From sequence record PX092659.1: a DNA stretch of 64,000 nucleotides. The stretch is one strand, 5' to 3'. A program made the position numbers and the translations under genes. Shown here piece by piece: positions 1 to 64,000 of this stretch. Below the pieces are notes generated by a model. It was not told where the DNA came from. It worked only from the letters and a program-made list of their open reading frames with translations, and searched no databases. The number at the start of each line of letters is the position of its first letter. Within the stretch, counting starts at the first letter, position 1. Source of the stretch: a phage.

Positions 1-1317
1 ATGGAAGTATCAAGACCCTACGTTAATACAGTAGATGTTATCGATTTCGGAATAGATAAGCGTTTCTTTCGTTTACCTGTTTCCGGAATACTAGCACAAG
101 AGGGTATCACGCCTAATGGCCCTCAAATAGCAATTATCAATGCCCTAGAAGACCCTAGACATCGTTTTGTAACGGCATGTGTATCACGCCGTGTAGGTAA
201 ATCTTTTATAGCGTATACACTTGGGTTCCTAAAATTGCTGGAACCTAATGTGAAGGTGCTAGTAGTTGCCCCTAACTACTCACTGGCCAATATCGGATGG
301 TCTCAGATTCGTGGTCTCATTAAGAAGTATGGCCTACAAACCGAACGTGAGAACGCTAAAGATAAAGAGATTGAGTTAGCTAATGGTTCTCTATTTAAAC
401 TAGCTTCTGCGGCTCAGGCTGACTCCGCGGTTGGACGTTCATATGATTTTATCATCTTTGACGAGGCGGCAATTTCCGACGTAGGTGGTGATGCCTTCAG
501 GGTTCAGCTGCGCCCTACCCTAGATAAGCCTAATTCTAAGGCTCTATTTATTTCCACCCCTCGTGGAGGTAACTGGTTTAAAGAGTTTTACGCCTACGGA
601 TTCGATGATACGTTACCTAACTGGGTGTCTATTCATGGTACATATCGCGATAACCCACGTGCTGATTTGAATGACATTGAGGAAGCACGTCGTACGGTTA
701 GTAAAAACTACTTCCGCCAGGAATACGAGGCTGACTTCTCTGTATTCGAAGGTCAGATCTTCGATACCTTTAATGCTATTGATCATGTTAAAGACCTTAA
801 AGGTATGCGTCACTTCTTTAAAGATGATGAAGCATTCGAAACATTGCTTGGTATTGACGTTGGTTATCGTGATCCTACAGCAGTTCTTACTATTAAATAT
901 CACTATGATACGGATACTTACTATGTATTAGAAGAGTACCAGCAAGCTGAGAAGACTACAGCCCAACATGCAGCGTATATTCAGCATTGTATAGATCGTT
1001 ATAATGTTGATCGTATCTTTGTTGACTCCGCAGCAGCTCAGTTCCGCCAGGATTTAGCTTATGAACATGAAATTGCATCAGCTCCAGCTAAAAAATCTGT
1101 CCTAGATGGTCTAGCATGTTTACAGGCACTATTCCAACAGGGAAAGATTATTGTAGACGCTTCATGCTCTTCATTAATCCATGCATTGCAGAACTACAAG
1201 TGGGATTTCCAAGAAGGTGAAGAGAAATTATCACGCGAAAAACCACGTCATGATGCTAACTCTCACCTTTGTGATGCGCTGCGCTATGGAATTTACTCTA
1301 TTTCCCGTGGTAAATAA
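1..1317 (+). CDS. terL: terminase large subunit
   Basis: 438-aa ORF beginning at window position 1 with ATG; Walker A-like VSRRVGKS and Walker B-like DFIIFDEAA in the N-terminal ATPase half, acidic nuclease-fold motifs (GIDVGYRD, VDSAAAQ) in the C-terminal half; lies upstream of portal as in T5-like phages. Confidence 0.88.
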   Translation: MEVSRPYVNTVDVIDFGIDKRFFRLPVSGILAQEGITPNGPQIAIINALEDPRHRFVTACVSRRVGKSFIAYTLGFLKLLEPNVKVLVVAPNYSLANIGWSQIRGLIKKYGLQTERENAKDKEIELANGSLFKLASAAQADSAVGRSYDFIIFDEAAISDVGGDAFRVQLRPTLDKPNSKALFISTPRGGNWFKEFYAYGFDDTLPNWVSIHGTYRDNPRADLNDIEEARRTVSKNYFRQEYEADFSVFEGQIFDTFNAIDHVKDLKGMRHFFKDDEAFETLLGIDVGYRDPTAVLTIKYHYDTDTYYVLEEYQQAEKTTAQHAAYIQHCIDRYNVDRIFVDSAAAQFRQDLAYEHEIASAPAKKSVLDGLACLQALFQQGKIIVDASCSSLIHALQNYKWDFQEGEEKLSREKPRHDANSHLCDALRYGIYSISRGK

Positions 1318-1488
1318 ATAAGTATAGGATGGGATACTACTCAGTTGGTATCCCATTCCTGCATTTTAAAATCCCCTTTACAAATTCGATACGATTATGT
1401 ATACTATATTCATTGATCGGGAGAACTTCTCCCATAATAGAACATAAACAAGAAAAATTAATGCTCTACATGGGGTGTAGGAGATTCT

Positions 1489-2163
1489 ATGGGTCGACAA
1501 AAGCTAACAATAAAAGATATAAATATTAGATTAGCTGATCGTGGAATCCAAATTGTCGGTGAATATGTAAACCAACGTACAAAAACAGTATTTAAATGCC
1601 AGAGAGCACACGTTTGGGAAGCAACACCACATTCTATACTCCATATGAGGAGAGGTTGTCCACACTGCTCCAATAATACAATATCGTTAGATGAAGTTAG
1701 TAATAGAATATCTAATATAGGGTATACTCTGTTAAGCAGCTATACTAATGCTAAAACAAAACTACATCTACGCTGCAATAATGGGCATGACTGTTTCATT
1801 ACCTTAGATGGATTGACTCAAGGTAAGAGATGTCCTTATTGTTCTCTTAAATGGGAGAATGGCGGATTCCTCTATATCATGTCCTCCTCTAGTGGTACTA
1901 AAGTAGGCATAAGCTTATACCCTGAGAAACGGCTGAATGAAGTTAAAAGAGAATCTGGATTTTCTGACCTATACTTGTTCACCGTGTATCATCTGCCAGA
2001 TAGAGAGACTGCTTTAGATTTAGAAAAGGAAGTTCACAGAGAATATTATAATAAAAACTGTGGGTTTTCTAATTTTACAGGAAGCACGGAATTTTTTAAT
2101 GTTGCTCCTGAGGATATAGTAATCTTTCTAAGTAGCTTTGGATTGGAGGATTATGGCCACTAA
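1489..2163 (+). CDS. zinc-ribbon plus T5orf172/GIY-YIG-like putative homing endonuclease
   Basis: 224 aa; two N-terminal repeats each ending in CPxC (CPHCS, CPYCS); C-terminal LYIMSSSSGTKVGIS...RL...GSTEFF resembles the T5orf172 (GIY-YIG superfamily) domain; SD TAGGAGA 7 nt upstream of ATG; paralogous to 42986..43651 and 54845..55708. Confidence 0.6.
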   Translation: MGRQKLTIKDINIRLADRGIQIVGEYVNQRTKTVFKCQRAHVWEATPHSILHMRRGCPHCSNNTISLDEVSNRISNIGYTLLSSYTNAKTKLHLRCNNGHDCFITLDGLTQGKRCPYCSLKWENGGFLYIMSSSSGTKVGISLYPEKRLNEVKRESGFSDLYLFTVYHLPDRETALDLEKEVHREYYNKNCGFSNFTGSTEFFNVAPEDIVIFLSSFGLEDYGH

Positions 2164-2590
2164 TACTAAGTACAAACGTGATGCCATTTCCATAATGAGA
2201 GATGGTATAAAATCTAGGTATAGTAAGGATGGTTGCTGTGCTATATGTGGTAGTAGTGAAGACCTAGAACTTCATCACTATCATACTATATCTCAGCTAA
2301 TAAAAAAATTTGCTAAAGAACTCCAGCTGGATTTCACTGATGAGAATATCGTCCTTTCAAATAGGGAAGCATTCTACAAGAAATATGAGCATGAGTTAGT
2401 TAGGGACGTGGTAACATTGTGCCAGCACCATCACCAATTATTACATAAGGTTTACACGAAAGAACCTCCTTTATTTTCTGCTAATAAACAGAAAACATGG
2501 GTTCAAAAGCAGAAAGACAAATTACAGAATCCTCAAGAAAAGACACAAGTCAAGACTGAAATAAAATCAGGATTCGCAAGGTTCTTATAA
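2153..2590 (+). CDS. HNH endonuclease (terminase-associated type)
   Basis: CAICGS...ELHHYH...CQHHHQLLH pattern (Cys pair plus His-rich HNH core); likely start is ATG 2153 with SD GGAGGA, track ORF extends to TTG 2138; stop overlaps portal start (TAATG). Confidence 0.72.
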   Translation: MATNTKYKRDAISIMRDGIKSRYSKDGCCAICGSSEDLELHHYHTISQLIKKFAKELQLDFTDENIVLSNREAFYKKYEHELVRDVVTLCQHHHQLLHKVYTKEPPLFSANKQKTWVQKQKDKLQNPQEKTQVKTEIKSGFARFL

Positions 2591-3807
2591 TGGGTTTAAA
2601 AAGCTGGATTACTGAAAAGTTAAATCCGGGTCAACGTATTATAAGAGACATGGAACCAGTTAGTCATCGCACTAACCGTAAGCCTTTTACCACTGGACAA
2701 GCCTATAGCAAGATTGAGATTCTCAATCGAACTGCCAATATGGTTATAGATAGTGCGGCGGAGTGTTCTTATACTGTCGGAGATAAATATAATATTGTTA
2801 CGTACGCTAATGGCGTCAAAACAAAGACTCTAGACACTCTCTTAAATGTACGACCTAATCCATTCATGGATATAAGCACATTCCGTAGACTTGTAGTCAC
2901 TGACCTACTTTTTGAAGGTTGTGCGTACATCTATTGGGATGGCACATCGCTTTACCACGTCCCGGCTGCTCTTATGCAGGTCGAGGCAGATGCCAATAAG
3001 TTTATCAAAAAATTTATATTTAATAATCAGATAGACTATCGCGTAGATGAGATTATCTTTATAAAGGATAACAGTTACGTGTGTGGCACAAACTCTCAAA
3101 TTTCTGGACAATCTCGTGTTGCTACTGTTATTGATTCTCTTGAGAAGCGTTCTAAGATGCTTAACTTTAAAGAGAAATTCCTCGATAACGGAACCGTGAT
3201 TGGTCTTATTCTTGAGACGGATGAAATCCTGAACAAGAAATTGCGTGAGCGTAAACAAGAAGAATTACAACTCGATTATAATCCTAGTACGGGTCAGTCT
3301 TCTGTCCTGATTCTAGATGGTGGTATGAAAGCTAAACCGTACTCCCAAATATCCTCTTTTAAAGATCTAGACTTTAAGGAAGACATCGAAGGATTTAATA
3401 AATCTATCTGTCTAGCCTTTGGTGTTCCGCAAGTACTGCTTGATGGTGGTAATAACGCGAACATTCGACCAAATATCGAACTGTTCTATTACATGACTAT
3501 CATTCCTATGCTGAACAAACTGACTAGTTCTCTTACTTTCTTTTTTGGTTATAAGATCACTCCTAATACTAAGGAGGTAGCTGCATTAACACCAGATAAA
3601 GAAGCTGAGGCTAAACATTTAACCTCATTGGTTAATAATGGTATTATGACTGGTAACGAAGCTCGTTTAGAGCTGAACCTTGAACCTTTAGATGATGAGC
3701 AGATGGATAAGATTCGTATTCCTGCTAACGTTGCTGGTTCTGCAACAGGTGTATCTGGTCAAGAAGGTGGCAGACCTCAAGGTTCCACCGAGGGAGATAA
3801 AGAATGA
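2590..3807 (+). CDS. portal protein
   Basis: 405 aa, position between terminase and prohead protease, size matches T5 portal (pb7-like); translationally coupled to neighbours. Confidence 0.82.
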   Translation: MGLKSWITEKLNPGQRIIRDMEPVSHRTNRKPFTTGQAYSKIEILNRTANMVIDSAAECSYTVGDKYNIVTYANGVKTKTLDTLLNVRPNPFMDISTFRRLVVTDLLFEGCAYIYWDGTSLYHVPAALMQVEADANKFIKKFIFNNQIDYRVDEIIFIKDNSYVCGTNSQISGQSRVATVIDSLEKRSKMLNFKEKFLDNGTVIGLILETDEILNKKLRERKQEELQLDYNPSTGQSSVLILDGGMKAKPYSQISSFKDLDFKEDIEGFNKSICLAFGVPQVLLDGGNNANIRPNIELFYYMTIIPMLNKLTSSLTFFFGYKITPNTKEVAALTPDKEAEAKHLTSLVNNGIMTGNEARLELNLEPLDDEQMDKIRIPANVAGSATGVSGQEGGRPQGSTEGDKE

Positions 3808-4298
3808 TTGATTATAATGGTCTAAAGACCATTTTTGGTGAAAAACTACCAGAACCTCATATCTTCTTTGCTACGGTTGCTGCGCATAAACATGTTCCTA
3901 GCTATGCTTTTCTGCGTAGAGAACTAGGAATTTCATCTGCGCATACTAACCGTAAAGTATGGAAGAAATTTGTAGAGGCTTATGGTAAAGCAATTCCTCC
4001 GGCTCCACCGGCTCCACCATTAACTCTTTCTAAAGATTTAACTGCGAGCATGTCAGTTGAAGAGGGAGCAGCATTAACACTTTCTGTTACTGCAACTGGT
4101 GGTACTGGTCCATATACTTATGCATGGACTAAAGATGGTTCTCCTATTCCGGAAGCTTCAGGAGCTACCTATACTAAGCCTGCAGCAGCTACGGAGGATT
4201 CTGGAGCCTATAAAGTAACTGTAACAGATAGTAAGCAAGTAAGCAAGGACTCTACTACATGTGCTGTGACAGTTAATCCTACTGTTCCTGGAGGCTAA
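3804..4298 (+). CDS. head decoration protein with C-terminal Ig-like domain (pb10-like)
   Basis: 164 aa; PPAPPAPP linker followed by Ig-like fold signature (LTLSVTATGGTGPYTYAWTKDGSPIP...SGAYKVTVTD); size equals T5 pb10. Confidence 0.6.
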   Translation: MIDYNGLKTIFGEKLPEPHIFFATVAAHKHVPSYAFLRRELGISSAHTNRKVWKKFVEAYGKAIPPAPPAPPLTLSKDLTASMSVEEGAALTLSVTATGGTGPYTYAWTKDGSPIPEASGATYTKPAAATEDSGAYKVTVTDSKQVSKDSTTCAVTVNPTVPGG

Positions 4299-4301
4299 TA
4301 A

Positions 4302-4934
4302 ATGACACAAGCTGCTATTGACTATAACAAGTTAAAATCAGCACCCGTTCATTTAGATGCTTATATTAAATCTATTGATAGCGAATCCAAAGAGGGCGTT
4401 GTAAAAATCCGTGGATTCGCTAATACAATTAGTAAAGATCGCGCTGGTGATGTAATTCCTGCTTCTGCGTGGAAAACATCTAATGCACTTACTAACTATA
4501 TGAAAAACCCGATTATTCTTTTCGGACACGATCATCGTCGTCCAATCGGTAAGTGTATTGATCTTAACCCTACTGAAATGGGTCTCGAAATAGAATGCGA
4601 GATCTATGAAAGTTCTGACCCGGCTATCTTTTCACTAATTAAAAACGGTGTACTGAAAACTTTTAGTATCGGATTCCGCTGCCTAGATGCAGAGTGGGAT
4701 GAAGCTACTGATATATTTATTATTAAAGATTTAGAACTATACGAAGTTTCGGTAGTTTCTGTACCTTGTAATCAGGACTCAACGTTCAATCTCGCTAAGA
4801 GCATGAATGGTCATGATTATACTGAATGGCGTAAATCTTTTACTGCAATAAGTTCTAAAGCTGTCCCAGCTCAAGAACGTAATCTTTCTGAACTAGAAAA
4901 ACTTGCGATAGCTTTAGGCTACGTTAAAGAATAA
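4302..4934 (+). CDS. prohead maturation protease
   Basis: 210 aa directly upstream of major capsid gene; HK97-like protease position and size (T5 pb11-like); conserved His (GHDHRRPIGK) and Ser-containing segments. Confidence 0.78.
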   Translation: MTQAAIDYNKLKSAPVHLDAYIKSIDSESKEGVVKIRGFANTISKDRAGDVIPASAWKTSNALTNYMKNPIILFGHDHRRPIGKCIDLNPTEMGLEIECEIYESSDPAIFSLIKNGVLKTFSIGFRCLDAEWDEATDIFIIKDLELYEVSVVSVPCNQDSTFNLAKSMNGHDYTEWRKSFTAISSKAVPAQERNLSELEKLAIALGYVKE

Positions 4935-4951
4935 CGGAGAATTATTTAAAA

Positions 4952-6328
4952 ATGACTATTGATATTAATAAGCTGAAAGAAGAACTTGGTCTGGGTGATC
5001 TGGCTAAATCTCTGGAAGGTCTGACCGCTGCTCAGAAAGCTCAGGAAGCTGAACGTATGCGTAAAGAGCAGGAAGAAAAAGAACTGGCTCGTATGAATGA
5101 CCTGGTTTCTAAAGCAGTTGGCGAAGATCGTCAGAAACTGGAACAAGCTCTGGAACTAGTTAAGTCCCTGGATGAAAAATCTAAAAAGAGCGCAGAACTG
5201 TTCGCACAGACTGTAGAAAAACAGCAGGAAACTATTGTTGGTCTTCAGGATGAAATTAAATCTCTGCTGACAGCTCGTGAAGGTCGTTCCTTCGTTGGTG
5301 ATAGTGTTGCTAAAGCACTGTACGGTACTCAGGAAAACTTTGAAGATGAAGTTGAAAAACTGGTTCTGTTATCTTATGTAATGGAAAAGGGCGTATTCGA
5401 GACCGAACACGGTCAAAAACACCTGAAAGCAGTGAATCAGTCTTCTTCTGTAGAAGTTTCTAGTGAAAGCTATGAAACTATTTTCTCTCAGCGTATTATC
5501 CGTGACCTGCAGAAAGAGCTTGTAGTTGGCGCACTGTTCGAAGAACTGCCGATGTCCAGTAAGATTCTTACTATGCTGGTTGAACCGGATGCTGGTAAAG
5601 CTACTTGGGTTGCTGCTTCTACTTATGGTACTGATGCAACTACTGGTGATGAAGTTAAAGGTGCTCTTAAAGAAATCCACTTCAGTACTTACAAACTGGC
5701 TGCTAAGTCCTTCATTACTGATGAAACTGAAGAAGATGCAATCTTCTCCCTGCTGCCACTGCTTCGTAAGCGTCTGATCGAAGCACACGCTGTTTCTATT
5801 GAAGAAGCCTTCATGACTGGTGATGGTTCCGGTAAACCGAAAGGTCTGCTGACTCTTGCTAGTGAAGATAGTGCTAAAGTTATTACTGAAGCTAAAGCTG
5901 ATGGTTCCGTACTGGTAACTGCTAAAACTATCTCTAAATTGCGTCGTAAACTGGGCCGTCATGGTCTGAAACTGAGCAAACTGGTACTGATTGTATCTAT
6001 GGATGCTTACTATGATCTGCTGGAAGATGAAGAATGGCAGGATGTTGCCCAAGTTGGTAATGATGCTGTTAAACTGCAGGGTCAGGTTGGTCGTATTTAT
6101 GGTCTGCCGGTTGTAGTTTCTGAGTACTTCCCAGCTAAAGCTACTTCCGCAGAGTTCGCAGTTATTGTTTATAAAGATAACTTCGTAATGCCACGTCAGC
6201 GTGCTGTTACTGTTGAACGTGAGCGTCAAGCTGGTAAACAGCGTGATGCTTACTATGTTACTCAGCGTGTTAACCTGCAACGTTACTTTGCAAATGGCGT
6301 TGTATCTGGTGCTTACGCTGCATCTTAA
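4952..6328 (+). CDS. major capsid protein precursor
   Basis: 458 aa; N-terminal coiled-coil delta/scaffold-like domain (KLKEELGLGDLAKSLEGLTAAQKAQEAERMRKEQEEKELARMNDL) followed by HK97-fold body; strongly E. coli-optimal codon usage; followed by intrinsic terminator. Confidence 0.9.
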   Translation: MTIDINKLKEELGLGDLAKSLEGLTAAQKAQEAERMRKEQEEKELARMNDLVSKAVGEDRQKLEQALELVKSLDEKSKKSAELFAQTVEKQQETIVGLQDEIKSLLTAREGRSFVGDSVAKALYGTQENFEDEVEKLVLLSYVMEKGVFETEHGQKHLKAVNQSSSVEVSSESYETIFSQRIIRDLQKELVVGALFEELPMSSKILTMLVEPDAGKATWVAASTYGTDATTGDEVKGALKEIHFSTYKLAAKSFITDETEEDAIFSLLPLLRKRLIEAHAVSIEEAFMTGDGSGKPKGLLTLASEDSAKVITEAKADGSVLVTAKTISKLRRKLGRHGLKLSKLVLIVSMDAYYDLLEDEEWQDVAQVGNDAVKLQGQVGRIYGLPVVVSEYFPAKATSAEFAVIVYKDNFVMPRQRAVTVERERQAGKQRDAYYVTQRVNLQRYFANGVVSGAYAAS

Positions 6329-6349
6329 TACAGGCTTTTCAGCCGATAA

Positions 6350-6374
6350 GGAGAGCTTCGGCTCTCCTTTTTTA
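6350..6374 (+). terminator. intrinsic terminator after major capsid gene
   Basis: GGAGAGC-TTCG-GCTCTCC hairpin (UUCG tetraloop) followed by TTTTTTA. Confidence 0.8.
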
Positions 6375-6387
6375 TTGGGAAAAATAA

Positions 6388-6900
6388 ATGCAAATAATCA
6401 CAGCTGAAGACTATAGATTATATGGTGGGTTAAAACGACCTGAACTAGAATCTGGAGTAGAGATGATGATTACTGCTGCCAATGCGCTGATTACTAGCCT
6501 TTTAGGTATGGATGATGCTGATGCGGTAGACCAGTTAATCAATACAAAACCTACTCGTAAAAAATACTTCTTAAGTTCTCCCTCGGCTACTTCAGTAACC
6601 AAAATGACTATTAACGACAAGGAGATAGATCCCGAACAGTATAAGTTGTACTCTGATGGGGTTATACTTCTTAAATTTAATCCTCCGGAAGGTTATATGG
6701 ATGTAGAATACACACAAGGTGGATTTAATCCAATACCTGAGGATCTCAAACTTGCAGCATGTATGCTAGTAGATCATTGGCATAAACAGGATTACCGTCA
6801 AGCTAAAACAATTGGCGGAGAAACAGTTACTTTTAATAATACTAAGTCTGGTATTCCAGAGCATATTCGTACTATTATTGAAGTTTACAGGAGAGTATAA
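6388..6900 (+). CDS. head completion / head-tail adaptor protein (p144-like)
   Basis: 170 aa immediately after capsid gene, synteny with T5 neck module. Confidence 0.5.
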   Translation: MQIITAEDYRLYGGLKRPELESGVEMMITAANALITSLLGMDDADAVDQLINTKPTRKKYFLSSPSATSVTKMTINDKEIDPEQYKLYSDGVILLKFNPPEGYMDVEYTQGGFNPIPEDLKLAACMLVDHWHKQDYRQAKTIGGETVTFNNTKSGIPEHIRTIIEVYRRV

Positions 6901-7667
6901 TGTCTCTTTCTGACTTAGCTACACAAATTATTAAGGAGCAACTAGATACTGCAGGACGATCTGAAAATAATAAGAATACTGTTGTATATTCTGTTGAAAC
7001 AGGATTAAAAGATCCCACTAGAGATGGTACTATTGCTCAAGTATCCTTTAAATTCTCAAAACCTGTATCCCAAGATCTCCTTAATGTTAGGACCGCTTCT
7101 ATTCTAAAAGCAGTTTCTTCTAGCTTAGATCTAACAGGAGACTTAGGTGCTTTAGAAAGTCTTATTCAAGCAACCGCCGGTAAAAAATCCTCTGTAGGTA
7201 AAAAACGTTCTACTGGTAGAGTTCAAGTAAACTTTGGGGATCCTAGAGATGTAGAAGATGGATATTCTGGTGCAGTAACAGGTGCTTCTGGTCGTTTTGT
7301 CTCAAATAGTAATATGAAGGTTATTCTGGAGTTGGTTGCTAAAGAATACTTAATAAAGGATATGAAAAAAGCAGGAGCTCCACTTAAATTTAGAACTGGT
7401 AGATTTGCAAATTCTCTAAAAATTAAAGATGTTATGCTTAGAGATGCAGAGACTAGTAAAGGTGCTCCCGAACTAAACGTGACGTATAATTATATGGTAC
7501 GCCCATATTCTGTATTTAATCCAGCAGTATCTACATATAGAAGATTATCTTTACGACCCTACCCAGGTGCTAGAAATCCACAAAAACTTATTGGTGAGGC
7601 TATAGCAAAAGCTGCAAGAGACCTGATTCACTCTAGATATAAAATCAAGGTTAATCAAGGAACCTAA
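6900..7667 (+). CDS. neck / tail completion protein (p143-like)
   Basis: 255 aa, ATGA-type overlap with upstream gene; synteny only. Confidence 0.45.
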   Translation: MSLSDLATQIIKEQLDTAGRSENNKNTVVYSVETGLKDPTRDGTIAQVSFKFSKPVSQDLLNVRTASILKAVSSSLDLTGDLGALESLIQATAGKKSSVGKKRSTGRVQVNFGDPRDVEDGYSGAVTGASGRFVSNSNMKVILELVAKEYLIKDMKKAGAPLKFRTGRFANSLKIKDVMLRDAETSKGAPELNVTYNYMVRPYSVFNPAVSTYRRLSLRPYPGARNPQKLIGEAIAKAARDLIHSRYKIKVNQGT

Positions 7668-7670
7668 TAA

Positions 7671-8156
7671 ATGGATCATAGAACAAGTATTGCACAAGCT
7701 CTGGTTGACCGTATATCTAAACAGTTGGATGGTTCTCAACCTGACGAATATTTTAATAACCTATATGGAAACGTTTCTCGTCAAACTTATAAATTTGAGG
7801 AAATACGAGAGTTTCCTTATGTGGCAGTTCATATCGGAACTGAAACTGGGCAGTATCTTCCTTCAGGCCAACAGTGGATGTTTTTAGAACTTCCAATCCT
7901 GGTGTACGATAAAGAGAAAACAGACATTCAAGAGCAACTTGAAAAACTCGTAGCGGATATAAAAACCGTCATTGACACAGGTGGAAATTTAGAATATACT
8001 GTTAGTAAACCTAATGGATCGACCTTCCCATGTGAGGCAACTGATATGATCATTACATCAGTTAGTACAGATGAGGGTCTACTGGCCCCATATGGTTTAG
8101 CAGAAATAAATGTAACAGTGAGGTATCAGCCTCCACGTAGGTCACTTCGCAGATAA
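7671..8156 (+). CDS. tail terminator protein (p142-like)
   Basis: 161 aa, located immediately upstream of tail tube gene; size equals T5 p142. Confidence 0.5.
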   Translation: MDHRTSIAQALVDRISKQLDGSQPDEYFNNLYGNVSRQTYKFEEIREFPYVAVHIGTETGQYLPSGQQWMFLELPILVYDKEKTDIQEQLEKLVADIKTVIDTGGNLEYTVSKPNGSTFPCEATDMIITSVSTDEGLLAPYGLAEINVTVRYQPPRRSLRR

Positions 8157-8182
8157 GTTACAGATTAGGAGAAAATAATTAA

Positions 8183-9577
8183 ATGTCTTTACAACTATTA
8201 CGTAATACTCGAATCTTCGTGTCTACGGTTAAGGCTGGTCATAATAAGACCAACACGCAAGAGATTCTAGTTCAGGATGATATTTCTTGGGGTCAGGACA
8301 GTAACTCAACAGATATTACTGTTAATGAAGCTGGTCCGCGTCCAACTCGTGGTTCTAAACGTTTTAATGACTCTTTAAACGCGGCTGAGTGGAGTTTCTC
8401 TACTTACATCCTGCCCTATATCAATAAAGATGATCAGAAGCAAATCGTTCCTGACTATATGTTATGGCATGCACTTTCTAGTGGTAAAGCTATTAACCTA
8501 GAAGGTAATACAGGGGCACACAATAACGAAGCTAACTTCATGGTTAACTTCAAAGATAACTCCTATCATGAGTTAGCAATGTTACATATTTATATCCTGA
8601 CTGATAAAGCATGGAGTTACATCGATTCCTGTCAGATTAATCAGGCAGAAGTTAACGTTGATATCGAAGATATTGGCCGTGTAACTTGGTCTGGTAATGG
8701 TAATCAGCTTATTCCTCTGGATGCGCAACCATTTGACCCAGATGAGTTAGGTATTGATGATGAAACTTATATGACTATCCAGGGTTCTTATATTAAGAAC
8801 AAACTAACGATCTTGAAGATCAAAGACATGGATACCAATAAGTCTTATGATATTCCTATTACTGGTGGTACTTTCACTATTAATAACAACATCACATACC
8901 TAACCCCGAATATTATGTCTCGTGTTAATATTCCAATTGGTTCTTTTACTGGTGCTTTTGAATTAACGGGTTCATTAACTGCTTATCTGAATGATAAATC
9001 TCTTGGTTCTATGGAGCTGTACAAAGATCTTATCAAGACTCTGAAGGTAGTTAACCGCTTCGAAATTGCTCTAGTACTTGGTGGTGAATACGATGAAGAA
9101 CGTCCTGCGGCTATTCTGGTAGCTAAACAAGCACACGTTAATATTCCTACTATTGAAACTGATGATGTACTTGGTACTTCAGTAGAGTTTAAAGCTATTC
9201 CATCTGATCTGGATGCTGGTGATGAAGGTTACCTAGGCTTCTCTAGTAAATATACCAAAACAACTATTAATAACTTGATTGTTAATGGTGATGGTGCTAC
9301 TAATGCTGTAACCGCAATTACTGTTAAATCTGCTGGTGATGCTACTACAGTAAACAACTCGGCTACTCTTCAAATGAGTGTTGAAGTTACTCCTTCTTCC
9401 GCAAAGAATAAGGAAGTTACTTGGGCTATCACTGCCGGCGATGCAGCTACTATCAGTGCAACCGGACTGTTAACAGCAGATGCTAGTAAAACTGGTGCAG
9501 TTACTGTAGAAGCTACTGCTAAAGATGGTTCTGGAGTTAAAGGTACTAAACAGATTACTGTAACAGCAGGTGGCTAA
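8183..9577 (+). CDS. tail tube protein with C-terminal Ig-like domain (pb6-like)
   Basis: 464 aa (same as T5 pb6); C-terminal approx 90 aa (nt approx 9300-9577) is an Ig-like domain (KEVTWAITAGDAATISATGLLTA...TVEATAKDGSGVKGTKQITVTAGG). Confidence 0.75.
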   Translation: MSLQLLRNTRIFVSTVKAGHNKTNTQEILVQDDISWGQDSNSTDITVNEAGPRPTRGSKRFNDSLNAAEWSFSTYILPYINKDDQKQIVPDYMLWHALSSGKAINLEGNTGAHNNEANFMVNFKDNSYHELAMLHIYILTDKAWSYIDSCQINQAEVNVDIEDIGRVTWSGNGNQLIPLDAQPFDPDELGIDDETYMTIQGSYIKNKLTILKIKDMDTNKSYDIPITGGTFTINNNITYLTPNIMSRVNIPIGSFTGAFELTGSLTAYLNDKSLGSMELYKDLIKTLKVVNRFEIALVLGGEYDEERPAAILVAKQAHVNIPTIETDDVLGTSVEFKAIPSDLDAGDEGYLGFSSKYTKTTINNLIVNGDGATNAVTAITVKSAGDATTVNNSATLQMSVEVTPSSAKNKEVTWAITAGDAATISATGLLTADASKTGAVTVEATAKDGSGVKGTKQITVTAGG

Positions 9578-9581
9578 TTAA

Positions 9582-10484
9582 ATGTACTACTCTCTAATGA
9601 GAGAGTCAAAAGTTATAGTTGAGTATGATGGTAGGGCATTTCATTTTGATGCCCTATCAAACTATGATATACAGACTTCCTACGAGGAATTCAAGACTCT
9701 TCGTAGGACTGTTCATCGTAGAACTAACTATGCAGACTCTATTATAAATGCTCAAACCCCCTCTTCTATCTCTTTAGCAGTAAATTTCAGTAATACTCTT
9801 ACTGAGGCTAACTTTTTTGAATGGCTAGGTTTTGATAGAAAAGGTAATACTTTCTTACTCCCACTATATAGTAGTAATATTGAACCTATTATGTTCAATA
9901 TATATATAGTAAATAAAGATAATAACTGTGTATATTTTGAAAACTGTTATGTATCTACAGTAGATTTTTCCTTAGATAAGAACATACCAATTCTTAATGT
10001 TGGTATTGAGTCTGGGAAATTCTCAGAAGTATCCACCTATAGAGAAGCAGCTTCTATTATACAGGGTGAAGTAATGTCTTATAGCCCAGTAATAGCTTCT
10101 ACTAATGGTAGCATCTTACCCGGTCTTATCTCTGCCTCTTTATCTTTCCAGCAGCAGTGCTCTTGGAGAGAAGATAAGAGTGTTTTTGATATAAATAAAA
10201 TTTATAATAATAAAAGAGCTTATGTAAATGAAATGAATGCTTCGGCAACCATTTCTCTATATTACTTAAAACGTTTTGCAGGAGATATGGTTTACAATAT
10301 CGAACCGGAGACAGATGTACCTTTAAATATAAGAAATAATAATATTTCTATAGATTTTCCTTTAGCACGTATTACAAAACGCCTAGATTTCTCAGATGTG
10401 TATAGAGTTGAGTGGGATATTATACCTACTGCTTCTTCAGACCCAGTGAGAATAGATTTCTTTGGAGAAATTAAAAATGATTAA
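9582..10484 (+). CDS. tail structural protein (p140-like)
   Basis: 300 aa, AT-rich, between tail tube and chaperone-position ORFs; synteny only. Confidence 0.4.
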   Translation: MYYSLMRESKVIVEYDGRAFHFDALSNYDIQTSYEEFKTLRRTVHRRTNYADSIINAQTPSSISLAVNFSNTLTEANFFEWLGFDRKGNTFLLPLYSSNIEPIMFNIYIVNKDNNCVYFENCYVSTVDFSLDKNIPILNVGIESGKFSEVSTYREAASIIQGEVMSYSPVIASTNGSILPGLISASLSFQQQCSWREDKSVFDINKIYNNKRAYVNEMNASATISLYYLKRFAGDMVYNIEPETDVPLNIRNNNISIDFPLARITKRLDFSDVYRVEWDIIPTASSDPVRIDFFGEIKND

Positions 10485-10881
10485 TTTAAAAGATATTACC
10501 CTTGATACTCGTACTGTTACTCTTTCCTACCCAGGTATGCCGAACTTTAAATTAGAACTTAACTATATGTCTCGTGCTACCTCTAAACGTGTTATTTCTT
10601 CTGCTAAACGCGATGAATGGGTTAATGGTACTTTGATTCAGGTACAGGATGATGATAAGTTCATTGAAGCCTTCGTTGACGCAGCTATTAAAGGTTGGAC
10701 CGGTTTGACTGTAGGTGACGTTGAAAAACTGATGCTGATTGAAACAGATGCTGATCCTGCTACTGAAGTTCCTTTTAGCCGCGATAATGCTGTAATGCTC
10801 ATGCAGAATTCTGCTGCGTTTGATTCTTGGATCAACCAGACAGTGTTCCACTTAGACACTTTTCGTAGCCCAAAAGCGTAA
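10477..10881 (+). CDS. putative tail assembly chaperone
   Basis: Small acidic ORF upstream of tape measure gene; ATG 10477 with SD GGAG 9 nt upstream (track ORF starts at TTG 10462). Confidence 0.4.
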   Translation: MINLKDITLDTRTVTLSYPGMPNFKLELNYMSRATSKRVISSAKRDEWVNGTLIQVQDDDKFIEAFVDAAIKGWTGLTVGDVEKLMLIETDADPATEVPFSRDNAVMLMQNSAAFDSWINQTVFHLDTFRSPKA

Positions 10882-10942
10882 AGAACTCCTAGATGCTGTT
10901 GCTGATTTTGCAGATAAGTGTATTAAAAGCTCAGCATCTAAA

Positions 10943-11311
10943 ATGACTAAACAACAATATTTAATACTTTGTGAATCAATGGGTATAGAGCCTGATCCTA
11001 AGGCTATGCCTGTTGAACTTGAAGACTTTCCACCTATTGTAGCTATTAGTATGAATATTTATAATAGTCTAATTGACTGTTTCATACCTGGTGACTTTCC
11101 TATTTTTATAGGTAAAGACAAAGCTGCTTTAGGTGTTTTATTTGATATTTATGGGATTACTGATCCTATAGAAAAAGAATTCGTTCTACACATTATCAAT
11201 ATATTTGATGCTAAAGCTGTAGATGCTGCACGTAAACGTGCCGAGAAGCATAAACCGCAAAACGGAAGGATTCCTAACGTTAAGCCACATGCTAGATCTC
11301 GTGCACGGTAA
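10943..11311 (+). CDS. putative tail assembly chaperone
   Basis: 122 aa, immediately upstream of tape measure gene; followed by terminator. Confidence 0.4.
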   Translation: MTKQQYLILCESMGIEPDPKAMPVELEDFPPIVAISMNIYNSLIDCFIPGDFPIFIGKDKAALGVLFDIYGITDPIEKEFVLHIINIFDAKAVDAARKRAEKHKPQNGRIPNVKPHARSRAR

Positions 11312-11346
11312 AAGTTTCCTCCAATGGGCGTTCCACGATGAGGCTT

Positions 11347-11378
11347 GGCTCTGGGTGATTTGCCCAGAGCTTTTTTAT
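11347..11378 (+). terminator. intrinsic terminator
   Basis: GCTCTGGG...CCCAGAGC hairpin followed by TTTTTTATT; directly followed by conserved GGGAAAAATAAA element and TMP start. Confidence 0.7.
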
Positions 11379-11393
11379 TGGGAAAAATAAAAT

Positions 11394-14300
11394 ATGACTG
11401 ATAAGCTAATACGAGAATTATTAATAGACGTTAAACAGAAGGGGGCGACTCGTACTGCAAAGTCTATTGAAAACGTAGCTGATGCATTAGAGAACGCTGC
11501 TGCTGCTTCTGAACTAACAAATGAACAGTTAGGTAAAATGCCCAGAACTCTATACTCCATTGAGAGGGCAGCAGATAGAGCAGCAAAAAGTCTTACTAAA
11601 ATGCAAGCTAGTAGGGGTATGGCTGGTATCACTAAATCCATTGATGGTATTGGTGATAAGCTAGATTACCTGGCTATCCAACTTATTGAAGTAACAGATA
11701 AACTAGAAATTGGATTCGATGGAGTTTCTAGATCTGTTAAAACAATGGGCAATGATGTTGCAGCTGCAACAGAGAAAGTTCAAGATAGGTTATACGACAC
11801 TAATAGGGCTTTAGGAGGTACGGCTAAAGGCTTTAATGATACTACTGGTGCTGCTGGTAGAGCTTCTAGAGCTATTGGTAATACTTCTGGTTCGGCACGT
11901 GGGGCTACCCGTGATTTTGCAGCAATGGCTAAGATCGGTGGTAGTTTACCTATTATGTATGCAGCTCTTGCTTCCAACATCTTCGTTTTGCAATCTGCAT
12001 TCGAACAACTTAAACTAGGTGATCAGCTAAATCGTCTAGAAAAATTTGGTGTTATAGTGGGTACTCAGACAGGTACTCCTGTTCAGTCCCTTGCTAGATC
12101 CCTACAAGAAGCAGCCGGGTACGCTATTTCCTTTGAAGAAGCTATGAGACAAGCATCCTCTGCTTCTGCATACGGTTTTGATGCTGAACAACTTAATAAA
12201 TTTGGTCTAGTAGCTCGTCGTGCTGCTGCTGTTCTTGGCGTTGATATGACTGATGCACTTAACCGTGTAATTAAGGGTGTATCTAAACAGGAAATAGAAC
12301 TTCTGGATGAACTTGGTGTTACTATTCGTCTTAATGATGCTTATGCTGATTACGTTAAGCAGTTAAATGCTGCAAACACAGGTATAACATATAATATTAA
12401 CAGCCTTACTACTTTCCAGAAACAGCAGGCGTATGCTAATGCTGTTATAGCAGAGTCTACTAAACGTTTTGGCTACTTAGATGAAGTTTTACGCGCTACT
12501 CCATGGGAGCAGTTTGCCGCTAATGCTGATGCCGCACTGAGAAAGATTCAGCAGGCTGCTGCTAAGTACTTAGGGCCAGTAATTGATGCTATCAACACAG
12601 TATTTTATACTTCTCAGGCTTCTGTATCTGCGGAGGCAGCTAGAGCTCAAGAAAAAACCAATAGACAGATAGACCCTACCAACGTTGGTGCTGTTGCTTT
12701 AAGTTTAACTGCTTCTGAAGAAGGCTATAATAAAGCTCTAGATATGTATAAGGAATCTCTTGATAAGCGTAATAAGCTAAAATCTGAGTTCGATAAACGA
12801 ATGGAACAAGCAGATTTCTATACAAAACTAGCTATACGTCAAGTTGGTGAAGGTATTCCTGTTGGTCTTGCAGCAGCAGGTGCTTCGGAGGCCAATAAGC
12901 AATTTGTAGCAGAAACTGCAGCTATGGGTCTACAAGTAACTAGACTTGGTAAGGAAGTAGAGGATTCTACTGAAAACCTTAATGCCTGGAAATCAGCGTA
13001 TCAAGCTGCTGGAGCTGCTGCTGCAAAAGCTAACCCCGAGTTTCAGAAGCAAATTAATCTACAGAGAGATACTACTGATCCTGATGCTGTATACGATTTT
13101 AACTCTACTGTATTAAAAGGACTAACCGAGCAGCAGAAAGCGTACAATCAGACTAAGAAAACTGCTAGTGACTTAGCTAATGATATACAGAACGTTGCTC
13201 AGAATACAGATACTGCTGCTAAAACTAGTGCTACTTTAGCAGATGCTATAAAAAACATAGAATCTCTATCTCTAGGTACGGGTAAAAGTGCAGATGAGTA
13301 TGTTAAAAATCTTAATTTAGGCTATAATACGTTATCTGAGATGAAAACTGCTTCTCAGGCCTTGTCCGAGTATGTTAAACTAACTGGTAATGAAACTAAA
13401 AATCAGTTAGCAGTTCAACAGAAAATAGCCGATGTGTATAATCAAACTAAGGATAAGGAAAAGGCTCAGGAAGCTGGTAGACGTTTAGAGTTGCAACAGT
13501 TAGAAGAGCAAGAAGCTGCTTTACGCCGTGTTCTTCAAACAAACCAGGGAAATAAAGCTGTTGAAAAAGAAATTGAAAAAATTCAGCTGGAGAAGCTTAA
13601 ACTTACTAATCAGGGTATGGAAGCCCAGAAGAAGGTTAAAGATTACACAGATAAAATTCTTGGTGTAGATCGTGAGATAGCTCTTCTGAATGACCGCACT
13701 ATGACTACTACTCAATATAGATTAGCTCAGCTAAAACTAGAACTAACTATAGAGAAAGAGAAGTACGAATGGTATACAAAACAAGCGGACAAACAGAAAG
13801 AGGCAGAACAGTCTAGACGTGCTCAAGCACAAATAAGTAGAGAAATATGGGAAGCGGAGAAACAGGCAACTGCCTCACATGTATCAGCTCTCATGGATGC
13901 GCTAGAGGTCAGTCAAACGCAGAGGAATGTTACTGGTCAATCTCAAATTCTTACTGAAAGATTATCCATTCTGCAGCAACAGCTGGAGCTGTCTAAGGGC
14001 AATACTGAGGAAGAAATTAAATATCGTAATGAGATTTATAAAACTTCGGCGGCCTTAGAGCAGCTTAGAAAACAGAGAGATACCCAGATGCAGCAACAGG
14101 TGGGATCTTCTGTAGGTGCTGTATATACTCCTACAACTGGACTATCTGGGGAGGATAAAGATTTTGCTGATATGCAAAATAGAATGGCCTCCTATGATCA
14201 GGCAATCTCTAAACTATCTGAGCTAAACTCTGAAGCAACCGCTGTAGCTCAAAGCATGGGTAACCTAACTAATGCTATGATTCAATTCTCTCAGGGATCT

Positions 14301-15074
14301 TTAGATACTACATCTATGATTGCTTCCGGTATGCAGACCGTAGCCTCTATGATTCAATATAGTACTAGTCAACAGGTTAGTGCAATTGATCAGGCTATTG
14401 CAGCAGAACAGAAACGTGATGGTAAATCAGAAGCATCTAAAGCTAAGTTGAAGAAGTTGGAAGCTGAAAAGTTGAAGATTCAACAAGACGCAGCTAAGAA
14501 GCAGATCATCATCCAAACTGCAGTAGCTGTAATGCAGGCGGCGACAGCTGTACCGTACCCATTCTCTATTCCTTTGATGGTGGCAGCAGGTTTGGCAGGT
14601 GCCTTAGCTCTTGCTCAAGCATCTTCTGCATCTGGTATGTCTTCTATTGCAGATTCTGGAGCTGATACCACTAGTTATTTAACTCTTGGAGAGCGTCAGA
14701 AGAACATTGATGTATCTATGTCTGCTAATGCTGGAGAACTATCTTATGTACGTGGTGATCAAGGTATTGGTAATGCTAATTCATTTGTGCCGCGTGCCGA
14801 AGGTGGTAATATGTACCCAGGGGTTAGCTATCAGATGGGAGAACATGGTACAGAAGTAGTTACACCTATGATTCCTATGAAAGCTACACCTAATGATGAG
14901 TTAAAAAATTCCTCTAATTCAACTTCAGGAAGACCTATCATCCTGAATATTAGTGCTATGGATGCTGCTAGTTTTAGAGAGTTCGCCTCTAGTAATAGCG
15001 GTGCTCTGAGGGATGCAGTAGAATTAGCTCTGAATGAAAATGGTGCTAGCCTAAAAACACTAGGAAATTCTTAA
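11394..15074 (+). CDS. tape measure protein (pb2-like)
   Basis: 1226 aa, long alpha-helical/coiled-coil protein, Ala/Gln/Lys rich; hydrophobic segment AVAVMQAATAVPYPFSIPLMVAAGLAGALALAQA near C-terminus; canonical position. Confidence 0.9.
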   Translation: MTDKLIRELLIDVKQKGATRTAKSIENVADALENAAAASELTNEQLGKMPRTLYSIERAADRAAKSLTKMQASRGMAGITKSIDGIGDKLDYLAIQLIEVTDKLEIGFDGVSRSVKTMGNDVAAATEKVQDRLYDTNRALGGTAKGFNDTTGAAGRASRAIGNTSGSARGATRDFAAMAKIGGSLPIMYAALASNIFVLQSAFEQLKLGDQLNRLEKFGVIVGTQTGTPVQSLARSLQEAAGYAISFEEAMRQASSASAYGFDAEQLNKFGLVARRAAAVLGVDMTDALNRVIKGVSKQEIELLDELGVTIRLNDAYADYVKQLNAANTGITYNINSLTTFQKQQAYANAVIAESTKRFGYLDEVLRATPWEQFAANADAALRKIQQAAAKYLGPVIDAINTVFYTSQASVSAEAARAQEKTNRQIDPTNVGAVALSLTASEEGYNKALDMYKESLDKRNKLKSEFDKRMEQADFYTKLAIRQVGEGIPVGLAAAGASEANKQFVAETAAMGLQVTRLGKEVEDSTENLNAWKSAYQAAGAAAAKANPEFQKQINLQRDTTDPDAVYDFNSTVLKGLTEQQKAYNQTKKTASDLANDIQNVAQNTDTAAKTSATLADAIKNIESLSLGTGKSADEYVKNLNLGYNTLSEMKTASQALSEYVKLTGNETKNQLAVQQKIADVYNQTKDKEKAQEAGRRLELQQLEEQEAALRRVLQTNQGNKAVEKEIEKIQLEKLKLTNQGMEAQKKVKDYTDKILGVDREIALLNDRTMTTTQYRLAQLKLELTIEKEKYEWYTKQADKQKEAEQSRRAQAQISREIWEAEKQATASHVSALMDALEVSQTQRNVTGQSQILTERLSILQQQLELSKGNTEEEIKYRNEIYKTSAALEQLRKQRDTQMQQQVGSSVGAVYTPTTGLSGEDKDFADMQNRMASYDQAISKLSELNSEATAVAQSMGNLTNAMIQFSQGSLDTTSMIASGMQTVASMIQYSTSQQVSAIDQAIAAEQKRDGKSEASKAKLKKLEAEKLKIQQDAAKKQIIIQTAVAVMQAATAVPYPFSIPLMVAAGLAGALALAQASSASGMSSIADSGADTTSYLTLGERQKNIDVSMSANAGELSYVRGDQGIGNANSFVPRAEGGNMYPGVSYQMGEHGTEVVTPMIPMKATPNDELKNSSNSTSGRPIILNISAMDAASFREFASSNSGALRDAVELALNENGASLKTLGNS

Positions 15075-15081
15075 AACTGGA

Positions 15082-15109
15082 GGAGGACTTTGAGTCCTCC
15101 TTTTCTTTA
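15082..15109 (+). terminator. intrinsic terminator after tape measure gene
   Basis: GGAGGACTTTGAGTCCTCC hairpin followed by TTTTCTTTA. Confidence 0.75.
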
Positions 15110-15127
15110 TGGAAAAATAAAAATTTC

Positions 15128-15156
15128 TTGATAAAATTTTCTAATACTATTATAAT
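15128..15156 (+). promoter_or_regulatory. sigma70-type promoter upstream of pb9-like gene
   Basis: TTGATA (15128-15133), 17-bp spacer, TATAAT (15151-15156); SD AAGAGGAG and ATG at 15184. Confidence 0.6.
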
Positions 15157-15183
15157 AATTGTATCTAAGAGGAGAAATTAACT

Positions 15184-15798
15184 ATGAGATTACCAGACCC
15201 ATACACGAATCCAGAACTTTCAGGATTAGGATTCGAAAGTGTTAACCTGATTGATAATGACCCAGTAATTCGTGATGAGTTACCAAATGGTAAAGTTAAC
15301 GAAGTTAAGGTATCTGCTCAATACTGGGGTATAAATATTTCTTATCCAGAATTATTTCCAGATGAATATAATGTTCTAGATGCTTTTATTCTAGAATACA
15401 AAAGGACTGGTAGTTATATAGATGTTATATTACCACAATACGAAGCTTTTAGAGTTAGAGGTAATACTAGTCTAGTAAATATACCTGCTGGACAGAAGGG
15501 TTCTAATATAACTATGGATACAAAAGGACTTCTTATCGGTACTCCAAAACCAGGGGATCTATTTAAGCTATCTAACCATCCAAAAGTATATAAAATAACA
15601 TCATTCAATAAATCAGGTAATACGTGGTCTATAAACTTATATCCTGATTTATTTATAACTACTACTGGGGCTGAGAAACCCATATTTAACGGAATACTAT
15701 TTAGAACAAAACTCATGAATGGTGATGCTTTCGGATCTACATTAAATAATAACGGAACATATTCCGGCATCTCATTAAATTTACGGGAAAGTTTATGA
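15184..15798 (+). CDS. distal tail protein (pb9-like)
   Basis: 204 aa, identical length to T5 pb9, directly downstream of TMP. Confidence 0.7.
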   Translation: MRLPDPYTNPELSGLGFESVNLIDNDPVIRDELPNGKVNEVKVSAQYWGINISYPELFPDEYNVLDAFILEYKRTGSYIDVILPQYEAFRVRGNTSLVNIPAGQKGSNITMDTKGLLIGTPKPGDLFKLSNHPKVYKITSFNKSGNTWSINLYPDLFITTTGAEKPIFNGILFRTKLMNGDAFGSTLNNNGTYSGISLNLRESL

Positions 15799-18644
15799 AG
15801 AAAATACTAGATAGTGCTAGAAACTACTTAAAAAATAATAGCAGAATAAAAACTGCTAGTCTAATTTCCCTAGAATTACCTGGCTCTACTGGTACTAGTA
15901 CTGCTTTTATTTATTTAACTGATTATTTTAGAGATGTACTATATAATGGTATTTTGTACCAGGCCGGTAAGGTTAAGTCCATTAGCACACATAAACAAAA
16001 TAGAGATTTATCTATTGGCAGTCTATCTTTTACTATTACAGGTACAGCGCAGGATGAAGTACTTAAATTAGTGCAGAATGGTGTGTCCTTTTTAGATAGA
16101 ATAGTATCAATCCACCAAGCAATTATTACAGAAGATGGTTCTATTTTACCGGTAGACCCAGACACAAATGGCCCTTTATTATACTTTAGAGGAAGAATTA
16201 CCGGTGGTGGTATTAAGGACAACATTAGTACTTCTGGGGTTGGAACATCCACAATTACTTGGAATTGTTCTAACCAGTTCTATGATTTTGATAGGGTTAA
16301 TGGTAGATTTACTGATGATGCTTCTCATAGAGGGCTTGAGGTTGTAGCAGGGCAGTTAGTTCCATCTAACGGGGCTAAAAGACTTGAATACCAAGAAGAT
16401 TATGGGTTCTTTCATGCCAATAAAAGTATCTCTATTCTAGCAAAATATCAGGTACAGGAAGAAAGATACAAGCTAAAGTCTAAGAAAAAGCTATTTGGCC
16501 TATCTAGAAGCTATAGTCTTAAAAAGTACTATGAGACTGTTACTAAAGAAGTAGATATAGATTTTAACCTTGCTGCTAAGTATATACCAGTAGTTTATGG
16601 TGTACAGAAAATACCAGGAATACCTATTTTTGCGGATACGGAATTACACAATCCTAATATAGTTTATGTAGTATATGCTTTTGCGGAAGGAGAGATAGAC
16701 GGTTTTCTTGATTTTTCCTTTGGGGATAACCCCATGATTTGTATGGACTCTAATGATAGCTCTGCTAGAACCTGTTTCGGTGTTAAAAAAGTAGCCGGAG
16801 ACACCATGCAAAGAATAGCATCGGGAATATCTTCTAGTAGTCCTTCTGTGCATGGTCAGGAATACAAGTATAATGATGGTAATGGTGATATAAGGATTTG
16901 GACCTATCATGGAAAAGCTGATCAAACGGCTTCTGAAGTATTAGTAAATATAGCGAAGGAACGTGGGTTCTATCTCCAAAATATGAACGGTAATGGGCCT
17001 GAATACTGGGATGCTAGATATAAACTATTAGATACTGCATACGCGATAGTACGCTTTACTATTAATGAAAATAGAACTGAGATTCCAGAAGTTAGTGCTG
17101 AGATTCAGGGTAAGAAGATAAAAATCTACCATTCTGATGGTAGAGTAACTGCTAATAGTACTAGTTTAAATGGTATTTGGCAAACACTTGACTACTTAAC
17201 TTCAGATAGGTATGGCGCTAATATTACCATTGATCAGTTCCACCTTCAGCAATTAATACAGGAAGCAGCTATTTTAGATATTATAGATGAATCCTATCAG
17301 GTATCTTGGCAGCCATACTGGAGATACGTTGGGTGGACTGATCCACTAGCAGAAAATAGACAAATAGTACAGATGAATACTATTCTAGACACATCTGAAT
17401 CAGTATTTAAAAATGTGCAAGGTTTATTAGAGTCCTACGGTGGGGCTATTAACAACTTATCTGGCCAGTACAGGGTTACTGTAGAAAAATACTCTAATAC
17501 TCCATTAGAGATTAATTTTCTAGATACTTATGGTGATTTGGAGCTATCAGATACTACTGGTAGAAATAAATTCAACTCAGTTCAAGCATCTATCGTAGAC
17601 CCAGCCCTTAGCTGGAAAACTAATTCCATTACATTCTATAACTCCAAGTATAAGGAACAGGACAAGAACCTGGATAAAAAATTACAACTATCTTTTGCTA
17701 ATATTACTAATTACTATACTGCAAGAAGTTTTGCGGATAGAGAACTTAAGAAATCCAGATACTCAAGAACACTTTCTTTCTCATTGCCATATCAATTCAT
17801 TGGTATTGAGCCTAATGATGCTATTGCATTCACATATGATCGTTATGGATGGGACAAAAAGTATTTCCTAGTTGATGAGGTTGAAAACTCTAGAGAGGGT
17901 AAGATAAATGTTACTCTACAGGAGTATGGAGAAGATGTATTCATTAACTCTGAGCAGGTTGATAATAGCGGTAATGATATACCAGATATTAGTAACAATG
18001 TTCTTCCTCCTAGAGATTTTAAGTATACTCCTACACCCGGTGGCTTAGTTGGTTCTATAGGTAAAAATGGTGAGTTATCCTGGCTTCCGAGTCTAACCAA
18101 TAATGTAGTTTATTACTCTATCGTGCACTCAGGCCATGCCGAACCTTACATAGTACAACAGTTAGAGACCAATCCTAACGAACGTATGATCCAAGAAATA
18201 ATTGGGGAACCAGCAGGTCTGGCTATATTTGAGATAAGGGCAGTAGATATTAATGGTAGAAGAAGTTCCCCGGTGACTCTGTCTATAGAACTTAACTCTG
18301 CTAAAAACCTTAGTGTAGTATCTAATTTTAGGGTAACTAATACTGCTTCTGGAGATGTAACTGAGTTTGTTGGCCCAGATGTGAAACTAGCCTGGGATAG
18401 AATACCTGAAGAAGATATAATAGAGAGTATATTTTATACCCTTGAAATACACGATTCACAAAATAGGATGTTAAGAAGTGTACGTATTGAAAATCAGTAT
18501 ACTTATGACTATTTATTAACGTATAATAAGGCAGACTTTGCTCTCCAGAACAGTGGTGCTCTAGGTATAAATAGAAAATTGTATTTTCGTATTAGGGCTG
18601 AAGGGGATGATGGAGAACAGTCTGTGGAGTGGGCATCCATTTAA
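15795..18644 (+). CDS. baseplate hub protein (pb3-like)
   Basis: 949 aa, same length as T5 pb3; position after distal tail protein. Confidence 0.75.
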   Translation: MKKILDSARNYLKNNSRIKTASLISLELPGSTGTSTAFIYLTDYFRDVLYNGILYQAGKVKSISTHKQNRDLSIGSLSFTITGTAQDEVLKLVQNGVSFLDRIVSIHQAIITEDGSILPVDPDTNGPLLYFRGRITGGGIKDNISTSGVGTSTITWNCSNQFYDFDRVNGRFTDDASHRGLEVVAGQLVPSNGAKRLEYQEDYGFFHANKSISILAKYQVQEERYKLKSKKKLFGLSRSYSLKKYYETVTKEVDIDFNLAAKYIPVVYGVQKIPGIPIFADTELHNPNIVYVVYAFAEGEIDGFLDFSFGDNPMICMDSNDSSARTCFGVKKVAGDTMQRIASGISSSSPSVHGQEYKYNDGNGDIRIWTYHGKADQTASEVLVNIAKERGFYLQNMNGNGPEYWDARYKLLDTAYAIVRFTINENRTEIPEVSAEIQGKKIKIYHSDGRVTANSTSLNGIWQTLDYLTSDRYGANITIDQFHLQQLIQEAAILDIIDESYQVSWQPYWRYVGWTDPLAENRQIVQMNTILDTSESVFKNVQGLLESYGGAINNLSGQYRVTVEKYSNTPLEINFLDTYGDLELSDTTGRNKFNSVQASIVDPALSWKTNSITFYNSKYKEQDKNLDKKLQLSFANITNYYTARSFADRELKKSRYSRTLSFSLPYQFIGIEPNDAIAFTYDRYGWDKKYFLVDEVENSREGKINVTLQEYGEDVFINSEQVDNSGNDIPDISNNVLPPRDFKYTPTPGGLVGSIGKNGELSWLPSLTNNVVYYSIVHSGHAEPYIVQQLETNPNERMIQEIIGEPAGLAIFEIRAVDINGRRSSPVTLSIELNSAKNLSVVSNFRVTNTASGDVTEFVGPDVKLAWDRIPEEDIIESIFYTLEIHDSQNRMLRSVRIENQYTYDYLLTYNKADFALQNSGALGINRKLYFRIRAEGDDGEQSVEWASI

Positions 18645-20701
18645 TGATTTCAAATAATGCACCAGCCAAAATGGTCTTAAATAGTATAATGACTGGATAT
18701 ACTTTGGCTTATGTCCAGCACTCCATTTATACTGATTATGATGTTATTGGTAGATCTTTTTGGTTAAAAATAGGAGAAAGTATAGATAGACGTGATTACA
18801 CCGGTATAGATACTTTCTTCGTAATGATTAATAATCTAACCCCCTCTACCTCCTATGAGATTCAGGGGGCTTTCTATGACTCAATTATTGACTCAGAGTT
18901 ACTGGAAGCTAAGATTGGTATCAACCTCTCTAATGAAACTAACTTTAGAACAAAGGAAAAGCCAATAATTACTGCAGCAAGATCTGAATCAGAACCCGTT
19001 GACGTTGGTGTTGGTGCTCCAATAGTTGTTGTAGAGACTGCTGGTGAAGCTAGTTACTGCACTATTGAATTAAAAAGTACTGCATCAGAAGATAGTGAAT
19101 GGGTTAAATATTATATAGGCGCACTGGGACCTACTATCAAATTTGGTGGTGTTCCTGTTGGCGACTATAAGATCAGAATATCTGGTCAAATTACGATGCC
19201 AGATGGTGTTACAGTTGACTCATCTGGTTATTATGAATATCCTAGCATTTTCACTGTAGCTTATAATTTTGTACCACCTACTGCACCTACTAACATTGCC
19301 TTTAAAGCTGCACGAATTGCAGATGGTAAGGAACGATATGATGTCAGAATAGAGTGGGACTGGGAACGTGGTGCGGGTGCTAATGTCCGTGAATTTCTGG
19401 TTACTTATATAAACTCTGAAGAATACGCTAAGACTGGCTGGGCTAAAGCTCAAAAGATAAACGTTGGGGCTGCTAGAGCTGCAACGATTATATCATTCCC
19501 GTGGAAAGTTGAGCATACTTTTAAGGTATCATCAATTGCCTGGGGACCAAATAAGCAAGATATAACAGAATCAGCTCCTGTAACATTTATATTAAATGAA
19601 GATACTCCTCTAGACAACAGCTTTGTCAATGAGACTGGTATTGATGTTAACTATGCCTTTATTAAGGGCAGCATGAAAGATGGAGAAATCTGGAGACAGA
19701 CATTCTTAATCGACGCAGCTACTGGTGCTATTAACATTGGTCTGCTAGATGAAGAAGGAAAAGCACCTATTTCTTTTGACCCTATAAACCGTGTTGTTAA
19801 CGTTGATGGTAAAGTAATTACTAGAGATATTAATGCTGCGAGCTTTATCATGACTAACTTATCTGGTAAGGATAATCCAGCAATTTACACTCAAGGTAAA
19901 TCTTGGGGTGATAATAACTCCGGTATTTGGATGGGTATGGATAATACTTCTGCCAAAGCTAAACTAGACATTGGTAACGCTACACAATGGATACGTTATG
20001 ATGGTACTACTTTGCGTATCTCTAGTGGTGTAGTAATTGGAACTCCTAATGGCGATGTAGATCTGGGTACTGGTATGCAAGGTAAGCAAACAGTATTTGT
20101 TTATAAGTTAGCAACATCTCTACCTGCTAAACCACTAGAACAAGATTATCCGCCCCCTGGTTGGTCAAAAACTCCGCCTAACCGTACAGATATGACACAA
20201 AATATCTATGCCACTACAGGTACGCTTGATCCAGTTACTAATAGGTTATTAGAGGGTACTAGCTGGTCGGATGCAGTTCAGTGGAGTGGTACTGAAGGTA
20301 CTATAGGGCATGATGGACAACGTGGTCCTGGGATGTATTCTGTAGGTATAGCAGGTTTAGGTGGTTGGGATGATGGACAAGCTAATTCCTTCTTTCAAAG
20401 TAACTTCGGTTCTCCACCAGTTAAATACGATGTATTAACTGAATTTAATAGTAATGCCCCCCAATCAGCATTTACAAGGCAATGGAATGGGTCTGGTTGG
20501 GTTAACCCTGCAATGGTTCTCCACGGAAACATGATTGTTAACGGAACGGTGACGGCAGATAAAATTGTAGCAGGAAATGCTTTCTTATCCCAGATCGGTG
20601 TTAACATCATTTATGATAGGAACGCTGCATTATCCGGAAACCCTGAGGCGTACTATAAGATGAAGATAGACCTAAATAGTGGGTATATCCATATAAGGTA
20701 A
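18644..20701 (+). CDS. central straight fibre / baseplate tip protein (pb4-like)
   Basis: approx 685-690 aa; ATG 18644 overlaps pb3 stop (TAATG), track ORF starts at GTG 18629. Confidence 0.62.
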   Translation: MISNNAPAKMVLNSIMTGYTLAYVQHSIYTDYDVIGRSFWLKIGESIDRRDYTGIDTFFVMINNLTPSTSYEIQGAFYDSIIDSELLEAKIGINLSNETNFRTKEKPIITAARSESEPVDVGVGAPIVVVETAGEASYCTIELKSTASEDSEWVKYYIGALGPTIKFGGVPVGDYKIRISGQITMPDGVTVDSSGYYEYPSIFTVAYNFVPPTAPTNIAFKAARIADGKERYDVRIEWDWERGAGANVREFLVTYINSEEYAKTGWAKAQKINVGAARAATIISFPWKVEHTFKVSSIAWGPNKQDITESAPVTFILNEDTPLDNSFVNETGIDVNYAFIKGSMKDGEIWRQTFLIDAATGAINIGLLDEEGKAPISFDPINRVVNVDGKVITRDINAASFIMTNLSGKDNPAIYTQGKSWGDNNSGIWMGMDNTSAKAKLDIGNATQWIRYDGTTLRISSGVVIGTPNGDVDLGTGMQGKQTVFVYKLATSLPAKPLEQDYPPPGWSKTPPNRTDMTQNIYATTGTLDPVTNRLLEGTSWSDAVQWSGTEGTIGHDGQRGPGMYSVGIAGLGGWDDGQANSFFQSNFGSPPVKYDVLTEFNSNAPQSAFTRQWNGSGWVNPAMVLHGNMIVNGTVTADKIVAGNAFLSQIGVNIIYDRNAALSGNPEAYYKMKIDLNSGYIHIR

Positions 20702-20707
20702 TAAATA

Positions 20708-21130
20708 ATGAGTACTGAAAATAGAGTTATAGACTTAGTGATAGATGAGAAAGTACCTTATGGTCTAATGATGCAATTCTTAGATGTTGATGATAGTACT
20801 TATCCACCTACAAATACCCCTGTTAACTTAACAGGGTATTCCCTAAGGGGTACTATAAAGGCCGGGCTTGATGAGAACGCGGAAACTTTGGCATCTTTTA
20901 CTACTAAAATTATTGATGCTGCTCAAGGTGCTATAGCTATAAGTTTACCTGTAGAGGCGGTAGATAATATTGGTGAAAAAGCTACCAAAGAGAGAGATAA
21001 GTATAACCCTCGCCAACGTTTTGCAGGATACTATGATATAATTATGACACGAGATGTCATAGGATCAGCTATTAGCTCTTTTCGTATAATGGAGGGTAAA
21101 GTATTTATCAGTGATGGGGTAACTAGATAA
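20708..21130 (+). CDS. collar protein (p132-like)
   Basis: 140 aa, between pb4-like gene and L-shaped fibre genes, same size as T5 p132. Confidence 0.5.
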
Positions 21131-23481
21131 TGGCAATAACTACTAAGATTATTGTACAACAAATATTAAATATTGATGATACTAAAGCTACTGCTAGTAA
21201 ATTTCCTAGATACACAGTAACTCTTGGAAATTCTATTAGCTCTATTACTGCTAATGAGTTAGTATCTTCTATAGAGGCTGCTGCTAAATCTGCTGCGGCT
21301 GCAAAAGATTCTGAAATAGCTGCTAAAACCTCAGAACTTAATGCTAAAAACTCTGAACAGGAAGCTGCTATTTCTGCTGGAGCTTCTGAAGCTTCTGCTA
21401 CTCAGTCTGCTACCTCTGCTACTCAGTCTGCCACTTCTGCTACTAAATCTGCAGAATCAGCTGCAGCTGCAAAAACCTCTGAAACTAATGCTAAGTCTAG
21501 TGAAACAAAAGCTAAAACTAGCGAAACTAATGCAAAAGCTAGTGAAACAAAAGCTAAAACTAGCGAAACTAATGCAAAAGCTAGTGAGGATAAGGCAAAG
21601 GCTAGCGAAACTAATGCTGCTGCATCGGCGGCTGATGCAAAAATTAGTGAAGATAAAGCAAAAACCAGTGAGACTAATGCAGCTCAATCAGCGGCTGATT
21701 CTAGCGGTTTTAGGAATGAGGCGGAAATATTTTCTGGGCAAGCTGCTGCATCGGCATCTGCGGCAAAAATCTCTGAAACCAATGCAAAAACCTCGGAAAC
21801 AAAAGCTAAGGCTAGTGAAACTAATGCTGCGGGATCTGCAACTTCTGCCAGCCAATCTGTAGCTGCTATTCAAGTACTTAAATCAGATGTCGAACAGTTA
21901 AAATCTGATACCCAAGCCATTAAAAATAGTGCTGTAACAGAGACAACAGCTTTAAAAGCGGATGTAGAACAGTTAAAATCTGATACCCAGGCCATTAAAA
22001 ATAGTGCTGTAACAGAGACAACAGCTTTAAAAAACCAAGCTGCAACTTCTGCAACTAATGCTGCTAATTCTGCAGCAGAAGCGGGGGGACAGGCTACTGC
22101 TGCTGCTAATAGTGCTAATACTGCTAAAACTGAAGCCGATCGTTCAAAAACTGAGGCTGATAGATCAGAAGCTGCTGCTAATTCTACCCCCGACATTCAA
22201 CCTCTTCCAGATGTATGGATACCGTTTAACGATTCTCTAGATATGATCACCGGCTTTGCACCAGGCTATAAAAAAATAACAGTCGGTGATGAGGAAATAA
22301 CACTGCCTAGTGACAAAATTGTCTCGTTTTCCCGCGCGAGTTCCGCGACCTATATCAATAAGTCCGGCGCTCTTACCATTGCAGAAATTAATGAGCCACG
22401 TTTTGAAAAAGAAGGGCTGTTAATTGAAGGGCAGAGAACTAACTATCTAAAAAATTCTAATACACCGGAATTGTGGTACTACCACAGTTTACTGGCGAAA
22501 GAGTATGGGGTTGATAATTACGGTTTTAATTATGCAACCGTCACCGTGACAGACAGCCTTGTAGGCACAACCAGTAGTTATCAGATTCATAGTGTAACTG
22601 GAGAGAACAGGTTTTCTCTGTCCATCGGTGAAACCTGCACTTTTTCTGCCCGCTTTCGTGGAGTTAATTCACGTTGTCGCGTCCATATATCTCTTGTTAT
22701 TGGCGAAAATGTTAAAACATCTGTTGATGTATGTCTGGAGCCAGATACAGGTGAGGTTAAGGCGTACGGTAATAAGGCGCTGGTGACATTCAGAACGGAA
22801 AAACAGGGGGACTGGTGTTACTTTGAAACAACATATACCGCCGCAGAGAATATTGACGAAGTGGTATGCGGTTTTTTTATAACCAATCCTGAAGATGGTG
22901 GTTTTTCTTCTGATTCGTCATTAACAATGACTACGCCACAAATTGAAAAGGGGTCATGTGCTTCATCATTTATAATCACAGGAGAAACGCCAGCAACTCG
23001 CGCTAGTGACATGGTTTTTATACCAACCGATTGCAATGAACCATCATCTATACCGTTAAGTCTACTTGTTGAGGTAAATAGAAATTGGGATATAGCCCCA
23101 AACTCAGCTCCAAGGATAGTACATGTAGCAAATTTACCAGAAGACCAGTTATTAGTTGCTTTCAGGGTTCCATCAAGCGATACAGTAGAGCCGCTGCCTT
23201 ATTCTCAGTTGGGGGTCAGTCAGTCATTTACGCCAGTATCAACAAAAACAAGCGGGAAAATGGTGACGGGTTTTGTTTGCAACAAAAGCTCAGAATTAAG
23301 ATGCGTAACAAACGCTGTGTTCGGTGCGCCTGTGAAAACAACATGGAAAGCTGGTTTATCTAAAAATCTTCGTATCGGCGGCATAAGTGCAGATGGTGGT
23401 AAACATCTTTTCGGGCATGTCAGAAATTTTAGAATCTGGCATAAAGAATTAACGGATCGTCAAATGAGGGAGTCTGTGTGA
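21130..23481 (+). CDS. ltfA: L-shaped tail fibre protein A (LtfA-like), C-terminal lectin-like receptor-binding domain
   Basis: 783 aa; N-terminal Ala/Ser/Thr/Lys-rich repeat shaft (SETNAKA-type repeats), C-terminal domain with composition shift and ...GHVRNFRIWHKELTDRQM ending resembling LamG/concanavalin-like domains. Confidence 0.68.
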   Translation: MAITTKIIVQQILNIDDTKATASKFPRYTVTLGNSISSITANELVSSIEAAAKSAAAAKDSEIAAKTSELNAKNSEQEAAISAGASEASATQSATSATQSATSATKSAESAAAAKTSETNAKSSETKAKTSETNAKASETKAKTSETNAKASEDKAKASETNAAASAADAKISEDKAKTSETNAAQSAADSSGFRNEAEIFSGQAAASASAAKISETNAKTSETKAKASETNAAGSATSASQSVAAIQVLKSDVEQLKSDTQAIKNSAVTETTALKADVEQLKSDTQAIKNSAVTETTALKNQAATSATNAANSAAEAGGQATAAANSANTAKTEADRSKTEADRSEAAANSTPDIQPLPDVWIPFNDSLDMITGFAPGYKKITVGDEEITLPSDKIVSFSRASSATYINKSGALTIAEINEPRFEKEGLLIEGQRTNYLKNSNTPELWYYHSLLAKEYGVDNYGFNYATVTVTDSLVGTTSSYQIHSVTGENRFSLSIGETCTFSARFRGVNSRCRVHISLVIGENVKTSVDVCLEPDTGEVKAYGNKALVTFRTEKQGDWCYFETTYTAAENIDEVVCGFFITNPEDGGFSSDSSLTMTTPQIEKGSCASSFIITGETPATRASDMVFIPTDCNEPSSIPLSLLVEVNRNWDIAPNSAPRIVHVANLPEDQLLVAFRVPSSDTVEPLPYSQLGVSQSFTPVSTKTSGKMVTGFVCNKSSELRCVTNAVFGAPVKTTWKAGLSKNLRIGGISADGGKHLFGHVRNFRIWHKELTDRQMRESV
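21499..21582 (+). repeat. exact 42-bp tandem duplication inside fibre repeat array
   Basis: agtgaaacaaaagctaaaactagcgaaactaatgcaaaagct occurs twice in tandem (21499-21540, 21541-21582), in frame (SETKAKTSETNAKA); part of degenerate repeat array approx 21280-21870. Confidence 0.85.
21886..22035 (+). repeat. 75-bp tandem direct repeat (2 copies) in ltfA
   Basis: 21886-21960 and 21961-22035 differ at 2-3 positions; encode 25-aa repeat DVEQLKSDTQAIKNSAVTETTALKA. Confidence 0.85.
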
Positions 23482-23756
23482 AAGATATAATATTAAAATT
23501 TAAAGACAAGAACGAATATAAAAATTTCTTAGTTGGAATAAACTGGCAAGAAAATGAAGAGTTACTAGATATGTTTCTCCTGGACGAGATTGGCTATACT
23601 TATACTGAAATCTCCGCACCAGGCGATGAGGAACCTAGATACATCCGTAATGAAGGATACTATGTTAATGTAAGGATTCTTGATGAATCCTTTACTTATG
23701 AATACTTTGAGCCTTTTATAGTTCAGTTGGAACAGCCTCTTAGAGAGTGGGCGTAA
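23478..23756 (+). CDS. hypothetical protein between fibre genes
   Basis: 92 aa, GTG start overlapping ltfA stop (GTGA), acidic; possible fibre assembly factor (inference from position only). Confidence 0.4.
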   Translation: MKDIILKFKDKNEYKNFLVGINWQENEELLDMFLLDEIGYTYTEISAPGDEEPRYIRNEGYYVNVRILDESFTYEYFEPFIVQLEQPLREWA

Positions 23757-23765
23757 GGTTTTATA

Positions 23766-25496
23766 ATGGTAACTAAAACAGTAATTCCTACGGATATTAC
23801 AAAACTTAAAAATGAGTCACTTAACAAGAATAATAATTTAAGTGACTTAGCAGACCGTGCAGCAGCATGGTTAAATGTGCGTCCTATTGGGTCCACCCCT
23901 CTTGCGGGGGATCCTGTTGGGGACTATGATGCCGCAACTAAACGTTGGGTAGAGAATAAGATTAACACTGGTACAGTCGGTCCTACTATGAACGGCGTTA
24001 TGAATTACGGGGTTGGTGATTTCCACCTTCGAGATAGTCGTGCGTATATCCAACCGTACGAAGTGGTTTCTGACGGTCAATTACTGAATCGTGCAGACTG
24101 GCCTGAACTCTGGGCATACGCTCAAATGGTTGGTGTTATAGAGGATTCCGTATGGTTAGCGGATAAATTTCAGCGTGGTAAGTACTCATCTGGGGATGGG
24201 ACAACAACCTTTCGTGTTCCAGATAAGAATGGGGTGCAGGAGGGATCAATACGTGCTCTTTATGGCCGTGGAGATGGTGGGAATAGTGGTGCAAATGGGC
24301 AACTGTTCGAATCCGCTGCGCCTAATATTACAGGTTTTTTCACCACTTATGCCTCTCAAACCTACGGCCAAGTATTAGGTCAAACAGGTGGTTGTTTTAA
24401 TGCAAACAATAATGCTTTCCCTGACGGAAGAGGTGACGGAATCCCACCAGGAAGTACAGCTCTTTCTGGACGTTATAACACCTGTGACTTCAATGCTTCA
24501 ATTTCAAGTCCGATTTATGGCGCATCCACTGATGAAATCCTTACGCGCAACTTTGTCGGTGTGTGGGTAATCCGCGCGTCGGGGGGATTCGTTGCTGCAA
24601 ATACATCATGGAGTGTTATTAACGCTGATAAAACAACTCCCAATTCAGGTGTTGTTGTTTTTGGTGGCAGTGTTAAATCTGAATATAAATCACCCGGTGC
24701 AAATGTAACAGCGGAACTAAAATCAAGTAAAGTAATTAATGGCGCATGGGGTGTTAGCTTAACTATAACAGATGATAGAGGGATCCCTGTAAGCATTAAG
24801 TATGACAGTAATGGTCAGTTTTCAACATCTCATAGGCCATCTGGAGTCGGTACTGGGAGTTCCTATACTCATTGCGCTTATCGCGCGCCAGACTGGTGGA
24901 ATAACACAGCATATAGTGCCTTCGTACCAATTCTTGGAGGTGGTAGCGGTAACTCACTAAAGAACTATAGATCTTTTGCTTGTTTTGGACAAATATCTTA
25001 TCCTGATTCTAGTAATAGTTATCCTAGAGCTGCAATTGCTCAAGTAAGGGATTGGGCACTACCAGATGGTGAACAAGGTAACGGCAAGAGTATTACCGTG
25101 TTTACGTTTATTGATAATTCATTTGACCTTCAATATGGGTACAACGATGGTTCGCTAAACTATATTTTTTCAAAATCTCCAATTTGTGATGAAAGATTAA
25201 AGAAAAATATTGAATCCATTGATACTAATATTGCAATAAGTAATATTAAGCAGATGTTATATAAATCATACATCTATAAAAATGACGAGAATGAACAGGT
25301 GCGCCGTGGTTTTATAGCTCAGGATTTACAGAAAATAGATCCCCAATATGTGCGGGAATATGGAGATCCTGGAAGAGAGAAAACGTTGGCCATTGATGAA
25401 AACGTTATGTTGCTTGATTCAGTTGCTGCGGTTAAGTGGCTTATTAATAAAGTTGAGGAGTTGCAAGAAGAAATAAATGTATTGAAAGCTAAGTAA
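23766..25496 (+). CDS. ltfB: tail fibre protein with phage-tail-collar domain and C-terminal intramolecular chaperone domain (LtfB-like)
   Basis: 576 aa; N-terminal region with collar-domain-like segment (LNRADWPELWAYAQ...TTFRVPD); C-terminus RRGFIAQDLQKIDPQYV...LAIDENVMLLDSVAAVKWL matches S74-type intramolecular chaperone/autoprotease module. Confidence 0.7.
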   Translation: MVTKTVIPTDITKLKNESLNKNNNLSDLADRAAAWLNVRPIGSTPLAGDPVGDYDAATKRWVENKINTGTVGPTMNGVMNYGVGDFHLRDSRAYIQPYEVVSDGQLLNRADWPELWAYAQMVGVIEDSVWLADKFQRGKYSSGDGTTTFRVPDKNGVQEGSIRALYGRGDGGNSGANGQLFESAAPNITGFFTTYASQTYGQVLGQTGGCFNANNNAFPDGRGDGIPPGSTALSGRYNTCDFNASISSPIYGASTDEILTRNFVGVWVIRASGGFVAANTSWSVINADKTTPNSGVVVFGGSVKSEYKSPGANVTAELKSSKVINGAWGVSLTITDDRGIPVSIKYDSNGQFSTSHRPSGVGTGSSYTHCAYRAPDWWNNTAYSAFVPILGGGSGNSLKNYRSFACFGQISYPDSSNSYPRAAIAQVRDWALPDGEQGNGKSITVFTFIDNSFDLQYGYNDGSLNYIFSKSPICDERLKKNIESIDTNIAISNIKQMLYKSYIYKNDENEQVRRGFIAQDLQKIDPQYVREYGDPGREKTLAIDENVMLLDSVAAVKWLINKVEELQEEINVLKAK

Positions 25497-25503
25497 AAGA
25501 AAA

Positions 25504-25545
25504 CCCCAGAGGGCTATCCCTCTGGGGTTTATTATTATTATTTAT
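25504..25545. terminator. bidirectional intrinsic terminator between convergent late and early modules
   Basis: CCCCAGAGGGCTATCCCTCTGGGG hairpin flanked by A-run upstream and TTTATTATTATT downstream; lies between stop of ltfB (+) and stop of dut (-). Confidence 0.8.
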
Positions 25546-25557
25546 TTGATACGTAGA

Positions 25558-26004
25558 TTATTTACTTCCTGAGCTTCCAAAGCCGCCTTCTCCACGATTA
25601 GTCTCCCCTAGTTCGTCAACGATTTCAAAATTATGGGTTGAATAGTGGGGTAGTACCACTAGCTGACAAAGTCTTTCAAAATTTTCCAAAGTTTGAATTT
25701 CAGAACCATAGTTGAACAGGTTCATCTTAATAGTTCCACGATAGTCTGAGTCGATCACTCCTGCAGTATTTGCAATCATCAGATGGCGTTTACCTAAAGA
25801 GCTGCGTGGAACTACCAAACCGAACCAACCTCGCGGAATTTCCACCGCGACACCGGTGTCAATCATTAAGGATTTGCCTGGTGCAATAGCCCGTAAATCT
25901 GCAGCAGGGTTAGTACCAAAGAATGCTCGCAGATCCATACCTGCGGCATCTTCAGAGCCGATCTTAGGCATACAATCTGGATGAGTTAACTTAATTTTAA
26001 TCAT
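25558..26004 (-). CDS. dut: dUTP pyrophosphatase
   Basis: 148 aa; dUTPase motifs AAGMDLRA, RSSLGKRH, GVIDSDYRG, and C-terminal RGEGGFGSSG. Confidence 0.88.
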   Translation of the reverse strand: MIKIKLTHPDCMPKIGSEDAAGMDLRAFFGTNPAADLRAIAPGKSLMIDTGVAVEIPRGWFGLVVPRSSLGKRHLMIANTAGVIDSDYRGTIKMNLFNYGSEIQTLENFERLCQLVVLPHYSTHNFEIVDELGETNRGEGGFGSSGSK

Positions 26005-26876
26005 TGTTCTGCAATCTCCAAAATATCTTTTGTAAACTTATCTAATACGTCTTGACCTACAGCAGCAATAGCATCCACACAGTAGGTAGGTAAATCAACC
26101 AGAATTAGGTTTCGATAAAGCAATTCTTCCGAAGCATTTAAATTCTGTATATATTTCTGTTTTCCAGGTAGTGGAAGCTGATCAATAATATCCAGAACGT
26201 TACCAAATTCACGAATAATATTATATCCGCGTTTTGCCCCAATACCTTCAACACCCCGGATATTATCCCCTAAATCACCCATAATTGCCTTTAGAGAGAT
26301 GAACTGCTCTACATCGTCAACATTATGATGCTCATACATATCACGAAGATGATATTCACGACGTGTTGTGAAAGAGAAGCGAGAAACTTTATCTGTTAGT
26401 AAAGTATCCCAGTCACCGTCTGTAGAGATTAACCAAACATGATCATATAGATGCCCAATGAGTTTAACAATATAAGCCGCCATATCATCTGCTTCTACAC
26501 CACGAATGGTGAAAGTTGGGAATGTAGTTTCACATAATTCGAAAGCATCTTTCAAATACTCGAAGAACTGCTCATCTAGCGCTTTCTCCTCTTCCGTACG
26601 CTGCGAGTATTTCTCATCTCGGTTCCCTTTATACTCGGGGAGATGTTCTAAGCGGAATACAGATTTCCCCTTATCTCCTAAAACTATTGTAGTTCTAGCA
26701 GAATAAGATTTTGCAAGAGATTGAATAGTGGAAACATAACTTGAGGCAAATGGTTTTTTACTATTATTATGTTTGAAGCGAAAGCCTAAGTTAGTTCCAT
26801 CGACAATCATTAGGTTACGACGGGAAGCCATTTCAGCTTCCTCTTCTTCAATAAATTTTCCCCAGGATTTACTCAT
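26001..26876 (-). CDS. flap endonuclease / 5'-3' exonuclease (T5 D15-like)
   Basis: 291 aa (same as T5 D15); FEN motifs LMIVDGTNL, VVLGDKGKSVFR, GVEADDMAAY, ISTDGDWDTL, helix-hairpin-helix GVEGIGAKRG. Confidence 0.88.
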   Translation of the reverse strand: MSKSWGKFIEEEEAEMASRRNLMIVDGTNLGFRFKHNNSKKPFASSYVSTIQSLAKSYSARTTIVLGDKGKSVFRLEHLPEYKGNRDEKYSQRTEEEKALDEQFFEYLKDAFELCETTFPTFTIRGVEADDMAAYIVKLIGHLYDHVWLISTDGDWDTLLTDKVSRFSFTTRREYHLRDMYEHHNVDDVEQFISLKAIMGDLGDNIRGVEGIGAKRGYNIIREFGNVLDIIDQLPLPGKQKYIQNLNASEELLYRNLILVDLPTYCVDAIAAVGQDVLDKFTKDILEIAEQ

Positions 26877-27358
26877 TATTTAATTAAGTCCTCAACAGAT
26901 GCATGATGTAGCCACGGCTCAAATAAACCAATTACGATTTCCATGTCTTTCTTATTTAACACCATATGGGTACGACTCATTAAGTTGTCAACCATCGGGT
27001 CTGAGCTATCCAAAGCTATTAACCACTGTCCTCTGTCTTTTTTGAATATTAATGCAGGCTTGGAGTTCATCTGCTCACCTTCACGTGAGCACTGCTGCCA
27101 CCACTTCTCTAGAGTGGATTCACCAACATTAAATAAATTACTTGATATATTATCATCTTTATACCACTTAACCTCGAAGCAGTATTTACTAATGTGTCCG
27201 CTTTGTGGTGGAAGGTAGATGTCGCCCTTCAGTCCATGGCTCTGGCCAAAAGCACCAGAACCAGGAACACGTTCCCACTCAAGACCCGTACGTTCACGTA
27301 AAATATCTCTTACCTGATATTCACCACGTTTACCCTTCTCTCTACTATCTACAGCCAT
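26876..27358 (-). CDS. putative Holliday-junction resolvase-like PD-(D/E)xK nuclease (D14-like)
   Basis: 160 aa; KGKRGEYQVRDIL...PGSGAFG...GDIYL...FEVKW pattern resembles Hjc/RecU-type resolvases. Confidence 0.45.
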   Translation of the reverse strand: MAVDSREKGKRGEYQVRDILRERTGLEWERVPGSGAFGQSHGLKGDIYLPPQSGHISKYCFEVKWYKDDNISSNLFNVGESTLEKWWQQCSREGEQMNSKPALIFKKDRGQWLIALDSSDPMVDNLMSRTHMVLNKKDMEIVIGLFEPWLHHASVEDLIK

Positions 27359-27361
27359 GTT

Positions 27362-29200
27362 TTATTCTAAGTAGGAAAATCCTTCTGCATCTTTTTTGAC
27401 AGTAATCTTATGGGCTAGTGGATGCGTATGCCCATGAGAAACAATGATAGAGTTTAGACTTTCTTCCTCATTTAATAGTTCAACAAGGGTGTCAAGTCCT
27501 TTAGTATCAATAAAGCTAATTACTTCATCAAGGAATAGAAGATTAATATTAACTTTACTAATAGATGTTAACAGCATCCGAATAGCTAACAGGGTTGCTA
27601 GATTAATTCGACTTTGCTGACCAGTAGAGCAGTTCTCCATACTGGTACGGTTTCCATCATTGAAGATTACTACTTGTAATTTTGTTTCATCAAGCTCAAA
27701 TCCAAGTGCGAACTTACCACCAGTCATAATGGAAAGGTATTTATTGATAAGCTCTTCAAATACTTTCACACTATGTTCTAGTTTATACCCTACCAGATTT
27801 TTCAATGCGGCGATCAGAATATCGAGGTCAGCAACAGCTTCTGATACTTCATTTAGTTTGGAAGTAATCTCAGACATTTCTGCCTCAGCTTTCTCAATCT
27901 GTTCTAGTTTCGCTTTATATTTTGCATTGGCTAATTCAACATTTGCATTATGCTCTTTGGCAATTGCAACCTTAGAGCGGCCATCAGCGATTTCCTGTTC
28001 TAATTGTCGGATTTGCACCTGTAGGATTTGCACATTGAGTTCTTCAAAAGAAGCATCACTCATTGAATTTTTGAACTCGTCTCTAGCTACCACTGCTTTA
28101 TCCAAAGCATCCTTTGCTCTAGTATACGCAACGTACTCAAGTTGTTCTTTCTTCAACTGTTCTAGCTTAGCTTCTAGAGATTGCTTCTCTTTGAACAGAG
28201 GATCATATTCTACTCTAGCCATATCCATTGCTTTTTGAGCAGCAGTTGTATCCAGATGAGTACCACAAGTAGGACATTCAGTATTTGAAGCCTCTTGCTT
28301 GAACTTCTGATAACGTTTCTTAACTTCTCCTGCACGTGAGGTTACAATCGTTAGGTCACGCGTAACACTCGAGATCTCTTCATTTTGGTCAGTGGGCGCA
28401 GGCAAATTTTTGAAAGGCTCGAAAGATTGTTCGGCAACTTGTACAGCTTTGTCCAAATTACGCAATTTAGTAATATTAGCCTCTTGAGACTTGGCTAATG
28501 CCGCCTTAATTTTCGATTCAGTAAGTTCTTGTGCTAATGGCTCTTCATCAAACTCCGGTACTTCTACAGGTTCCTGCAAAGTACCTAGATTATTTTTCCC
28601 ATTAAGGATTTTCGTAATTACAGCCATCTGGCCCTGCAAATTATTTAAGGTATTTGCTATTTCTTTACGATCAGCCTTAATAGTTTCTGACATTTCTTTG
28701 TACTGTTCTTGATTGAACAAGTTGACAAGAAAAGCCTTACGTGTTGCATCTGTTGCTTTTAGAAAGTCTAGATTGGAACCCACTGATTGATAAATTAGTT
28801 TGGTGAATGTTTGGAAGTCACCACCCATAATCTCTTCAATCATCTTGTATGTTTGGGTTGCCGTGTGTCCACTAATATCTTCTCCATTCTTAATAAGAGT
28901 TACTTTAGCAGTTGATTTAACTACTTTGTGTAGTTCATACTCATCTTCATCTTTTGAGAAGTAAGCGTGCATATCATACTCTTTCTTCGGAGAAGACCAG
29001 GAGAACAGAGCATCCTTCTTAATACCGCGTGAGTTCTTATTATAAAAGAGTTCTTCAATAATAGTAGCAATGGTGGATTTCCCTAGCCCATTGCCACCAA
29101 TTAGTTGAGTAACTGGATTCTTATCGAAATGAATTACGATGTCCTTACCGTAAGACATAACGTTACTAAATTTTAGTGTCTTAATTGTAATCTTTGACAT
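27362..29200 (-). CDS. sbcC: SbcC/Rad50-like ATPase (D13-like)
   Basis: 612 aa; Walker A GGNGLGKST at N-terminus, long central coiled coil, C-terminal signature and Walker B (LLFLDEVISFID). Confidence 0.8.
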   Translation of the reverse strand: MSKITIKTLKFSNVMSYGKDIVIHFDKNPVTQLIGGNGLGKSTIATIIEELFYNKNSRGIKKDALFSWSSPKKEYDMHAYFSKDEDEYELHKVVKSTAKVTLIKNGEDISGHTATQTYKMIEEIMGGDFQTFTKLIYQSVGSNLDFLKATDATRKAFLVNLFNQEQYKEMSETIKADRKEIANTLNNLQGQMAVITKILNGKNNLGTLQEPVEVPEFDEEPLAQELTESKIKAALAKSQEANITKLRNLDKAVQVAEQSFEPFKNLPAPTDQNEEISSVTRDLTIVTSRAGEVKKRYQKFKQEASNTECPTCGTHLDTTAAQKAMDMARVEYDPLFKEKQSLEAKLEQLKKEQLEYVAYTRAKDALDKAVVARDEFKNSMSDASFEELNVQILQVQIRQLEQEIADGRSKVAIAKEHNANVELANAKYKAKLEQIEKAEAEMSEITSKLNEVSEAVADLDILIAALKNLVGYKLEHSVKVFEELINKYLSIMTGGKFALGFELDETKLQVVIFNDGNRTSMENCSTGQQSRINLATLLAIRMLLTSISKVNINLLFLDEVISFIDTKGLDTLVELLNEEESLNSIIVSHGHTHPLAHKITVKKDAEGFSYLE

Positions 29201-30158
29201 ATTTTGCAGCTCTAGCTAAGATTCTATCAATATCGCCTTGAGATAGCTTCTCGACTTCACGGAAGTAAAGTTCAAGTTCACCTAACATATCAAGATCAAC
29301 AAGATTTAACTTAGCGTCTTTAGTGACTCGATGATTAATCTTCTTATCTAATAAATCAGAGTCTTTGATAGACTTTAATTGAACAACGTCACCAGTAACT
29401 TCATAGACTACACGATCATAATCACTAGGTTCCATCTCTTCACCAGCTCCGATTGTTTTACGAATCAGTTGTGGTAAATCACCGAGTTCAATCCATTCTA
29501 CTTTTAATGTGTCGGTATCAACGATAAAACAACCATTTGTACCTTTTGTGCGTTCTCTATGGAACGATGTAGTTAATGGAGATCCTGGGTAGAGAAGTCT
29601 AGTAGATCCGATAGTCTGGCTATTAGTATAAGAATGTAAATCGCCAGCAATTACAGTATCATAACAGTTGTACTTAGTTAGATCAATTTCTGGTTTTACA
29701 TGTGGAGGGATTTCACCACGAACATGTGTGAAACATAGTTTTGATTCAGATGGTTTCCATTTGGATTTATGGATCTCATCATATGGAACAATATCAAATT
29801 CAGGGGAACGATATGGTTTGGTAATTACTTCCCACTTACCACTCGTTACTTTATTAATAACCCCCGCATAATGATATAGACATGAAATGGTTTTAGTTAA
29901 CATTTCATGATTTCCAGTAAAGATTTTGCCTGGATGGTCAAGTCTTGACATGAACTGTTCAAGCAGTTCTATTTCTTCTGACGACGGGTCGGCAACATCA
30001 AGTATATCACCACCAGCAATATGAAGATCACAGTTATGATTATGGAATATATCATTTAACCGTTCTCCTAGCATCAGGAAGCGACGCTTCTGCCATTCTT
30101 TAGGTATCTTATCTTGGCCCAACTTAATATGATGATCAGCACTAAATAGTATTTTCAC
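29181..30158 (-). CDS. sbcD: SbcD/Mre11-like nuclease (D12-like)
   Basis: 325 aa; calcineurin-like phosphoesterase motifs (FSADHHI, GDILD, GNHE); GTG start; overlaps sbcC-like start. Confidence 0.8.
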   Translation of the reverse strand: MKILFSADHHIKLGQDKIPKEWQKRRFLMLGERLNDIFHNHNCDLHIAGGDILDVADPSSEEIELLEQFMSRLDHPGKIFTGNHEMLTKTISCLYHYAGVINKVTSGKWEVITKPYRSPEFDIVPYDEIHKSKWKPSESKLCFTHVRGEIPPHVKPEIDLTKYNCYDTVIAGDLHSYTNSQTIGSTRLLYPGSPLTTSFHRERTKGTNGCFIVDTDTLKVEWIELGDLPQLIRKTIGAGEEMEPSDYDRVVYEVTGDVVQLKSIKDSDLLDKKINHRVTKDAKLNLVDLDMLGELELYFREVEKLSQGDIDRILARAAKYVKDYN

Positions 30159-30618
30159 TTAATAGACTATCATATACTGCATTTGCTACAGTCTCTGCTT
30201 CATATATGGAATCTGTGTATCCATAATGCTTACCTTTAATTTGAACAAAATATCTACCAGTTGAATGTTTTAAGAAAACACCTTTTGGTAATTCTTTATT
30301 ACTGTTTTTGTTTCTATTCAACTGATTGCGTGACTTAGAAGAGTCTAGTAAATTATCTATGGCATTATTTAATGGATTCCTATCCTTATGGTCAATTTCT
30401 TCTGGAATGTACCCATACACGTATAAGAAAGCTAGCTGATGTGCTTTGTACCTTTTACCGTCAATTCGGATTTCCAATCTGATATAGTTATCAGATACCC
30501 ATACTTCCGTCCCTGCTATGGAGCCTTTTGATACTCTTCCTCTGGAGACTTTCCATCTAAATATACCAGTTAGATGGTCATAGTCCAATAACTCTTTAAG
30601 TCTATCTTGTGTAATCAT
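30142..30618 (-). CDS. HNH homing endonuclease with AP2-like DNA-binding domain
   Basis: 158 aa; N-terminal MITQDRLKELLDY...AHQLAFLYVYGYIPEEIDHKDRNPLNN HNH core plus C-terminal AP2-like module; no SD; sits between D11-like and sbcD-like genes. Confidence 0.8.
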   Translation of the reverse strand: MITQDRLKELLDYDHLTGIFRWKVSRGRVSKGSIAGTEVWVSDNYIRLEIRIDGKRYKAHQLAFLYVYGYIPEEIDHKDRNPLNNAIDNLLDSSKSRNQLNRNKNSNKELPKGVFLKHSTGRYFVQIKGKHYGYTDSIYEAETVANAVYDSLLSENTI

Positions 30619-30620
30619 AA

Positions 30621-30648
30621 AGATATAAGAAAAGGGGCCGAAGCCCCG
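30621..30648 (-). terminator. intrinsic terminator after D11-like gene
   Basis: minus-strand GGGGC-UUCG-GCCCC hairpin followed by UUUUCUUAU. Confidence 0.7.
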
Positions 30649-30655
30649 CTATTTA

Positions 30656-31429
30656 TTAGTCGTCCAGATCGCTTGCAGCTTCTTGGTCAATACCTTTCTG
30701 GGAACCAGCATTGCTGTTACCAGATTTGGCATCATCATCTTTATTCTCACGACCTTCCATGAAGGCTTGAATTGCTTCCTTCTGCTCTTCATAGGTAGGA
30801 ACCGGATAGGTTTGTTCCAGAGAAGGAACTTTTTCGAACTTAATGATGTCACCATCTTCATCACACATAGCTTCACCGATCAGATCTACATCCGCAGCAT
30901 ATTGCTTAGATTCCGCACTGTTAGGATCTTGCAGCTTAATCTGGAACTGCATAGCAGCAATCTGCTGTACATCATACTCAGTATCGAAACCTTTACCTTT
31001 TTTCTCGATAGAAATATCAATATCAAACGGAGTTGCCAGGTTCAACTGCTTCATGATAGACTGGATGCCTTTCAGAATAGTAGCCTTGACTTCCATTACT
31101 TTCAGTTTGTTATCAGAACGGTCAATAACAAAAGCAATATAGTTTTTCTTCGGTTTCAGCGGAACACGATTACCGTCTTTATCCAGCTCTTTCTCAAAGA
31201 AGCCCATCTCATGAACCGGATCGGCTTTACCACGAACAAAGCTCTCTTTGTCACGGTTGAAACGAAGACATTCGAAAGGAGCTACGCTACCCTCTTTATT
31301 AGTCAGCCAATAGACATAACGTGGAAGAACACCAGAAACGATACGAACACGAGTGATACCGTTGTTGAACTTCAGGAATTCGATTTTATCGTTAGAACCG
31401 CCAGTAGTTTCGCCCCAAGACTTAGCCAT
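30656..31429 (-). CDS. D11-like abundant early protein, possible ssDNA-binding protein
   Basis: 257 aa, strong SD AAGAGGA, E. coli-optimal codons, acidic C-terminal tail (DQEAASDLDD) reminiscent of SSB tails; function is inference. Confidence 0.4.
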   Translation of the reverse strand: MAKSWGETTGGSNDKIEFLKFNNGITRVRIVSGVLPRYVYWLTNKEGSVAPFECLRFNRDKESFVRGKADPVHEMGFFEKELDKDGNRVPLKPKKNYIAFVIDRSDNKLKVMEVKATILKGIQSIMKQLNLATPFDIDISIEKKGKGFDTEYDVQQIAAMQFQIKLQDPNSAESKQYAADVDLIGEAMCDEDGDIIKFEKVPSLEQTYPVPTYEEQKEAIQAFMEGRENKDDDAKSGNSNAGSQKGIDQEAASDLDD

Positions 31430-31706
31430 ATTTTATTTCCTCTTTAAAGATTAATTTCGATTTGTTAATTGCGATTAGTGGGTTAGTGTCGATTACTAAA
31501 CGTGGTATCCATACTGGAACATATTGTATGTCCAAACTAGGATCGTTTGTAAACTTGTATTCGGCATAATTTCGTAGACTTAAAATTCCTAGATATTCTG
31601 CCAGTTGTCTATTAGACAATTTATTTGGATTATCAACTATTGTTGATTCATTCAAAATGAATGAGGAACCGACCAATAATTGGTGAGCATCAGGCTCCAT
31701 AAGCAT
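31422..31706 (-). CDS. hypothetical small ORF (questionable)
   Basis: 94-aa ORF downstream of tandem promoters; no SD, rare codons; may be untranslated leader of the D11-like gene. Confidence 0.25.
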   Translation of the reverse strand: MLMEPDAHQLLVGSSFILNESTIVDNPNKLSNRQLAEYLGILSLRNYAEYKFTNDPSLDIQYVPVWIPRLVIDTNPLIAINKSKLIFKEEIKYG

Positions 31707-31813
31707 TCTTTTGAATAGCTTAATAATTAAGTCGGAATTTCCTCTAGCTAGTAAGTATAGCTTTTCATAATCGAAGAATTTAATTTTTGTTTTCTCCTCG
31801 AATTTATGTATAT

Positions 31814-31843
31814 ATTATACTAGATTTCGAGAGAATTTAGCAA
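31814..31843 (-). promoter_or_regulatory. T5-type early promoter (copy 1 of tandem pair)
   Basis: minus strand TTGCTA(31843-31838)-18 bp-TATAAT(31819-31814) followed by ATAAATTCGAGGAG start region. Confidence 0.6.
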
Positions 31844-31914
31844 CTAAAATTTTTATTTTTCTGCTTCGGACTTTCTTATCAATCCGAAACTTTCTCTCTC
31901 AAATTTATGTATAT

Positions 31915-31943
31915 ATTATACATCATTTATGAGCTGTTGCCAA
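31915..31943 (-). promoter_or_regulatory. T5-type early promoter (copy 2 of tandem pair)
   Basis: minus strand TTGGCA(31943-31938)-17 bp-TATAAT(31920-31915) followed by ATAAATTTGAGAGAG; -35 lies inside 3' end of helicase gene. Confidence 0.6.
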
Positions 31944-33279
31944 ATGCAATTTTAGCTAATTGAACTGCTTTCTCCGGAGTCATAGTAATAGTTTTCCACC
32001 CGTTGTTACGATATACTGCCATACGTCCAGAAGCCTGTCTTAGTCCAGTGCCACCTTTCATAATTAGATCTACAACAATAGGGTCGAGTTTACCCTCGAC
32101 AATACGTTGAACACGGCCTGCAAGCTGTTCAATGAGAGATTCATTATTAATGAGGCTTCCCATTATTAAACAAGATAGCTCATTAAGGGAAATACCTTCA
32201 GAGAAGATACTTTGAGCTGCTGCAAGTACACAAGGGCCACCTTTTGCTATATCTTCCTGAATTTTTAACCGATCATCAAGTGGGGTTGCGCCAATAATCT
32301 CATAGGTTGTGACGCCTCGCTGAGATAGTGCTTCTAGTACTGTTTGGATTAACTCTGTTCTATCACTTACAATGAGTACTTTATGTCCCATATTCACATA
32401 TAAATGTGCTAGGTTTATAATAGTCTCTCGATATTCATGGTGATTATATACATCGTTAGCACGTAATGCCCATGGTACGTTTTGGTTCCCTGATAACTCA
32501 ACAGGTACGGAGTATCTATGGATTGTAGGTGCAACAGTATTATTAACCGGTGGGCTAAAGATCTTATATCCAAAGAAATCTTTGAACATAACTTGTAGAC
32601 CATCTTTACGTTTTAATGTTCCAGATAGCCCAATCTTATAGCGAGCACATGATATTTCTAGGAAGTTAGTGAAAGTTGTAGCCACACAATGGTGAACTTC
32701 ATCAACTATAACAGTACCGAATACTTTAGAAAGATTATTCGCATGTTTATTCACTGTTTGAATATTACTGACCACAATTGGTGGATCAATATTGTATTTT
32801 CCAGAACCTATGATACCAGGTTCAAACCCAAACCATTTACGAACTTCTGCTGCCCACATTTCACGAATGGATGTATTCGTACAGATTACCAAAGTTTTCT
32901 GGCCAAATTTATACGCAAGTGCAAGGGCTAGGATAGTTTTACCAAATCCAGGCTTACCATTAATAATACAGGTATCATCACACTCTTCATATATTGGGAG
33001 CTGGTCTTCTTCACGCAGTTTGAACTTAGGTTTTGGTATATCTACCGGAGCTAATGTGCGTTTATCTACTAATTCGTATTTTACTCCTTTAGCATCTAAT
33101 AAATCTAGACGCGTGATAGGAATCCACTTAATCTCTTTGGCAACAACACCACTATTCTTATACATAATAGGGTATTTACTAGTCATTGTCTCAATGTGAT
33201 AAGTGGTTTGCTTACTACAATAATCCCAAAGTTCATCATCGGGCTTGAAATAGGCTTTATTAGATATAACAACCTTCAT
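31927..33279 (-). CDS. SF2 DNA helicase (T5 D10-like)
   Basis: 450 aa; Walker A GKPGFGKT, DExH box VIVDEVHH, helicase C-terminal domain motifs. Confidence 0.8.
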   Translation of the reverse strand: MKVVISNKAYFKPDDELWDYCSKQTTYHIETMTSKYPIMYKNSGVVAKEIKWIPITRLDLLDAKGVKYELVDKRTLAPVDIPKPKFKLREEDQLPIYEECDDTCIINGKPGFGKTILALALAYKFGQKTLVICTNTSIREMWAAEVRKWFGFEPGIIGSGKYNIDPPIVVSNIQTVNKHANNLSKVFGTVIVDEVHHCVATTFTNFLEISCARYKIGLSGTLKRKDGLQVMFKDFFGYKIFSPPVNNTVAPTIHRYSVPVELSGNQNVPWALRANDVYNHHEYRETIINLAHLYVNMGHKVLIVSDRTELIQTVLEALSQRGVTTYEIIGATPLDDRLKIQEDIAKGGPCVLAAAQSIFSEGISLNELSCLIMGSLINNESLIEQLAGRVQRIVEGKLDPIVVDLIMKGGTGLRQASGRMAVYRNNGWKTITMTPEKAVQLAKIAFGNSS

Positions 33280-33773
33280 AATTTTATTCTAAGTCTAGGA
33301 ATTTCAGGCTCCTCTTGATGGACTTGATAAATAACAGGGCTATTATTTACCAGAATATAGCTTATATAAGCTGGAACATAGGATAATACAAATGGATATG
33401 GAACTTTAGCTACATAGCATTGGTATTTTCCGTTATAAATTCTAGCTGAATGCAAAACTTTAGAGGTGACAACATCATAGAACGTAGTTTTCTTCCAGTT
33501 AATAAGATTTCCATCAGAATCTATAAATTGGCTACGCTTTGACCCAACTAATTGAGACAACATTGATATTCTACCTCTAATAGGATAGAGCTTGTATGGT
33601 AATTCTTTCCGTTTCTCAAATAGAATAAGTCTACGTTGAGAAAAAGTGCCAGGCAACTTCCTGTTATCTAGCACATATTTATTATACCTTGTTATAATTA
33701 CGGAATAATCACCTTCTTGCTCAATTGATACAAACGCCCGTAAAGCATATACGGGCAATTTGAAATCAAGCAC
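33276..33773 (-). CDS. hypothetical protein
   Basis: 165-aa ORF uninterrupted in AT-rich sequence, GTG start overlapping DNA polymerase stop; rare AGA/AGG/ATA codons. Confidence 0.4.
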   Translation of the reverse strand: MLDFKLPVYALRAFVSIEQEGDYSVIITRYNKYVLDNRKLPGTFSQRRLILFEKRKELPYKLYPIRGRISMLSQLVGSKRSQFIDSDGNLINWKKTTFYDVVTSKVLHSARIYNGKYQCYVAKVPYPFVLSYVPAYISYILVNNSPVIYQVHQEEPEIPRLRIKL

Positions 33774-36333
33774 CGAGAATCCTTCTCACGTTATCCAAAT
33801 CTTTACATACAGCAATAAACTTATCATCCTTGTATTTGCTATGATCTGGATGCTCTTTATCCATTGCAGCTAGTTTCTTATACTCGAATTCTGCATCAAG
33901 TAATACACCCTTGACATAACGAGTATATTCATCATCATCAATACAAGCGATTGATGGATGCTGCTTCTTCATCTTACCACAAGAGTAGTCACGAGAACCT
34001 CCAGCTTCAGAATCAGAATCAATACCAATCGGACAACCAGGAATACTGATACCGCGGTCTTTCTGAATATTACGAATCAGGATTTCATTGTATTGGTCGA
34101 TCAAATCCTCACGAACAATAGCAACTACGGAGTCGTGAACCAGCATAACAATCTTCATCTCTTGTTCTAGGCCAAGAGAAATGATCTCATTATCTGCATC
34201 TACAGCACCTAAAAGGAGGCTATCAGAGGAAGCAGACTGAATGATTGCGTTAAATCCAGAACGAATTTCTTCACCCTGAACACCACGGTCTTCGGAGTGG
34301 ATATTGTGCAGACGACGCTTACGACCAAAGTGACTATAGATAAATCCATGATTCTTGATCTGATCGTGGCACTTATCAATCCAACGCTTAAGCTGCGGGA
34401 ACTGACCGAAGTAAGTTTCGATATACTCTTTAGCATCTGCAACCGTACATTCTACAAACGGTTCGCCTGTCTTAGCAGCCTGTTCCAGAAGAGCTTCGTT
34501 AACAGAATGAGCTACTTTAGCTGGGCCAGAACCATACAAAATACCGAAGGTAATTGCCTTAGCAGCCTGACGCAGAGCTGGGAATAACTTTTTAACATCA
34601 CGAGGTTCACATTGCAATTTAAATACCATGTGGGCGATGTTAGAGTGGAAGTCGGGGTATTTATCAGGTTCATTTCTCATGTTGATAAATACCTGTTGCA
34701 TATTTCTATCACCAGATAGAACAGCAGCATAATAAACTTCCGCAGTTGTTAAGTCCCATGCGATTACACGATACCCGGGAGGAGCTACTACACAACCCTT
34801 GATAATAGATTCATCACGAGGTAACTGTTGCAGGTTCAGTTTACCAGAAGAACTCAGACGACCAGAAGTAGTCATATGTTCATGGAAACCAGTACGAATG
34901 CAACCATCAGCATCAATGCTCAGAAGAATCTTCTCAACGTAAGTAGAGATTAGCTTAGTCAGCTTACGAATCTCTAGTAGAGTCTTAGCAATTGGATGCT
35001 GTGTAGACAGTTCGTTCAGAGCTTCTGCATCTGTAGAGTCTGCTCCAGTATCCGTCAATTTACCTGTTGGAGTTAAGCCAACATAATCAAACAGAAGAAC
35101 ACGTAGCTGCTTAACAGAGTTTGGGTTAAACGCTTCGTTCTGATCTTTCTCTAGCTGAACGACTTCTGGATAAGTATACAGCTTTTCACGAGCTTTATTC
35201 AGATTATGAGTTAACTGGTACTGAGCTTCTTTTAAACGATCAATAGAAATAGGTACACCACGATCCTCAACACGCTGGAGAAATACACAACCAGGCATTA
35301 GAACATCATAATACAGACTGCAAAGTTTTTCATTCTTCTCAATTTTTGGTAAGAAGAAATTGTGCAAACGTATGGTGGCATCGGTATCTTTTGCAGCGTA
35401 AGGCCACATAATATCAAACGGAATTAAATCATATGTGAAATCTTCTTTCTTGATTTTATGTGCTTTGCAGTAATCATCTTTGAACTTATCTAGTTCAAAG
35501 TCATAGTCACCCATATCTGTATACTTCATTGCTAGAGATTTCAAGCCATGAGTACCACGACGCTCATCTAGAACATAATGCTGCAACATAGTATCATGGA
35601 GCCTGCGTTCTTTATGTGCTTTATCAAAAGTAAGTCCCAGATGGTACTTATAAAAGTGCATATCAAACTTCAAGTTGTGAAAAACAATAGTGTGGTTTTC
35701 ACTATCCAGAATTTTCTGGAGATAATATACTGCAACCTCTGTGAGACAATCAGAATCGATATATACACCCTGGTACTCTTGGTGAGATATAGAAACACCA
35801 AGCAGATAACCATCTCGACAGTATAGTGCTGAGGTTTCGGAGTCGAATGCGACAGGTCCGATAACCATATTATACACCATCTTGATATATTCTTCCGCCT
35901 CGTCAGGGTCAGTAATAGGACGGTAATCACCAGCTTTTGCAATCTTCTCACGACCATTGATAATATCGTGGATATTCTCTACTGTTGCATCGAAAACTGG
36001 TTTCATTTCAGGCTTAAAGTGTAACTGGGCTGGGCTGATACTCGCAATCCAGTTAGCATATCCATTATACTCTACACGTTTACCAGTATAGTCACCAATG
36101 CCTTTCTTACCTGCGAAATACAGGAAAGGTTCAGCACCTACTAGTATAACAAAATCATAATCATTCGGGTCAAATGGGTTTTCCGGGGTCCCGATAGTAA
36201 TATGTTTTTTGAGCAAACGACCGGACAACTTCTCGTTACACATATGGAATACATCAACTTCCTCGCCGTATAGCTGGAAATGTTTATCGTAACGAGTGTT
36301 GTTTAGAGCTTTATCAACTACTGCGATTTTCAA
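33766..36333 (-). CDS. DNA polymerase, family A, with 3'-5' exonuclease domain
   Basis: 855 aa (same as T5 polymerase); exo motif VAFDSETSALY; pol motif B RQAAKAITFGILYGSG; motif C MLVHDSVV; TTG start with SD GAGGAG. Confidence 0.92.
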   Translation of the reverse strand: MKIAVVDKALNNTRYDKHFQLYGEEVDVFHMCNEKLSGRLLKKHITIGTPENPFDPNDYDFVILVGAEPFLYFAGKKGIGDYTGKRVEYNGYANWIASISPAQLHFKPEMKPVFDATVENIHDIINGREKIAKAGDYRPITDPDEAEEYIKMVYNMVIGPVAFDSETSALYCRDGYLLGVSISHQEYQGVYIDSDCLTEVAVYYLQKILDSENHTIVFHNLKFDMHFYKYHLGLTFDKAHKERRLHDTMLQHYVLDERRGTHGLKSLAMKYTDMGDYDFELDKFKDDYCKAHKIKKEDFTYDLIPFDIMWPYAAKDTDATIRLHNFFLPKIEKNEKLCSLYYDVLMPGCVFLQRVEDRGVPISIDRLKEAQYQLTHNLNKAREKLYTYPEVVQLEKDQNEAFNPNSVKQLRVLLFDYVGLTPTGKLTDTGADSTDAEALNELSTQHPIAKTLLEIRKLTKLISTYVEKILLSIDADGCIRTGFHEHMTTSGRLSSSGKLNLQQLPRDESIIKGCVVAPPGYRVIAWDLTTAEVYYAAVLSGDRNMQQVFINMRNEPDKYPDFHSNIAHMVFKLQCEPRDVKKLFPALRQAAKAITFGILYGSGPAKVAHSVNEALLEQAAKTGEPFVECTVADAKEYIETYFGQFPQLKRWIDKCHDQIKNHGFIYSHFGRKRRLHNIHSEDRGVQGEEIRSGFNAIIQSASSDSLLLGAVDADNEIISLGLEQEMKIVMLVHDSVVAIVREDLIDQYNEILIRNIQKDRGISIPGCPIGIDSDSEAGGSRDYSCGKMKKQHPSIACIDDDEYTRYVKGVLLDAEFEYKKLAAMDKEHPDHSKYKDDKFIAVCKDLDNVRRILGA

Positions 36334-36394
36334 ATTTAATCTCCTCTTGGTAAGTAAGTATAACTTCAGTGTTTCTTCTCTAACTTACCAATAT

Positions 36395-36424
36395 ATTATA
36401 CCAAATCTTTGAGCGATTCAGCAA
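36395..36424 (-). promoter_or_regulatory. T5-type early promoter upstream of DNA polymerase gene
   Basis: minus strand TTGCTG(36424-36419)-18 bp-TATAAT(36400-36395); overlaps 3' end of primase gene. Confidence 0.5.
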
Positions 36425-37286
36425 CTAAAATTTCAATACGTTTTGCTAACATATCAATTTCATCTTTGTTTAAATCACCTGGGTCTTTACCTTCAGGCAG
36501 AAGAAAGTTAGCCACTACAGGCGTTAAACGCGTTTTTGTACGAATTAGCTTGGCCAACGCTTGTGCAGCTTTATTACCAGAAGCATCATTATCTAGTAAG
36601 ATAACAACAACTTTTACACCAGCAATAATATAAGGACTGAACTTATCTGCAATGTTATCCGAGGTAAACTGATGTGTACCAAAGCAGCAAGAAGCATAGT
36701 CTATACCATTATCCTCTAGGTTCAGCATATCAAAGATACCTTCAACTAGAATAAGAACTGGAGTATTATATCGTACAGGGAAAATCGGTGGTGAAACTTG
36801 TTTTGGTTTTACTAAGTATTTAGGAGGGGCAGAACTGTTTATAGAACGACCCAAAAATAGGATATTGCGTCCAACAGCATCTGTGATTGGGAATACAATT
36901 CTGCCTTCCCAATTTTCTTGGTGTTGGAAAGCAAAATATTTCTTCAAGGTCTTAGAACTTATACCTCGGAAATCACCTTCGAAAAGAAAGGCAGATTCTG
37001 GGATTGCAAGATTCGTAGATCCATTTCTAATTTCAGAAATTTTTTTACGTACTTGGGATAGTCTTGGAGATTGTCTATATTGAGTTTCATTAAAATAATG
37101 ATAAATACTAGGTATACCTTTGCCAAAACCGCAACTCAAACAGTGCATAATCCCGGTTTCAGGATCAATACGCAAACTTGGGTGTTTATCGTCATGATCT
37201 GGATTCAGGCAGCATATAAGAATATCTCCTCCAGTATCTTTATACTCAATTCCTTTCAGATCAAGTAGTTCTGTTATTCTACTCAT
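36396..37286 (-). CDS. DNA primase (zinc-finger CHC2 plus TOPRIM)
   Basis: 296 aa; zinc finger CCLNPDHDDKHPSLRIDPETGIMHCLSCG; TOPRIM motifs LVEGIFDMLNLEDNG and LLDNDASGNKAA. Confidence 0.82.
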   Translation of the reverse strand: MSRITELLDLKGIEYKDTGGDILICCLNPDHDDKHPSLRIDPETGIMHCLSCGFGKGIPSIYHYFNETQYRQSPRLSQVRKKISEIRNGSTNLAIPESAFLFEGDFRGISSKTLKKYFAFQHQENWEGRIVFPITDAVGRNILFLGRSINSSAPPKYLVKPKQVSPPIFPVRYNTPVLILVEGIFDMLNLEDNGIDYASCCFGTHQFTSDNIADKFSPYIIAGVKVVVILLDNDASGNKAAQALAKLIRTKTRLTPVVANFLLPEGKDPGDLNKDEIDMLAKRIEILVAESLKDLV

Positions 37287-37816
37287 GCGTTTAGCTCCTC
37301 TAATGCAGGATAATTAGACGGGTCGAATATTTCTTGAATAGCGTTTTCCCCATGGAACTGTAGTCGTAGCTTATTAATCTTATCTATTGCTGATTCTAAA
37401 TTCTGGTACTCAAAATATCCACCGAATACTTTCTTTTTATTGGTATCTCTTAGTTGAACTTGCCATTTTTGCCTTTGTTTATTCCAACTAACTCCTATAT
37501 ACCCTGATTTACTTTTAGCTGCTTTATTCCTACTATTCTCTTGGTGAGAAGAATCTTTAAGATTAACCCAACGATTATCACTTCGTATACGGTTTATATG
37601 GTCTACCTCTTCAGGTAAATAACCTTCCATATAGAGAAAAGCTAGTTGATGAGCATAGTAAGGCTTTCCATCTACCCATATACATATATAATCATCTTTT
37701 CTTAAAGAACCAGCTATACTACCAGCTCTTTGATTGCCTCTAGATACTTTTCTAGTAAACTCCCCAGTTCCTGGGGAGTAATCAAATAACTCTTTTAGCC
37801 TTTCCTGTGTTATCAT
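37283..37816 (-). CDS. HNH homing endonuclease with AP2-like domain
   Basis: 177 aa; HNH core AHQLAFLYMEGYLPEEVDHINRIRSDN; YIGVSWNKQRQKWQVQ AP2-like; ATGA overlaps with both flanking genes (helicase stop and primase start). Confidence 0.8.
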   Translation of the reverse strand: MITQERLKELFDYSPGTGEFTRKVSRGNQRAGSIAGSLRKDDYICIWVDGKPYYAHQLAFLYMEGYLPEEVDHINRIRSDNRWVNLKDSSHQENSRNKAAKSKSGYIGVSWNKQRQKWQVQLRDTNKKKVFGGYFEYQNLESAIDKINKLRLQFHGENAIQEIFDPSNYPALEELNA

Positions 37817-39279
37817 ATATCGCTGGCCTGTTCACCTGTTGAATTTTCAGCTTTGTCTTTCTTAGCACGTTTAGGTTGAGCCGGCTTATCCTTCTCAATA
37901 GGGATAACGAACTCAGCTTCCATTTGAGATATATCTTCCATTGCTAGGTTGGTAGTGTTATCCATTCGCAGAGTTTCCCAGTTCATTTTAGGCATAAACT
38001 TCACGCTATCAGAAGAACGAGTCTTAACGAAGTCAAACATAATAGCACCTTGACCATTATCAGCTTTTGCAGCATTAAGATTAGCAGCCATGTCTGCGGA
38101 ATCAAGAATCCCCTTTGACATACGTGTTCTACCATCCTGATCGATCTGGTAAGGAGCTACACCAGCCACGTTATGTTTCTGGCAGATAGATTTGAAAGAC
38201 GAGCTAACAACCATCTGTTCTTTCCAGTCATACATATCAATGGTTTTAGAATCTGGAAGTCGGGTTTGGTTAATATAGTCCAGTAAAGCTACTGTAACTT
38301 TATCACCATATCTAGCAACTAATTTATTTAACTCTACATCAACTGTTGTAATGGACAGTTCAGGGTCATAAACGATAATCATAGGAGTATGTAGTTCATA
38401 CCCCTCTATTAGTTTACTCTCCATATCGTAGAAATCACTCATCTTAGCCATTGTGTACTGTTTAACAAAGTTATCGAAAAGCTCTTCACCACCATTAAAC
38501 ATTCTAGCTCTAGTTCTGGCTAATCTCAACAGAGCTGCACCTTCTAGAGTATTATTACGCATTGCTAGTGCTGATACACCAGCTAACATGGCTAGATTAC
38601 GTCTAAATACTTCATGTTCTTTCATCTCAATTGAGAAGTATGGAGCAATATCTCCATTCAAATATTGCTGAACCTGTATGTTTGAACAGATAATGGATTT
38701 ACCAGTACCACGCCAACCACCAAGCAGTAACGTTTCTGTGCGAGCTAAACCAATTTGAGCGTCGAACTCATTACAAATACCAAGAGCGATTAAGTTCAGT
38801 TTGGTATCTTCTTCTCTCTGGAAAATACGCATGTTATCTGCGTTGAATACTTTTCCAGTATTCGTTACTTTCTCTTCTAATTTTAAGTGAAGGGAGGCAA
38901 CTCGGTTGAGAATTTCTCCCTGATCCAGCATTGTTAAATCTTGAAGCACGTCTGTTTCTAGAAGCTTCAGGAATAAATCCTGTGTATATTCGGCCTCTAG
39001 GACTTCAAGTGCCTGTTCCATGCTCACTTCTGGAATTTGAGTGTTAGCTAAGACGACTAGAGCTTGAGAAAGGCGGGCGTTCCTATTAGCTTCAAGCATA
39101 AGTGCGTCAATGGACGGCATTGTGTTATATTTTTTATAATAATTCTGGACGGCTTGGTAAATTGAGGAGAAAGCGTCATTAAAATGATCTTTATGCAGTT
39201 TTGAGAATGTTTCCAATGCTATTTGCTTCTGTTCGGAAGCTAGAAGCATCTTCAACACTACAGCTTGCACGTTAAACAT
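37813..39279 (-). CDS. replicative DNA helicase, DnaB-like RecA-fold ATPase
   Basis: 488 aa; Walker A LLLGGWRGTGKS, Walker B-like IIVYDPELS; N-terminal helical domain; adjacent to primase. Confidence 0.65.
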   Translation of the reverse strand: MFNVQAVVLKMLLASEQKQIALETFSKLHKDHFNDAFSSIYQAVQNYYKKYNTMPSIDALMLEANRNARLSQALVVLANTQIPEVSMEQALEVLEAEYTQDLFLKLLETDVLQDLTMLDQGEILNRVASLHLKLEEKVTNTGKVFNADNMRIFQREEDTKLNLIALGICNEFDAQIGLARTETLLLGGWRGTGKSIICSNIQVQQYLNGDIAPYFSIEMKEHEVFRRNLAMLAGVSALAMRNNTLEGAALLRLARTRARMFNGGEELFDNFVKQYTMAKMSDFYDMESKLIEGYELHTPMIIVYDPELSITTVDVELNKLVARYGDKVTVALLDYINQTRLPDSKTIDMYDWKEQMVVSSSFKSICQKHNVAGVAPYQIDQDGRTRMSKGILDSADMAANLNAAKADNGQGAIMFDFVKTRSSDSVKFMPKMNWETLRMDNTTNLAMEDISQMEAEFVIPIEKDKPAQPKRAKKDKAENSTGEQASDI

Positions 39280-39853
39280 TATCTAGCAGCTCCTCTGTAA
39301 AGTTATCCGCTATATTCTGCGGTTTAACCCTCTCTATATCTAGAGCATCTAGAGCTGCGAAATCTCCATACAGGGCTAAAAGCAGCTTATCTCTATACCA
39401 CAGAGCTTCTCCTAGAGTTTTTAGGGTTTTTCTAAATACTTTGGAGTTTTTAGATATGGTTACTTTAAATGTGTTATTTTTTGTTACTTCTATATTACGA
39501 ATGCCTAGCTTGTTACCTATAAAGCTATTAGCGGAATTTTGAGAGGAAGTAACTTCACGTAAGTTATTCCAAGTATTATCAGTTTTAATTCTATTTTTAT
39601 GATCTACCTTGTCAGGAATTTCTCCTTCCATGTATAGAAAGGCCCACCTATGCGCTCCCATAGATTTTTGTATACCTGACTCTAAGGTTATCTTTATATA
39701 AATGTAGCCCGATGAATGCATATAGCCTGCAGGTTTGTTAGCGTGCTTAGCATTGAACGCAGGATTATTTTCTCTAGGTAGCCAGTAAAAATTTCCAGTA
39801 TCAGGCTCATATCTTAATAATGTTTTAAGATACTGCTGGGTAATCTCCCCCAT
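39272..39853 (-). CDS. HNH homing endonuclease with AP2-like domain
   Basis: 193 aa; HNH core AHRWAFLYMEGEIPDKVDHKNRIKTDN; C-terminal AP2-like segment. Confidence 0.75.
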   Translation of the reverse strand: MGEITQQYLKTLLRYEPDTGNFYWLPRENNPAFNAKHANKPAGYMHSSGYIYIKITLESGIQKSMGAHRWAFLYMEGEIPDKVDHKNRIKTDNTWNNLREVTSSQNSANSFIGNKLGIRNIEVTKNNTFKVTISKNSKVFRKTLKTLGEALWYRDKLLLALYGDFAALDALDIERVKPQNIADNFTEELLDNV

Positions 39854-39861
39854 TATGTAGC

Positions 39862-39897
39862 CTTCTAATATACAAGAAAGGAGAACCGAAGTTCTCC
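39862..39897 (-). terminator. intrinsic terminator after D5-like gene
   Basis: minus-strand GGAGAAC-UUCG-GUUCUCC hairpin followed by UUUCUUGUAU. Confidence 0.7.
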
Positions 39898-39912
39898 TTA
39901 TCTGCCTTCTAA

Positions 39913-40680
39913 TTATTCAGCAGCCGCAGCTTTTGCATCCAGTTTAGCACGCTTAGCGGCACCATCATAGTCCTTAGCAACCAGACCACGACGGGACAGC
40001 ATAGATTTAACACCACGCTCAGACTTACCAGTTTTCTCAGCGATCTCAGCAACAGTCATGTTAACCAGATCCAGACCTTCTAACAGATCTTCACGAGTTT
40101 TAGCACTTGAAGTTTCCTGTACCGGCATAGCCGCAATACGACCTTCACGGAGCAGGCTCAGAGCTTTACCACGGATCTGCTTAATATTGCGACCGAAGTG
40201 AGCAGCGATAGCTTCAATAGTAGCACCAGCAACAACCTGATTAACAAAGTCAGTTTCTTCATCCGGAGTGAAGGAACGAACAGCAGCAGCTTTTTCAGTT
40301 GGTTTAACAGAAGCGGTCATTTCCAGACTCAGGATCTTACCCTGTACCTGTTTAGCACCAAACTGACCACCAGCTACAGCAGCAGCGATTTCAGCATAAG
40401 TATACTGACCAGCATGAGCGTTCAGGAAATCAACCAGTTCAGCTTCCTGCTCAGGAGTCCACGGGGATTTCTGTACTTCGTTAGCTTTCTGTACTTCGAA
40501 ACCTTCTTTACGCAGCTTAGAGCCAACAGAGCGAGCGGTAACGTCTTTGCCAGTTTCAGCAGCCAGTTCAGCAGCGATAGCCGCTACTTGTTCTTGAGAG
40601 ATTACAGCAACACCCAGAGCAGTGGCTTTTGCTTTCAGAGACTCGGTTACACCTTCTACGTTCCAGTTCAGTTTAGACAT
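39913..40680 (-). CDS. abundant early DNA-binding protein with three internal repeats (D5-like)
   Basis: 255 aa, Ala-rich, E. coli-optimal codons; three repeated helix-turn-helix-like modules (TYAEIAAAVAGGQFGAKQVQGKILSL / TIEAIAAHFGRNIKQIRGKALSL / TVAEIAEKTGKSERGVKSMLSR). Confidence 0.5.
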   Translation of the reverse strand: MSKLNWNVEGVTESLKAKATALGVAVISQEQVAAIAAELAAETGKDVTARSVGSKLRKEGFEVQKANEVQKSPWTPEQEAELVDFLNAHAGQYTYAEIAAAVAGGQFGAKQVQGKILSLEMTASVKPTEKAAAVRSFTPDEETDFVNQVVAGATIEAIAAHFGRNIKQIRGKALSLLREGRIAAMPVQETSSAKTREDLLEGLDLVNMTVAEIAEKTGKSERGVKSMLSRRGLVAKDYDGAAKRAKLDAKAAAAE

Positions 40681-41452
40681 TATTATTTTTCTCCAATAGT
40701 TCTTTAATCGACAGGATTTCTATCCCATTCGTTTCGGCTTTCTTATAAGATGAGGAAGAACGCTTCGATTCATCCTCACAGATTAGGTATTTGACGTCTT
40801 TGGTAACGGATTTCTTAACCGTATATCCTAGACCTTCTAAATAGTTTGTTGCATCCGTTCTATTTGCAAAATCTTGCAAAGATCCGGTAATACATACCGT
40901 TATTCCGTTTGGTTGGGCTACTAGACCATCAGTGATGATGACCTCAGCTTTAGCACCTTTAATACCGGTTGTGAATTTCCATGGTAATTCGATAACATCC
41001 TTGCCTTGTGGGGAATTTAGCCAGGCTTTATAATTTTCTCCAGCTTTGCCATCAGCTCTCACATCATGGAAGCTAGTGCAATTTTGGGATAATTTCTTTG
41101 CTGCAACCTCTCCAATTAGAGGGATTCCTAAAGAACCGAGAACTGAACCAAAGTCAATGTCTCCGCGAACTTTAGTATTTAATTCGCTAATTAACTTAGC
41201 GGCAACCTTGCTACCCACGGCTCTAACCAAATCTTCTTCGGTTAGGTAAAATAGTTCTGAAATCTTCGTCAGCTCCAGCTTCTCAATAGTTTTTGGGCCA
41301 AAGCCCTTTAACTTCATTTTTGTACAGAAGTTCTCAATTAACTTACTTGACTGCGCTGGACAGTTGGACTTATTCCTACAGAATAATTGTCCGTTGACAA
41401 GATCTAGCTTAGAACCACAAGAGGGACATTGTGTTGGAATTTCGATTTTCAT
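40673..41452 (-). CDS. ligB: NAD-dependent DNA ligase, C-terminal part (Zn finger, HhH, BRCT) - subunit B
   Basis: LigA-type zinc finger CPSCGSKLDLVNGQLFCRNKSNCPAQ, HhH GFGPKTIEKL, C-terminal BRCT-like; ATG 41452 with SD AGGAAG. Confidence 0.8.
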   Translation of the reverse strand: MKIEIPTQCPSCGSKLDLVNGQLFCRNKSNCPAQSSKLIENFCTKMKLKGFGPKTIEKLELTKISELFYLTEEDLVRAVGSKVAAKLISELNTKVRGDIDFGSVLGSLGIPLIGEVAAKKLSQNCTSFHDVRADGKAGENYKAWLNSPQGKDVIELPWKFTTGIKGAKAEVIITDGLVAQPNGITVCITGSLQDFANRTDATNYLEGLGYTVKKSVTKDVKYLICEDESKRSSSSYKKAETNGIEILSIKELLEKNNNV

Positions 41453-41482
41453 CAAATTTCTTCCTTATCAATTTATATAAAT

Positions 41483-41511
41483 ATTATAGCAAGTATTTAA
41501 GCATTTAGCAA
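41483..41511 (-). promoter_or_regulatory. T5-type early promoter between ligase halves
   Basis: minus strand TTGCTA(41511-41506)-17 bp-TATAAT(41488-41483) followed by ATTTATATAAATTGA. Confidence 0.6.
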
Positions 41512-41654
41512 CTACAATTTTAACTAACTTTGCTCACCCTCGCCATAACTTTCTATCCCTCAACTGAATGATAATAGTATATACCTAAGCGGCGAAAATG
41601 TCAATAACCACTTTATAATTCCGATATGGTAGATGGGTAGCAAAGGGTTATGTA

Positions 41655-42626
41655 TTAATCATATACTCGCTCTACTATGCACGGGATTACACCACCAGCA
41701 CGAATCACTCGAATCTGGCAACCGATCTCTAGATCGAGAGAGTTAATATAATCAACGTTATTAAGAGTCGCTTTAACAATTGTAGCATCATCAATAATTA
41801 CCGGTTCGAAATAACCAACTGGAGTTACTTTACCAGAAGCCCCTACCTGCCACTCAACTTTAGTAAGAGTTGTAATCTCGCCTTCTTCATCCTCTTTAAC
41901 AGCAAATGCTCCACGAGGGAATTTATTAGTCCAGCCTTCACGGAAGAATTTGTTGTTGTCATTAATACGAACAACTTTACCGTCCGTCGGAATCCATTTA
42001 AAGAAGGAACGCACATTAACAACTGTTAAGAAGTTCTCATTCTCTAGCCAAAGCATATCTTTTAAGTATGCTTCTGTAATACCTACAGATTCAGCAGAAC
42101 ACTGGATACCATAAGCAACAAAGATTAAACCACCTTCCCCGATACGTTGTACGAAATCATCACTATCTTTGAGGTTAATAGCACCAGAGGCAAAGTTACG
42201 TTTATTTTCTACTTCTTTTGTAATTAGAACTTCACCAGTGATTTGAGTTGGTACTTTTTGGGAAATCTTTTTAGGGATATTCAGCAGTCTTACGTTGCTT
42301 GTGACATCATTCCCTAGAATACCATTACCACGAGTTAGTGCTTGAACAAATTCGCCATTAATATATAGTAGAGAAATCGCACAACCATCTAACTTGTCAG
42401 TTTCTACCTGACCTAATGGGTTAAATGGGGGTTTATCTCCACGATTATAATAAACTTTCTGTAAAGAATACATACGATACAGATGTGGAATATCGCCCTT
42501 AGGCCCGATCTCTTCTTCTAACGGAAATCTTTTAATCAGACGATCATATTCTTCGTCAGAGATTAAAGACATTCCCTGGTAATATGCTTCTTGACAGCGT
42601 TTAATAAATTCTTTTACATTGGTCAT
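41655..42626 (-). CDS. ligA: NAD-dependent DNA ligase, N-terminal adenylation/OB part - subunit A
   Basis: 323 aa; adenylation motif KLDG (ETDKLDGCAISLLY), NAD-ligase nucleotidyltransferase and OB-fold region; ends where Zn-finger domain would begin. Confidence 0.85.
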   Translation of the reverse strand: MTNVKEFIKRCQEAYYQGMSLISDEEYDRLIKRFPLEEEIGPKGDIPHLYRMYSLQKVYYNRGDKPPFNPLGQVETDKLDGCAISLLYINGEFVQALTRGNGILGNDVTSNVRLLNIPKKISQKVPTQITGEVLITKEVENKRNFASGAINLKDSDDFVQRIGEGGLIFVAYGIQCSAESVGITEAYLKDMLWLENENFLTVVNVRSFFKWIPTDGKVVRINDNNKFFREGWTNKFPRGAFAVKEDEEGEITTLTKVEWQVGASGKVTPVGYFEPVIIDDATIVKATLNNVDYINSLDLEIGCQIRVIRAGGVIPCIVERVYD

Positions 42627-42657
42627 TTATTTATATCTCTCATTAATTTATATAAAT

Positions 42658-42686
42658 ATTATATAACAAAACTGAGTTGAAAGCAA
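42658..42686 (-). promoter_or_regulatory. T5-type early promoter upstream of ligA
   Basis: minus strand TTGCTT(42686-42681)-17 bp-TATAAT(42663-42658), A/T-rich upstream, ATTTATATAAATTAATGAGAG start region. Confidence 0.65.
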
Positions 42687-42692
42687 ATACAT

Positions 42693-43004
42693 TTATTCTT
42701 TTTCCGCCAGGCGTTTAGCTTCTTTTTCTACTTCTAATAAAACCTCACTATTAGATAATATTTTAGTAAATGCCTTAAATAAATGAGATGTTGTTTCTAG
42801 AGTGTATGGCATACTGAATCCACTTTTTGTTGGAAACCATTCACCTTCTATATCTTGGAGCCAGTACCTAATTCCTAAGTATAGATTCCCCCTAAACTCA
42901 GATACAGTTAGCCTAACCTGTTGGCCATCTTCTCTTTCCCAGATAACTATGGACTGATCATCTACATGTCCAACATAATCCTGATTTACATTATCTCCCG
43001 ACAT
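42693..43004 (-). CDS. putative PC4-like ssDNA-binding protein
   Basis: 103 aa; RLTVSEFRGNLYLGIRYW...WFPTKSGFS pattern resembles PC4/YdbC-like fold; assignment by motif only. Confidence 0.4.
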   Translation of the reverse strand: MSGDNVNQDYVGHVDDQSIVIWEREDGQQVRLTVSEFRGNLYLGIRYWLQDIEGEWFPTKSGFSMPYTLETTSHLFKAFTKILSNSEVLLEVEKEAKRLAEKE

Positions 43005-43651
43005 TTTATTGCTCCCTGACTTAGGAGATATTCCTCTGCCTCCTCTGGTTGAATATTAAAAAACTCAGTAGAACCATCAAATATTGATTCTGTAAATATC
43101 TGTGTAGTACTAAAAAATCTATGAGCTTTATTTTCTAGATTATACGCTGACTCATCATAAGAGTATACTCCATATATACTCAAGTCCTCCAGATTAGAAT
43201 CTTTTTTGATCTCTAAAAGTCTTCTATCTGGACTTTTAGATGTTCCTATTTTTGTGCCTAGTTGTGGGCTATAAAATACGTATAAATAGCTAGTAGATTT
43301 ACACATAGGGCATGATCTACCAGCATTTTTAACTTTATCTACACTACTAGTCCACGTGTGTCCGTGGGTGCACTCAAATATTGCCGGACTTTGGGAATTT
43401 ATATAGGAGGATATAAGTTTTATACCTTTAGTACTTAACTGTTGATTTATGACCTCTACAGTTAGTTTAGCTTTGCCACTACAATAAGGGCAGCCACTAC
43501 CTTTCCGTATATTACTTAAATATCCCTTCCATTGATGACCTTTTGAACACTCAAATATAGCGGGTGTTCTTATATTAGCCCATTCACTCACTATATGAAA
43601 ACCTAGTGGCTCTAACTCTTTATTTATTTGCTCTTCTGTTAATTTTTTCAC
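42986..43651 (-). CDS. zinc-ribbon plus T5orf172/GIY-YIG-like putative homing endonuclease
   Basis: 221 aa; two repeats ending in CPYC/CPMC; C-terminal YLYVFYSPQLGTKIGTSKSPDRRL...GSTEFF; GTG start; paralog of 1489..2163 and 54845..55708. Confidence 0.6.
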   Translation of the reverse strand: MKKLTEEQINKELEPLGFHIVSEWANIRTPAIFECSKGHQWKGYLSNIRKGSGCPYCSGKAKLTVEVINQQLSTKGIKLISSYINSQSPAIFECTHGHTWTSSVDKVKNAGRSCPMCKSTSYLYVFYSPQLGTKIGTSKSPDRRLLEIKKDSNLEDLSIYGVYSYDESAYNLENKAHRFFSTTQIFTESIFDGSTEFFNIQPEEAEEYLLSQGAIKCREIM

Positions 43652-43671
43652 TATAATTTACATATGACAAA

Positions 43672-43700
43672 GGAGAGCCGAAGCTCTCCTTTTCTTTATT
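43672..43700 (+). terminator. intrinsic terminator-like hairpin oriented on + strand within minus-strand gene block
   Basis: GGAGAGC-CGAA-GCTCTCC followed by TTTTCTTTATTATTTTTT on + strand; exact reverse complement of the capsid-gene terminator stem. Confidence 0.5.
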
Positions 43701-43989
43701 ATTTTTTGCCTACTGGCGTAGCTCTATCAAGTTCACTAGACAATGAAGTGACACGTTTCACCTTATTTACAGGAATAAATCGGAAGCTATCATTAGTGCG
43801 ACTAAACACTAGAATTTCGTCATCTTTTGGTTGACGGATACGCTCCTGAGCAAAACGTTTACTTAGGTACTTATCAGTAAAATCCATAGTGCCCTGTAAA
43901 TAGGTAGTGCCCTTTTGACGGAGCTTTTCGTAATGAAGATAAAATTCATTATGAGCTTCACATGCGGAGATAATTTCTTGCTTAGTCAT
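43699..43989 (-). CDS. hypothetical protein
   Basis: 96-aa ORF with ATG start, between two early genes. Confidence 0.4.
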   Translation of the reverse strand: MTKQEIISACEAHNEFYLHYEKLRQKGTTYLQGTMDFTDKYLSKRFAQERIRQPKDDEILVFSRTNDSFRFIPVNKVKRVTSLSSELDRATPVGKK

Positions 43990-44004
43990 TTTTAATCCCC
44001 CTTA

Positions 44005-44415
44005 TTACTTAGTGATAGCTCGGATTGCTTCTGCCAGATGAGCAGCCGCTTTACCGGTCAGTTTGTCGATAATTGCATCATCCAGAAAATCTGGTGCTAA
44101 GCCAGCATCAGAGAACGCTGAACGAAGATCAGCATGAGCTTGGGCTTTGGAGGTACGAGAGCCACCGGAAGCTTTTTCTCCAGTAGATGCACTAGATTTA
44201 GAAGTAGAACCAGCAGCTTTCTTGATATACAAACCTGCTTTAGTCAGTTTCATACGAAAACCGTTCGGAGTTACACCATTTTCCTGGGCAATTTCACTAA
44301 CAATTTCCATGCTAACGCCCGGACGTTCATCCTCTGGGAATTGCTCCATACGAGCAACGTATTCGGAAGACATTTTTTCGAACAGTTCATCAGTCCACTG
44401 AGTTGGAGTAGTCAT
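44005..44415 (-). CDS. hypothetical abundant early protein
   Basis: 136 aa; E. coli-optimal codons; Ser/Ala-rich central linker; promoter immediately upstream. Confidence 0.45.
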   Translation of the reverse strand: MTTPTQWTDELFEKMSSEYVARMEQFPEDERPGVSMEIVSEIAQENGVTPNGFRMKLTKAGLYIKKAAGSTSKSSASTGEKASGGSRTSKAQAHADLRSAFSDAGLAPDFLDDAIIDKLTGKAAAHLAEAIRAITK

Positions 44416-44472
44416 ATTTTATATTTCCTTAATTAAGAATTAAACAGAATAGTTCTTTCAAACTATGAGAAT

Positions 44473-44501
44473 ATTATATCAAGAATTATAGGATTAAGCA
44501 A
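44473..44501 (-). promoter_or_regulatory. T5-type early promoter
   Basis: minus strand TTGCTT(44501-44496)-17 bp-TATAAT(44478-44473). Confidence 0.6.
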
Positions 44502-44518
44502 CTGAAATTTTTAAGTAG

Positions 44519-44794
44519 TTACTCCACTAGGCCAACAGCGAGCATATCATCAATGCTGGCAACCTCCCAATCGTCCGCAATAGCTTCGCATACTGTTAAT
44601 GAAACAACCTCGCTATATGGATAGTTACCGGCTACCCAGGTATGCTGAGTAGCTACATCCGAGTCAGCATCTAAAGTTAGTAACACTAAGCCGTTATTAT
44701 CGTTATCCCAGCTTCTGCGATATAGTGTTTTTACTTCCCCATCTTTAAGTAAATCAGTTAGTTTACTCACGGCGTTTTCCTTTTTCTTTATCAA
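44519..44794 (-). CDS. hypothetical protein
   Basis: Track ORF 91 aa with TTG start; a GTG at 44770 with SD AAGGAAAA overlapping the upstream stop is the more likely start (83 aa). Confidence 0.35.
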   Translation of the reverse strand: MIKKKENAVSKLTDLLKDGEVKTLYRRSWDNDNNGLVLLTLDADSDVATQHTWVAGNYPYSEVVSLTVCEAIADDWEVASIDDMLAVGLVE

Positions 44795-45467
44795 GTTTCA
44801 AGGCAGCCTTAACAGCTTCGTTAATCAGTGTGATAACTTCTTCCCGGGACCATTTGTACCCCAGAGACTTTACATCAACCCCTAACTTTTCCAGATGTTT
44901 AACAGAAGCCAGCTCGTAATTCATATAATGAACGTTCTGTTGTTTGCCTTCCGATAGTAACCAGACTCGATAACAACCAACAGGATTATCCATTGCTTTT
45001 TTGATTTCACCGATACACTGGTATCCAGGAACCCAAACTAGTTCTCCAACTTCAAATTCTTCTGCTACAGCATCATCAGGAATAATTGGAGGATTCAATG
45101 GATCTACAATATCGTTCAAACGAAGTAGAGCACCATATCGTTCCAGAACAGATTTAACCATTGCTACAGAGCGATAATTACGATCGGCAATCTCTTCAAA
45201 AGAATCGCCAGATAGATACTGTTCAATAACGTTGGCCAACTCAATACCTTCAATGAGTGTACCACGTTTCTTTTTCTTCATCTCAGCAACTTGAATCTGG
45301 CGGTCTTGCCATTCTTCAATCATCCTTTCCATAGTTGGGTTGGATGATACACCGAGCATTTCACATGCTGCTTTCTTAGTACCACCGTTCTCCAGATGCT
45401 CTATAACTTTTTTAAAGACTTCATCCGGGATTTCATGGATATGTTTTTTTCTGCGAGAACCAGCCAT
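44763..45467 (-). CDS. putative helix-turn-helix DNA-binding protein
   Basis: 234 aa; N-terminal HTH-like segment (GTKKAACEMLGVSSNPTMERMIEEW); driven by PN25-like promoter with SD GAGAGGAG. Confidence 0.5.
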   Translation of the reverse strand: MAGSRRKKHIHEIPDEVFKKVIEHLENGGTKKAACEMLGVSSNPTMERMIEEWQDRQIQVAEMKKKKRGTLIEGIELANVIEQYLSGDSFEEIADRNYRSVAMVKSVLERYGALLRLNDIVDPLNPPIIPDDAVAEEFEVGELVWVPGYQCIGEIKKAMDNPVGCYRVWLLSEGKQQNVHYMNYELASVKHLEKLGVDVKSLGYKWSREEVITLINEAVKAALKLDKEKGKRRE

Positions 45468-45498
45468 ATTTAAACTCCTCTCTCAAATTTATGAATCT

Positions 45499-45527
45499 AT
45501 TATACAGAAAATTTTTCCTGAAAGCAA
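45499..45527 (-). promoter_or_regulatory. strong T5 early promoter, PN25-like
   Basis: minus strand reads AAAAATTTATTTGCTTTCAGGAAAAATTTTCTGTATAATAGATTCATAAATTTGAGAGAGGAG; TTGCTT(45527-45522)-17 bp-TATAAT(45504-45499); near-identical to the T5 PN25 promoter as I recall it. Confidence 0.8.
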
Positions 45528-45535
45528 ATAAATTT

Positions 45536-45769
45536 TTACGATTCCTTGAGTAAAGAAGAAAGTTCAGCATATACTTTATCTAACTCAAACCCTATGCGAA
45601 GAGATACGTTAGTCCTCCGTTGTTTAAGTAACCACTCGGATATGTTAGGGATACCAGCTAATCTATGTGGTACCACCCTACATAGCTTTTCCGAAGTGTC
45701 ATAAACAGGAACTTTACGTTCTTTTACTGGGAACTTCCTTGTTTCCCATTTCTTATTCTTCACTGTCAT
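45536..45769 (-). CDS. hypothetical small protein (questionable)
   Basis: Track ORF 45536..45877 overlaps HNH gene by 125 nt; internal ATG at 45769 gives 77-aa product MTVKNKKWETRK... Confidence 0.25.
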   Translation of the reverse strand: MTVKNKKWETRKFPVKERKVPVYDTSEKLCRVVPHRLAGIPNISEWLLKQRRTNVSLRIGFELDKVYAELSSLLKES

Positions 45770-46283
45770 ATCTCTCCGAGGGATTAAATTCACCAAACAG
45801 CTCTTTAACTCCCCTAAGGTATAGCTGATGGGCTTCTTCCGGGGTATCTCGTCTACCAAAAATATGTTGCTTTCCATCGCAGTAAGCGTAGGCCATATAC
45901 CTATTACCTCGTTTTACAACTCCAGTGAATCCGGTAGAATTAGTAGAACACTTCTTATTCTTCCCATTTTCGGAATAGGTAGCCTTACGTAAATTATCCC
46001 ACAAGTTGTTTAAACTATCGCCGTCTTTATGGTCAATAGTTTTACCCCCAGGATCTTCACCTGTCTTTATAAACCAGATTATTCTATGGGCTAAGTAAGC
46101 TGTCCGCTCCCCATTTATCGTAAACTCTAGCTGTCTCCCAGTTTTCATTTTGGAGCCCGCTACCTTTCCCTTCCTTGGGCCAGATAACCAAATTAAGTCC
46201 CCAGTACTTTCGTCATACCTAAGCTTTTCTAGGATAAATGCCATAGGAGGCATTGGTTTATGCATTTTCATTAGTTGCTCCAA
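45753..46283 (-). CDS. HNH homing endonuclease with AP2-like domain
   Basis: HNH core AHRIIWFIKTGEDPGGKTIDHKDGDSLNN; AP2-like FTGVVKRGNRYMAYAYCDGKQHIFGRRDTPEEAHQLYLRGVKELFGEF; start overlaps 3' end of origin-binding gene. Confidence 0.75.
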   Translation of the reverse strand: MEQLMKMHKPMPPMAFILEKLRYDESTGDLIWLSGPRKGKVAGSKMKTGRQLEFTINGERTAYLAHRIIWFIKTGEDPGGKTIDHKDGDSLNNLWDNLRKATYSENGKNKKCSTNSTGFTGVVKRGNRYMAYAYCDGKQHIFGRRDTPEEAHQLYLRGVKELFGEFNPSERYDSEE

Positions 46284-49044
46284 GTTCGGACAGTACTTCT
46301 TCTGCCATAGCCTTCTCTTCCTCTGTCATGAATTTGAAAGGAATTGGCATACACTCGATTTTACAATAGGTTCTGTACCAGTCTACGATATTCTCCGTGT
46401 TCATATCTTTACCAATACCCATCATACCAAGATACATTCTAGCATATTTTGGGTTAGCACTCTGACCTGTTTTAAGGAAGAAGTCCTTCTTCTTACCTTT
46501 CAGAGCCTCTATGAATGGTTTAATGGTCACATTTGAACACTTCTTAATATCTTCCCAGAACATCTCGTGCATCTTATGGAAGAATGCAGCTCGATCATTC
46601 GGTTTATCTTTGATATATTGTTCAACATGCTCAACTGTTACATCTTTAATAGACTCGAGATGATAATAGCGAACAAGAAGTAGCTTAGCTTCATATGCAT
46701 CCGCATGGCGCGGAGCACAATAATCAGGAGTTGAGTGCAGAATAGCTTTGATTCGCTCCTCTGTGTACTCTTTACCAGCACCTTCAATAGTTCCCCAGCT
46801 TTCACTGAAAATATCAATAGTTGCACCCTGATCAAGCAAGTAATAACGTAAAGTACTAGTATAGTTCCTAGATTCTAATTCCCTGCGACGTGCGTATAAT
46901 TGCTGTGCTAACTCCAGCCAACCTTCATCAATATTATATTGTTCAGAACCTGCGGAGAATCCACTCGTAGATTTATCAATAAAATAATAGATATTTTGAG
47001 CACCACGGTCGCGCCTGATTGCTTGGAAACGCATGTTTGGCGCTTGATTACTAGTTCTAGTAATAACGAATACGTTATCAAAATAGTTGAAGTCAACACC
47101 ACTCGTTACGGATGGACTACATAATAAGCAATCAATTTGTTGATCAATTAGCTCATTAGTTGTGTAATCCAGAATACGTCTAATATCTACATCAGACGTA
47201 GAGTTTGAGTGGATTTCCTTAACTAACGCACCCGTATTACGACGCAACGCCATGCCCTTCTCATTCAGTTCATCTGGCCCACAGTCAGATACTAGGATAG
47301 ATTTCTCACCCATCTCCAGGGAAGTCTGAAGTGCAACCCAAATACTAGACTCATCAGGGAACTCATAAGCATGAGCTTTTGATAGCATTTTACGGTGGTG
47401 ATTGTAAAATGCAACCGGTTTATCAAACTCAATCAAAGAACCATATGCTTCAATTGTTTCTGCACTAATATCCCCATCAGATAATATAATGATTTTTGCA
47501 GTTGCAAGAATATCCCGAAGAACCTGAATACATTCACGACGTTGTTTAACAACCGGGGCGAATAATAGGTCATTCATTACAGCGTCACATTCATCGATAA
47601 AGATTGCATCGATTTGACCAATAAAACTCTTGAACTTATGTAAAGAGTGAATAGTTGTGGACATACGGTCAATAGCGCCACGCTTAAAATTAAGCATATC
47701 TACAGACTTATCATATTGTCCTGCACTAAATTTCTTAGCATTTGAAGATACCAGTGCTCGAGTATTGGTAATTGCTAAGAAATTACCTTTAATAACTCCT
47801 GAATCTAACCAACGAACAACAGCCGTTGTTTTACCCGTGCCTAGGCTTGCTTTTACAAAAGTCATATAGCCTTCTGGTGGTACAGTATTTAATTTCAAGA
47901 AGTTGTCGGTCTCTAGTGAGTTAGTCTCTAGTTTTTTAAGTGGAATACCTTTTAAAACATCAGGTATATCACGTTTAGAATTATTCACAAAGGCTTTTAA
48001 CGCCTGCTTACGACCGTTATTAAAGTAATCTTGAATATTACGACTATTATCTTTAGTTGCAATATACTCAGATAAAGCTGGGCGGATCTCCTTCTCTAGC
48101 CAGCCAAAATCTACACCATCCTCTAGTGCTCGGTGATAGAGTTTAGGAATAATACGTAGATATACACCATCCTCAGCTTCTTCTAACTCGCTGATGGTTT
48201 CTTCTACTTTATCAGAGGCAGCTTTTTTACCCTTAATTTGGTCTAGTAAAGAGTAGAACTCTTCCTTAAACTCACCTCTAGTTGTTTCATAGTCAACTAG
48301 ATTATTAGGTAAATTTACTTTTGAGCCTTTAACAAATACCAGACGTGAAGCACCCTCCGCTTTAAACGGATCTACTATACCATCAGTGAATAAAGGATCT
48401 GCAAAGTAATGGAGCTGTACGGAAGAGTAATAAGCTAAGTCGGCAATATCAAAGCCATACTTTTGTCTACTACTTTCGTTGATAGATGTAAATAAGAATT
48501 TGATTTGACCCTGAGTTACTTTAACATTAGATTCTAGTATTAAGTGCATTCGGATACCTGGTTTTAGCCCAGCCGAAGACGATGCATGAGCGATAAACCC
48601 TGCATCAAGAGGAAACATATCCTCACTAATACTATTTAACATTCTAATAATATGTCGAGCCATGCCAACAAGATCAAACTTGTTACAACCACCTGTATCT
48701 ACAATACCATCCACGTCCATTGCAATTATATGACTTGGGTTAGATACATTAAAGTTGCCCTTCTTACGTCGCACATTATTTTTAGGTGCAAGACATCGAC
48801 CTCGTACCGCAACGATATGAGGGTCAGACGTTAAACGTCTCATAAGAGGAAGCATTTCTACTAGGGTTTGAGGATCAACTTCATCAATTACATCAAACTT
48901 GAAGGGCATTGAAGCTGGTTTACCTTCAGGATGCTTTGAGGAAAATCTTTTAGCAAAAAGATAGTCTTCTGCTTTAACTTCTCGCCAATTGCCTGTGGCT
49001 AAATCGCGATGAAATCCTGCATGACCTTGTAGGATTGAAAACAC
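46258..49044 (-). CDS. putative replication origin-binding protein / DNA helicase-like ATPase
   Basis: Walker A SLGTGKTTAVV and Walker B IFIDECDAV in central region; track ORF extends to TTG 49122 but GTG 49044 has SD AGGAG 7 nt upstream. Confidence 0.6.
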   Translation of the reverse strand: MFSILQGHAGFHRDLATGNWREVKAEDYLFAKRFSSKHPEGKPASMPFKFDVIDEVDPQTLVEMLPLMRRLTSDPHIVAVRGRCLAPKNNVRRKKGNFNVSNPSHIIAMDVDGIVDTGGCNKFDLVGMARHIIRMLNSISEDMFPLDAGFIAHASSSAGLKPGIRMHLILESNVKVTQGQIKFLFTSINESSRQKYGFDIADLAYYSSVQLHYFADPLFTDGIVDPFKAEGASRLVFVKGSKVNLPNNLVDYETTRGEFKEEFYSLLDQIKGKKAASDKVEETISELEEAEDGVYLRIIPKLYHRALEDGVDFGWLEKEIRPALSEYIATKDNSRNIQDYFNNGRKQALKAFVNNSKRDIPDVLKGIPLKKLETNSLETDNFLKLNTVPPEGYMTFVKASLGTGKTTAVVRWLDSGVIKGNFLAITNTRALVSSNAKKFSAGQYDKSVDMLNFKRGAIDRMSTTIHSLHKFKSFIGQIDAIFIDECDAVMNDLLFAPVVKQRRECIQVLRDILATAKIIILSDGDISAETIEAYGSLIEFDKPVAFYNHHRKMLSKAHAYEFPDESSIWVALQTSLEMGEKSILVSDCGPDELNEKGMALRRNTGALVKEIHSNSTSDVDIRRILDYTTNELIDQQIDCLLCSPSVTSGVDFNYFDNVFVITRTSNQAPNMRFQAIRRDRGAQNIYYFIDKSTSGFSAGSEQYNIDEGWLELAQQLYARRRELESRNYTSTLRYYLLDQGATIDIFSESWGTIEGAGKEYTEERIKAILHSTPDYCAPRHADAYEAKLLLVRYYHLESIKDVTVEHVEQYIKDKPNDRAAFFHKMHEMFWEDIKKCSNVTIKPFIEALKGKKKDFFLKTGQSANPKYARMYLGMMGIGKDMNTENIVDWYRTYCKIECMPIPFKFMTEEEKAMAEEVLSELGATNENA

Positions 49045-49643
49045 AACAATACTCCTGTGTTGGAAATGGAATAAGTTTTCTTTAGGACTATTCAGAAAGA
49101 ATAGAACAACTGTTACTGTCAATTTCTCAACAAATTAATTGCAAATACTGAAGTGGGGTGGCAACTTCCACTTTCACGCTGCGCTGCTGCCTCATTATAC
49201 CGCACAAATCCTTGAGGATGGCCGCTAAGCCAGATTTGCTCACCTAATGCTTCATATACTAGCTCATACTAGATGCAATATAACTTACAGAATCACGTCT
49301 CGGTAGTTTTTCACTCCTCCCATCTCACTTCACAACCACCTCATACTAGGTTGCTTCGAGGCCTTACCAGGGTTCCTATGGGACGCAGATCGCTAAGTAT
49401 TCTATTAACTATTTGCTTAAAAACTAACACGTAACAGTTAAAACAACCCTTAATGGGGCAGCCTAACTGTTCCGTATCGCGGATTGTAAACAAGAAAAAA
49501 CTTTTTCGTAAAGCTCTAGCAACGTACCTTATGCAGCTATTTACGGGTCATCGATTCCTCTCGCCGTAAATCTCTTGTCAGCTTCACTAAGAAAAATTAG
49601 TAAAAGATCAATTTTTACTAATGTCTCTCAATTCAATATAAAT
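49045..49643 (-). other. long promoter-proximal noncoding region (candidate structured leader, ncRNA or replication origin)
   Basis: No ORF of 60 aa or more on either strand; lies between promoter (-10 at 49644-49649) and origin-binding gene start; contains CTAGTATGAG-like decamer x3 and hairpins. Confidence 0.4.
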
Positions 49644-49672
49644 ATTATAGCAAGATTTTGAGCATCATGCAA
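49644..49672 (-). promoter_or_regulatory. T5-type early promoter
   Basis: minus strand TATAAT(49649-49644) followed by ATTTATATTGAATTGAGAGA start region; weaker -35 TTGCAT(49672-49667). Confidence 0.55.
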
Positions 49673-49704
49673 GTAGATTTTTAAAGAGAATGCTATCAGT
49701 GTCT

Positions 49705-49740
49705 TTGAGCACAGAGAAAACCGAGCCAAAATGACTCGGT
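49705..49740 (-). terminator. intrinsic terminator
   Basis: minus-strand ACCGAG-UCAUUUUGG-CUCGGU hairpin followed by UUUCUCUGUGCU; immediately precedes next promoter. Confidence 0.55.
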
Positions 49741-49748
49741 TATACGGA

Positions 49749-49943
49749 TTAATCATAAAAAAGACCACGAATAGTATTAGCAAATTTAAGTATAATAGCG
49801 CGGTTTGAGCTACTTAACTTTTTAATATCGAAAGTGGGATCAGTCAAATATCTCGCCATAAATTTTACTTGTTTAGCTGAAAGTTGACCCTTATTCCACT
49901 TTTTAATTTTACCATAACATACCCAATATTCTTTATTCATCAT
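49749..49943 (-). CDS. hypothetical small protein
   Basis: 64-aa basic ORF at end of early small-gene operon. Confidence 0.35.
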   Translation of the reverse strand: MMNKEYWVCYGKIKKWNKGQLSAKQVKFMARYLTDPTFDIKKLSSSNRAIILKFANTIRGLFYD

Positions 49944-50325
49944 TTAGTCCCGGAACATAGATCCCAACACGATTTAATTGTTCTTTAGCTTCTTTGAGAA
50001 TATCTGGAGTGTACTCCCAAATATCATCTTCCACCTGTAAAAGATGTGGCGAACAACCGTCATCAGGCACACGACATATGGCCAAACCACGTGGATGGAA
50101 CAAAGAGAAATTTAGGGCAACAATCAAGCCCATAGCAGACAATTCATTCCAATCCAATTCCCATTCCCTGGCATATCCAGACAGGAAAATGCCAATGCAT
50201 GGATCATCTATTTGCTGCTCCGGAAAAGTGAAGGAGGCTTGTCTTACCCCCAACCAACGTTGTAGCAGCTTCTCCGCACGCTTCACCAAACTAGGATCAA
50301 TCTGACGCCAGTATACTTGTTCCAT
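49933..50325 (-). CDS. hypothetical protein, paralog of 50335..50763
   Basis: 130 aa; shares PCIG...W.ELD...MGL(I/V).ALN..LF.P...W.Y(S/T)P...G..(I/V)PGL pattern with upstream neighbour. Confidence 0.45.
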   Translation of the reverse strand: MEQVYWRQIDPSLVKRAEKLLQRWLGVRQASFTFPEQQIDDPCIGIFLSGYAREWELDWNELSAMGLIVALNFSLFHPRGLAICRVPDDGCSPHLLQVEDDIWEYTPDILKEAKEQLNRVGIYVPGLNDE

Positions 50326-50334
50326 TATGCCTCC

Positions 50335-50763
50335 TTAGGCAGTTAAACCCGGAATTTGATAACCAAAACGGCGAAGTTTTTGGATACCATCATTTACTTC
50401 TTCCGGTGAGTAAGACCAACCATAACGTTCATTAACCTGAAAACCAGGAGATTCACTAGTTTTATAGTTAACAACGAGGCGATGCTTAGCAGGCATAAAC
50501 AGCTTATAGTTTAACGCAAAAACTAAGCCCATTTCATCTAACTCTTTCCAGCCGACAATTTCTTCAAGACCATCCTCTACCTGCACAATTAAACCAATAC
50601 AGGGAGCCTCATCAATATCATCTTTAAAAGCAAAGGAGATTTCGTTATTCTCACACCATATTTTCAAAGAGTTAATAGCCTCATTATACAGGCTAGCTGG
50701 GAGAGTACGCCAAAAGTTAACCAAAATTGGGTTAGCTTCTTTAGAGAGTACATTATTGAACAT
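50335..50763 (-). CDS. hypothetical protein, paralog of 49933..50325
   Basis: 142 aa; same conserved motif series as downstream neighbour. Confidence 0.45.
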   Translation of the reverse strand: MFNNVLSKEANPILVNFWRTLPASLYNEAINSLKIWCENNEISFAFKDDIDEAPCIGLIVQVEDGLEEIVGWKELDEMGLVFALNYKLFMPAKHRLVVNYKTSESPGFQVNERYGWSYSPEEVNDGIQKLRRFGYQIPGLTA

Positions 50764-50765
50764 AT

Positions 50766-51272
50766 TTACACCTTAAATTGTTGTAAGGATTTACACATTT
50801 CAAGATCTGGGCTAAATTCTAGCATATAGCTAACAGCTTTTAAATCTTGAAGATTTATCCCAGTCCTACCGTTGACTATAACTGTTGGATACTGATACAT
50901 CATAGCACCCGCATCATCAAGTACACACCAATGTTTGAGCTTATACTTTTCAACGAAACGAAGAACAGAATTACCCCTAGATAATCCACCTCCAGTAAAA
51001 TCCGTTGTACCAAGAAAACGATCGATAAGACCTAATCTGGTCATAATCTGAACGTTCTCCATCTCATTTCTAACAGAGAACCAAGATGATACTCCAACAA
51101 TCATTATCGGAGAAGGACGAATAAAGTCCTGAAAAGCCTTGAGAAGCGGTTTGAAAACCCAGTCACTTCCAAAGAAAATCTTTTCATCATCAGGTGCATG
51201 ATGGTGGGAGATGCTCGAATTGAGCACCCCATCAATGTCTAGAAAAATAATCGGAGTATTACTTATTTCCAC
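50766..51272 (-). CDS. HAD-superfamily phosphatase-like protein (possible nucleotidase)
   Basis: 168 aa; N-terminal motif I FLDIDGVL (DxDG), downstream VLDDAG-like motif. Confidence 0.5.
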   Translation of the reverse strand: MEISNTPIIFLDIDGVLNSSISHHHAPDDEKIFFGSDWVFKPLLKAFQDFIRPSPIMIVGVSSWFSVRNEMENVQIMTRLGLIDRFLGTTDFTGGGLSRGNSVLRFVEKYKLKHWCVLDDAGAMMYQYPTVIVNGRTGINLQDLKAVSYMLEFSPDLEMCKSLQQFKV

Positions 51273-51441
51273 TTTTGTCCCTTTCTAAGAACGTATCATA
51301 CTCAACCGTATCAACATATATGACACCATAGTCATCGGATTTATAGTCCATTTCCCACAGCTCACAGCGATAGCACCAACTACCGTCCGCCCATACAAAT
51401 ATATCATCAGGGTGTGCATACACAGATTTAATTATGGACAT
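51259..51441 (-). CDS. hypothetical small protein
   Basis: 60-aa ORF overlapping both neighbours by 14 nt; ATG start. Confidence 0.3.
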   Translation of the reverse strand: MSIIKSVYAHPDDIFVWADGSWCYRCELWEMDYKSDDYGVIYVDTVEYDTFLERDKSGNK

Positions 51442-52255
51442 ATTTGTTCCCCGGCATATAAGGCCTACCCTCTAGATGAGCTTCTACACGAGCAATAAAA
51501 TCAGGGTCACTGAAGGCATCTACAGCCCCTTTACCCCAGTAAGGGATACCGCGTTCTTCCAACTGGTACATCTCACTACGAGTCATGCCTTGATAGCCAG
51601 GTTCCGCTGCTAGGGCATTATCATAGTAGTTAACAACCATTAGCTTGGCAGCAGTAAGGTTAAGAATAGGAAATAATTCCCAGTAGAAGTTAATTACTTG
51701 GTTAGAGCAACCAACCACAATGATCATATCTTGACTGGTAATACCATCAAAAACATTGTACATTTCTGTATATGCTGGAGCATGCTCACCAAAGAAGATG
51801 ACATTAGGTTTAACCCATTTATAGTCATCTGGGTCAATAGAGTTATACCCAACATCAATAATTCGTTTATTACTACTATTGTAGCTATCAGCTACAACAA
51901 CCTCCTTTAAGTATCCATGAATGTGGAGAATATCATTATGGGGAACACCAGCACGCTCAATAAGGTCATCAACGTTAGTAGTCAAATTTACTACTTGACC
52001 TGGGTATTGTTTATACCACTCACCAATACGAAGATGCGCAAGGTTAGGTTCAACAGTTTTTAGCTCTTCACGACGCTTGTTGTAAAACATATGGGTTTTA
52101 TGATAAAAATTACCACGAAAGGCATGAATATTACATACTTCTTCTAGATCATAATCATCCCACAATGCTTTACCACTAGCAGTATCAGTACGAAAGGCTC
52201 GTACACCACTTTCAACGCTCAAACCCGCACCGCTAATAATAATTAATCTACGCAT
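51428..52255 (-). CDS. Sir2-family (sirtuin-like) NAD-binding protein lacking zinc ribbon
   Basis: 275 aa; sirtuin motifs ISGAGLSVESGVRAFR (GAGxS...G(I/V)xxFR), TTNVDDL (TQNxDxL), catalytic His in LHIHGYL, VIFFGE, IIVVGCS; no CxxC zinc-binding pairs. Confidence 0.65.
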   Translation of the reverse strand: MRRLIIISGAGLSVESGVRAFRTDTASGKALWDDYDLEEVCNIHAFRGNFYHKTHMFYNKRREELKTVEPNLAHLRIGEWYKQYPGQVVNLTTNVDDLIERAGVPHNDILHIHGYLKEVVVADSYNSSNKRIIDVGYNSIDPDDYKWVKPNVIFFGEHAPAYTEMYNVFDGITSQDMIIVVGCSNQVINFYWELFPILNLTAAKLMVVNYYDNALAAEPGYQGMTRSEMYQLEERGIPYWGKGAVDAFSDPDFIARVEAHLEGRPYMPGNKYVHN

Positions 52256-52469
52256 TTTTCACCTGTTCTCTGAAGTTTTGCCCAATACTGTCTAATAGCT
52301 CAGCTAATTCTTTATTGCCTTTCTCCATTAAGGTATTAGCAATAACTTCTAGCATAGTAGCGCAGGATTCAACACCATCCTTATAGCCAGTTTCCCAGTG
52401 CTGCATTAATGCGTTTTCCAAAGCGGCGTTTAAACCCTTATCTGGTAGTATCGGCTTCAAGAATGCCAT
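52248..52469 (-). CDS. hypothetical small protein
   Basis: 73 aa; ATG 52469 with strong SD GAGGAG; overlaps upstream ORF by 32 nt. Confidence 0.4.
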   Translation of the reverse strand: MAFLKPILPDKGLNAALENALMQHWETGYKDGVESCATMLEVIANTLMEKGNKELAELLDSIGQNFREQVKNA

Positions 52470-52641
52470 AAAGTTTCTCCTCTAATTCCATAACACGATT
52501 TTCATAAGAGGCACGCAACTTTTCAATTGCCAGTGCACGCACCGTAACCTCATTAGAATTAATAGCTAATTGGGCCAGATCTTCTGTTTCCATACGTCCG
52601 TTGTAAATTAAGCGATATTTAAGATGTTTTACGTTTTTCAT
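52438..52641 (-). CDS. hypothetical small protein
   Basis: 67-aa ORF with predicted helical C-terminus. Confidence 0.35.
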   Translation of the reverse strand: MKNVKHLKYRLIYNGRMETEDLAQLAINSNEVTVRALAIEKLRASYENRVMELEEKLYGILEADTTR

Positions 52642-52650
52642 TCTTGTTCC

Positions 52651-52932
52651 TTAGTTCTGTACTGTAAATTCATTCTTATCACAGTGAGCATAATAATACC
52701 CATACATACGATAAATCTTCACAGCCTTAGTAGACCCCTTCGATTCTTCGTAATCAATCCAGAGCCACTTGTCTTTACCTACATAATGTACCCGAAACTT
52801 CTTAACTTTCTTATCATTCCATGTTGCAACAACACGACGATAATCAAATCCGCCCAACCAATCCAGAGCTTTACGTTCTTCACTAGGCTCTCCAAGATGG
52901 GAGACATCTACTTTAGGAAGCAACTCGCTCAT
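52651..52932 (-). CDS. hypothetical protein
   Basis: 93 aa; first gene after promoter, SD GAGAGGAG. Confidence 0.45.
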   Translation of the reverse strand: MSELLPKVDVSHLGEPSEERKALDWLGGFDYRRVVATWNDKKVKKFRVHYVGKDKWLWIDYEESKGSTKAVKIYRMYGYYYAHCDKNEFTVQN

Positions 52933-52960
52933 AACTTTCTCCTCTCAAATTTATAAATCT

Positions 52961-52989
52961 ATTATATATAAATTTTTGGCTGAAAGCAA
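52961..52989 (-). promoter_or_regulatory. T5-type early promoter
   Basis: minus strand TTGCTT(52989-52984)-17 bp-TATAAT(52966-52961) followed by ATAGATTTATAAATTTGAGAGGAG. Confidence 0.7.
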
Positions 52990-53024
52990 ATAAAATAAAA
53001 GCCAGGTCGACTAGCAACCCGGCT
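52988..53024 (-). terminator. intrinsic terminator after nrdD
   Basis: minus-strand AGCCGGG...CCUGGCU hairpin (one G-U pair) followed by UUUAUUUUAUUU. Confidence 0.6.
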
Positions 53025-53031
53025 GATTAGC

Positions 53032-54858
53032 TTACTTAAGATTTAAGTGTTTTACTCTACCAAGAACTTCTTTTTGTTTCCCAGAATTGAAAGGCCTACT
53101 GCCAGGAGATCCCAGGTACCCGCAAACCCTACGTGTAACCTCTATTTCTTCAGACCCACAACTCGGACATACAAACCCACGTTCAGAGGCAACAGATTCA
53201 CCCATATACCCACAGTTGAAGCACTCATCAATTGGTATATTAACACCAATATAATGGCTACATTCTAGCCCCTTATCCACCACATACTCAAGAGCTTTGT
53301 GGAACTTTTTCATTTGAGGTAGTTCCACAAATGATATATTACCACCATTAGCTATTTTGGTAAAATGAGCCTCGTACTCAAATTTAGTATCTGGAGCTAC
53401 CTTCTCTCTTACGTCCAAATGGTGACTATTAGTAAGATAGCCTTTGTCTGTTAACCAAGAATACTCTGGGAATCTACGTTCTAGTAATTTATTAAAACGA
53501 TTACATAGAGACTCACTAGGAGTAGCATACAAGCTAAACCCAAGATTAGTCTCATTAGCTTTAACTTCGCAACGATTTTTTAGGTGAGTGAGAACTTCCT
53601 CTGTAAATTCAATACAGTCCCTATGGGTCTGTGGTAAACTAAACATTATTTGGCACATCTCATAGACCCCAATATACCCAAGAGATACAGAGGATCTACC
53701 CTCAAAAATAGGCCATACATATTCTTCCCCTTCTAAACGTGCACCAAACCCACCGTGCATATAAAGAATAGGGGCTTGTTTAGCCTTAACTTTCTTCAGT
53801 CTGTTTAAGAAGAAGTCATGCGCTTCAAAAGCCTCATCCACATATTTGTCTAGAATACCCCAGAAATCTTCAAAAACTCCATCTGCCTCAGCAGCAACCA
53901 TAGGTAGATTGATAGACACAACACCTAAATTATTACGTCCTGCAATTTCTCCAGAGGGGATAGCAGATAAAAAACTACGACAACCCATAGGGGCTTTAAA
54001 ATCACCAGTAACAGCTACAACTCTCTCGTAACTTAAATAGTCTGGATACATACGAGTAGCAGAACACTCAAGTGCTAGCTGTTTTATATCATAGTTAGGA
54101 TCACCTGGGTTTTTATTTAACCCTTCTTTAACTGAGAATACTAGTTTAGGGAAGATAGGGGTTGACTCAGCAGCACCTAAACCTTTAATGCGATTTTGGA
54201 GGATGGCTTTCTGAATCATCCTTTCCTCCCACTCCTGCCCTAATCCAAAGCCAAGCGTAACAAAAGGGGTCTGCCCATTAGAGTTAAATAATGAATTAGT
54301 TTCATACTCTAGAGCTTGGAATGCATCATAACACTCTTTTTCAGTAAGCTCAGTAGCATACACAGCAGCTTTTCTTTCATCCTTGAGCCAACGTAGCCCA
54401 CGACCCAGATGTTTATTGTAAGACTTTCTGACATACGGGGCTAGAACCTCGTCGATACGATCAATAGAGGTGCCACCATACTGAGCACCAGATACTTGGG
54501 CAATAATCTGAGCAGTGATTGCACATGCAGTAGTTATGGATTTAGGAGTTTCAATATTTGCATTACCAATTTTAGTACCATTCTTCAGCATGCCACCAAG
54601 GTCTACTAAGCAACAGTTAGTGTACCCCTGCGCCCTGTAATCCATATCATGAATGTGTATCTTACCTAGATTATGTGCGTCTAATAGATGTTTGGGTAAT
54701 TCCTGCGATACTAAATACTTGTTGATTTCTCCGGCTAATAAGTCTCTTTGAGTATGGAACATCTCACTAGGCTTATTAGCATTATTATGTTGTAAGTCCT
54801 TGTCAGCAGTTAGAGTGAGCAGGCCTTTGCAATTCTCAATTAATTCATTCTCTGTCAT
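53032..54858 (-). CDS. nrdD: anaerobic ribonucleoside-triphosphate reductase
   Basis: 608 aa; C-terminal glycyl-radical motif RVCGYLGSP and zinc site CFNCGY...CPSCGS; catalytic Cys region. Confidence 0.9.
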   Translation of the reverse strand: MTENELIENCKGLLTLTADKDLQHNNANKPSEMFHTQRDLLAGEINKYLVSQELPKHLLDAHNLGKIHIHDMDYRAQGYTNCCLVDLGGMLKNGTKIGNANIETPKSITTACAITAQIIAQVSGAQYGGTSIDRIDEVLAPYVRKSYNKHLGRGLRWLKDERKAAVYATELTEKECYDAFQALEYETNSLFNSNGQTPFVTLGFGLGQEWEERMIQKAILQNRIKGLGAAESTPIFPKLVFSVKEGLNKNPGDPNYDIKQLALECSATRMYPDYLSYERVVAVTGDFKAPMGCRSFLSAIPSGEIAGRNNLGVVSINLPMVAAEADGVFEDFWGILDKYVDEAFEAHDFFLNRLKKVKAKQAPILYMHGGFGARLEGEEYVWPIFEGRSSVSLGYIGVYEMCQIMFSLPQTHRDCIEFTEEVLTHLKNRCEVKANETNLGFSLYATPSESLCNRFNKLLERRFPEYSWLTDKGYLTNSHHLDVREKVAPDTKFEYEAHFTKIANGGNISFVELPQMKKFHKALEYVVDKGLECSHYIGVNIPIDECFNCGYMGESVASERGFVCPSCGSEEIEVTRRVCGYLGSPGSRPFNSGKQKEVLGRVKHLNLK

Positions 54859-55708
54859 TGATTATTTCCTCGATAAACTTTATAGCTACTTTTGGTTCAA
54901 TATTGAAGAATTCCGTAGCGCCATCAAAATCTTTGTAATGGCAATTCTGTTCTTTAAAGTAGTTATGAGCTAATTTTTCGATTCGAACTGCACTACTATA
55001 TTCGCCAATTTCAAATACTTTAAGTATTTCCAAATCAATAAGGTGGCCACTAGATTTAATATGTAGAAGCCTACGCTCTGGATTGTTAGACCTACCTATT
55101 TTAACTCCATGTGTGGGGCTATGCATAACATATATCTTAGTACTTTCTAAATCTCTATAGCTACAGTAAGGACAACCGTTCCCTCTTAATACAGATCCTG
55201 GAGTAGCTCCCCACCTATGCCCTGCGCCACAGAGAAAGGTAGTCTTAGTATTCGCATTAACATATTCACCTACTATTCTGATATTTCTGGCAGTAAGACG
55301 ATCATTTATAACACTAATACTAAGTTTCTGCTTATTAATAGCACAAGACGGACAGCCACTCCCCCTATTAATTATGCTATTAAGCGTAGTAGTCCACTCA
55401 TGACCACAAATACACCTAAATTTAGTGTTTATATCAACACTATTTTTATATCCCCCCAACAATGTAATACCTCTGTCCTGTAATACAGAACTAATTTTAT
55501 CAATATCTAGTTTACGGCTATTAGTAGAGCAAGTAGGACAATTGGTCTTTCCATTCCTAATAGCGTCAAATTTAGCTGTCCATTGATGGCCATATTCACA
55601 CTGATACGTATGCCTATACCTAGAATTTTGATACGGCTTATCCACCATAGTAAAACCACGCTCGGCTAGGCATTTATCTACTTCTTCTTGGGTTAATTTT
55701 TTCGGCAT
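54845..55708 (-). CDS. zinc-ribbon plus T5orf172/GIY-YIG-like putative homing endonuclease
   Basis: approx 288 aa from ATG 55708 (track extends to TTG 55765); four repeats ending CPTC/CPSC/CPYC; C-terminal IYVMHSPTHGVKIGRSNNPERRL...GATEFF; consensus promoter upstream. Confidence 0.6.
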   Translation of the reverse strand: MPKKLTQEEVDKCLAERGFTMVDKPYQNSRYRHTYQCEYGHQWTAKFDAIRNGKTNCPTCSTNSRKLDIDKISSVLQDRGITLLGGYKNSVDINTKFRCICGHEWTTTLNSIINRGSGCPSCAINKQKLSISVINDRLTARNIRIVGEYVNANTKTTFLCGAGHRWGATPGSVLRGNGCPYCSYRDLESTKIYVMHSPTHGVKIGRSNNPERRLLHIKSSGHLIDLEILKVFEIGEYSSAVRIEKLAHNYFKEQNCHYKDFDGATEFFNIEPKVAIKFIEEIINDRE

Positions 55709-55736
55709 TACTCTTCTCCATAGAATTTTTACATTT

Positions 55737-55765
55737 ATTATACTAAACATTATCCACCATGTCAA
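55737..55765 (-). promoter_or_regulatory. consensus sigma70 promoter
   Basis: minus strand TTGACA(55765-55760)-17 bp-TATAAT(55742-55737), then SD GGAGAAGAG and ATG 55708. Confidence 0.7.
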
Positions 55766-55902
55766 TTAAAATTTTCTTTCGCCATCTAATACTGTAATAT
55801 TTCGCGTATAAATAGTTGAGTATCTAGTATCACACATCCCACGTTAAAAGCAAGCAAATTTTTTATTTAAATGCAATATCATAGGCTTATTTAAAATTGT
55901 AG

Positions 55903-55931
55903 TTGCTTTTTACTGTATATATTGGTATAAT
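55903..55931 (+). promoter_or_regulatory. T5-type promoter upstream of phoH (divergent from 55737..55765)
   Basis: TTGCTT(55903-55908)-17 bp-TATAAT(55926-55931) with TG at -15/-14 (extended -10). Confidence 0.65.
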
Positions 55932-56004
55932 ATATTTGTAAGTTGATAAACAAGATCTTTTTGTTGATCCTCTGTTAGCGAAGTACACTATAGGAGTGTT
56001 ATTT

Positions 56005-56757
56005 ATGGGAAAAGCACGTCAAAAAAGAGAGAACCGCAACGGTTCAAGAAAGCGTGGCAACAAATATGAGAATAACGTAATTCAGGCGGATTTTTCTAAT
56101 GATTACGCTAACCCAGTTGCTAAATCCCTAGTAGGTAAAAACCGCGAGCAAAAATCATATATCAATATGATCAAGAACAACACAGTGACTGTGGGTATTG
56201 GTGAGCCGGGTACAGGTAAAACCTTTATTCCGTCTGTTCTTGCAGCTCAGGAACTCGTAGACATTCACTCAGATATTGAGCAAGTGATCCTCGTACGTCC
56301 TAATGAACCTCTAGGTAAGTCTCTTGGTATGCTTCCTGGTGATCTAGCGGAAAAGCTAGAGCCTTGGTTGGAGCCAATAGCTGATGGTATGAAATGGGCC
56401 ATCGGCGATCATGCGTATAAAGGATATGTCGAACGTCAGAAAATTAAATTTTTGGCTGTCGAACATGCTCGTGGCAGAACTTTCAACAACTCCTATGTAA
56501 TTGTCGATGAAGCTCAGAATATTTCCGTTGAGGCAATGATTTGTCTCCTAACTCGTGTAGGACAAGACTGCCGTTTAATTATCTGCGGAGATATAGCTCA
56601 GAAAGACATTAAAGGTGACTCAGGTCTAGCACTCCTTATGGAAGTCTATGAGAAATACGAAAATGCCCCATTCTCAATGATCGAATTGATTGATAACGTT
56701 CGTTCTGTCGAGTCTAAAGCATTCTATGATATTTTTAAAGACATGGGGAAGGTGTAA
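56005..56757 (+). CDS. phoH: PhoH-like ATPase
   Basis: Walker A GEPGTGKTF, Walker B VIVDEAQN; ATG 56005 with SD TAGGAGTG (track ORF begins at GTG 55996). Confidence 0.85.
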   Translation: MGKARQKRENRNGSRKRGNKYENNVIQADFSNDYANPVAKSLVGKNREQKSYINMIKNNTVTVGIGEPGTGKTFIPSVLAAQELVDIHSDIEQVILVRPNEPLGKSLGMLPGDLAEKLEPWLEPIADGMKWAIGDHAYKGYVERQKIKFLAVEHARGRTFNNSYVIVDEAQNISVEAMICLLTRVGQDCRLIICGDIAQKDIKGDSGLALLMEVYEKYENAPFSMIELIDNVRSVESKAFYDIFKDMGKV

Positions 56758-56758
56758 T

Positions 56759-56980
56759 ATGGGAAACGTCGTTCATCTGAGCCGTAAAACTAAAATACAT
56801 CGTACTTCACTGAGTGCTGCTAATATTATTACACGTAAAGAAGGAGAAGAAAGTCCTAAGACAACCCTAGCGTGGAAAATTGTAACCTCAAACCCAAATA
56901 AACCCTTCAATTATAACGAGCTGAGCACCTCCATAGATATTCTATTAAAAGAAGTAGCTAGAGCTAAAGTAATTGAATAA
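56759..56980 (+). CDS. hypothetical small protein
   Basis: 73 aa from ATG 56759 with SD GGGGAAGGTG; overlaps phoH stop (track ORF 56690..56980 extends upstream in-frame). Confidence 0.4.
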   Translation: MGNVVHLSRKTKIHRTSLSAANIITRKEGEESPKTTLAWKIVTSNPNKPFNYNELSTSIDILLKEVARAKVIE

Positions 56981-57122
56981 GCTAAAAAGCTAGACTGGTA
57001 ATATACAGGGCCTGGGTATGAAAATACTCGGGCCTTTTCTATCAGAAAATTTTATTTGCCTAATGACCAATAATAATGTAGAATATTCCTTAAATCCTGA
57101 TAACTATAAAAAGGAAAGCCAA

Positions 57123-59453
57123 ATGAGCCATCGCATTGAAAAAGTAATTAAACGTGACGGTACTGTAGAAGACTTTGCTCCTGAAAAACTCAATGGTTGG
57201 GCAGAGTATGGTTGCAAAACAGTTGATGTAAGTTGGTCAGCCATTACTATGGCTGCTCAAAAAACTCTACCTAAAGGGGTTGTAGATTCCGACACTCTGA
57301 TGGACGCATTAATTAAAGCTGCTGAAAGTCTTATCAAAGATAACCCAGCATACGATGTGCCAGCAAAGGAATTACGTCTTGCGCAAATGCGTAAGCGCCT
57401 TTATGACTCTTTCGAACCACCTTCTCTACGTTTCTTCCATGACCATATGGTTAGCGTAGGTGCATGGGAAGACATGAGTGCATGGATTACCGATGAGCAA
57501 TTTGAAGCTCTGAATCAGGTTATCGATCATGATCGTGACCGTCTTTTTACTAGTGGTGGACTGAAACAGTTCTTTGATAAGTATTCCCGTCGTAACATAG
57601 CCACTGGTGAAATTTATGAAACCCCGCAGTTTGCCTACATGGGTATGGCAATGGCGATGTTATCTCAACCTAACTGGACAATTCTAGATGCAATCGACCT
57701 CTACAACGCAATGTCGCTCCACAAAATCAACGTTCCTACGCCGCCACTGGTTGGTCTGCGCTCTAGTGACCGTGGATTTGCTAGTTGCTGCCTCGTGGAT
57801 TCCACTGACACGTTGGATTCAATCGACACCGCCGAGCACATCGTCTTCAAAATGGTCGCAGCCAGAGCGGGAATCGGGTATCATCTTGAAAGCCGATCAA
57901 TTGCTGATCCGGTGCGAAATGGGGCATTCCCGCATTCCGGAAAACTGCCATATTATAGACACATTGACCGCTCAGTAAAGGCCAATACTCAGCAAACTCG
58001 TGGGGGTTCTGCCACAGTGTCTTATCCATACTTCGACCCTGAAATCATTCAATTGATGCAGGTTAAGCAACAACGTGCTACAGATGAGAATAAAATCGAT
58101 AAGATGGATTATTCTCTGAGCTTCAACAATCTTTTGTTAAAACGTTATCTGAAAAATGAAGATATTACGCTAATGTCATACTTCTATGCTCCAGAAGTTC
58201 ATGAAGCGTTTTATAGTGATGACGAGGCTAAATTTGAAGAAATCTACGTGGCAGCGGAGAAACGTGTGGCATCTCTTACAAAGATCGACCACGAAGGAAA
58301 AACAGTTCCTGCAGCTCCTAAAGTCTCTGCAAAAGAAATCCTAGATACTTGGCTACGTATCCGAATGGAAACAGGACGTATGTATGCTCATCACATCGGG
58401 GAATCTAATCGTCACGGTAACTTCCTTGATCCGATCCGTATGACAAACCTTTGTGTTGAGATTACTCAGCCTACGCGCCCGTTCCATCATATCACAGAAC
58501 TGTATAAGACAAAAGAGCAGCTTGATCAAATGAAGCCGGAGGATATTGGTGAAGTATCTCTGTGTAACTTAGGTGGTGTTGTACTTGGGCGCATGGAATC
58601 TCTGGCTGAGTGGGAAAAAACTTGCTACATCCTTCTGAAATTCGTTGATACAATTATCGAAATTCAGGATTATCCGTTCCCAACTATGGAATATACGGCT
58701 AAGAAACGTCGTAATGTTGGTATTGGTCTAATGAACGCAGCAGGTGCAATGGCAGCAGAAGGTCTGGCTTATGAAGGTATTGAAGCCCGTAACTGGATTC
58801 ACCGTGAGGCTGAAAAACTGTCTTACTTCCTGCATAAAGCCTCTGTACGCCTAGCTAGAGAACAGGGCGCATGTGAGTGGTTTGATCGTACTAAACCATC
58901 TAAAGGAATTCTGGTAATCGACACGTACAAGAAAACTGTTGATGAACTGGTATCCGTAGGTCTAGAAATGGATTGGGAGTCTCTGCGTGCAGATATTCTG
59001 AAATACGGTATGCGTAACTCTGTTCTGACTGCTCAGATGCCGGGGGAAAGTTCCTCTGTTCTGTTAGGTGTTACTAACTCTATCGAACCGCCTCGTAAGA
59101 TTGTATCTATCAAGGGTAGTGCAGTAAATAAAGTAATTGCAATTGCTCCAGGTGCAACCGATTGGGAAACGTTAATGAGCTATAAATTGGCTTATGATGT
59201 AGATCGTATCGAGTGGATCAAATGGGTAGCAACTATGCAGAAATTCTTCAGTCAGTCTATCAGTACGAATATGTACTATGACTACACTAAGTTTGAGAAT
59301 GAAATCATTCCTGGCCCAGTAGTAGTTCGTGATTTCATGACTGCTGTTAAGTATGGGTGGAAAACTTGGTATTATGCTAACTTCAATACCGCAAATGGTG
59401 GAGGTGCTGGAGAAGAAGCAGCCGGTTGTGCATCAGGTGGTTGTACTATTTAA
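57123..59453 (+). CDS. nrdA: ribonucleoside-diphosphate reductase large subunit
   Basis: 776 aa from ATG 57123 (SD AAAAAGGAAAG); N-terminal ATP-cone (HRIEKVIKRDGTVEDF), catalytic Cys regions, C-terminal Cys pair CASGGCTI. Confidence 0.9.
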   Translation: MSHRIEKVIKRDGTVEDFAPEKLNGWAEYGCKTVDVSWSAITMAAQKTLPKGVVDSDTLMDALIKAAESLIKDNPAYDVPAKELRLAQMRKRLYDSFEPPSLRFFHDHMVSVGAWEDMSAWITDEQFEALNQVIDHDRDRLFTSGGLKQFFDKYSRRNIATGEIYETPQFAYMGMAMAMLSQPNWTILDAIDLYNAMSLHKINVPTPPLVGLRSSDRGFASCCLVDSTDTLDSIDTAEHIVFKMVAARAGIGYHLESRSIADPVRNGAFPHSGKLPYYRHIDRSVKANTQQTRGGSATVSYPYFDPEIIQLMQVKQQRATDENKIDKMDYSLSFNNLLLKRYLKNEDITLMSYFYAPEVHEAFYSDDEAKFEEIYVAAEKRVASLTKIDHEGKTVPAAPKVSAKEILDTWLRIRMETGRMYAHHIGESNRHGNFLDPIRMTNLCVEITQPTRPFHHITELYKTKEQLDQMKPEDIGEVSLCNLGGVVLGRMESLAEWEKTCYILLKFVDTIIEIQDYPFPTMEYTAKKRRNVGIGLMNAAGAMAAEGLAYEGIEARNWIHREAEKLSYFLHKASVRLAREQGACEWFDRTKPSKGILVIDTYKKTVDELVSVGLEMDWESLRADILKYGMRNSVLTAQMPGESSSVLLGVTNSIEPPRKIVSIKGSAVNKVIAIAPGATDWETLMSYKLAYDVDRIEWIKWVATMQKFFSQSISTNMYYDYTKFENEIIPGPVVVRDFMTAVKYGWKTWYYANFNTANGGGAGEEAAGCASGGCTI

Positions 59454-59462
59454 TAAAAACAA

Positions 59463-59489
59463 GGAGATCTTCGGGTCTCCTTTTTCTTT
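59463..59489 (+). terminator. intrinsic terminator after nrdA
   Basis: GGAGATC-TTCG-GGTCTCC hairpin followed by TTTTTCTTT. Confidence 0.75.
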
Positions 59490-59499
59490 GAAATTTTAC

Positions 59500-59528
59500 T
59501 TGCTAATCGCTACCAGATTTGCTATAAT
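59500..59528 (+). promoter_or_regulatory. T5-type promoter upstream of HNH gene and nrdB
   Basis: TTGCTA(59500-59505)-17 bp-TATAAT(59523-59528) with TG extended -10. Confidence 0.7.
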
Positions 59529-59554
59529 ATCTCCATTAGTTAAGGAGATTAGTT

Positions 59555-60070
59555 TTGATAACACAAGATGAATTAAAAAGGATTCTGGAGTATAATCCAG
59601 ATGAAGGAACATTTACTTGGTTAAATAACCAAGAAGTACACAATAAAGTAAGAGGATTACCTGCTGGCTGTTTAAAACCACACTCAGTAGACCCTAACCG
59701 AAAAGACTTAGTGATACAAATCAAGGGCAAGAAGTACCCTGCACAAAATATTGCCTTCCTGTACATGACAGGAAACTTACCTAAAGTTATGGTTGACCAT
59801 ATAGATGGAGATTCACTAAACTATAAGTGGACTAATCTAAGAGAAGCAGACTGGCAATTAAATAGTCAAAATAGAAAAACCAGTAAAAACAATATATTGG
59901 GTACTAAGAATATTCGGAAGAAAGGGTCTGGATTTCAAGTTAGAAAATCCATTAACGGAAAAGAATATGTGAAAACTCTTCCAACTCTAGAAGAGGCAAT
60001 AGAGTATCGAGATTCTTTAATCCTCTCTATAACCAAAGATCCAACACTACTTAGAAACACAGATAAATAG
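59555..60070 (+). CDS. HNH homing endonuclease with AP2-like domain, between nrdA and nrdB
   Basis: 171 aa; TTG start with SD TAAGGAG; HNH core AQNIAFLYMTGNLPKVMVDHIDGDSLNYKWTN; paralog of 30142..30618 (both begin MITQD.LK). Confidence 0.8.
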   Translation: MITQDELKRILEYNPDEGTFTWLNNQEVHNKVRGLPAGCLKPHSVDPNRKDLVIQIKGKKYPAQNIAFLYMTGNLPKVMVDHIDGDSLNYKWTNLREADWQLNSQNRKTSKNNILGTKNIRKKGSGFQVRKSINGKEYVKTLPTLEEAIEYRDSLILSITKDPTLLRNTDK

Positions 60071-60078
60071 GAGAACTA

Positions 60079-61224
60079 ATGACAACTTTACTTAACTTAA
60101 ACTGGGATCATACCAATAAAGATCTATTTCTCGGTGATTCTCTTGGTATTGCAGATTATGTACGAGTAGCCCATCCAGAGCTGGAAAGGCTGGCGTTATT
60201 AGCTCGCTCTCAATTTTGGACTGAAACTGAAATCAGTCTGGAAGCAGATAAGAAACAATGGCCTAATCTCCCACGAGAAATTCAGGAAATTACACTCCTG
60301 AACTTAGCATGGCAGACTCAAACTGATTCCTTTATCAGTCGTGCCCCTGAAGCAGCTATTATGCCACTTGTAAGTCGTCCAGAATTGGAAGGTATGCTCA
60401 AACAGTGGAGCTATTTTGAAGACTTGCATAGTCGTGCTTATAGCAATATTATTCGTAATGTGCTGACTGATCCAGCAGAATTTATTGATTCTGTAACCAA
60501 AAACCAAGAAGCATTCGCGCGCATCGCTGATTCTGTTGAACTATTCGATGAACTGTACCAGTTAGGTCAGTATTTCATCGCAGTACGCGATCATCGTGGC
60601 GACAATACATACCCAGAAACGGAGTTTCCTGAAGTTAAACGTGAAACTCAGGCTAAACTATTAGATGCTTACTTTGCTATCTATGGTCTGGAAGCAATGC
60701 AGTTTTACGCATCCTTTGCATGTACCTTTGCATTAGCAGAGAACGATATTCTGCAAGGTATTGCTAAAAATCTGCAATTAATCGCTAAAGATGAAGCTCT
60801 GCACACTCAGATGTCCAAAGCAATCATCCAGATTATGTTCCAGCAGTTTGACAAAGACCTAGTAGATGAAGCAGTGGCTAAAGCACCAGCACAGCTCCTG
60901 AAAACCCTGAAAACTGAAATTGAATGGGGTCATTTCATTTTCAAAGGTCGTAGTCTGATTGGCTTGAATGCAGAACTTCTAGAAGAATATCTGTACTTTG
61001 TGGGGCGTAATGCATTTATGCACATCGGTGTAGAATGGCCTAGTCATTTACCAGTAATCACCAAAAACCCTATTCCGTGGATTATGAACTGGTTGGATAC
61101 TACTTCTCTACAGCCTGCTCCACAAGAAATTCAGATTGGTGCAGCCTACCGTGTAGGTCAGGTAACTGAGACCTCTACTGATACTCTGAAAGATCTGGGT
61201 AATGAATTTGGAGATTTCTTATGA
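60079..61224 (+). CDS. nrdB: ribonucleoside-diphosphate reductase small subunit
   Basis: 381 aa; di-iron ligand motifs (FEDLHSRAY, EALHTQ) and ferritin-like fold signature. Confidence 0.9.
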   Translation: MTTLLNLNWDHTNKDLFLGDSLGIADYVRVAHPELERLALLARSQFWTETEISLEADKKQWPNLPREIQEITLLNLAWQTQTDSFISRAPEAAIMPLVSRPELEGMLKQWSYFEDLHSRAYSNIIRNVLTDPAEFIDSVTKNQEAFARIADSVELFDELYQLGQYFIAVRDHRGDNTYPETEFPEVKRETQAKLLDAYFAIYGLEAMQFYASFACTFALAENDILQGIAKNLQLIAKDEALHTQMSKAIIQIMFQQFDKDLVDEAVAKAPAQLLKTLKTEIEWGHFIFKGRSLIGLNAELLEEYLYFVGRNAFMHIGVEWPSHLPVITKNPIPWIMNWLDTTSLQPAPQEIQIGAAYRVGQVTETSTDTLKDLGNEFGDFL

Positions 61225-61754
61225 TTACAGCAATGTATGCAGTTGGGCCGAATGGGGAGTTCGGCCTCCGAGGTAAACTTCCCTGGGGTTCCTTCAAAGA
61301 AGAACTAGATGCTTTCTATTCTCAACTGGACGTGTTGAATCCAGATAACATCATCATTGGTGCGGGTACTTATTTAGCTCTTCCATACGCCGTTAGAGAA
61401 CGTATGATTGGAGCTTCTGACCTATTTATTCGTGCTGATCGTCCACTGCCAGACGATATTACACATGATATTTACACTCCAATTTCTAAGATTGGGGATG
61501 CTTTACCTACATTTCTGAAAGATCAGCAGACAGTAGTTCTAGGTGGGGCTAACCTTCTTCTAGAAATGTATATTCATGGACATATTGAAAGTGCTTTTGT
61601 ATCTACAATCTTTAGTGATCAAAAACTAGAGGCAGATACACACCTAGATAGTATGATACTGGATTATAACTATGAATCCACTCGATTAGTCTATGCAGTT
61701 GGCGCAAACAGTGATAACAGCCTGCGATTTGTACAGGAATTGGTTACTTATTAA
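61221..61754 (+). CDS. dihydrofolate reductase-like protein
   Basis: 177 aa; N-terminal ITAMYAVGPNGEFGLRGKLPW resembles DHFR start; located between nrdB and thyA; ATGA overlap with nrdB. Confidence 0.6.
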   Translation: MITAMYAVGPNGEFGLRGKLPWGSFKEELDAFYSQLDVLNPDNIIIGAGTYLALPYAVRERMIGASDLFIRADRPLPDDITHDIYTPISKIGDALPTFLKDQQTVVLGGANLLLEMYIHGHIESAFVSTIFSDQKLEADTHLDSMILDYNYESTRLVYAVGANSDNSLRFVQELVTY

Positions 61755-62593
61755 TGCAACAATACTTAAAAATTTTGACAGATGTAATTTTACTAGGTGA
61801 ACCCCGTAATGACCGTACAGGAACAGGCACAGTTTCAATTTTTGATTCTTACGCTAAATTCGATCTACGTGACGGGTTTCCTGCTGTCACTACCAAACGT
61901 CTAGCTTGGAAATCAGTAGTAGGAGAACTTTTATGGTTCTTGTCTGGTTCTACAAATCTTCATGATCTACGTGTATTCACATTTGGTCGTGACGAAGGAC
62001 AGTGGACCATCTGGACTCCAAATTATGAAGACCAAGCTATAAGTATGGGTTATGATAAGGGTAATCTAGGACCAGTATATGGTAAACAGTGGCGTAACTT
62101 TGGTGGGCGAGATCAGATTCTAGAACTCATTGAGGGACTCAAAAATAACCCGCATGGCCGTAGACACCTAGTATCTGCATGGAACGTAGCTGAACTGGAC
62201 AAGATGGCATTACCACCATGTCACTATGGTTTCCAATGTTACATAAGTAATGATGGATACTTAGATCTTAAATGGACACAACGCTCTGTGGATTGTTTCC
62301 TCGGTTTACCTTTCAATATTGCTAGTTATGCTTTATTAACGCATATATTAGCAAAACTGACAGGATTAAAACCTCGTTATCTTATCTTTAGTGGCGGTGA
62401 TACTCATATCTATAATGACCACATGGAACAGGTAGAAGAACAGGTAAAACGTAAACCTCGTCCTTTACCGACTCTAGTAATGCCAGAATTTGTAGATCTT
62501 TACGACTTACTAGAAAATAATACGGCAGCTTGGTCATTCCATTTAGAGGGGTACGATCCTCATCCAGCTCTTAAAGCTAAAATGTCCTCTTAA
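61754..62593 (+). CDS. thyA: thymidylate synthase
   Basis: 279 aa; active-site LPPCH, RRHLVSAWN, DxxxHxYxN-like motifs. Confidence 0.92.
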   Translation: MQQYLKILTDVILLGEPRNDRTGTGTVSIFDSYAKFDLRDGFPAVTTKRLAWKSVVGELLWFLSGSTNLHDLRVFTFGRDEGQWTIWTPNYEDQAISMGYDKGNLGPVYGKQWRNFGGRDQILELIEGLKNNPHGRRHLVSAWNVAELDKMALPPCHYGFQCYISNDGYLDLKWTQRSVDCFLGLPFNIASYALLTHILAKLTGLKPRYLIFSGGDTHIYNDHMEQVEEQVKRKPRPLPTLVMPEFVDLYDLLENNTAAWSFHLEGYDPHPALKAKMSS

Positions 62594-62597
62594 ATTA

Positions 62598-62630
62598 AAT
62601 AGCCCTTCGGGGCTATTATATTTAAATTTC
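62598..62630 (+). terminator. intrinsic terminator after thyA
   Basis: TAGCCC-TTCG-GGGCTA hairpin followed by T-rich tract. Confidence 0.7.
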
Positions 62631-62632
62631 AT

Positions 62633-62661
62633 TTGCTTATTTAGTGAAATTTAAATATAAT
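62633..62661 (+). promoter_or_regulatory. T5-type promoter
   Basis: TTGCTT(62633-62638)-17 bp-TATAAT(62656-62661), SD GGAGG before ATG 62687. Confidence 0.7.
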
Positions 62662-62686
62662 ATATTTTATAAATTGGAGGTATACA

Positions 62687-62968
62687 ATGATTTCAGCCAA
62701 AGAAGCCCAAGAACTTGCAGGATTAACAGAAGTACCCGCATTTCTAAAGTTTATAGAAGAAAAGATTGTAGAAGCTGCTAAGTCTGGAAATACAGAAGTA
62801 ATTATTCGAGATAATCCTTACGCTAGGTGGCTATATAATCCTAGAGAAATGCCAGGAGCCGCTAAATCGGTACTAAAAACCTTATCGGATAAGGGGTATC
62901 ATCACTCACAATACTACCGAGAAGCCGCCTTTGTAGACATGGGTCTTAAAATTAGTTGGGGGGTATAA
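62687..62968 (+). CDS. hypothetical protein
   Basis: 93 aa, good SD, stop overlaps RNase H start. Confidence 0.45.
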   Translation: MISAKEAQELAGLTEVPAFLKFIEEKIVEAAKSGNTEVIIRDNPYARWLYNPREMPGAAKSVLKTLSDKGYHHSQYYREAAFVDMGLKISWGV

Positions 62969-63444
62969 TGTCGGTTTTCCACATTTACACAGATGGTGCT
63001 TGTAAGTCTAATCCGGGTCCAGGTGCTTGGGGTTTTATTGTCTATGATGATAACGACGATCGTTTAGGTTCTAAATCTGGTTATAATCCTAAAACTACAA
63101 ATAATGAGATGGAACTCACAGCTATTGTAGAAGCTCTACGTTGGTCTGTTAAAAAAGATAATAGACCAATTGCTATCTATACTGACTCTGCTTATTGCAA
63201 AAATGGTATGGAAAGTTGGATGTTTTCTTGGCAAAGGAAAGGCTGGAAGAAAGCAGATGGTGAAGTTCCTCTTAATCTAGAACTTTGGCAGGAAGCATTT
63301 AAATTAACACAGCAGTATATCAACTTTCATAATACTAACCCTACTTTTATTAAGGTTAAAGGACATTCTGGTATTAGTGGTAATGAAGCTGTAGACGCCT
63401 TATGTAACACAGTTATTACTGAAGCTGAAATGGCTGAGATGTAA
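62968..63444 (+). CDS. rnh: ribonuclease H
   Basis: RNase H catalytic motifs HIYTDGACKSNPGPGAWG (Asp), NNEMELTA (Glu), IYTDSAY (Asp), GHSGISGNEAVD; ATG 62968 (track starts at TTG 62956). Confidence 0.85.
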   Translation: MSVFHIYTDGACKSNPGPGAWGFIVYDDNDDRLGSKSGYNPKTTNNEMELTAIVEALRWSVKKDNRPIAIYTDSAYCKNGMESWMFSWQRKGWKKADGEVPLNLELWQEAFKLTQQYINFHNTNPTFIKVKGHSGISGNEAVDALCNTVITEAEMAEM

Positions 63445-63464
63445 TAAATAAATTAAAAATTCTC

Positions 63465-63493
63465 TTGCTTAAAGCCCTCTAATTTAGTATAAT
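63465..63493 (+). promoter_or_regulatory. T5-type promoter flanked by inverted repeat
   Basis: TTGCTT(63465-63470)-17 bp-TATAAT(63488-63493); AAAGCCCT (63471-63478) and AGGGCTTT (63512-63519) flank the -10 and SD. Confidence 0.65.
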
Positions 63494-63520
63494 ATTCGTA
63501 TTGAAAGTGAGGAGGGCTTT

Positions 63521-63799
63521 ATGCGGATTTATAACTTAAATTCATTAGGATTTAAACCATTGAGAAAACGTGCACAATCACCTCGTCAAATAAGAAAGGC
63601 TAATATTGGTGAGCCAGAAACACGTCTTCCACCTCCTCCAGAACAACGTTTAGTTTATCTGGATGAAGAATTAGCCGAACGCGAAAGAAAAGCTCAAGAA
63701 GAGATTGAGCGTAAGAAAATGTGTACTGCTCCAGCATATAATAAAGGAGCGTATCAATATGTTTCCGATGCAGAACAAGCCAAGATGGTTGGTAGATAA
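63521..63799 (+). CDS. hypothetical protein
   Basis: 92 aa; SD GAGGAGG; Pro-rich centre, charged helical segment. Confidence 0.4.
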   Translation: MRIYNLNSLGFKPLRKRAQSPRQIRKANIGEPETRLPPPPEQRLVYLDEELAERERKAQEEIERKKMCTAPAYNKGAYQYVSDAEQAKMVGR

Positions 63800-63815
63800 T
63801 TTTTAAAAAATTCAT

Positions 63816-63844
63816 TTGCTAAACGCTTCAAATTCTTGTATAAT
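63816..63844 (+). promoter_or_regulatory. T5-type promoter
   Basis: TTGCTA(63816-63821)-17 bp-TATAAT(63839-63844) then ATAAATTGA start region. Confidence 0.65.
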
Positions 63845-63882
63845 ATACTTCATAAATTGATAAACAAAAAGGAAAACAAATA

Positions 63883-64000
63883 ATGGCTAAGCAGAAAAAC
63901 GCAAAAACTCAAGCAGCTACTACAGTTAAAACTTTCCCGCAGACTGAGGCTAACCGCAAAGCTCGTCTGGAACGCCACCTGCGCAAGCACCCTACTGATG
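63883..64000 (+). CDS. hypothetical protein, 3'-truncated by window end
   Basis: ATG 63883 after SD AAAAAGGAAAAC; open to window end (MAKQKNAKTQAATTVKTFPQ...), E. coli-optimal codons. Confidence 0.3.
   Translation, partial: MAKQKNAKTQAATTVKTFPQTEANRKARLERHLRKHPTD

Follow-up and report, generated by a model that had tools for sequence, protein, structure and literature searches.

The window, which is the whole 64,000-nucleotide stretch of phage DNA that was analysed, carries on its minus strand the gene order ligA, a 200-bp gap, ligB, D5, a hairpin, an HNH gene and a gene for a DnaB-like helicase. The ligA gene (41655-42626, minus strand) was located from the ORF list and annotation. The ligB gene (40673..41452, minus strand), which encodes the small subunit of the split NAD-dependent DNA ligase and includes a BRCT domain, lies upstream of D5 and is co-transcribed with it. 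The coding sequence of D5 itself (39913..40680, minus strand) starts with ATG and comprises 255 codons and the stop codon, with the coordinates and protein length given in the initial annotation. Between the hairpin behind D5 and the helicase gene (37813-39279, minus strand) is the HNH gene (39272-39853, minus strand).

The D5 product has the N-terminus MSKLNWNVEG, and is rich in alanine as earlier noted (45 of the 255 residues, 17.6%); its mass was calculated as 27.0 kDa and its pI as 6.8, the whole protein being approximately neutral. It is the ortholog of the T5 protein D5 (T5.118) and identical to it in 254 of the 255 amino acids, the sole substitution being A25 here and D25 in T5. In the profile search, residues 1-253 matched PHROG 323, 'transcriptional regulator, D5-like' (E 1.5e-71). 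The nucleotide search retrieved 423 phage records with 95-99% identity to the gene, most of them from Tequintavirus and its relatives, and the gene has 98% nucleotide identity with genes labelled 'D5 protein/DNA-binding protein' in several records. The T5 record describes T5.118 as a DNA-binding protein on which DNA replication and late transcription depend and which takes part in shutoff. Because of the 254/255 identity and this description, the window is taken as that of a T5-like phage and the ORF as gene D5. The T5 locus has the same protein, neighbours, ligB overlap and promoters, P-K28b and P-K28a; it differs in the sequence of the terminator hairpin, and an HNH homing-endonuclease gene follows the hairpin only here and not in T5. 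The gene itself is already known and was correctly recognised, and for a genome scan it is an ordinary one.

The gap between ligA and ligB includes two sigma-70-type sites; it shares 99% identity with the part of T5 where P-K28b and P-K28a are annotated. Both sites were identified by a promoter scan together with the T5 annotation: TTGACA-17-TATACT (41576..41604, minus strand) equals P-K28b, and TTGCTA-17-TGcTATAAT (41483..41511, minus strand) equals P-K28a. Judged from this match, the ligB-D5 transcript is driven by these two known strong early promoters. No promoter-like site was found inside ligB at the scan threshold, and D5 was therefore assumed to have no private promoter. A Shine-Dalgarno motif GGAG (40691..40694, minus strand) is located 10 nt 5' of the D5 ATG. 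The ATG lies within the last codons of ligB with an overlap of 8 nt, also present in DT571/2, T5 and the marine relatives, and because of this position translational coupling of ligB and D5 is likely. In the ORF list ligB begins at a TTG (41455); T5 starts the gene at the next codon, an ATG (41452) that stands behind the sequence AAGGAAG.

With the weights of the Sharp-Li E. coli table, the codon adaptation index (CAI) of D5 came to 0.72. Of the ORFs in the window with 80 aa or more, 63 in number, none had a higher value, and their mean was 0.27 (sd 0.115). The codons were GCT in 38 of the 45 alanines, CTG in 17 of 19 leucines, CGT in 10 of 12 arginines and GGT in 17 of 19 glycines, which confirms the earlier statement of E. 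coli-optimal codon use. The CAI of ligB was just 0.22 despite its co-transcription with D5. The promoters equal to P-K28a and P-K28b and the top CAI are sequence signals of early, high-level expression. In lysates of T5 and BF23, D5 has been found 'very abundant', while purified virions did not contain it (PMC10644984). The protein, suspected from the letters to be a highly expressed early DNA-binding protein resembling D5, proved to be D5 itself, as indicated by the PHROG match, the identity with T5 D5, the T5 record and this abundance. In the Yersinia phage phiR2-01, D5 has been reported among the major virion-associated proteins, as opposed to its absence from purified BF23 virions; the association is likely carry-over of an abundant protein.

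Three other ORFs in the window also had E. coli-optimal codons compared to the mean of 0.27: 4952-6328 (plus strand; CAI 0.66), 30656-31429 (minus strand; 0.56) and 44005-44415 (minus strand; 0.55). The last is by position and length the counterpart of T5 D3, which is annotated as a DNA binding protein. Upstream of ligA are a PC4-like ORF and an ORF with a T5orf172/MUG113 domain (42693-43004 and 42986-43306, both minus strand). The PC4-like ORF, a homolog of T5.115, probably encodes an ssDNA-binding transcriptional cofactor and has the same position in the marine relatives.

The hairpin resembling an intrinsic terminator (39878..39899, minus strand) is located 14 nt past the D5 stop codon, ahead of the HNH and helicase genes. 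It reads AAGGAGAAC-TTCG-GTTCTCCTT, followed by TCTTGTATAT; its stem of 9 bp carries a TTCG loop, and its tail is rich in T. In RNA folding it was the centroid structure. T5 and DT571/2 have at the same place behind D5 a hairpin of different sequence, AAGGGGAGG...CCTTCCCCTT followed by TTTTGCA, and yet another is found in a marine relative with approximately 50% protein identity, TCTAGAGAGA-TTCG-TCTCTCTAGA followed by ATTTCTTT. A real terminator is supported because the position of the hairpin has been kept in all these phages while its sequence has not. The terminator ascribed to D5 in the initial annotation therefore stands as a candidate, with its stem and T-tail, its centroid fold and the non-homologous hairpins of the relatives behind it. 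In T5 (L007 8100-8125) and DT571/2 (L001 5790-5815), the annotated start of D6/dnaB falls inside the loop of the hairpin (AAGGGGAGGgggctATGctCCTTCCCCTT), and this annotated start is probably over-extended.

The HNH gene is an HNH_3 homing-endonuclease ORF of 193 aa (Pfam E 5.5e-14), the stop codon of which overlaps the start of the helicase gene. It was present in 12 of the 517 phage records with D5, the best match being Salmonella phage VSe12 (99.8%), and was missing from the site between D5 and dnaB in T5 and DT571/2.

Internal repeats were detected from the single D5 sequence by off-diagonal Smith-Waterman self-alignment, the score of 77 not being reached by any of 100 shuffles (38.6 +/- 7.7). 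Homologs numbered 715 at E <= 1e-3 in a word-indexed search and formed 572 clusters at 50% identity in an exhaustive search; 56 sequences were aligned. The alignment of these 56 sequences divided into four segments, each with a similar conserved end: RSVGSKLRK, KQVQGKILSLE, KQIRGKALSLLRE and ERGVKSMLSRRG. Sub-alignments of the homologs delimited four units in D5, U1 at approximately residues 6-63, U2 at 74-125, U3 at 137-185 and U4 at 195-238.

When the units were compared with hhalign, the most similar pair was U2-U3, with a probability of 96% (E 3e-9, 56 columns), followed by U3-U4 (62%), U1-U4 (39%), U1-U3 (31%), U1-U2 (30%) and U2-U4 (8%). All six unit pairs scored above all of their 100 column-shuffled controls (z 4.3-15.6), U1 reaching z 5.1-5.6 against U2, U3 and U4, and U4 reaching z 7.4 against U3 and 5.2 against U1. 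As judged from these profile comparisons, the repeat of D5 is four-fold, U2 and U3 representing a clear duplication and U1 and U4 older or more diverged copies, whose homology to U2 and U3 appears moderate by hhalign probability (about 30-65%). At the DNA level no tandem repeat was found beneath the protein repeats, just a 12-nt repeat of 2.2 copies at 40549-40575, and since there is no such repeat the duplication of the units is considered ancient.

Three repeats of about 25 aa resembling helix-turn-helix (HTH) units had been described in the initial annotation. The repeats themselves are real and exceed chance, both in the self-alignment it had proposed and in the alignment of homologs; their number is four. 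The 25-aa unit equals the core formed by helix 2, the turn and helix 3, while the full unit in U1-U3 is about 50-58 aa long and has three helices. The three repeats were probably the HTH cores of U2-U4 and the missed unit U1, which was overlooked because in Tequintavirus a 5-residue insertion in its turn hides it. That such an internal multiplication is unusual among phage DNA-binding proteins is correct insofar as tandem HTH arrays are uncommon; the arrangement is not unique, other multi-HTH proteins being present in BFVD and five-unit proteins among the D5 relatives.

The AlphaFold2 model of D5, built with the 56-sequence alignment (mean pLDDT 94, pTM 0.56), showed HTH modules, in line with the structure prediction suggested earlier, and a separate model of U2-U3 (pLDDT 91, pTM 0.54) agreed with the full-length model. 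Because pLDDT was high and pTM was 0.56 and 0.54, the modules are regarded as confident and their mutual orientation as uncertain. In the model, unit 1 (residues 6-63; 40492..40665, minus strand) has helices at 11-22, 29-43 and 49-58. Unit 2 (residues 74-125; 40306..40461, minus strand) begins with a Myb/SANT-like W-T-P-E-x-E and has helices at 76-88, 95-101 and 109-118, and unit 3 (residues 137-185; 40126..40272, minus strand) begins with F-T-P-D-E-E and has helices at 139-150, 155-162 and 166-178. Unit 4 (residues 195-238; 39967..40098, minus strand) consists of an extended segment followed by helices at 210-217 and 221-231; it is a two-helix HTH core without a modelled helix 1, as compared to the three-helix modules of U1-U3. 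The chain ends with a predicted conserved, basic and alanine-rich helix (residues 240-254, GAAKRAKLDAKAAAA, net charge +3; 39919..39963, minus strand), preceded by a conserved D-Y-D-G motif; in this region, D237, G240 and K246 vary hardly or not at all.

In each unit, helix 3 was the most conserved element (mean information content 3.4-3.8 bits, compared to 2.85 overall) and also the only positively charged one, with net charges of +4, +2, +4 and +3 from U1 to U4. The recognition-type helix of U1, ARSVGSKLRK, has a net charge of +4 and an information content of 3.69 compared to the overall 2.85, and helix 3 of U3, IKQIRGKALSLLR, has likewise a net charge of +4. The invariant residues of the third helices are R50, K55, L56 and R57 in U1, Q113, G114, K115 and L117 in U2, G171, K172 and L174 in U3, and G223 and L228 in U4. 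Helices 1 and 2 are acidic with the exception of helix 1 of U1, helix 1 having a charge of -4 in both U2 and U3. Conservation in the family extends also to the linkers, with VKPTEK and MPxQ, and to the tail, with DYDG...K. The four-module anatomy and the likely locations of the DNA-contact helices, as placed on the predicted models, are a modest refinement of what was known of D5; also added here are the comparison of hairpins between phages, which supports the terminator, and the dismissal of two labels used in databases.

Foldseek searches of the PDB found nothing significant for either the whole chain (best E 0.095) or the U2-U3 pair (best E 0.062), TM being low, and no structural family is claimed beyond a generic HTH for this reason. 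The weak neighbours found by Foldseek and profile searches were nearly all DNA-bound HTH modules, often in tandem: the Myb repeats of Cdc5, SNAPC4 and c-Myb, the Timeless DNA-binding domain, Cbp1, Tc3, Mos1, the DUX4 double homeodomain, and POU and LuxR-type domains. The whole-family profile found in the PDB only a designed engrailed-homeodomain variant, matching unit 1 (profile positions 5-49, E 5.6e-4). The pooled profile of U2 and U3 gave weak matches to SNAPC4, MYB21, c-Myb, Timeless and B-Myb (E 0.0015-0.22), of which the natural Myb-type ones (E 0.0015-0.04) are suggestive only. The top match of the unit profiles, the 'CAP repeat' 8vd6, has five near-identical repeats and looks engineered, and it was not counted as a relative. 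Among the PDB entries searched there was no solved bacterial or phage nucleoid-associated protein made of tandem HTH repeats. We know of no structure of D5.

The sole Pfam cut-off passed by D5 was that of Sigma70_r4_2 (28.7 bits, cut-off 25.7), by residues 204-230 of U4 only. HTH_23 (151-184, U3) and Myb_DNA-binding (PF00249; 71-100, U2; 17.6 bits, cut-off 24.4) remained under their cut-offs. Sigma70_r4_2 was matched by 50 of the 56 family members, HTH_23 by 33 and Myb by 14, the last at E < 0.01. According to these profiles and the predicted models, the modules of D5 are generic homeodomain/Myb-like tri-helical HTHs.

With the tandem repeats of the Myb/SANT and homeodomain proteins (c-Myb R1R2R3, SNAPC4, DUX4; HTH_23/HTH_7-type), D5 shares three-helix modules in tandem, the start of helix 1 ([W/F]-[T/S]-x-E-E-E) and a basic helix 3. 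In the AlphaFold2 models, U1-U3 have the Myb/SANT type of repeat, with three helices in about 50 aa, but of the three regularly spaced tryptophans of Myb/SANT the second and third are absent from D5, in which only the first aromatic residue (W6, W74, F137) is conserved. D5 differs further in its Pfam scores below cut-off, in being a phage protein and in its neutral net charge. The HTH repeats of the Sulfolobus protein Cbp1 (PDB 2lvs), likened to beads on a string, resemble D5 in that several imperfect copies are carried in a small chain; the Foldseek match was, however, non-significant (E 0.2-0.34, TM 0.16-0.36), and Cbp1 is archaeal and specific to the CRISPR-repeat sequence. In BFVD, 13 phage proteins matched the D5 model at E <= 1e-3, several of them other multi-HTH proteins.

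The label of D5 as a single-stranded DNA-binding protein, used in one record, was rejected, the model being all-alpha and without an OB-fold barrel, and no SSB or OB match being found in Pfam.

All four units are kept in the full-length relatives of D5, which are 233-262 aa long, and five units were found in P0121, in which U2 has been duplicated, as well as in P0185 and P0193. The much longer profile matches were generic HTH_23/HTH_7 arrays. Two proteins of 506-569 aa, P0255 and P0247, have an N-terminal HTH resembling GerE or sigma region 4, followed by four to five D5-like units. The order of ligase, D5 and helicase genes is shared between the window, with ligA-ligB-D5-(HNH)-dnaB, and DT571/2, T5, the marine contigs and a five-unit variant. 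In the marine lineage (approximately 50% identity), the order is PC4-like, ligA, ligB, D5 with its ligB overlap, DnaB, primase and PolA. The five-unit P0185 (L005 6001-6852) belongs to a more distant replication module of the T5-like kind, which runs from an unsplit NAD-ligase through a nicking endonuclease of T5 type and a dUTPase to the D5-like gene, DnaB, primase and PolA. The place between the ligase and DnaB-primase-PolA has thus been kept down to about 50% identity and in the five-unit variants.

Genetics has linked D5 since the 1970s to continued T5 replication, early shutoff and late transcription: in D5 mutants DNA synthesis is arrested, early genes are not shut off and late genes are not expressed. 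Biochemical work of 1979-1983, attributed to McCorquodale and colleagues, Rice and colleagues, and Fujimura and Roop, reportedly found D5 to bind duplex DNA cooperatively and not sequence-specifically. A new role as a retron trigger adds to the interest of this classical phage regulator.

According to a 2026 preprint, D5 is a 26-kDa monomer in solution, its expression by itself is mildly toxic to E. coli, and it triggers the type IX retron-Kva2, which would sense the DNA-binding surface of D5; binding of msDNA is there an AlphaFold3 prediction (bioRxiv 10.64898/2026.07.11.737809). Phages escaping the retron had the D5 changes G53D, W74*, V149I and G232D, and D2 and D3 of the same module were changed in escape mutants as well (bioRxiv 10.64898/2026.07.11.737809). 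When the escape sites were mapped on the model, G53 was placed within helix 3 of U1 and G232 directly after helix 3 of U4, which gives the report a residue context, G53D and G232D being in or beside the third helices of units 1 and 4. The DNA-binding T5 activator of DRT4 was considered as D5 and rejected, this activator being ORF55, which lies in the deletable region.

We consider it fairly probable that D5 is an abundant multivalent coat of double-stranded DNA, which shuts off early genes while permitting replication and late transcription. Each helix 3 would be placed in a major groove, so that the four contacts of one monomer, each weak and of low sequence specificity, would span a few turns of DNA. 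Contacts between neighbouring monomers, provided by the conserved linkers, the acidic faces and the C-terminal helix, would make the binding cooperative. Present at very high copy number, D5 would coat the phage DNA; the coating would occlude early promoters, producing the shutoff, and would keep the nicked template fit for continued replication and late transcription. The identity of D5, its top CAI, the strong early promoters, its abundance in lysates, the four HTH units, the conserved basic helix 3, the DNA-bound HTH neighbours, the conserved place in the genome and the published experiments are points for such a coat. The net-neutral charge, unusual in a protein that would cover DNA non-specifically, counts against it, as do the uncertain orientation of the modules, the missing helix 1 of the modelled U4 and the moderate homology of U1 and U4 to U2 and U3. 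The four modules with a conserved basic helix 3 in each make the coat model concrete and open to mutation.

The early, very abundant proteins p6 of phi29 and TF1 of SPO1 are histone-like binders of duplex DNA with roles in replication, early shutoff and late transcription. As a coat, D5 would be a functional phage 'histone-like' protein comparable to them with a different fold; the likeness is one of functional analogy only, with no relationship in sequence or fold, p6 being small and dimerising and TF1 HU-like, while D5 is a monomer of four HTH modules. A more tentative proposal, which we find possible and rather doubtful, is that D5 stands for a structural class of its own among phage 'chromatin' proteins: a monomer of four Myb/homeodomain-like modules would polymerise on duplex DNA via its conserved linkers and C-terminal helix, the resulting coat over the replicating T5 genome, and not a sigma-like factor, would be the physical early-to-late switch in transcription, and DNA-mimicking defences such as type IX retrons would sense it.

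The binding of D5 may also have a specific component, because specific sequences are what tandem HTH arrays mostly recognise in other systems (Myb, Pax, Cbp1, transposases). Repeats of the Myb and homeodomain type recognise sites, as opposed to the non-specific cooperative binding reported for D5. Taken further, D5 could be a sequence-specific activator of late genes, its four modules reading a long composite late-promoter site in the manner of Myb R2R3, paired domains or Cbp1, and recruiting or redirecting the host RNA polymerase. This we regard as improbable. It agrees with the annotations 'transcription factor D5' and 'transcriptional regulator, D5-like', with the need of D5 for late transcription given in the T5 record, and with the mostly sequence-specific binding of the tandem HTH neighbours in the PDB, but the top CAI, the two strong promoters and the major band in lysates are far above the needs of a site-specific activator. 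Furthermore, the classical biochemistry is said to have seen no sequence specificity, and activation of late promoters alone would leave the arrest of replication and the failure of early shutoff unexplained.

It is likewise unlikely that D5 would mainly be a replication protein, such as a replisome organiser, a helicase-loading partner or a polymerase accessory, acting on duplex DNA at forks or nicks and affecting transcription secondarily. Its strictly conserved slot, which follows the ligase and directly precedes the genes for the DnaB-like helicase, the primase and the DNA polymerase in T5, the marine relatives and the five-unit variants, would suit such a role, and in many phages origin-binding or organiser proteins occupy such a slot. 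Also the requirement of D5 for DNA replication in the T5 record and the changes of D2 and D3 in the retron escape mutants point in this direction. The Pfam, NCBIfam and PDB searches did not, however, reveal any resemblance to known families of initiators or loaders, T5 has a separate protein annotated as 'replication origin binding' (T5.108), and the abundance of D5 suggests a stoichiometric role rather than a catalytic or organising one.

That D5 would be a sigma-like factor, or mimic sigma region 4 in binding core RNA polymerase, is very improbable: the Sigma70_r4_2 match and the annotation 'RNA polymerase sigma factor' in phage Shivani speak for it, but the match covers 27 residues of the generic HTH of U4, a stretch homologous to the other three D5 units, which match homeodomain/Myb-type models, no region 2 or region 3 domain accompanies it, and NCBIfam sigma70-ECF gave 12.6 bits against a cut-off of 42.9. 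The sigma factor label was rejected on these grounds, and both it and the single-stranded DNA-binding label are corrected here for D5.

Elsewhere in the window, tandem repeats were clustered at 21385-22132, the period being 21, 42, 63 or 75 nt and the matches reaching 97%; they look in-frame and presumably belong to a repetitive structural, fibre-like protein.

Follow-up and report, generated by a model that had tools for sequence, protein, structure and literature searches.

The T5 early promoter PN25 is a strong sigma-70 promoter. It binds RNA polymerase very rapidly, its open complexes are very stable, and its rate is limited at promoter escape, a step on which the initial transcribed sequence has a modulating influence; when its "downstream sequence region" (+3 to +20) is replaced (antiDSR), full-length RNA falls about ten-fold (PMC12464699). 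The highest kon was found by Brunner and Bujard to be that of PN25, as reported at second hand in PMC12464699. In the GenBank record of T5 (AY543070), the feature "promoter P-N 25" occupies 75 nt at 63043..63117, directly before gene D2 at 63122..63826, and the sequence of PN25 has been printed as "T5N25" (bioRxiv 10.1101/042432), as "PN25" in primer IM103 (mBio PMC4447248) and again under the T5N25/PN25 name (bioRxiv 10.1101/2022.08.30.505822). Strong expression in E. coli has been obtained from PN25 in many published constructs, and its derivatives drive pQE vectors and tetR cassettes. Several other T5 early promoters, namely PN26, PK28a, PH207, P31A/B and PD/E33, resemble PN25 in having AAAWTT at about -43, a TTGCTx -35 box, a spacer of 17-18 bp and TATAAT. 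The early promoters other than PN25 likewise have an A/T-rich discriminator and often a (C)ATAAATT start, while their spacers, transcribed regions and downstream genes are unlike those of PN25. An ATATT-like discriminator is common to the T5 early promoters (Klimuk et al. 2020, PMC7472727).

We compared these promoters with a site in a 64,000-nucleotide stretch of phage DNA (sequence record PX092659.1), analyzed over its full length and referred to here as the window. A preliminary description made from the letters alone had pointed to a near-exact copy of PN25 on the minus strand, quoted as the 63-nt string AAAAATTTATTTGCTTTCAGGAAAAATTTTCTGTATAATAGATTCATAAATTTGAGAGAGGAG. The string is present exactly as quoted, once only, on the minus strand at 45475..45537; the range given for it, 45482..45540, had the right place and ran 3 nt too far at the 5' end of the string and 7 nt short at its 3' end, an immaterial difference. 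Aligned to the published, labelled T5N25/PN25 sequence, the string is identical at 62 of 63 positions, the single mismatch being T to A at -20, in the spacer; with one mismatch in 63, identity is not substantially lower than had been claimed. The elements of the site are as follows.

45529..45537, minus strand: A/T tract AAAAATTTA, about -45 to -37, UP-element-like (read directly; alignment to T5 PN25)
45533..45537, minus strand: A-run within the A/T tract (read directly)
45522..45527, minus strand: -35 hexamer TTGCTT (read directly; identical to T5 PN25)
45505..45521, minus strand: 17-bp A/T-rich spacer TCAGGAAAAATTTTCTG, in which A for T at -20 is the sole difference from the published PN25 core
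45499..45504, minus strand: -10 hexamer TATAAT, perfect consensus (read directly; unchanged in 28 of 28 relatives with a D2 identity of 88% or more)
45493..45498, minus strand: A/T-rich discriminator AGATTC (read directly)
45492, minus strand: putative +1, an A, 7 nt downstream of the -10 box (homology with N25 templates)
45473..45492, minus strand: predicted initial transcribed sequence ATAAATTTGAGAGAGGAGTT, +1 to +20 (identical to N25)
45475..45484, minus strand: Shine-Dalgarno sequence GAGAGAGGAG, 7 nt before the ATG (read directly; conserved in relatives)
45467, minus strand: start codon ATG of D2, seven bases after the 63-nt string
44763..45467, minus strand: gene D2, 234 aa, the D2 orthologue, placed as in T5

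Against the longer, 75-nt AY543070 feature the window shows 71 matches, 3 substitutions and one 1-nt gap; the differences lie at -53, at -47 (A to G), in the A-tract, which is one A shorter, and at -20 (T to A). The match is not a chance one, because BLAST of the T5 P-N 25 feature against the window returns E = 1e-30. What the two promoters have in common is their place before D2, the -35 box, the spacer length, the -10 box, the discriminator, the +1 to +20 region and the Shine-Dalgarno sequence; what sets the window apart is the pair of substitutions at -20 and -47, the A-tract shorter by one base and a leader with three T's (GGAGTTTAAAT), in the genome of a different Tequintavirus. This leader element (45471..45474, minus strand) has its three T's in the window, in BF23, in most relatives and in the template of bioRxiv 10.1101/2022.08.30.505822, whereas AY543070 has GGAGTTAAAT, with two T's, between the Shine-Dalgarno sequence and the ATG of D2. 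The departure of GGAGTTAAAT from GGAGTTTAAAT may reflect a difference between strains or one that arose in sequencing the T5 record.

The site also has the hallmarks of its promoter class, with an upstream A/T tract, a TTGCTx -35 box, TATAAT and an ATATT-like discriminator, AGATT agreeing with the ATATT motif at four of five positions. TTGCT is a recurrent form of the -35 box among T5 early promoters, and the same A-tract precedes most of the T5-type promoters in the window; at this site, the stop codon of the upstream open reading frame, TAA at 45538..45536, supplies the tract's first two A's. A generic sigma-70 scan of the window did not list the PN25 site, because TTGCTT agrees with TTGACA at only three of six positions, which is a limitation of the scan and not evidence against the promoter.

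The surroundings of the site are those of PN25 in T5. The plus strand of T5 corresponds to the minus strand of the window, the flanks of the site run collinear with T5 for several kilobases at 89-93% identity, and the site lies directly upstream of the D2 orthologue and after the T5.110 homologue, as in T5. The same gene arrangement is found in BF23, in 30 IMG/VR contigs and in hundreds of T5-like genomes. The T5 lineage proposed in the preliminary description was likewise borne out: a 261-nt query around the site retrieved 465 phage records, all T5-like, from hosts that include Escherichia, Salmonella and Klebsiella among others, the best being 98-99% identical and the gene under the match being annotated "D2 protein" or "helicase". 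Since these matches are all T5-like and the nearest records to a 12-kb query are 92-96% identical over 85-96% of the query, the window is, on sequence similarity, that of a T5-like phage (Tequintavirus), distinct both from T5 itself and from every record in the collection searched. The PN25 find fixes the identity of the window, as a Tequintavirus whose minus strand is the T5 plus strand. From these comparisons, we consider it very probable (about 95%) that the site is orthologous to the T5 early promoter PN25, lies in its native place before D2 and is a promoter for the host sigma-70 RNA polymerase. The feature is in this sense already known, being PN25 in its natural context in a relative of T5.

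The position of the transcription start can be read across from N25 templates, in which the first C of AUAAAUUUGAGAGAGGAGAC lies at +20 from the start site. On an N25-derived template that retains TATAAT, six bases and then ATAAATTTGAGAGAGGAGACC, RNA polymerase supplied with ATP, UTP and GTP only stalls "+20 base-pairs from the TSS", which places +1 at the A that starts ATAAATTTGAGAGAGGAGACC. With the same group's related +36-stall N25 template, the nascent RNA hybridises with an oligonucleotide complementary to AUAAAUUUGAGGAGAAU. By homology, we infer that transcription in the window starts at the A at 45492. Host sigma-70 RNA polymerase would bind through the A-tract, the TTGCTT -35 box and the TATAAT -10 box 17 bp downstream, the upstream A-tract probably being contacted by the alpha-CTD, and transcription from 45492 would yield an mRNA with a 25-nt leader and a strong Shine-Dalgarno sequence. 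This mRNA would carry D2, a predicted tandem-HTH DNA-binding protein, followed by an overlapping small gene. Promoter activity, start site and strength at the window site are all inferred here from the published work on T5 PN25.

The neighbouring elements that bear on the extent of this transcript are these.

45536..45769, minus strand: T5.110 homologue, the upstream open reading frame, whose stop codon abuts the promoter
44519..44770, minus strand: T5.112 homologue, 83 aa (T5.112 = 252 nt; phrog_643), whose GTG start overlaps the D2 stop (GTGAGTAA)
44447..44521, minus strand: PN26 orthologue, driving D3, with a -35 TTGCTT at 44501 (74 of 75 positions identical to the T5 PN26 feature)

Because its GTG start overlaps the D2 stop codon, the T5.112 homologue is probably co-transcribed with D2 from PN25 and translationally coupled to it, and the PN26 orthologue likely marks the end of the stretch served by PN25 alone. 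In Pfam, the T5.112 homologue (listed as 44519..44794, minus strand) reaches 16.9 bits (E 0.0095) with a Tad2-like (Thoeris anti-defence 2) domain, a weak match that falls short of the cut-off of 25, and PHROG 643 bears the name "transcriptional regulator". Upstream of PN25, an open reading frame listed with 113 aa (45536..45877, minus strand) probably has only 77 aa, with its start at 45769 as in T5.110, because its PHROG match spans residues 39-113. Further upstream, between the origin-binding-protein gene and the T5.110 homologue, sits an HNH endonuclease open reading frame (45753..46283, minus strand) that matches Pfam HNH_3 at E 2e-13 and corresponds to T5 hegI. On the other side of D2, a 221-aa open reading frame (42986..43651, minus strand) matches phrog_681 (E 4e-49), phrog_559 (HNH endonuclease) and phrog_18411 (homing endonuclease); it lies in a block of ~780 nt that, between the homologues of T5.114 and T5.115, takes the place of ~130 nt of T5, and is probably, from its sequence matches, a homing-endonuclease insertion absent from T5.

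The product of 44763..45467 had been called an HTH protein, and this description is supported as a predicted fold. AlphaFold, run on D2 with 28 homologues, gave a confident model (pLDDT 83.9): two three-helix HTH units span residues about 15-67 and 74-110, residues of about 143-182 form a small Tudor/SH3-like beta barrel, and a long C-terminal helix follows. In Pfam, the only match was to HTH_28, whose 20.9 bits fall short of the cut-off of 25; nothing useful for D2 came from NCBIfam or from comparing its sequence with solved structures, and a whole-chain Foldseek search with the model found no match at E < 0.001. Tested for a significant match to an HTH family or fold, D2 does show one, and it looks like a tandem-HTH plus Tudor/SH3-like DNA-binding protein. 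D2 also matches PHROG 3611 strongly, a family whose name, "helicase", is an inherited label shared with RefSeq. We found no support for this assignment: D2 has no Walker A motif and no helicase-like match, and it does not show the P-loop/RecA-like ATPase core with Walker A and B motifs that a helicase would have. The name "helicase" that has spread for D2 in RefSeq and PHROGs is therefore unsupported.

PN25 is one of many such promoters in the window. The architecture had been said to recur at about a dozen sites, in good agreement with the 13 sites that we found to combine a TTGC-type -35 box with TATAAT across a 17-18 bp spacer; T5 promoter architecture is seen at about 18 sites in total. 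These come from a scan anchored on the -10 box, which replaced one filtered for upstream AT of at least 0.8 that had missed PN25 itself (AT 0.7). The motif TTGCT-N18-TATAAT occurs 10 times, compared with 0.12 expected from shuffles, and none of 100 shuffles reached 10. Most of the T5-type sites have an upstream AAAWTT tract and many an ATAAATT start. The TTGC-type sites all fall within 31.8-63.9 kb, in the early region, and, as in T5, switch strand near 53-56 kb. The corresponding part of T5 has 26 annotated promoters, and 17 of these map onto the window, among them PN26, PK28a, PK28b, P31A, P31B, PH207, PG25 and PJ5. The T5 nrdD-side promoter features did not map onto the window by BLAST, and we take the nrdD/phoH region to have diverged on that account. 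In the region corresponding to nrdD/phoH in T5, the window has a divergent pair in which a perfect consensus sigma-70 promoter (55737..55765, minus strand; TTGACA, 17 bp, TATAAT) stands back-to-back with a T5-type promoter (55903..55931, plus strand).

To gauge conservation, 46 viral contigs encoding D2 relatives were taken and their upstream regions compared with the window. The core from the -10 box to the Shine-Dalgarno sequence, CTGTATAATAGATTCATAAATTTGAGAGAGGAG, is identical in 26 of the 28 IMG/VR contigs whose D2 is at least 88% identical, and in the two exceptions (L010 and L012) the sole difference is an additional GA in the GAGAG run. Among alleles of the 63-mer, the T5 form is present in 13 contigs and the window form in three (L006, L008 and L026), so the window form is a natural allele; the -20 A, the -47 G and the A-tract shorter by one A are all three natural alleles, present in other T5-like phages. 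The differences among relatives cluster in the spacer where it adjoins the -35 box and in the 3' half of that box. Even in two more distant phages, with D2 68% and 74% identical, the sequence before D2 comprises a TTGCTT or TTGCAA box, 17 bp of spacer, TATAAT and a start region of the form (C/T)ATAAATT. Judged from these alignments, the pattern is the one that selection on promoter function predicts.

The upstream limit of the promoter is also a limit of homology in some relatives. When L006, L020 and L028 (about 1400..1460) are compared with window positions 45538..45570, homology reaches precisely as far as the A-tract's upstream edge, beyond which these contigs have other sequence in place of the end of the T5.110-like open reading frame. 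The promoter edge is here a mosaic (recombination) junction, and the promoter therefore behaves as a conserved module at such a junction.

PN25 is in such wide use in vectors and strain engineering that the string could in principle have come from an expression vector or engineered construct of the pQE type, as a contaminant of the assembly or an insertion in it. The pQE-type "T5 promoter" (PN25 with lac operators) and the PN25-tetR cassettes have the same origin as the window site and share its A-tract, -35 and -10 boxes, but the engineered versions have a synthetic RBS and, in the spacer and/or downstream, lacO or tetO, whereas the window has no lac or tet operators at the site and retains the native spacer and leader, with the D2 start codon and coding sequence directly after. 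Together with the several kilobases of flanking collinearity, the recurrence of the arrangement in hundreds of T5-like genomes and an allele that departs from the laboratory sequence at -20, at -47 and in A-tract length while matching natural alleles, this native context rules out vector contamination, leaving such an origin a negligible probability. Another unlikely reading grants that the promoter functions in vitro and holds that in the infected cell most D2 transcription comes as read-through from the upstream promoter that serves the origin-binding-protein operon (-35 at 49672), the conservation from the -10 box to the Shine-Dalgarno sequence then reflecting mainly constraints on the leader, on translation or on regulator binding. 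Read-through into D2 is possible because our scan saw no terminator-like site on the minus strand from 49672 to 45527, and the conserved block does run on through the leader and the Shine-Dalgarno sequence; moreover, in T5-infected cells primer-extension products were detected for only 11 of 19 promoters active in vitro (PMC7472727). Such a reading has difficulty with the -35 box, -10 box and 17-bp spacing kept in the distant relatives L032 and L034 despite their diverged surroundings, and with the strong expression that PN25 drives in E. coli constructs. Read-through, or a constraint on leader or regulation, may possibly be an addition to promoter function and not a replacement for it.

We also considered that a phage regulator, perhaps D2 itself, uses the spacer as its operator, in which case PN25 would be regulated and not constitutive. 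A near-palindrome can be read directly in the spacer (CAGGAAAA/TTTTCTG), the region in which relatives vary includes the adjoining spacer, D2 is a predicted DNA-binding protein, and the early transcription of T5 is known to be switched off at a late stage (PMC7472727). Six contigs (L017, L021, L022, L024, L028 and L029, at about 1441..1453) carry a perfect palindrome, TTGCA-N3-TGCAA with a TAG or TCC centre, over the -35 box, an allele of PN25 that makes a candidate operator. A search of the window for TTGCA-N3-TGCAA did not find it, however, and beyond the PN25 site of the six contigs it occurs only twice, as a further copy in L028 and as an unrelated one in T5; the A/T runs of spacers readily yield chance near-palindromes, and no motif was shown to recur at other promoters. 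We regard an operator in the spacer as very unlikely. The more specific proposal, that the variation hot spot (the -20 A of the window and the palindrome-forming TTGCATAGTGCAA and TTGCATCCTGCAA of relatives) would represent operator divergence, with PN25 phage-regulated and possibly autoregulated by D2, is if anything less probable still.

As the orthologue of PN25, the site lets the promoter and start site of the D2 operon be annotated on good grounds, with little import beyond annotation. The operator reading, if true, would bear on how T5 early transcription is shut off. Across the T5-like phages, PN25 is conserved as a module, and its natural alleles, which vary at -20, in A-tract length and in the palindromic -35/spacer variant, offer a ready panel for the study of this model promoter.

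Follow-up and report, generated by a model that had tools for sequence, protein, structure and literature searches.

The question raised by this locus is what purpose is served by the roughly 600 nt that separate a promoter from the first gene of a phage replication operon and that contain no open reading frame of appreciable size. The DNA analyzed (64,000 nt of record PX092659.1, referred to as the window) was assigned by sequence comparison to a T5-like phage (Demerecviridae, Markadamsvirinae). The 1-kb around the region in question is 98.9% identical to Salmonella phage EH1 and matches 444 T5-like phage records by megablast, or 528 by blastn. All genes from ~26 kb to ~56 kb are carried on the minus strand, where a homologue of the T5 gene D2 heads the replication cluster. 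The following features frame the gap, in the direction of transcription:

49719..49741, minus strand: intrinsic terminator of the upstream (nucleotide-metabolism) operon, a stem of 10 bp with a T-run after it, also annotated at the corresponding position in T5.
49644..49672, minus strand: strong T5-type sigma-70 promoter, with -35 TTGCAT at 49672-49667, TG at 49652-49651 (extended -10) and -10 TATAAT at 49649-49644.
49042..49056, minus strand: SD sequence AGGAG (49056-49052) and GTG start codon (49044-49042), predicted by MFE folding to lie in a local hairpin.
46258..49044, minus strand: homologue of D2 (T5.108), "replication origin binding protein", a UL9-like SF2 helicase and the replication operon's first gene.

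A first-pass annotation, made from the letters alone, had described much of this framework, and our analysis upholds it. The T5-type promoter that it proposed, with a -10 element at 49644-49649 on the minus strand, is present and has a 17-nt spacer between -35 and -10, from which we infer a transcription start near 49637. The SD-supported GTG that it chose at 49044 is the correct start, because the N-terminal motif MF.IL.GH does not vary even among relatives that share as little as 65% identity. As it also stated, 49045-49643 contains no ORF of at least 60 aa (the longest are 53 and 50 aa) and is locally GC-richer, with a GC content of 0.465 at 49200-49399 against 0.30-0.39 in the flanks. In nearly all representatives, the sequence TTGCA-N17/18-TATAAT is found ~490-620 nt upstream of the D2 start codon; a promoter scan based on TTGACA misses the leader promoter because TTGCAT fits at 3/6 positions only. 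The T5 reference record annotates both the terminator and the promoter at the homologous place and leaves the next 471 nt without annotation, and the AKFV33 record likewise annotates the promoter.

The D2 protein of T5 has been characterized as an unusual bipolar helicase and proposed to be a replication initiator (PMC3632103). In the window, residues 394-533 of its homologue give a weak match to Herpes_ori_bp and no other Pfam match, and comparison with the PDB returns UL9-type proteins only, at E ~1e-5. Because this similarity to UL9 is weak by both measures, "origin-binding protein" should be read as a name given by weak homology. The N-terminal third of the protein contains DxD and H motifs that, by eye, seem to recall archaeo-eukaryotic primases. 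The D2 start codon is GUG, UUG or AUG across the enterobacterial types, and in most of those examined it lies within MFE-predicted local hairpins.

The gap itself is a persistent feature of these genomes, as seen in a comparison of ~50 related phages, from which 11 diverse leaders were aligned for structure. It measures 500-760 nt from promoter to D2 in every enterobacterial T5-like lineage fetched, namely Escherichia/Salmonella (two main versions), Yersinia phiR2-01, Klebsiella, Pectobacterium, Erwinia/Pantoea, Providencia and Proteus. By BLAST it is a mosaic. Hardly any variation is seen in the promoter, in the first 50 nt and in a block of 75 nt (49499-49426). The 309 nt in the middle (49426-49117) are swapped in T5 and many others for a 304-nt segment without BLAST similarity, and the final 70 nt ahead of the D2 gene are conserved again across versions. 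Despite this exchange of the leader segment, D2 is 93% identical between the two main versions. At least six sequence-unrelated leader versions nevertheless share their helices and lengths. The distance from an AUACRGAACRG motif to the D2 start codon is 411-437 nt in all versions, the core closed by helix P2 spans 210-217 nt in all versions, and the invariant CUUAGCGG motif, or UAGC hairpin, is always found 170-186 nt away from the start codon.

What the versions have in common is best explained at the level of RNA. RNAalifold found covarying helices of short and long range in the 11 diverse leaders, and the covariance analysis across related T5-like genomes that the first-pass annotation had put forward as a check finds helices kept by compensatory changes. 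In a 32-pair subset of the 11-leader alignment (Ha, P2a/P2, P3 and P6), standard pairs occupy 90.7% of cells, as compared to 34-48% when the partners are slid by 1-3 columns; both sides have changed in 21 of the 32 pairs, double changes are seen in 70 cells, and the observed values for pairing and covariation were reached by 0/500 shuffles. The long closing duplex, P1, measures 25-35 bp in every type, its sequences being wholly different between versions, and its cognate strands pair with a mean energy of -35.4 kcal/mol versus -19.4 +/- 4.5 for non-cognate strands. Folds constrained only by the anchored helices gave the same topology in 11/11 representatives. Among close relatives (>90% identical), seven compensatory double changes were found in the A-type and six in the B-type, together with many A-U to G-U transitions. 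Helices P7 and SL1 covary across types as well. Because G·U cells in the helices exceed A·C cells (52 vs 10), the fold belongs to the D2-sense strand, which is the one transcribed from the promoter. Compensatory helices on one strand are what a structured RNA in general should exhibit, and the leader region lies far beyond chance because it is kept in several hundred phage records with covarying helices. On these comparative grounds, we consider it highly probable that the region is a functional structured RNA.

From 5′ to 3′, the RNA is predicted to consist of a 5′ hairpin, an optional module, the hairpin Ha, the duplex P1, a core with a probable pseudoknot, the hairpin P7, a small hairpin and the SD/GUG. 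Its elements are as follows, with the basis of each assignment:

49586..49632, minus strand: SL1, 5′-terminal hairpin (UUGAGAGA... stem) starting a few nt past the transcription start; covaries in the Klebsiella and Pectobacterium types.
~49492..49588, minus strand: optional, self-folding module of ~97 nt with TTTTTCTT direct repeats on its flanks; BLAST and folding.
49451..49477, minus strand: Ha, a nearly invariant hairpin, AUACGGAACAGUUAGGCUGCCCCAU; 95.9% paired, with 4 pairs doubly changed.
49407..49440, minus strand: P1, 5′ strand of the long, AU-rich closing duplex of ~30 bp; duplex energies.
49383..49393, minus strand: P2a and P2, 5′ strands (GCG..CUGCGU); 7/9 pairs doubly changed, with compensatory changes also among close relatives.
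49319..49382, minus strand: three-way junction of P3 (CCCAU/AUGGG), P3a (49371-49362) and P3b (49354-49332); pair counts and constrained folds.
49339..49343, minus strand: 5′ strand of the pseudoknot, UGAGG, in the P3b loop; positional complementarity in six types.
49302..49317, minus strand: P4 hairpin; compensatory GC to AU change within the A-type.
49291..49301, minus strand: J4/5 (GAGAAGUGAU), a conserved single-stranded junction, GAGA(A/C)GUGAU; alignment.
49194..49284, minus strand: P5 domain, comprising helix P5 (49284-49275 with 49203-49194), the variable arm P5a (49274-49238) and P6 (49237-49206); pair counts, constrained folds and compensatory changes among close relatives.
49213..49217, minus strand: 3′ strand of the pseudoknot, CCUCA, in the P6 bulge; positional complementarity in six types.
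49176..49184, minus strand: P2 and P2a, 3′ strands (GCGCAG CGU); pair counts and compensatory changes.
49151..49173, minus strand: P7 hairpin, with loop AAGUUGCCACC; covaries across types.
49107..49140, minus strand: P1, 3′ strand; duplex energies.
49088..49104, minus strand: small hairpin CUAUUC-UUUCU-GAAUAG right after P1, with an equivalent in every type.

P7 is the stable hairpin that had been noticed at about 49151-49173 in the first reading of the sequence; it is indeed present (49173-49151). P6 is composed of a closing stem, the invariant GCU-UAGC-GGC hairpin (49231-49220) and a 3′ bulge, and P1 is extended by P1b in the constrained folds. The ~97-nt module is missing from most relatives, T5 included. 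The leader measures ~430 nt from Ha (49477) to the start codon and ~600 nt with the extra module of the window.

The pseudoknot involves the last five nucleotides of the P3b loop, which in six versions can pair with the bulge nucleotides that immediately precede, on the 5′ side, the closing strand of P6 (UGAGG/CCUCA, UAAGG/CCUUA, UAGAG/CUCUA, CAUGU/ACAUG, UAGG/CCUA and UGGG/CCCA). Each of these pairings is weak when taken alone, with shuffle frequencies of 0.02-0.3. We regard the P3b-loop/P6-bulge pseudoknot as probable, with moderate statistical support, because the positions agree across six versions having different sequences. A comparison of duplex energies for P5 and the pseudoknot did not tell cognate from non-cognate strands, given overly large windows and strands rich in purines or pyrimidines, and it was replaced by this positional analysis.

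The RNA did not correspond to any family in the collections searched. Rfam 15 (4227 models, including GOLLD, ROOL, riboswitches, ribozymes, RNase P, tmRNA, 6S and group I/II introns) gave no match in the window at the gathering threshold; at E<=10, the leader region gave chance matches only, the best being MicF-like (33.7 bits against a gathering threshold of 79) and located on the upstream terminator, and at E<=0.1 nothing relevant was found on 12 related loci. A tRNA/tmRNA scan found none. The core had no BLAST match in 5,426 E. coli genomes and the PLSDB plasmids. A scan of IMG/VR with the pattern GAGAAGTG-N56-72-GCTTAGCGGC returned known T5-like phages and chance matches in coding DNA, with no new lineage or context, and the element was absent from low-GC metagenomic phages that have a D2 homologue. 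A covariance model of domain I built from three seed types (R1) was tried as a definition of the family and set aside: it recovers those three only, even with filters off, and recognizes no T5, Klebsiella, Providencia, Proteus, Vibrio or Aeromonas versions. The cross-type alignment therefore rests on anchors and manual reading. In the literature, we found no description of a non-coding RNA, a leader or a mapped origin for T5 or the Demerecviridae.

An RNA of this kind, situated where it is, most probably governs the start of the replication operon or accompanies it. The reading that we favor, with somewhat better than even confidence, is that the region encodes a large RNA that folds autonomously and serves as the 5′ leader of the transcript for D2 and the following replication genes. 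This leader would provide RNA-level control and processing at the head of the operon. The first-pass annotation had listed a structured regulatory leader and a small ncRNA among its candidates. A structured RNA of gene sense, with many covarying helices, stands; at ~430-600 nt, this RNA is no small ncRNA, and that part of the proposal falls.

The chances that the leader acts in cis on the expression of D2 or the operon appear to us to be about even. The core is conserved, its junctions are invariant and its distance to the start codon is constant, as expected for the sensor of a riboswitch or attenuator. The unpaired nucleotides that do not vary (those of J4/5, of the UAGC and P7 loops and of Ha) suggest that a protein or ligand is bound there in a pocket. 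The obvious candidate would be D2 itself, acting by autoregulation in analogy with T4 gp32 and gp43. The T4 gene 32 leader pseudoknot and the gene 43 operator are translational operators of replication genes. The leader described here is similarly a structured 5′ leader for a replication protein of a virulent coliphage that may be bound by its own product. The T4 operators, however, are under 100 nt, in contrast to the 430-600 nt and eight or more helices of the T5-like leader, for which D2 is a candidate binder only.

Complex aptamers upstream of the gene that they regulate are also found in the cobalamin, lysine and T-box riboswitches. The leader resembles these in having a closed multi-helix junction, a loop-to-bulge tertiary pairing and conserved unpaired junction nucleotides. 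Unlike them, it has a P1 of 25-35 bp, which is unlikely to switch, and it offers no expression platform competing with the core, no Rfam riboswitch match and no inferable ligand. No competing helix was established when alternative pairing between the core and the SD region was considered. The 30 bp of P1 in particular argue against a classical riboswitch.

The same length draws attention to processing. P1 exceeds the length that a closing helix requires, and its 25-35 bp provide the approximately two helical turns or more of uninterrupted or nearly uninterrupted double-stranded RNA called for by RNase III, a size that fits a substrate of the E. coli enzyme. Judged from duplex length alone, a processing step by RNase III is a possibility to which we give somewhat less than an even chance. 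If it occurs, the long P1 duplex would be the likely entry point for the host enzyme, and cleavage there would split the transcript into the compact core RNA and a D2 mRNA headed by a protective hairpin ~60 nt upstream of its weak, partly sequestered GUG. D2 output would therefore depend on how the leader is folded and processed, or on a factor bound to its conserved junctions. RNase III cleaves long duplexes in the lambda N leader, the rRNA stalks and the T7 early mRNAs. In these cases a flanking duplex of at least 20 bp is cut, which frees a structured RNA, alters translation or stability of the message and leaves a 5′ hairpin. P1 differs in that it encloses a pseudoknotted core of 210-217 nt with invariant junctions and bears no sequence relationship to those sites, and cleavage is only predicted here.

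The main rival to a leader acting in cis is a trans-acting RNA or RNP. Under this alternative, which we consider unlikely, though less so than the others discussed below, the core would be a stable non-coding RNA excised at P1, serving as an RNP partner or cofactor of D2 or another phage or host protein or as a decoy against host defense, and its proximity to D2 would reflect co-expression. The multi-junction core, the pseudoknot and the invariant junction and loop nucleotides recall stand-alone functional RNAs more than known leaders, and P1 resembles the processing stalks from which rRNAs are released. The core is moreover swapped as a cassette next to a D2 protein that is 93% identical, which is typical of specificity determinants and of targets in an arms race. 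The leader has much in common with GOLLD, ROOL, OLE, HEARO and raiA, being likewise a large, multi-junction, phage-borne RNA with covariation support and few invariant nucleotides. In contrast to that group, it has no match to an Rfam model, occurs in phages of Enterobacterales and constitutes an mRNA leader in fixed synteny with a helicase gene, not near tRNAs. In two distant Demerecviridae, Aeromonas phage TS3 and Vibrio phage D124, a terminator separates a long upstream non-coding region from the helicase gene, which also speaks for this alternative. The upstream regions of the Vibrio and Aeromonas phages have no sequence similarity to the leader and their alignments with it are suggestive at most; if the regions are related, these terminators would fit an attenuator as well as an independent RNA gene. 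Against an independent RNA, no terminator was found between the promoter and D2 in the window or in any other enterobacterial type, so that the RNA is physically the leader of D2. Its synteny with D2 is strict and its distance from the start codon is constant; a search for a second copy elsewhere in the genome found none, and a partner is not known.

The favored reading, a leader of the replication operon, also has to be weighed against a role of the transcript in priming. According to this proposal, which we judge to be improbable, the transcript would be a replication primer or origin RNA, similar to ColE1 RNA II or to the RNA of a T4 promoter/R-loop origin, that hybridizes to the template near D2 and primes the first leading strand, D2 acting at that site. 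The idea is attractive because a presumed initiator is encoded next door and T5 has internal origins: internal origins of bidirectional synthesis are ascribed to T5 in PMC3632103 (citing Bourguignon 1976). The locus lies at ~49% of the T5 genome, and a promoter-driven, structured, non-coding stretch of ~500-600 nt beside the presumed initiator gene, diverging between phages in the manner of a cassette, is reminiscent of replicon-specific control RNAs.

Both ColE1 RNA II and the RNAs of the T4 promoter/R-loop origins are promoter-driven folded RNAs. The leader is comparable in being a promoter-driven folded non-coding RNA of ~550 nt beside replication functions, with cassettes that differ between close relatives. 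Unlike ColE1 RNA II, it has no antisense regulator that we could find: a simple scan of the + strand from 48800 to 50000 revealed no promoter-like site and thus no signal for an antisense promoter or countertranscript. It also has no known origin or sign of an RNA-DNA hybrid, and its transcript continues into a translated gene. No AT-rich unwinding element is apparent in the region, which is GC-richer than its flanks, and GC skew across the window tracks gene orientation only, with no change of the kind that an origin might produce. A tightly self-paired RNA with a 30-bp closing duplex should, in addition, be a poor former of R-loops. Finally, in the T5 literature consulted, multiple origins are reported and none was found mapped to the leader locus.

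It is less probable still, to the point of being far-fetched, that the conserved entity is the DNA, whether as a double-stranded iteron origin or as a structured single-strand initiation signal for primase or helicase. This possibility derives from the name of the adjoining gene, from the capacity of single-stranded DNA to form the helices as well, with tolerance of G·T, and from the decamers to which the first-pass annotation had drawn attention. The decamers are real: CTAGTATGAG occurs in exact form at 49263-49272 and 49340-49349, and nowhere else in the 64 kb window, and with two mismatches at 49253-49262. A repeat of this kind is weak evidence in itself, ~0.2 exact 10-mer pairs being expected in 600 nt by a rough estimate. 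As repeats, the decamers are confined to the version like that of the window and do not occur in those of T5, Klebsiella, Pectobacterium and Yersinia; they are therefore not iterons. Conservation in related phages, for which the first-pass annotation had looked, was thus not borne out. An origin recognized through the decamers is not supported; the helices hold many G·U pairs, which make sense on one strand only, and the GC skew shows no switch in the region. In terms of the RNA, the copy at 49349-49340 is simply the P3b loop (UAGUAUGAGGU) together with the final base of its stem, including a strand of the pseudoknot, and the copies at 49272-49253 sit in the variable arm P5a. The invariant GCTTAGCGGC makes no better recognition sequence, as the leader has a single, self-pairing copy of it; the window's other exact match is at 39951, outside the leader. 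Single-strand initiation (ssi) signals that are known are hairpins of 40-140 nt, in contrast to the 330-nt pseudoknotted domain found here, and the structure begins a few nt past the transcription start and is oriented like the transcript.

That small protein genes, one or several, have gone unannotated in the gap is scarcely credible: some GenBank records annotate "hypothetical proteins" of 29-55 aa in it and ORFs of 50-53 aa are present in the window, but no ORF is kept in frame, strand or position among types, stop-free segments differ in frame and strand among versions, similarity extends to all six frames where nucleotides are conserved, the covariation pattern is that of RNA helices, and six-frame proteomics of phiR2-01, which added only g18.1 and g54.1, found nothing in the leader region (PMC8624392). 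The conserved small protein-coding gene that the first reading had named as grounds for abandoning its proposal is thus not to be found.

The leader is, as judged from its sequence and its predicted fold, a new RNA family, so far found only in T5-like phages of Enterobacterales. As a structured leader, or as an ncRNA set free from one, it is of a familiar general kind. Its size, its fold (at least eight helices with a pseudoknot and a stalk of 30 bp), its evolution by cassettes and its fixed position at the head of a phage replication operon are without a counterpart that we could find in the literature. Large RNAs with complex folds supported by covariation are rare in bacteria and phages, and those recognized in the past have been ribozymes, riboswitches and RNP scaffolds. 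There is accordingly some prospect, which we hold to be no better than that of the trans-acting alternative, that the ~215-nt core in its ~30-bp stalk represents a previously unrecognized class, one that would serve the replication apparatus as an RNA machine or RNP partner (as a D2 cofactor or loading platform, for example, as a replicon-specificity determinant swapped in cassettes, or as a ribozyme) and would not be a passive leader. The interchangeable cassettes with their shared fold constitute a natural mutagenesis series, and the size of the RNA suits cryo-EM.

T5 is a classical model phage whose relatives are widely isolated for biocontrol, and in several hundred deposited genomes this 0.5-kb stretch is either blank or filled with spurious mini-ORFs; annotators should cease to call ORFs in the leader region. 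For the biology of these phages, the leader might bear on the initiation of T5 replication, and it may explain how the level or timing of replication functions is set in T5-like phages.

The core of the leader RNA (window 49117-49426), which lies upstream of the helicase gene D2, exists in at least six versions that cannot be aligned with one another by BLAST, as judged from a comparison of the window with the T5 locus (L012) and four further related loci (L024, L025, L080 and L087). The D2 protein, encoded next to this core, retains 93% identity between the window and T5; diversification of the RNA core has been much faster than that of the D2 gene. Sub-modules of the core are also shuffled, in that the part of the Yersinia phage phiR2-01 core comprising the variable arm P5a and P6 is common to the Klebsiella version. 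Conserved flanks seem to serve as points of recombination. An HNH endonuclease gene (PF13392; window 45753-46283, minus strand) overlaps the end of D2, and homing-endonuclease genes likewise flank the leader/D2 locus in bobsandoy and AKFV33; the presence of such genes around the locus fits with mosaicism of the neighbourhood.

The leader also includes an optional module:

49492-49588, minus strand: optional module of approximately 97 nt, located between the 5′-terminal hairpin SL1 and the conserved hairpin Ha, with TTTTTCTT direct repeats on both flanks.

This module, which has a Y-shaped fold of its own and is present as one copy in the window, is carried also by EH1, NR01, SP3, DT571/2, phiR2-01 and ende. 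Its sequence is almost the same in all of these carriers, among which it is combined with differing versions of the core, and it looks to have been gained or lost via recombination at the TTTTTCTT repeat.

Upstream of the leader, one related locus (L029, IMGVR_UViG_2706796320) carries a tandem duplication of the promoter and SL1 hairpin, giving its leader two promoters. The window also contains the following feature, found in some relatives and missing from others, including T5:

49749-49943, minus strand: 64-aa ORF of unknown function (phrog_29527), with the DUF7415 gene on one side and the terminator on the other.

A weak MicF-like Rfam match (window 49713-49800, minus strand; 33.7 bits at E = 0.008, where the family's gathering score is 79) overlaps the end of this ORF and the intrinsic terminator, and most likely reflects merely a resemblance to the terminator. 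Within the leader itself, PP429240, OZ195730 and other GenBank records place 'hypothetical proteins' of 29-55 aa, and the D2 start codon differs in some deposited genomes, being an internal ATG in EH1 and an upstream start in beppo; these mini-proteins and variant starts are probably annotation artefacts.

Among distant Demerecviridae, Aeromonas phage TS3 (L084) and Vibrio phage D124 (L083) possess 0.7-1.3 kb of DNA upstream of the helicase gene, which is unannotated in TS3 and full of mini-ORFs in D124. In both, this DNA ends at an intrinsic terminator (L084 ~1190-1230; L083 ~1400-1425), followed by a common box, TTTTTTGCAC(C/T)CT, located ~90 nt upstream of the start codon. When just two sequences, TS3 and L152, were compared, the sense strand of the TS3 region gave the better fold. 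In three low-GC metagenomic phages (L140, L141 and L146), the D2 homologue has this same N-terminal sequence, MFSILKGH, but is preceded by just a 370-nt AT-rich divergent intergenic region, with no sign of the structured RNA.

In every version of the core, an SD-like purine-rich loop is predicted to pair with an anti-SD-like pyrimidine-rich bulge (window 49339-49343 and 49213-49217, respectively). In the Pectobacterium version (L025/L059), the strands of this proposed pseudoknot between the P6 bulge and the P3b loop are CCUCCUUA, which matches the 3′ end of 16S rRNA exactly, and UAAGGUGAU, which is Shine-Dalgarno-like.

What the first reader, a model, noticed from the sequence alone, without database searches (positions are those of the whole stretch)
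49749..52932. Early accessory cluster of nine small genes including tandem paralogs and a HAD-like phosphatase
A single promoter (52961-52989) and a terminator (49705-49740) bracket nine tightly packed or overlapping ORFs, most without recognisable function. This is the least conserved-looking part of the window and a plausible site for host-takeover or anti-defence functions.
Basis: inference. Interest (0 to 1): 0.5.

Follow-up and report, generated by a model that had tools for sequence, protein, structure and literature searches.

The report
T5 early operon with phage sirtuin
This is the well-conserved early operon of T5-like phages (T5 genes T5.100-T5.107) that encodes a phage sirtuin, a small phosphatase, two duplicated proteins of unknown function and a few variable small genes. 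It is already annotated and already has a published but untested functional prediction, so it is largely ordinary.

Summary
Nine tightly packed minus-strand ORFs (49749-52932) lie between a T5-type promoter (52989-52961) and an intrinsic terminator (49741-49719). Both signals are conserved across T5-like phages.

The "HAD-like phosphatase" is a HAD_SAK_2 domain protein with intact catalytic motifs. The tandem paralogs are DUF7415 proteins, 31% identical to each other.

The block is the homologue of T5.100-T5.107.
- **Core:** g2, Sir2, g5, HAD and the two DUF7415 genes are present in essentially all E. coli/Salmonella T5-like phages.
- **Variable genes:** g1, g3 and g9 occur in about 57%, 45% and 13% of them.
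- **Dispensable:** two independent natural deletions remove Sir2 and HAD, so the module is not essential.

The Sir2-HAD pairing survives a change of gene order in distant T5-like phages. Orthologous Sir2 genes sit beside RNA ligase 1 in Vequintavirinae. This agrees with the 2022 prediction by Iyer et al. of an NAD-using RNA-end repair module, but no ligase or kinase is present and nothing has been tested experimentally.

Verdict: already known, function unproven, interest low to moderate. In passing, I found a covariation-supported structured ~450-nt RNA leader just downstream, in front of repA. It matches no Rfam family.

The parts
53000..53024 (-). Intrinsic terminator of the upstream nrdD gene, which forms the upstream boundary of the unit
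   Evidence: 10-bp stem followed by a T run. Eps7 has compensatory changes, and metagenomic L013 has a different hairpin at the same place.
52961..52989 (-). T5-type sigma-70 promoter, TTGCTT-17-TATAAT, followed by the conserved box ATAGATTTATAAATTTGAGAG
   Evidence: Read directly. This motif class occurs 10 times in the window against 0.12 expected. The downstream box is shared with the promoter at 45480-45527. It is conserved in 7 phages, and T5 annotates a promoter here.
52651..52932 (-). g1, 93 aa, unknown function. A variable gene; T5 has a different first gene, T5.100.
   Evidence: phrog_7953, E = 9e-66. Found in 250 phage records and 17 of 32 IMG/VR loci. Absent from T5.
52438..52641 (-). 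g2, 67 aa, unknown function, homologue of T5.101. Near-universal in Tequintavirus and Epseptimavirus.
   Evidence: phrog_5236. Found in 420 records, all at >= 80% identity, and in 28 of 32 loci.
52248..52469 (-). g3, 73 aa, unknown function. A variable gene with several alleles.
   Evidence: phrog_5827. A strong SD (AGAGGAG) precedes the ATG at 52469. Found in 200 records. Alleles of 30-34% identity, or absence, in many loci.
51428..52255 (-). g4, 275-aa Sir2-family (sirtuin) protein, homologue of T5.102. It has a class-III-like catalytic core and no Zn-binding cysteines.
   Evidence: Pfam SIR2, E = 7e-25. Closest PDB sequence is E. coli CobB, E = 2e-17. AF2 model pLDDT 89; best Foldseek match is CobB 1s5p, TMt 0.85. 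GAGxS, FR, Y58-x-x-R61, TTNVD and H113-G114 are invariant in 21 homologues.
51259..51441 (-). g5, 60-aa protein with the motif W-x-D/N-G-S/F-W-C-Y-R, homologue of T5.104. It directly follows Sir2 in most T5-like phages.
   Evidence: phrog_5116. Found in 489 records, including Klebsiella and Erwinia phages, where the match typically abuts or overlaps the Sir2 gene. It lies after Sir2 in T5, S131, Eps7, IME260 and L048.
50766..51272 (-). g6, 168-aa HAD-superfamily phosphatase of the HAD_SAK_2 family, homologue of T5.105, with a GTG start
   Evidence: Pfam PF18143, E = 3.9e-19. D12, D14, S62/S63, R99 and D119-D120 are invariant down to 30% identity. Found in 469 records.
50335..50763 (-). g7, 142-aa protein with two DUF7415 repeats, homologue of T5.106
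   Evidence: Pfam PF24187, E = 2.6e-35, two matched stretches. Found in 524 records with two copies each.
49933..50325 (-). g8, 130-aa protein with two DUF7415 repeats, homologue of T5.107 and tandem paralog of g7
49749..49943 (-). g9, 64 aa, unknown function. A rare accessory gene that is absent from T5.
   Evidence: phrog_29527. Found in only 57 records and 4 of 32 loci. In T5 the terminator follows T5.107 directly.
49719..49741 (-). Intrinsic terminator that closes the operon
   Evidence: 10-bp stem, 3-nt loop and a T tract. Conserved in 5 phages and replaced by a different hairpin at the same place in IME260. Annotated as a terminator in T5.

Best explanation
**Shown.** The region is a single early-type operon of a T5-like phage (Tequintavirus), homologous to T5.100-T5.107. 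A T5-class sigma-70 promoter drives it and an intrinsic terminator closes it. Its conserved core has four elements:
- a phage-specific clade of class-III-like sirtuin with all NAD-cleaving residues but no zinc module;
- a 60-aa protein (g5) that usually follows the sirtuin;
- a small HAD_SAK_2 phosphatase with intact catalytic aspartates;
- two paralogous DUF7415 proteins.

Around this core sit interchangeable small genes (g1, g3, g9). The module is dispensable for growth.

**Inferred mechanism**, following Iyer et al. 2022. The core is an NAD+-consuming system that processes nucleic-acid ends and ADP-ribose phosphates, and the phage uses it early against host RNA- or NAD-targeting immunity. 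The sirtuin would transfer ADP-ribose from NAD+ onto a phosphorylated acceptor, for example a 2'-phosphate on a cleaved RNA or tRNA end. This would parallel Tpt1/KptA, which is unrelated in sequence. The HAD phosphatase would remove terminal 2'/3'-phosphates or dephosphorylate the ADP-ribose-phosphate by-product. Resealing would have to rely on a host ligase, because the phage encodes none. The roles of g5 and DUF7415 are unknown. They may be partner or specificity subunits, or nucleotide-binding proteins.
For: - **Operon anatomy:**
- **Domain assignments and intact catalytic motifs:**
- **Sir2-HAD linkage survives rearrangement.** The order is Sir2-g5-HAD in Tequintavirus and Epseptimavirus, but HAD-x-Sir2 in three distant T5-like phages (L048, Erwinia phage KEY L049, L050).
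- **RNA-repair neighbours of the same Sir2 clade.** Sir2 proteins 57-62% identical to g4 lie in Vequintavirinae directly next to RNA ligase 1, phosphoesterases, a P-loop ATPase and a MazG-like pyrophosphatase.
- **Aeromonas phage Aeh1.** A single-domain DUF7415 gene overlaps the stop codon of rnlA (RNA ligase 1), and a HAD_SAK_2 homologue lies three genes upstream.
- **HAD_SAK_2** is, by Pfam's definition, the HAD domain of 'Swiss Army Knife' RNA-repair proteins.
- **Published prediction.** Iyer, Burroughs, Anantharaman and Aravind 2022 (PMC9503650, section 3.7.3) predict exactly this sirtuin + SAK-like HAD neighbourhood as NAD-using RNA repair. Their type example, phage SP15, is a Tequintavirus.
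- **Link to ADP-ribose chemistry.** The HAD_SAK_2 homologue of Acinetobacter phage ABPH49 overlaps the start of a Prs-like plus Nampt-like gene pair, which I read as NARP1-type. In some phages a Macro-domain ADPR-1''P phosphatase is found in NARP1 operons (bioRxiv 10.64898/2026.01.28.702374).
- **Dispensability:**
Against: - There is no experimental evidence for any step.
- No RNA ligase, polynucleotide kinase, cREC, 2H or MazG homologue was found by tblastn in the window or in about 105 of the 110 kb of the close relative S131, and none is annotated there. The classical heal-and-seal pathway is therefore incomplete.
- By sequence and predicted fold the sirtuin most resembles protein deacylases (CobB, SIRT5). 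It keeps their Y-x-x-R and FGE motifs, which fits a protein substrate at least as well.
- DUF7415 is fused elsewhere to a dATP/dGTP pyrophosphohydrolase and to a thymidylate kinase. The cluster also sits among nrd, thy and dhfr genes. Both point to nucleotide-pool functions rather than RNA repair.
- HAD is missing from Klebsiella T5-like phages, and DUF7415 is missing from the KEY-like phages. The four core parts are therefore not an obligate unit.
- Neighbouring early phage genes need not work together.
Confidence: 0.4

Rival explanations
1. The sirtuin is an ordinary NAD-dependent protein deacylase, or a protein mono-ADP-ribosyltransferase. It remodels host or phage proteins early in infection as a host-takeover function. 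The phosphatase and DUF7415 genes are merely co-transcribed neighbours.
For: - The closest sequence and fold matches are CobB, Sir2Af1 and SIRT5.
- The class III Y-x-x-R motif, the FGE peptide-binding motif and the catalytic His are invariant.
- GenBank and RefSeq annotate the gene as an NAD-dependent deacetylase.
Against: - The NCBIfam CobB models are hit far below their cutoffs (99.7 bits against 243), so this is not a CobB orthologue.
- The zinc module is absent.
- The recurring linkage of this clade with phosphoesterases and RNA ligase in three unrelated gene arrangements (PMC9503650) would then be unexplained.
Confidence: 0.25
2. The core is part of the phage's nucleotide and NAD-pool management. 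HAD acts as a nucleotidase or an ADP-ribose-phosphate phosphatase on small molecules. DUF7415 acts as a nucleotide-binding or regulatory domain. The sirtuin acts as an NAD-consuming or NAD-exchanging enzyme. No RNA substrate is involved.
For: - The cluster lies inside the nucleotide-metabolism block: phoH, nrdA/B, nrdD, dhfr and thyA.
- DUF7415 is fused to a dATP/dGTP pyrophosphohydrolase and to a thymidylate kinase.
- The HAD homologue of ABPH49 directly precedes a Prs-like plus Nampt-like gene pair, and Aeh1's HAD lies between td and nrdA.1.
- There is a precedent for a phosphatase that feeds NARP1.
Against: - T5-like genomes show no Adps- or Namat-like genes, so NAD could not be rebuilt.
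- A free NADase would harm the phage.
- Pfam places the HAD in an RNA-repair-associated family.
- The nearest Sir2 relatives sit next to RNA ligase.
Confidence: 0.2
3. There is no joint function. The operon is a collection slot for unrelated accessory genes between two essential modules (nrdD and repA), kept together only by a shared promoter and terminator.
For: - Gene content at both ends turns over: g1 versus T5.100, the g3 alleles, and g9.
- Sir2 alleles of 48-97% identity sit between flanks that are about 90% identical, which indicates cassette exchange.
- HAD or DUF7415 can each be absent.
Against: - The Sir2-HAD pairing persists after gene-order inversion in distant phages.
- The Sir2-g5 and DUF7415-DUF7415 pairings are retained across genera.
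Confidence: 0.15

Closest known systems
Bacteriophage T5 genes T5.100-T5.107 (NC_005859, 55708-58976)
   Same: Same position between nrdD and the replication-origin-binding gene, with the same promoter and terminator. Identities are Sir2 92%, T5.104/g5 95%, HAD 98%, and the DUF7415 pair 94-95%.
   Different: T5 has a different first gene (T5.100, 126 aa) in place of g1. It lacks g3 and g9 and has an extra small ORF, T5.103.
Type-3 phage sirtuin neighbourhood of Iyer et al. 2022 (sirtuin plus 'Swiss-army-knife-like' HAD phosphatase, typified by Escherichia phage SP15)
   Same: Same gene pair in the same phage genus. This is the published functional prediction for this locus.
   Different: The paper does not mention the DUF7415 pair, g5 or the variable small genes. 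Its model is purely computational.
Vequintavirinae (rV5-like) cluster of RNA ligase 1, small ORF, ATPase and Sir2
   Same: The sirtuin belongs to the same clade (57-62% identity) and sits in an early gene block.
   Different: That cluster has an RNA ligase, calcineurin-like phosphoesterases, a kinase-like ATPase and a MazG-like pyrophosphatase. It has no HAD_SAK_2, no DUF7415 and no g5.
E. coli CobB and human SIRT5 (class III sirtuins)
   Same: Rossmann core, GAGxS, TxNxD, catalytic His, FGE and the Y-x-x-R motif. Best structural match TMt 0.85.
   Different: Only about 24% identity, and well below the NCBIfam CobB cutoffs. The zinc-binding cysteines are absent. The protein has a longer C-terminal part and is phage-restricted: all relatives at >= 50% identity whose contig is long enough to judge lie on phage-sized contigs.
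Tpt1/KptA NAD-dependent RNA 2'-phosphotransferase with Poa1-type ADPR-1''P phosphatase, and T4 Pnkp-Rnl1 tRNA repair
   Same: The proposed logic is the same: NAD+ is used to remove an RNA 2'-phosphate, a phosphatase cleans up, and the system counters anticodon nucleases. This rests on established knowledge and PMC9503650.
   Different: There is no sequence or fold relationship to Tpt1, Macro domains or Pnkp. No ligase or kinase is present in the phage. The activity is untested.

Membership tests
Sirtuin / Pfam SIR2 (PF02146) | Profile match above the gathering score | tested here: met
   88.4 bits against a cutoff of 24, covering profile positions 1-178 of 180
Sirtuin / Pfam SIR2 (PF02146) | NAD-binding and catalytic residues: GAGxS, FR, TxNxD and the catalytic His of the HG motif | tested here: met
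   G9-A10-G11-x-S13, F21-R22, T93-N94-V95-D96 and H113-G114 are invariant in 21 homologues and align with CobB
Sirtuin / Pfam SIR2 (PF02146) | Zinc-binding small domain with two CxxC pairs | tested here: not met
   There is no cysteine between residues 115 and 157, where CobB has its cysteines. The fold is otherwise sirtuin-like. This is a variant feature and does not exclude the protein from the superfamily.
CobB-type / class III protein deacylase | Y-x-x-R acyl-carboxylate motif and equivalog-level similarity | tested here: inconclusive
   Y58-N-K-R61 is conserved, but the NCBIfam CobB models score 45-100 bits against cutoffs of 221-395
Defence-type Sir2 NADases (ThsA, DSR, SIR2-HerA) | Match to PADLOC defence Sir2 models | tested here: not met
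   No PADLOC hit at E <= 0.01. No defence Sir2 appears among the top 50 Foldseek hits.
HAD superfamily, HAD_SAK_2 (PF18143) | Profile match above the gathering score, and motifs I (DxDxV/T), II (S/T), III (K/R) and IV (DD) | tested here: met
   69.8 bits against a cutoff of 27.5. D12-x-D14-G-V, S62/S63, R99 and D119-D120 are invariant in homologues down to 30% identity.
HAD superfamily, HAD_SAK_2 (PF18143) | Phosphatase activity on RNA terminal phosphates | not testable with these tools
   Needs an enzyme assay. No solved relative was found by sequence.
DUF7415 (PF24187) | Profile match above the gathering score | tested here: met
   g7 scores 120.8 bits and g8 107.6 bits against a cutoff of 27, each with two repeats. 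The core motif is W-N-x-L-S-x-x-G-L...N...H-P-x-G...S-P...D-G-x-W-x-Y.
Complete phage RNA heal-and-seal system (T4 Pnkp + Rnl type) | An RNA ligase and a 5'-kinase encoded by the phage | tested here: not met
   tblastn with three phage Rnl1 proteins, a partial PseT (Pnkp) and the other Vequintavirinae neighbours found nothing in the window or in S131. None is annotated in S131.
Tpt1/KptA 2'-phosphotransferase | Homology to the KptA/Tpt1 fold | tested here: not met
   g4 is a sirtuin, not a member of the ART superfamily. Only a functional analogy has been proposed (PMC9503650).
T5-type sigma-70 early promoter | TTGCT(T/A) -35 element, 17-nt spacer, TATAAT -10 element, and recurrence ahead of operons | tested here: met
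Intrinsic terminator | GC-rich hairpin followed by a U tract, with the hairpin maintained by compensatory change | tested here: met
   IME260 has a different hairpin at the same position.

The most novel reading that the evidence does not exclude
The Sir2-g5-HAD_SAK_2-DUF7415 core is a ligase-independent anti-defence device driven by NAD+. A zinc-less sirtuin ADP-ribosylates phosphorylated RNA ends or another phosphorylated target. A cap-less HAD phosphatase, possibly given its specificity in trans by DUF7415 proteins, clears the RNA phosphate or the ADP-ribose phosphates produced by host immunity, such as RES-type NAD phosphorolysis. This would be a new enzymatic activity for sirtuins and a new counter-defence route in T5-like phages.
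Probability: 0.25. Interest if true: 0.65.

Novelty: already known. Interest (0 to 1): 0.3.

Why it matters
T5-like phages are model phages and are used in therapy, and they are frequent targets of tRNA-cleaving and NAD-depleting defences. A sirtuin family restricted to phages and present in about a thousand sequenced phage genomes has no demonstrated activity. If the predicted chemistry is right, the known repertoire of sirtuin reactions would grow, and a conserved but dispensable early operon would be explained. As a genome-scan finding, however, the cluster is an already annotated, conserved block with a published prediction. Its main value is as a defined target for experiments. The natural deletion phage DT57C and its intact relative DT571/2 offer a ready-made comparison.

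Tried and rejected
- **RNA genes in the cluster.** ARAGORN found no tRNA anywhere in the window. Rfam at E <= 1 over 48900-53200 gave only a sub-threshold MicF match (33.7 bits against 79) on the terminator hairpin, which I take as chance.
- **Internal promoters.** Generic sigma-70 matches are at chance level (17 found against 16.3 expected), and no T5-class promoter lies inside the cluster.
- **Foreign origin.** GC content is 36-43%, the same as the flanks.
- **Defence-system relatives.** PADLOC gave no hits.
- **NCBIfam.** It gave nothing for the seven proteins without a functional assignment.
- **DUF7415 as the 'cREC' domain of Iyer et al.** Rejected. cREC is described as a Rossmannoid receiver-like fold, whereas the model is two beta-alpha-beta-beta units. 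The small ORFs next to Sir2 in Vequintavirinae have no similarity to anything in T5-like genomes.
- **g5 as a zinc ribbon supplied in trans to the zinc-less sirtuin.** Rejected, because the second cysteine of its single CxxC is not conserved.
- **Phage-encoded RNA ligase, kinase, MazG or phosphoesterase in T5-like genomes.** None found.
- **Literature on DUF7415.** None.
- **Literature on T5 transcriptomics of these genes.** Nothing relevant.
- **First AF2 submission for Sir2.** I repeated it with database homologues.

Full report
**Identity of the window.** The 3.5-kb region matches 450 phage records by megablast. The best are Salmonella phages S131 and S130 (94.7% over 98% of the query), followed by many other Tequintavirus and Epseptimavirus genomes. 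The window therefore comes from a T5-like phage of the family Demerecviridae.

**Observation.** Five junctions overlap by 8-32 nt and three are gaps of 2-9 nt. Most starts have a Shine-Dalgarno-like motif, and the one before g9 is the weakest.
- The stated promoter span, 52961-52989, is TTGCTT-17-TATAAT. The generic scanner missed it only because TTGCTT scores 3 of 6 against TTGACA.
- The motif TTGCT-N18-TATAAT occurs 10 times in the window against 0.12 expected. Its strand follows gene orientation, and no copy lies inside the cluster.
- The 25-nt box after the -10 element is shared with a second promoter at 45480-45527. From memory, that promoter resembles the classical T5 PN25 promoter; I did not test this.
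- The promoter, the nrdD terminator in front of it (53024-53000) and the closing terminator (49741-49719) are all conserved in T5, S131, Eps7 and DT57C. More distant relatives (Klebsiella phage IME260, metagenomic L013) have different hairpins at the same positions.
- The T5 reference record annotates a promoter, T5.100-T5.107 and a terminator at the homologous place.

**What the genes are.**
Its nearest solved relatives by sequence and by predicted fold are E. coli CobB, Sir2Af1 and SIRT5. GAGxS, FR, Y-x-x-R, TTNVD, the catalytic HG and FGE are invariant across the clade, but the zinc-binding cysteines are missing. It falls far below the NCBIfam CobB cutoffs and hits no defence-type Sir2 model. 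All relatives at 50% identity or more whose contig is long enough to judge lie on phage-sized contigs.
- **g6 (168 aa)** is a HAD_SAK_2 phosphatase with all four HAD motifs intact.
- An exhaustive profile search found 163 DUF7415 relatives. Most are standalone proteins of 70-160 aa. A few are fused to a dATP/dGTP pyrophosphohydrolase or to a thymidylate kinase.
- **g1, g2, g3, g5 and g9** match only PHROGs of unknown function.

**Conservation.** As a yardstick, the neighbouring replication-origin-binding protein is found at 80% identity or more in 441 phage records, which correspond to Tequintavirus plus Epseptimavirus. Record counts are not de-replicated.

| Gene | Phage records with a match |
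|---|---|
| HAD (g6) | 441 at >= 60% identity |
| DUF7415 (g7) | 524, always two copies, including Klebsiella T5-like phages |
| g2 | 420 |
| g5 | 489, the match typically abutting or overlapping the Sir2 gene |
| g1 | 250 |
| g3 | 200 |
| g9 | 57 |

In 32 IMG/VR T5-like loci the pattern is the same:

| Gene | Loci of 32 that carry it |
|---|---|
| DUF7415 pair | 30 |
| Sir2 | 29 |
| HAD | 28 |
| g2 | 28 |
| g5 | 25 |
| g1 | 17 |
| g9 | 4 |

The Sir2 gene is mosaic. Alleles of about 95%, 60%, 52% and 48% identity sit between flanks that are about 90% identical. Two independent deletions, in DT57C and in L037, remove Sir2 and part of HAD, so the module is dispensable.

**Evidence on function from other phages.**
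- In three distant T5-like phages the same slot holds HAD_SAK_2, a small ORF and then SIR2. That is the reverse order, and DUF7415 is absent.
- In Klebsiella phages and in metagenomic L013 the slot holds Sir2 plus DUF7415 without HAD.
- In Vequintavirinae, sirtuins 57-62% identical to g4 lie beside RNA ligase 1, phosphoesterases, a P-loop ATPase and a MazG-like enzyme.
- In the T4-like Aeromonas phage Aeh1, a single-domain DUF7415 gene overlaps the stop codon of rnlA, and a HAD_SAK_2 gene lies three genes upstream.
- In Acinetobacter phage ABPH49, the HAD_SAK_2 homologue overlaps the start of a Prs-like plus Nampt-like gene pair, which I read as NARP1-type. Some phages have a Macro-domain ADPR-1''P phosphatase in their NARP1 operons.
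- Iyer et al. 2022 (PMC9503650) describe this sirtuin clade. They explicitly list the sirtuin plus SAK-like HAD neighbourhood of phage SP15, a Tequintavirus, as a predicted NAD-using RNA-repair system in which the sirtuin acts like KptA.

**Mechanism.** I commit, at a confidence of about 0.4, to the reading that the core is an NAD+-dependent module for processing RNA ends and ADP-ribose phosphates, used against host immunity.
- Shown: the operon structure, the domain identities, the intact catalytic residues, the conserved linkage and the dispensability.
- Inferred: the substrates and the biological role.
- Main objections: T5-like phages encode no RNA ligase or polynucleotide kinase. The sirtuin looks like a protein deacylase. 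The fusions of DUF7415 point to dNTP metabolism.
- Rivals: a protein deacylase or ADP-ribosyltransferase used for host takeover (0.25), small-molecule nucleotide and NAD-pool management (0.2), and no joint function (0.15).

**Novelty.** The block is T5.100-T5.107. It is annotated in hundreds of genomes, and its key gene pair has a published prediction, so it is already known. Three details appear not to have been described:
- g5 sits next to the sirtuin almost every time;
- the DUF7415 duplication is old and conserved;
- the Sir2-HAD pairing survives inversion of gene order.

None of these changes the category.

**Side finding, outside the given coordinates.** The ~600 nt between the cluster terminator and the repA start codon begin with a conserved promoter: TTGCAT-17-TATAAT at 49672-49644. 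The repA start is most likely the GTG at 49044, which is preceded by AGGAG. The remainder looks like a structured RNA.
- On a 12-sequence alignment covering three sequence types, the RNAalifold consensus has 108 pairs and 95.9% of cells are paired.
- 35 pairs show compensatory changes on both sides, against 5-11 when the partners are slid by 1-3 columns and 20.4 +/- 1.9 in shuffles (0 of 500 shuffles reach 35).
- A fourth lineage, Erwinia phage KEY, is detected by nhmmer (E = 1e-23) and adds 17 more compensatory pairs.
- The last helix pairs the Shine-Dalgarno and start-codon region.
- No Rfam family matches. The element is present in 443 phage records.

Caveats: the structure was derived from the same alignment that was used to test it, only 3-4 lineages are independent, and the single-sequence folding z-score is only -1.29.

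Noticed in passing
window 49045-49672 (minus strand), just downstream of the cluster terminator: A conserved promoter (TTGCAT-17-TATAAT, 49672-49644) is followed by a ~450-600-nt leader of the repA (origin-binding protein) gene. Invariant blocks alternate with divergent ones. The RNAalifold consensus has 108 pairs, of which 35 show compensatory changes, against 5-11 in slid controls. A homologue in Erwinia phage KEY adds 17 more. The 3' helix sequesters the SD and start codon. There is no Rfam match. This is a candidate new cis-regulatory or structured RNA of T5-like phages.
   Followed up: partly
window ~49500-49597 (minus strand): A ~97-nt insertion in the repA leader is shared with DT57C and a few other phages and is absent from T5, S131 and Eps7. 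It is flanked by a TTTTTCTT repeat and contains its own hairpin, TTTACGG...CCGTAAA.
   Followed up: no
window 49042-49122: The mechanical ORF for the origin-binding protein starts at a TTG at 49122. The conserved AGGAG-N7-GTG and the T5 annotation place the real start at the GTG at 49044.
   Followed up: partly
window 50766-51272; L001, L002 and L005 annotations: RefSeq labels the HAD phosphatase (T5.105 and its homologues) 'Sir2 (NAD-dependent deacetylase)'. The probable cause is phrog_18062, a 92-aa profile that carries the Sir2 label but matches the C-terminal half of HAD (E = 3.6e-56). It may have been built from truncated or fused ORFs such as DT57C's 'defective sir2'. Some records label the DUF7415 genes 'tail tube protein' or 'exonuclease'.
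   Followed up: partly
window 51428-52255 compared with L026, L039, L040, L047, L042 and L009: The sirtuin gene is mosaic. Phages whose flanking genes are about 90% identical carry Sir2 alleles only 48-52% identical to this one, while Vequintavirinae Sir2 is 57-62% identical. This suggests cassette exchange between phage families.
   Followed up: partly
window 45480-45527 (minus strand), and nine other sites listed: A family of 10 TTGCT-N18-TATAAT promoters lies in the window. The one at 45499-45527 has the sequence TTGCTTTCAGGAAAAATTTTCTGTATAATAGATTCATAAATTTGAGAG, which from memory is nearly the classical T5 PN25 promoter used in expression vectors.
   Followed up: partly
L005 (Eps7) 3374-4188: The Sir2 gene of the Eps7 reference genome is split into two annotated ORFs by a frameshift. 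This is either a pseudogene or a sequencing error.
   Followed up: no
L048 6065-7528 and L050 5790-7420: Distant T5-like metagenomic phages have 1.5-1.6 kb without called genes between the Sir2 region and repA. That is much longer than the leader seen here, and nhmmer did not match it to the leader profile.
   Followed up: no
L049 4652-5008, L050 3881-4210, L013 6977-7258: A further small protein family (motif GKYxLGVN..EA..AA.GD...G.GYPSV.G.F) recurs next to Sir2 or HAD in distant T5-like phages. It is absent from this window.
   Followed up: no
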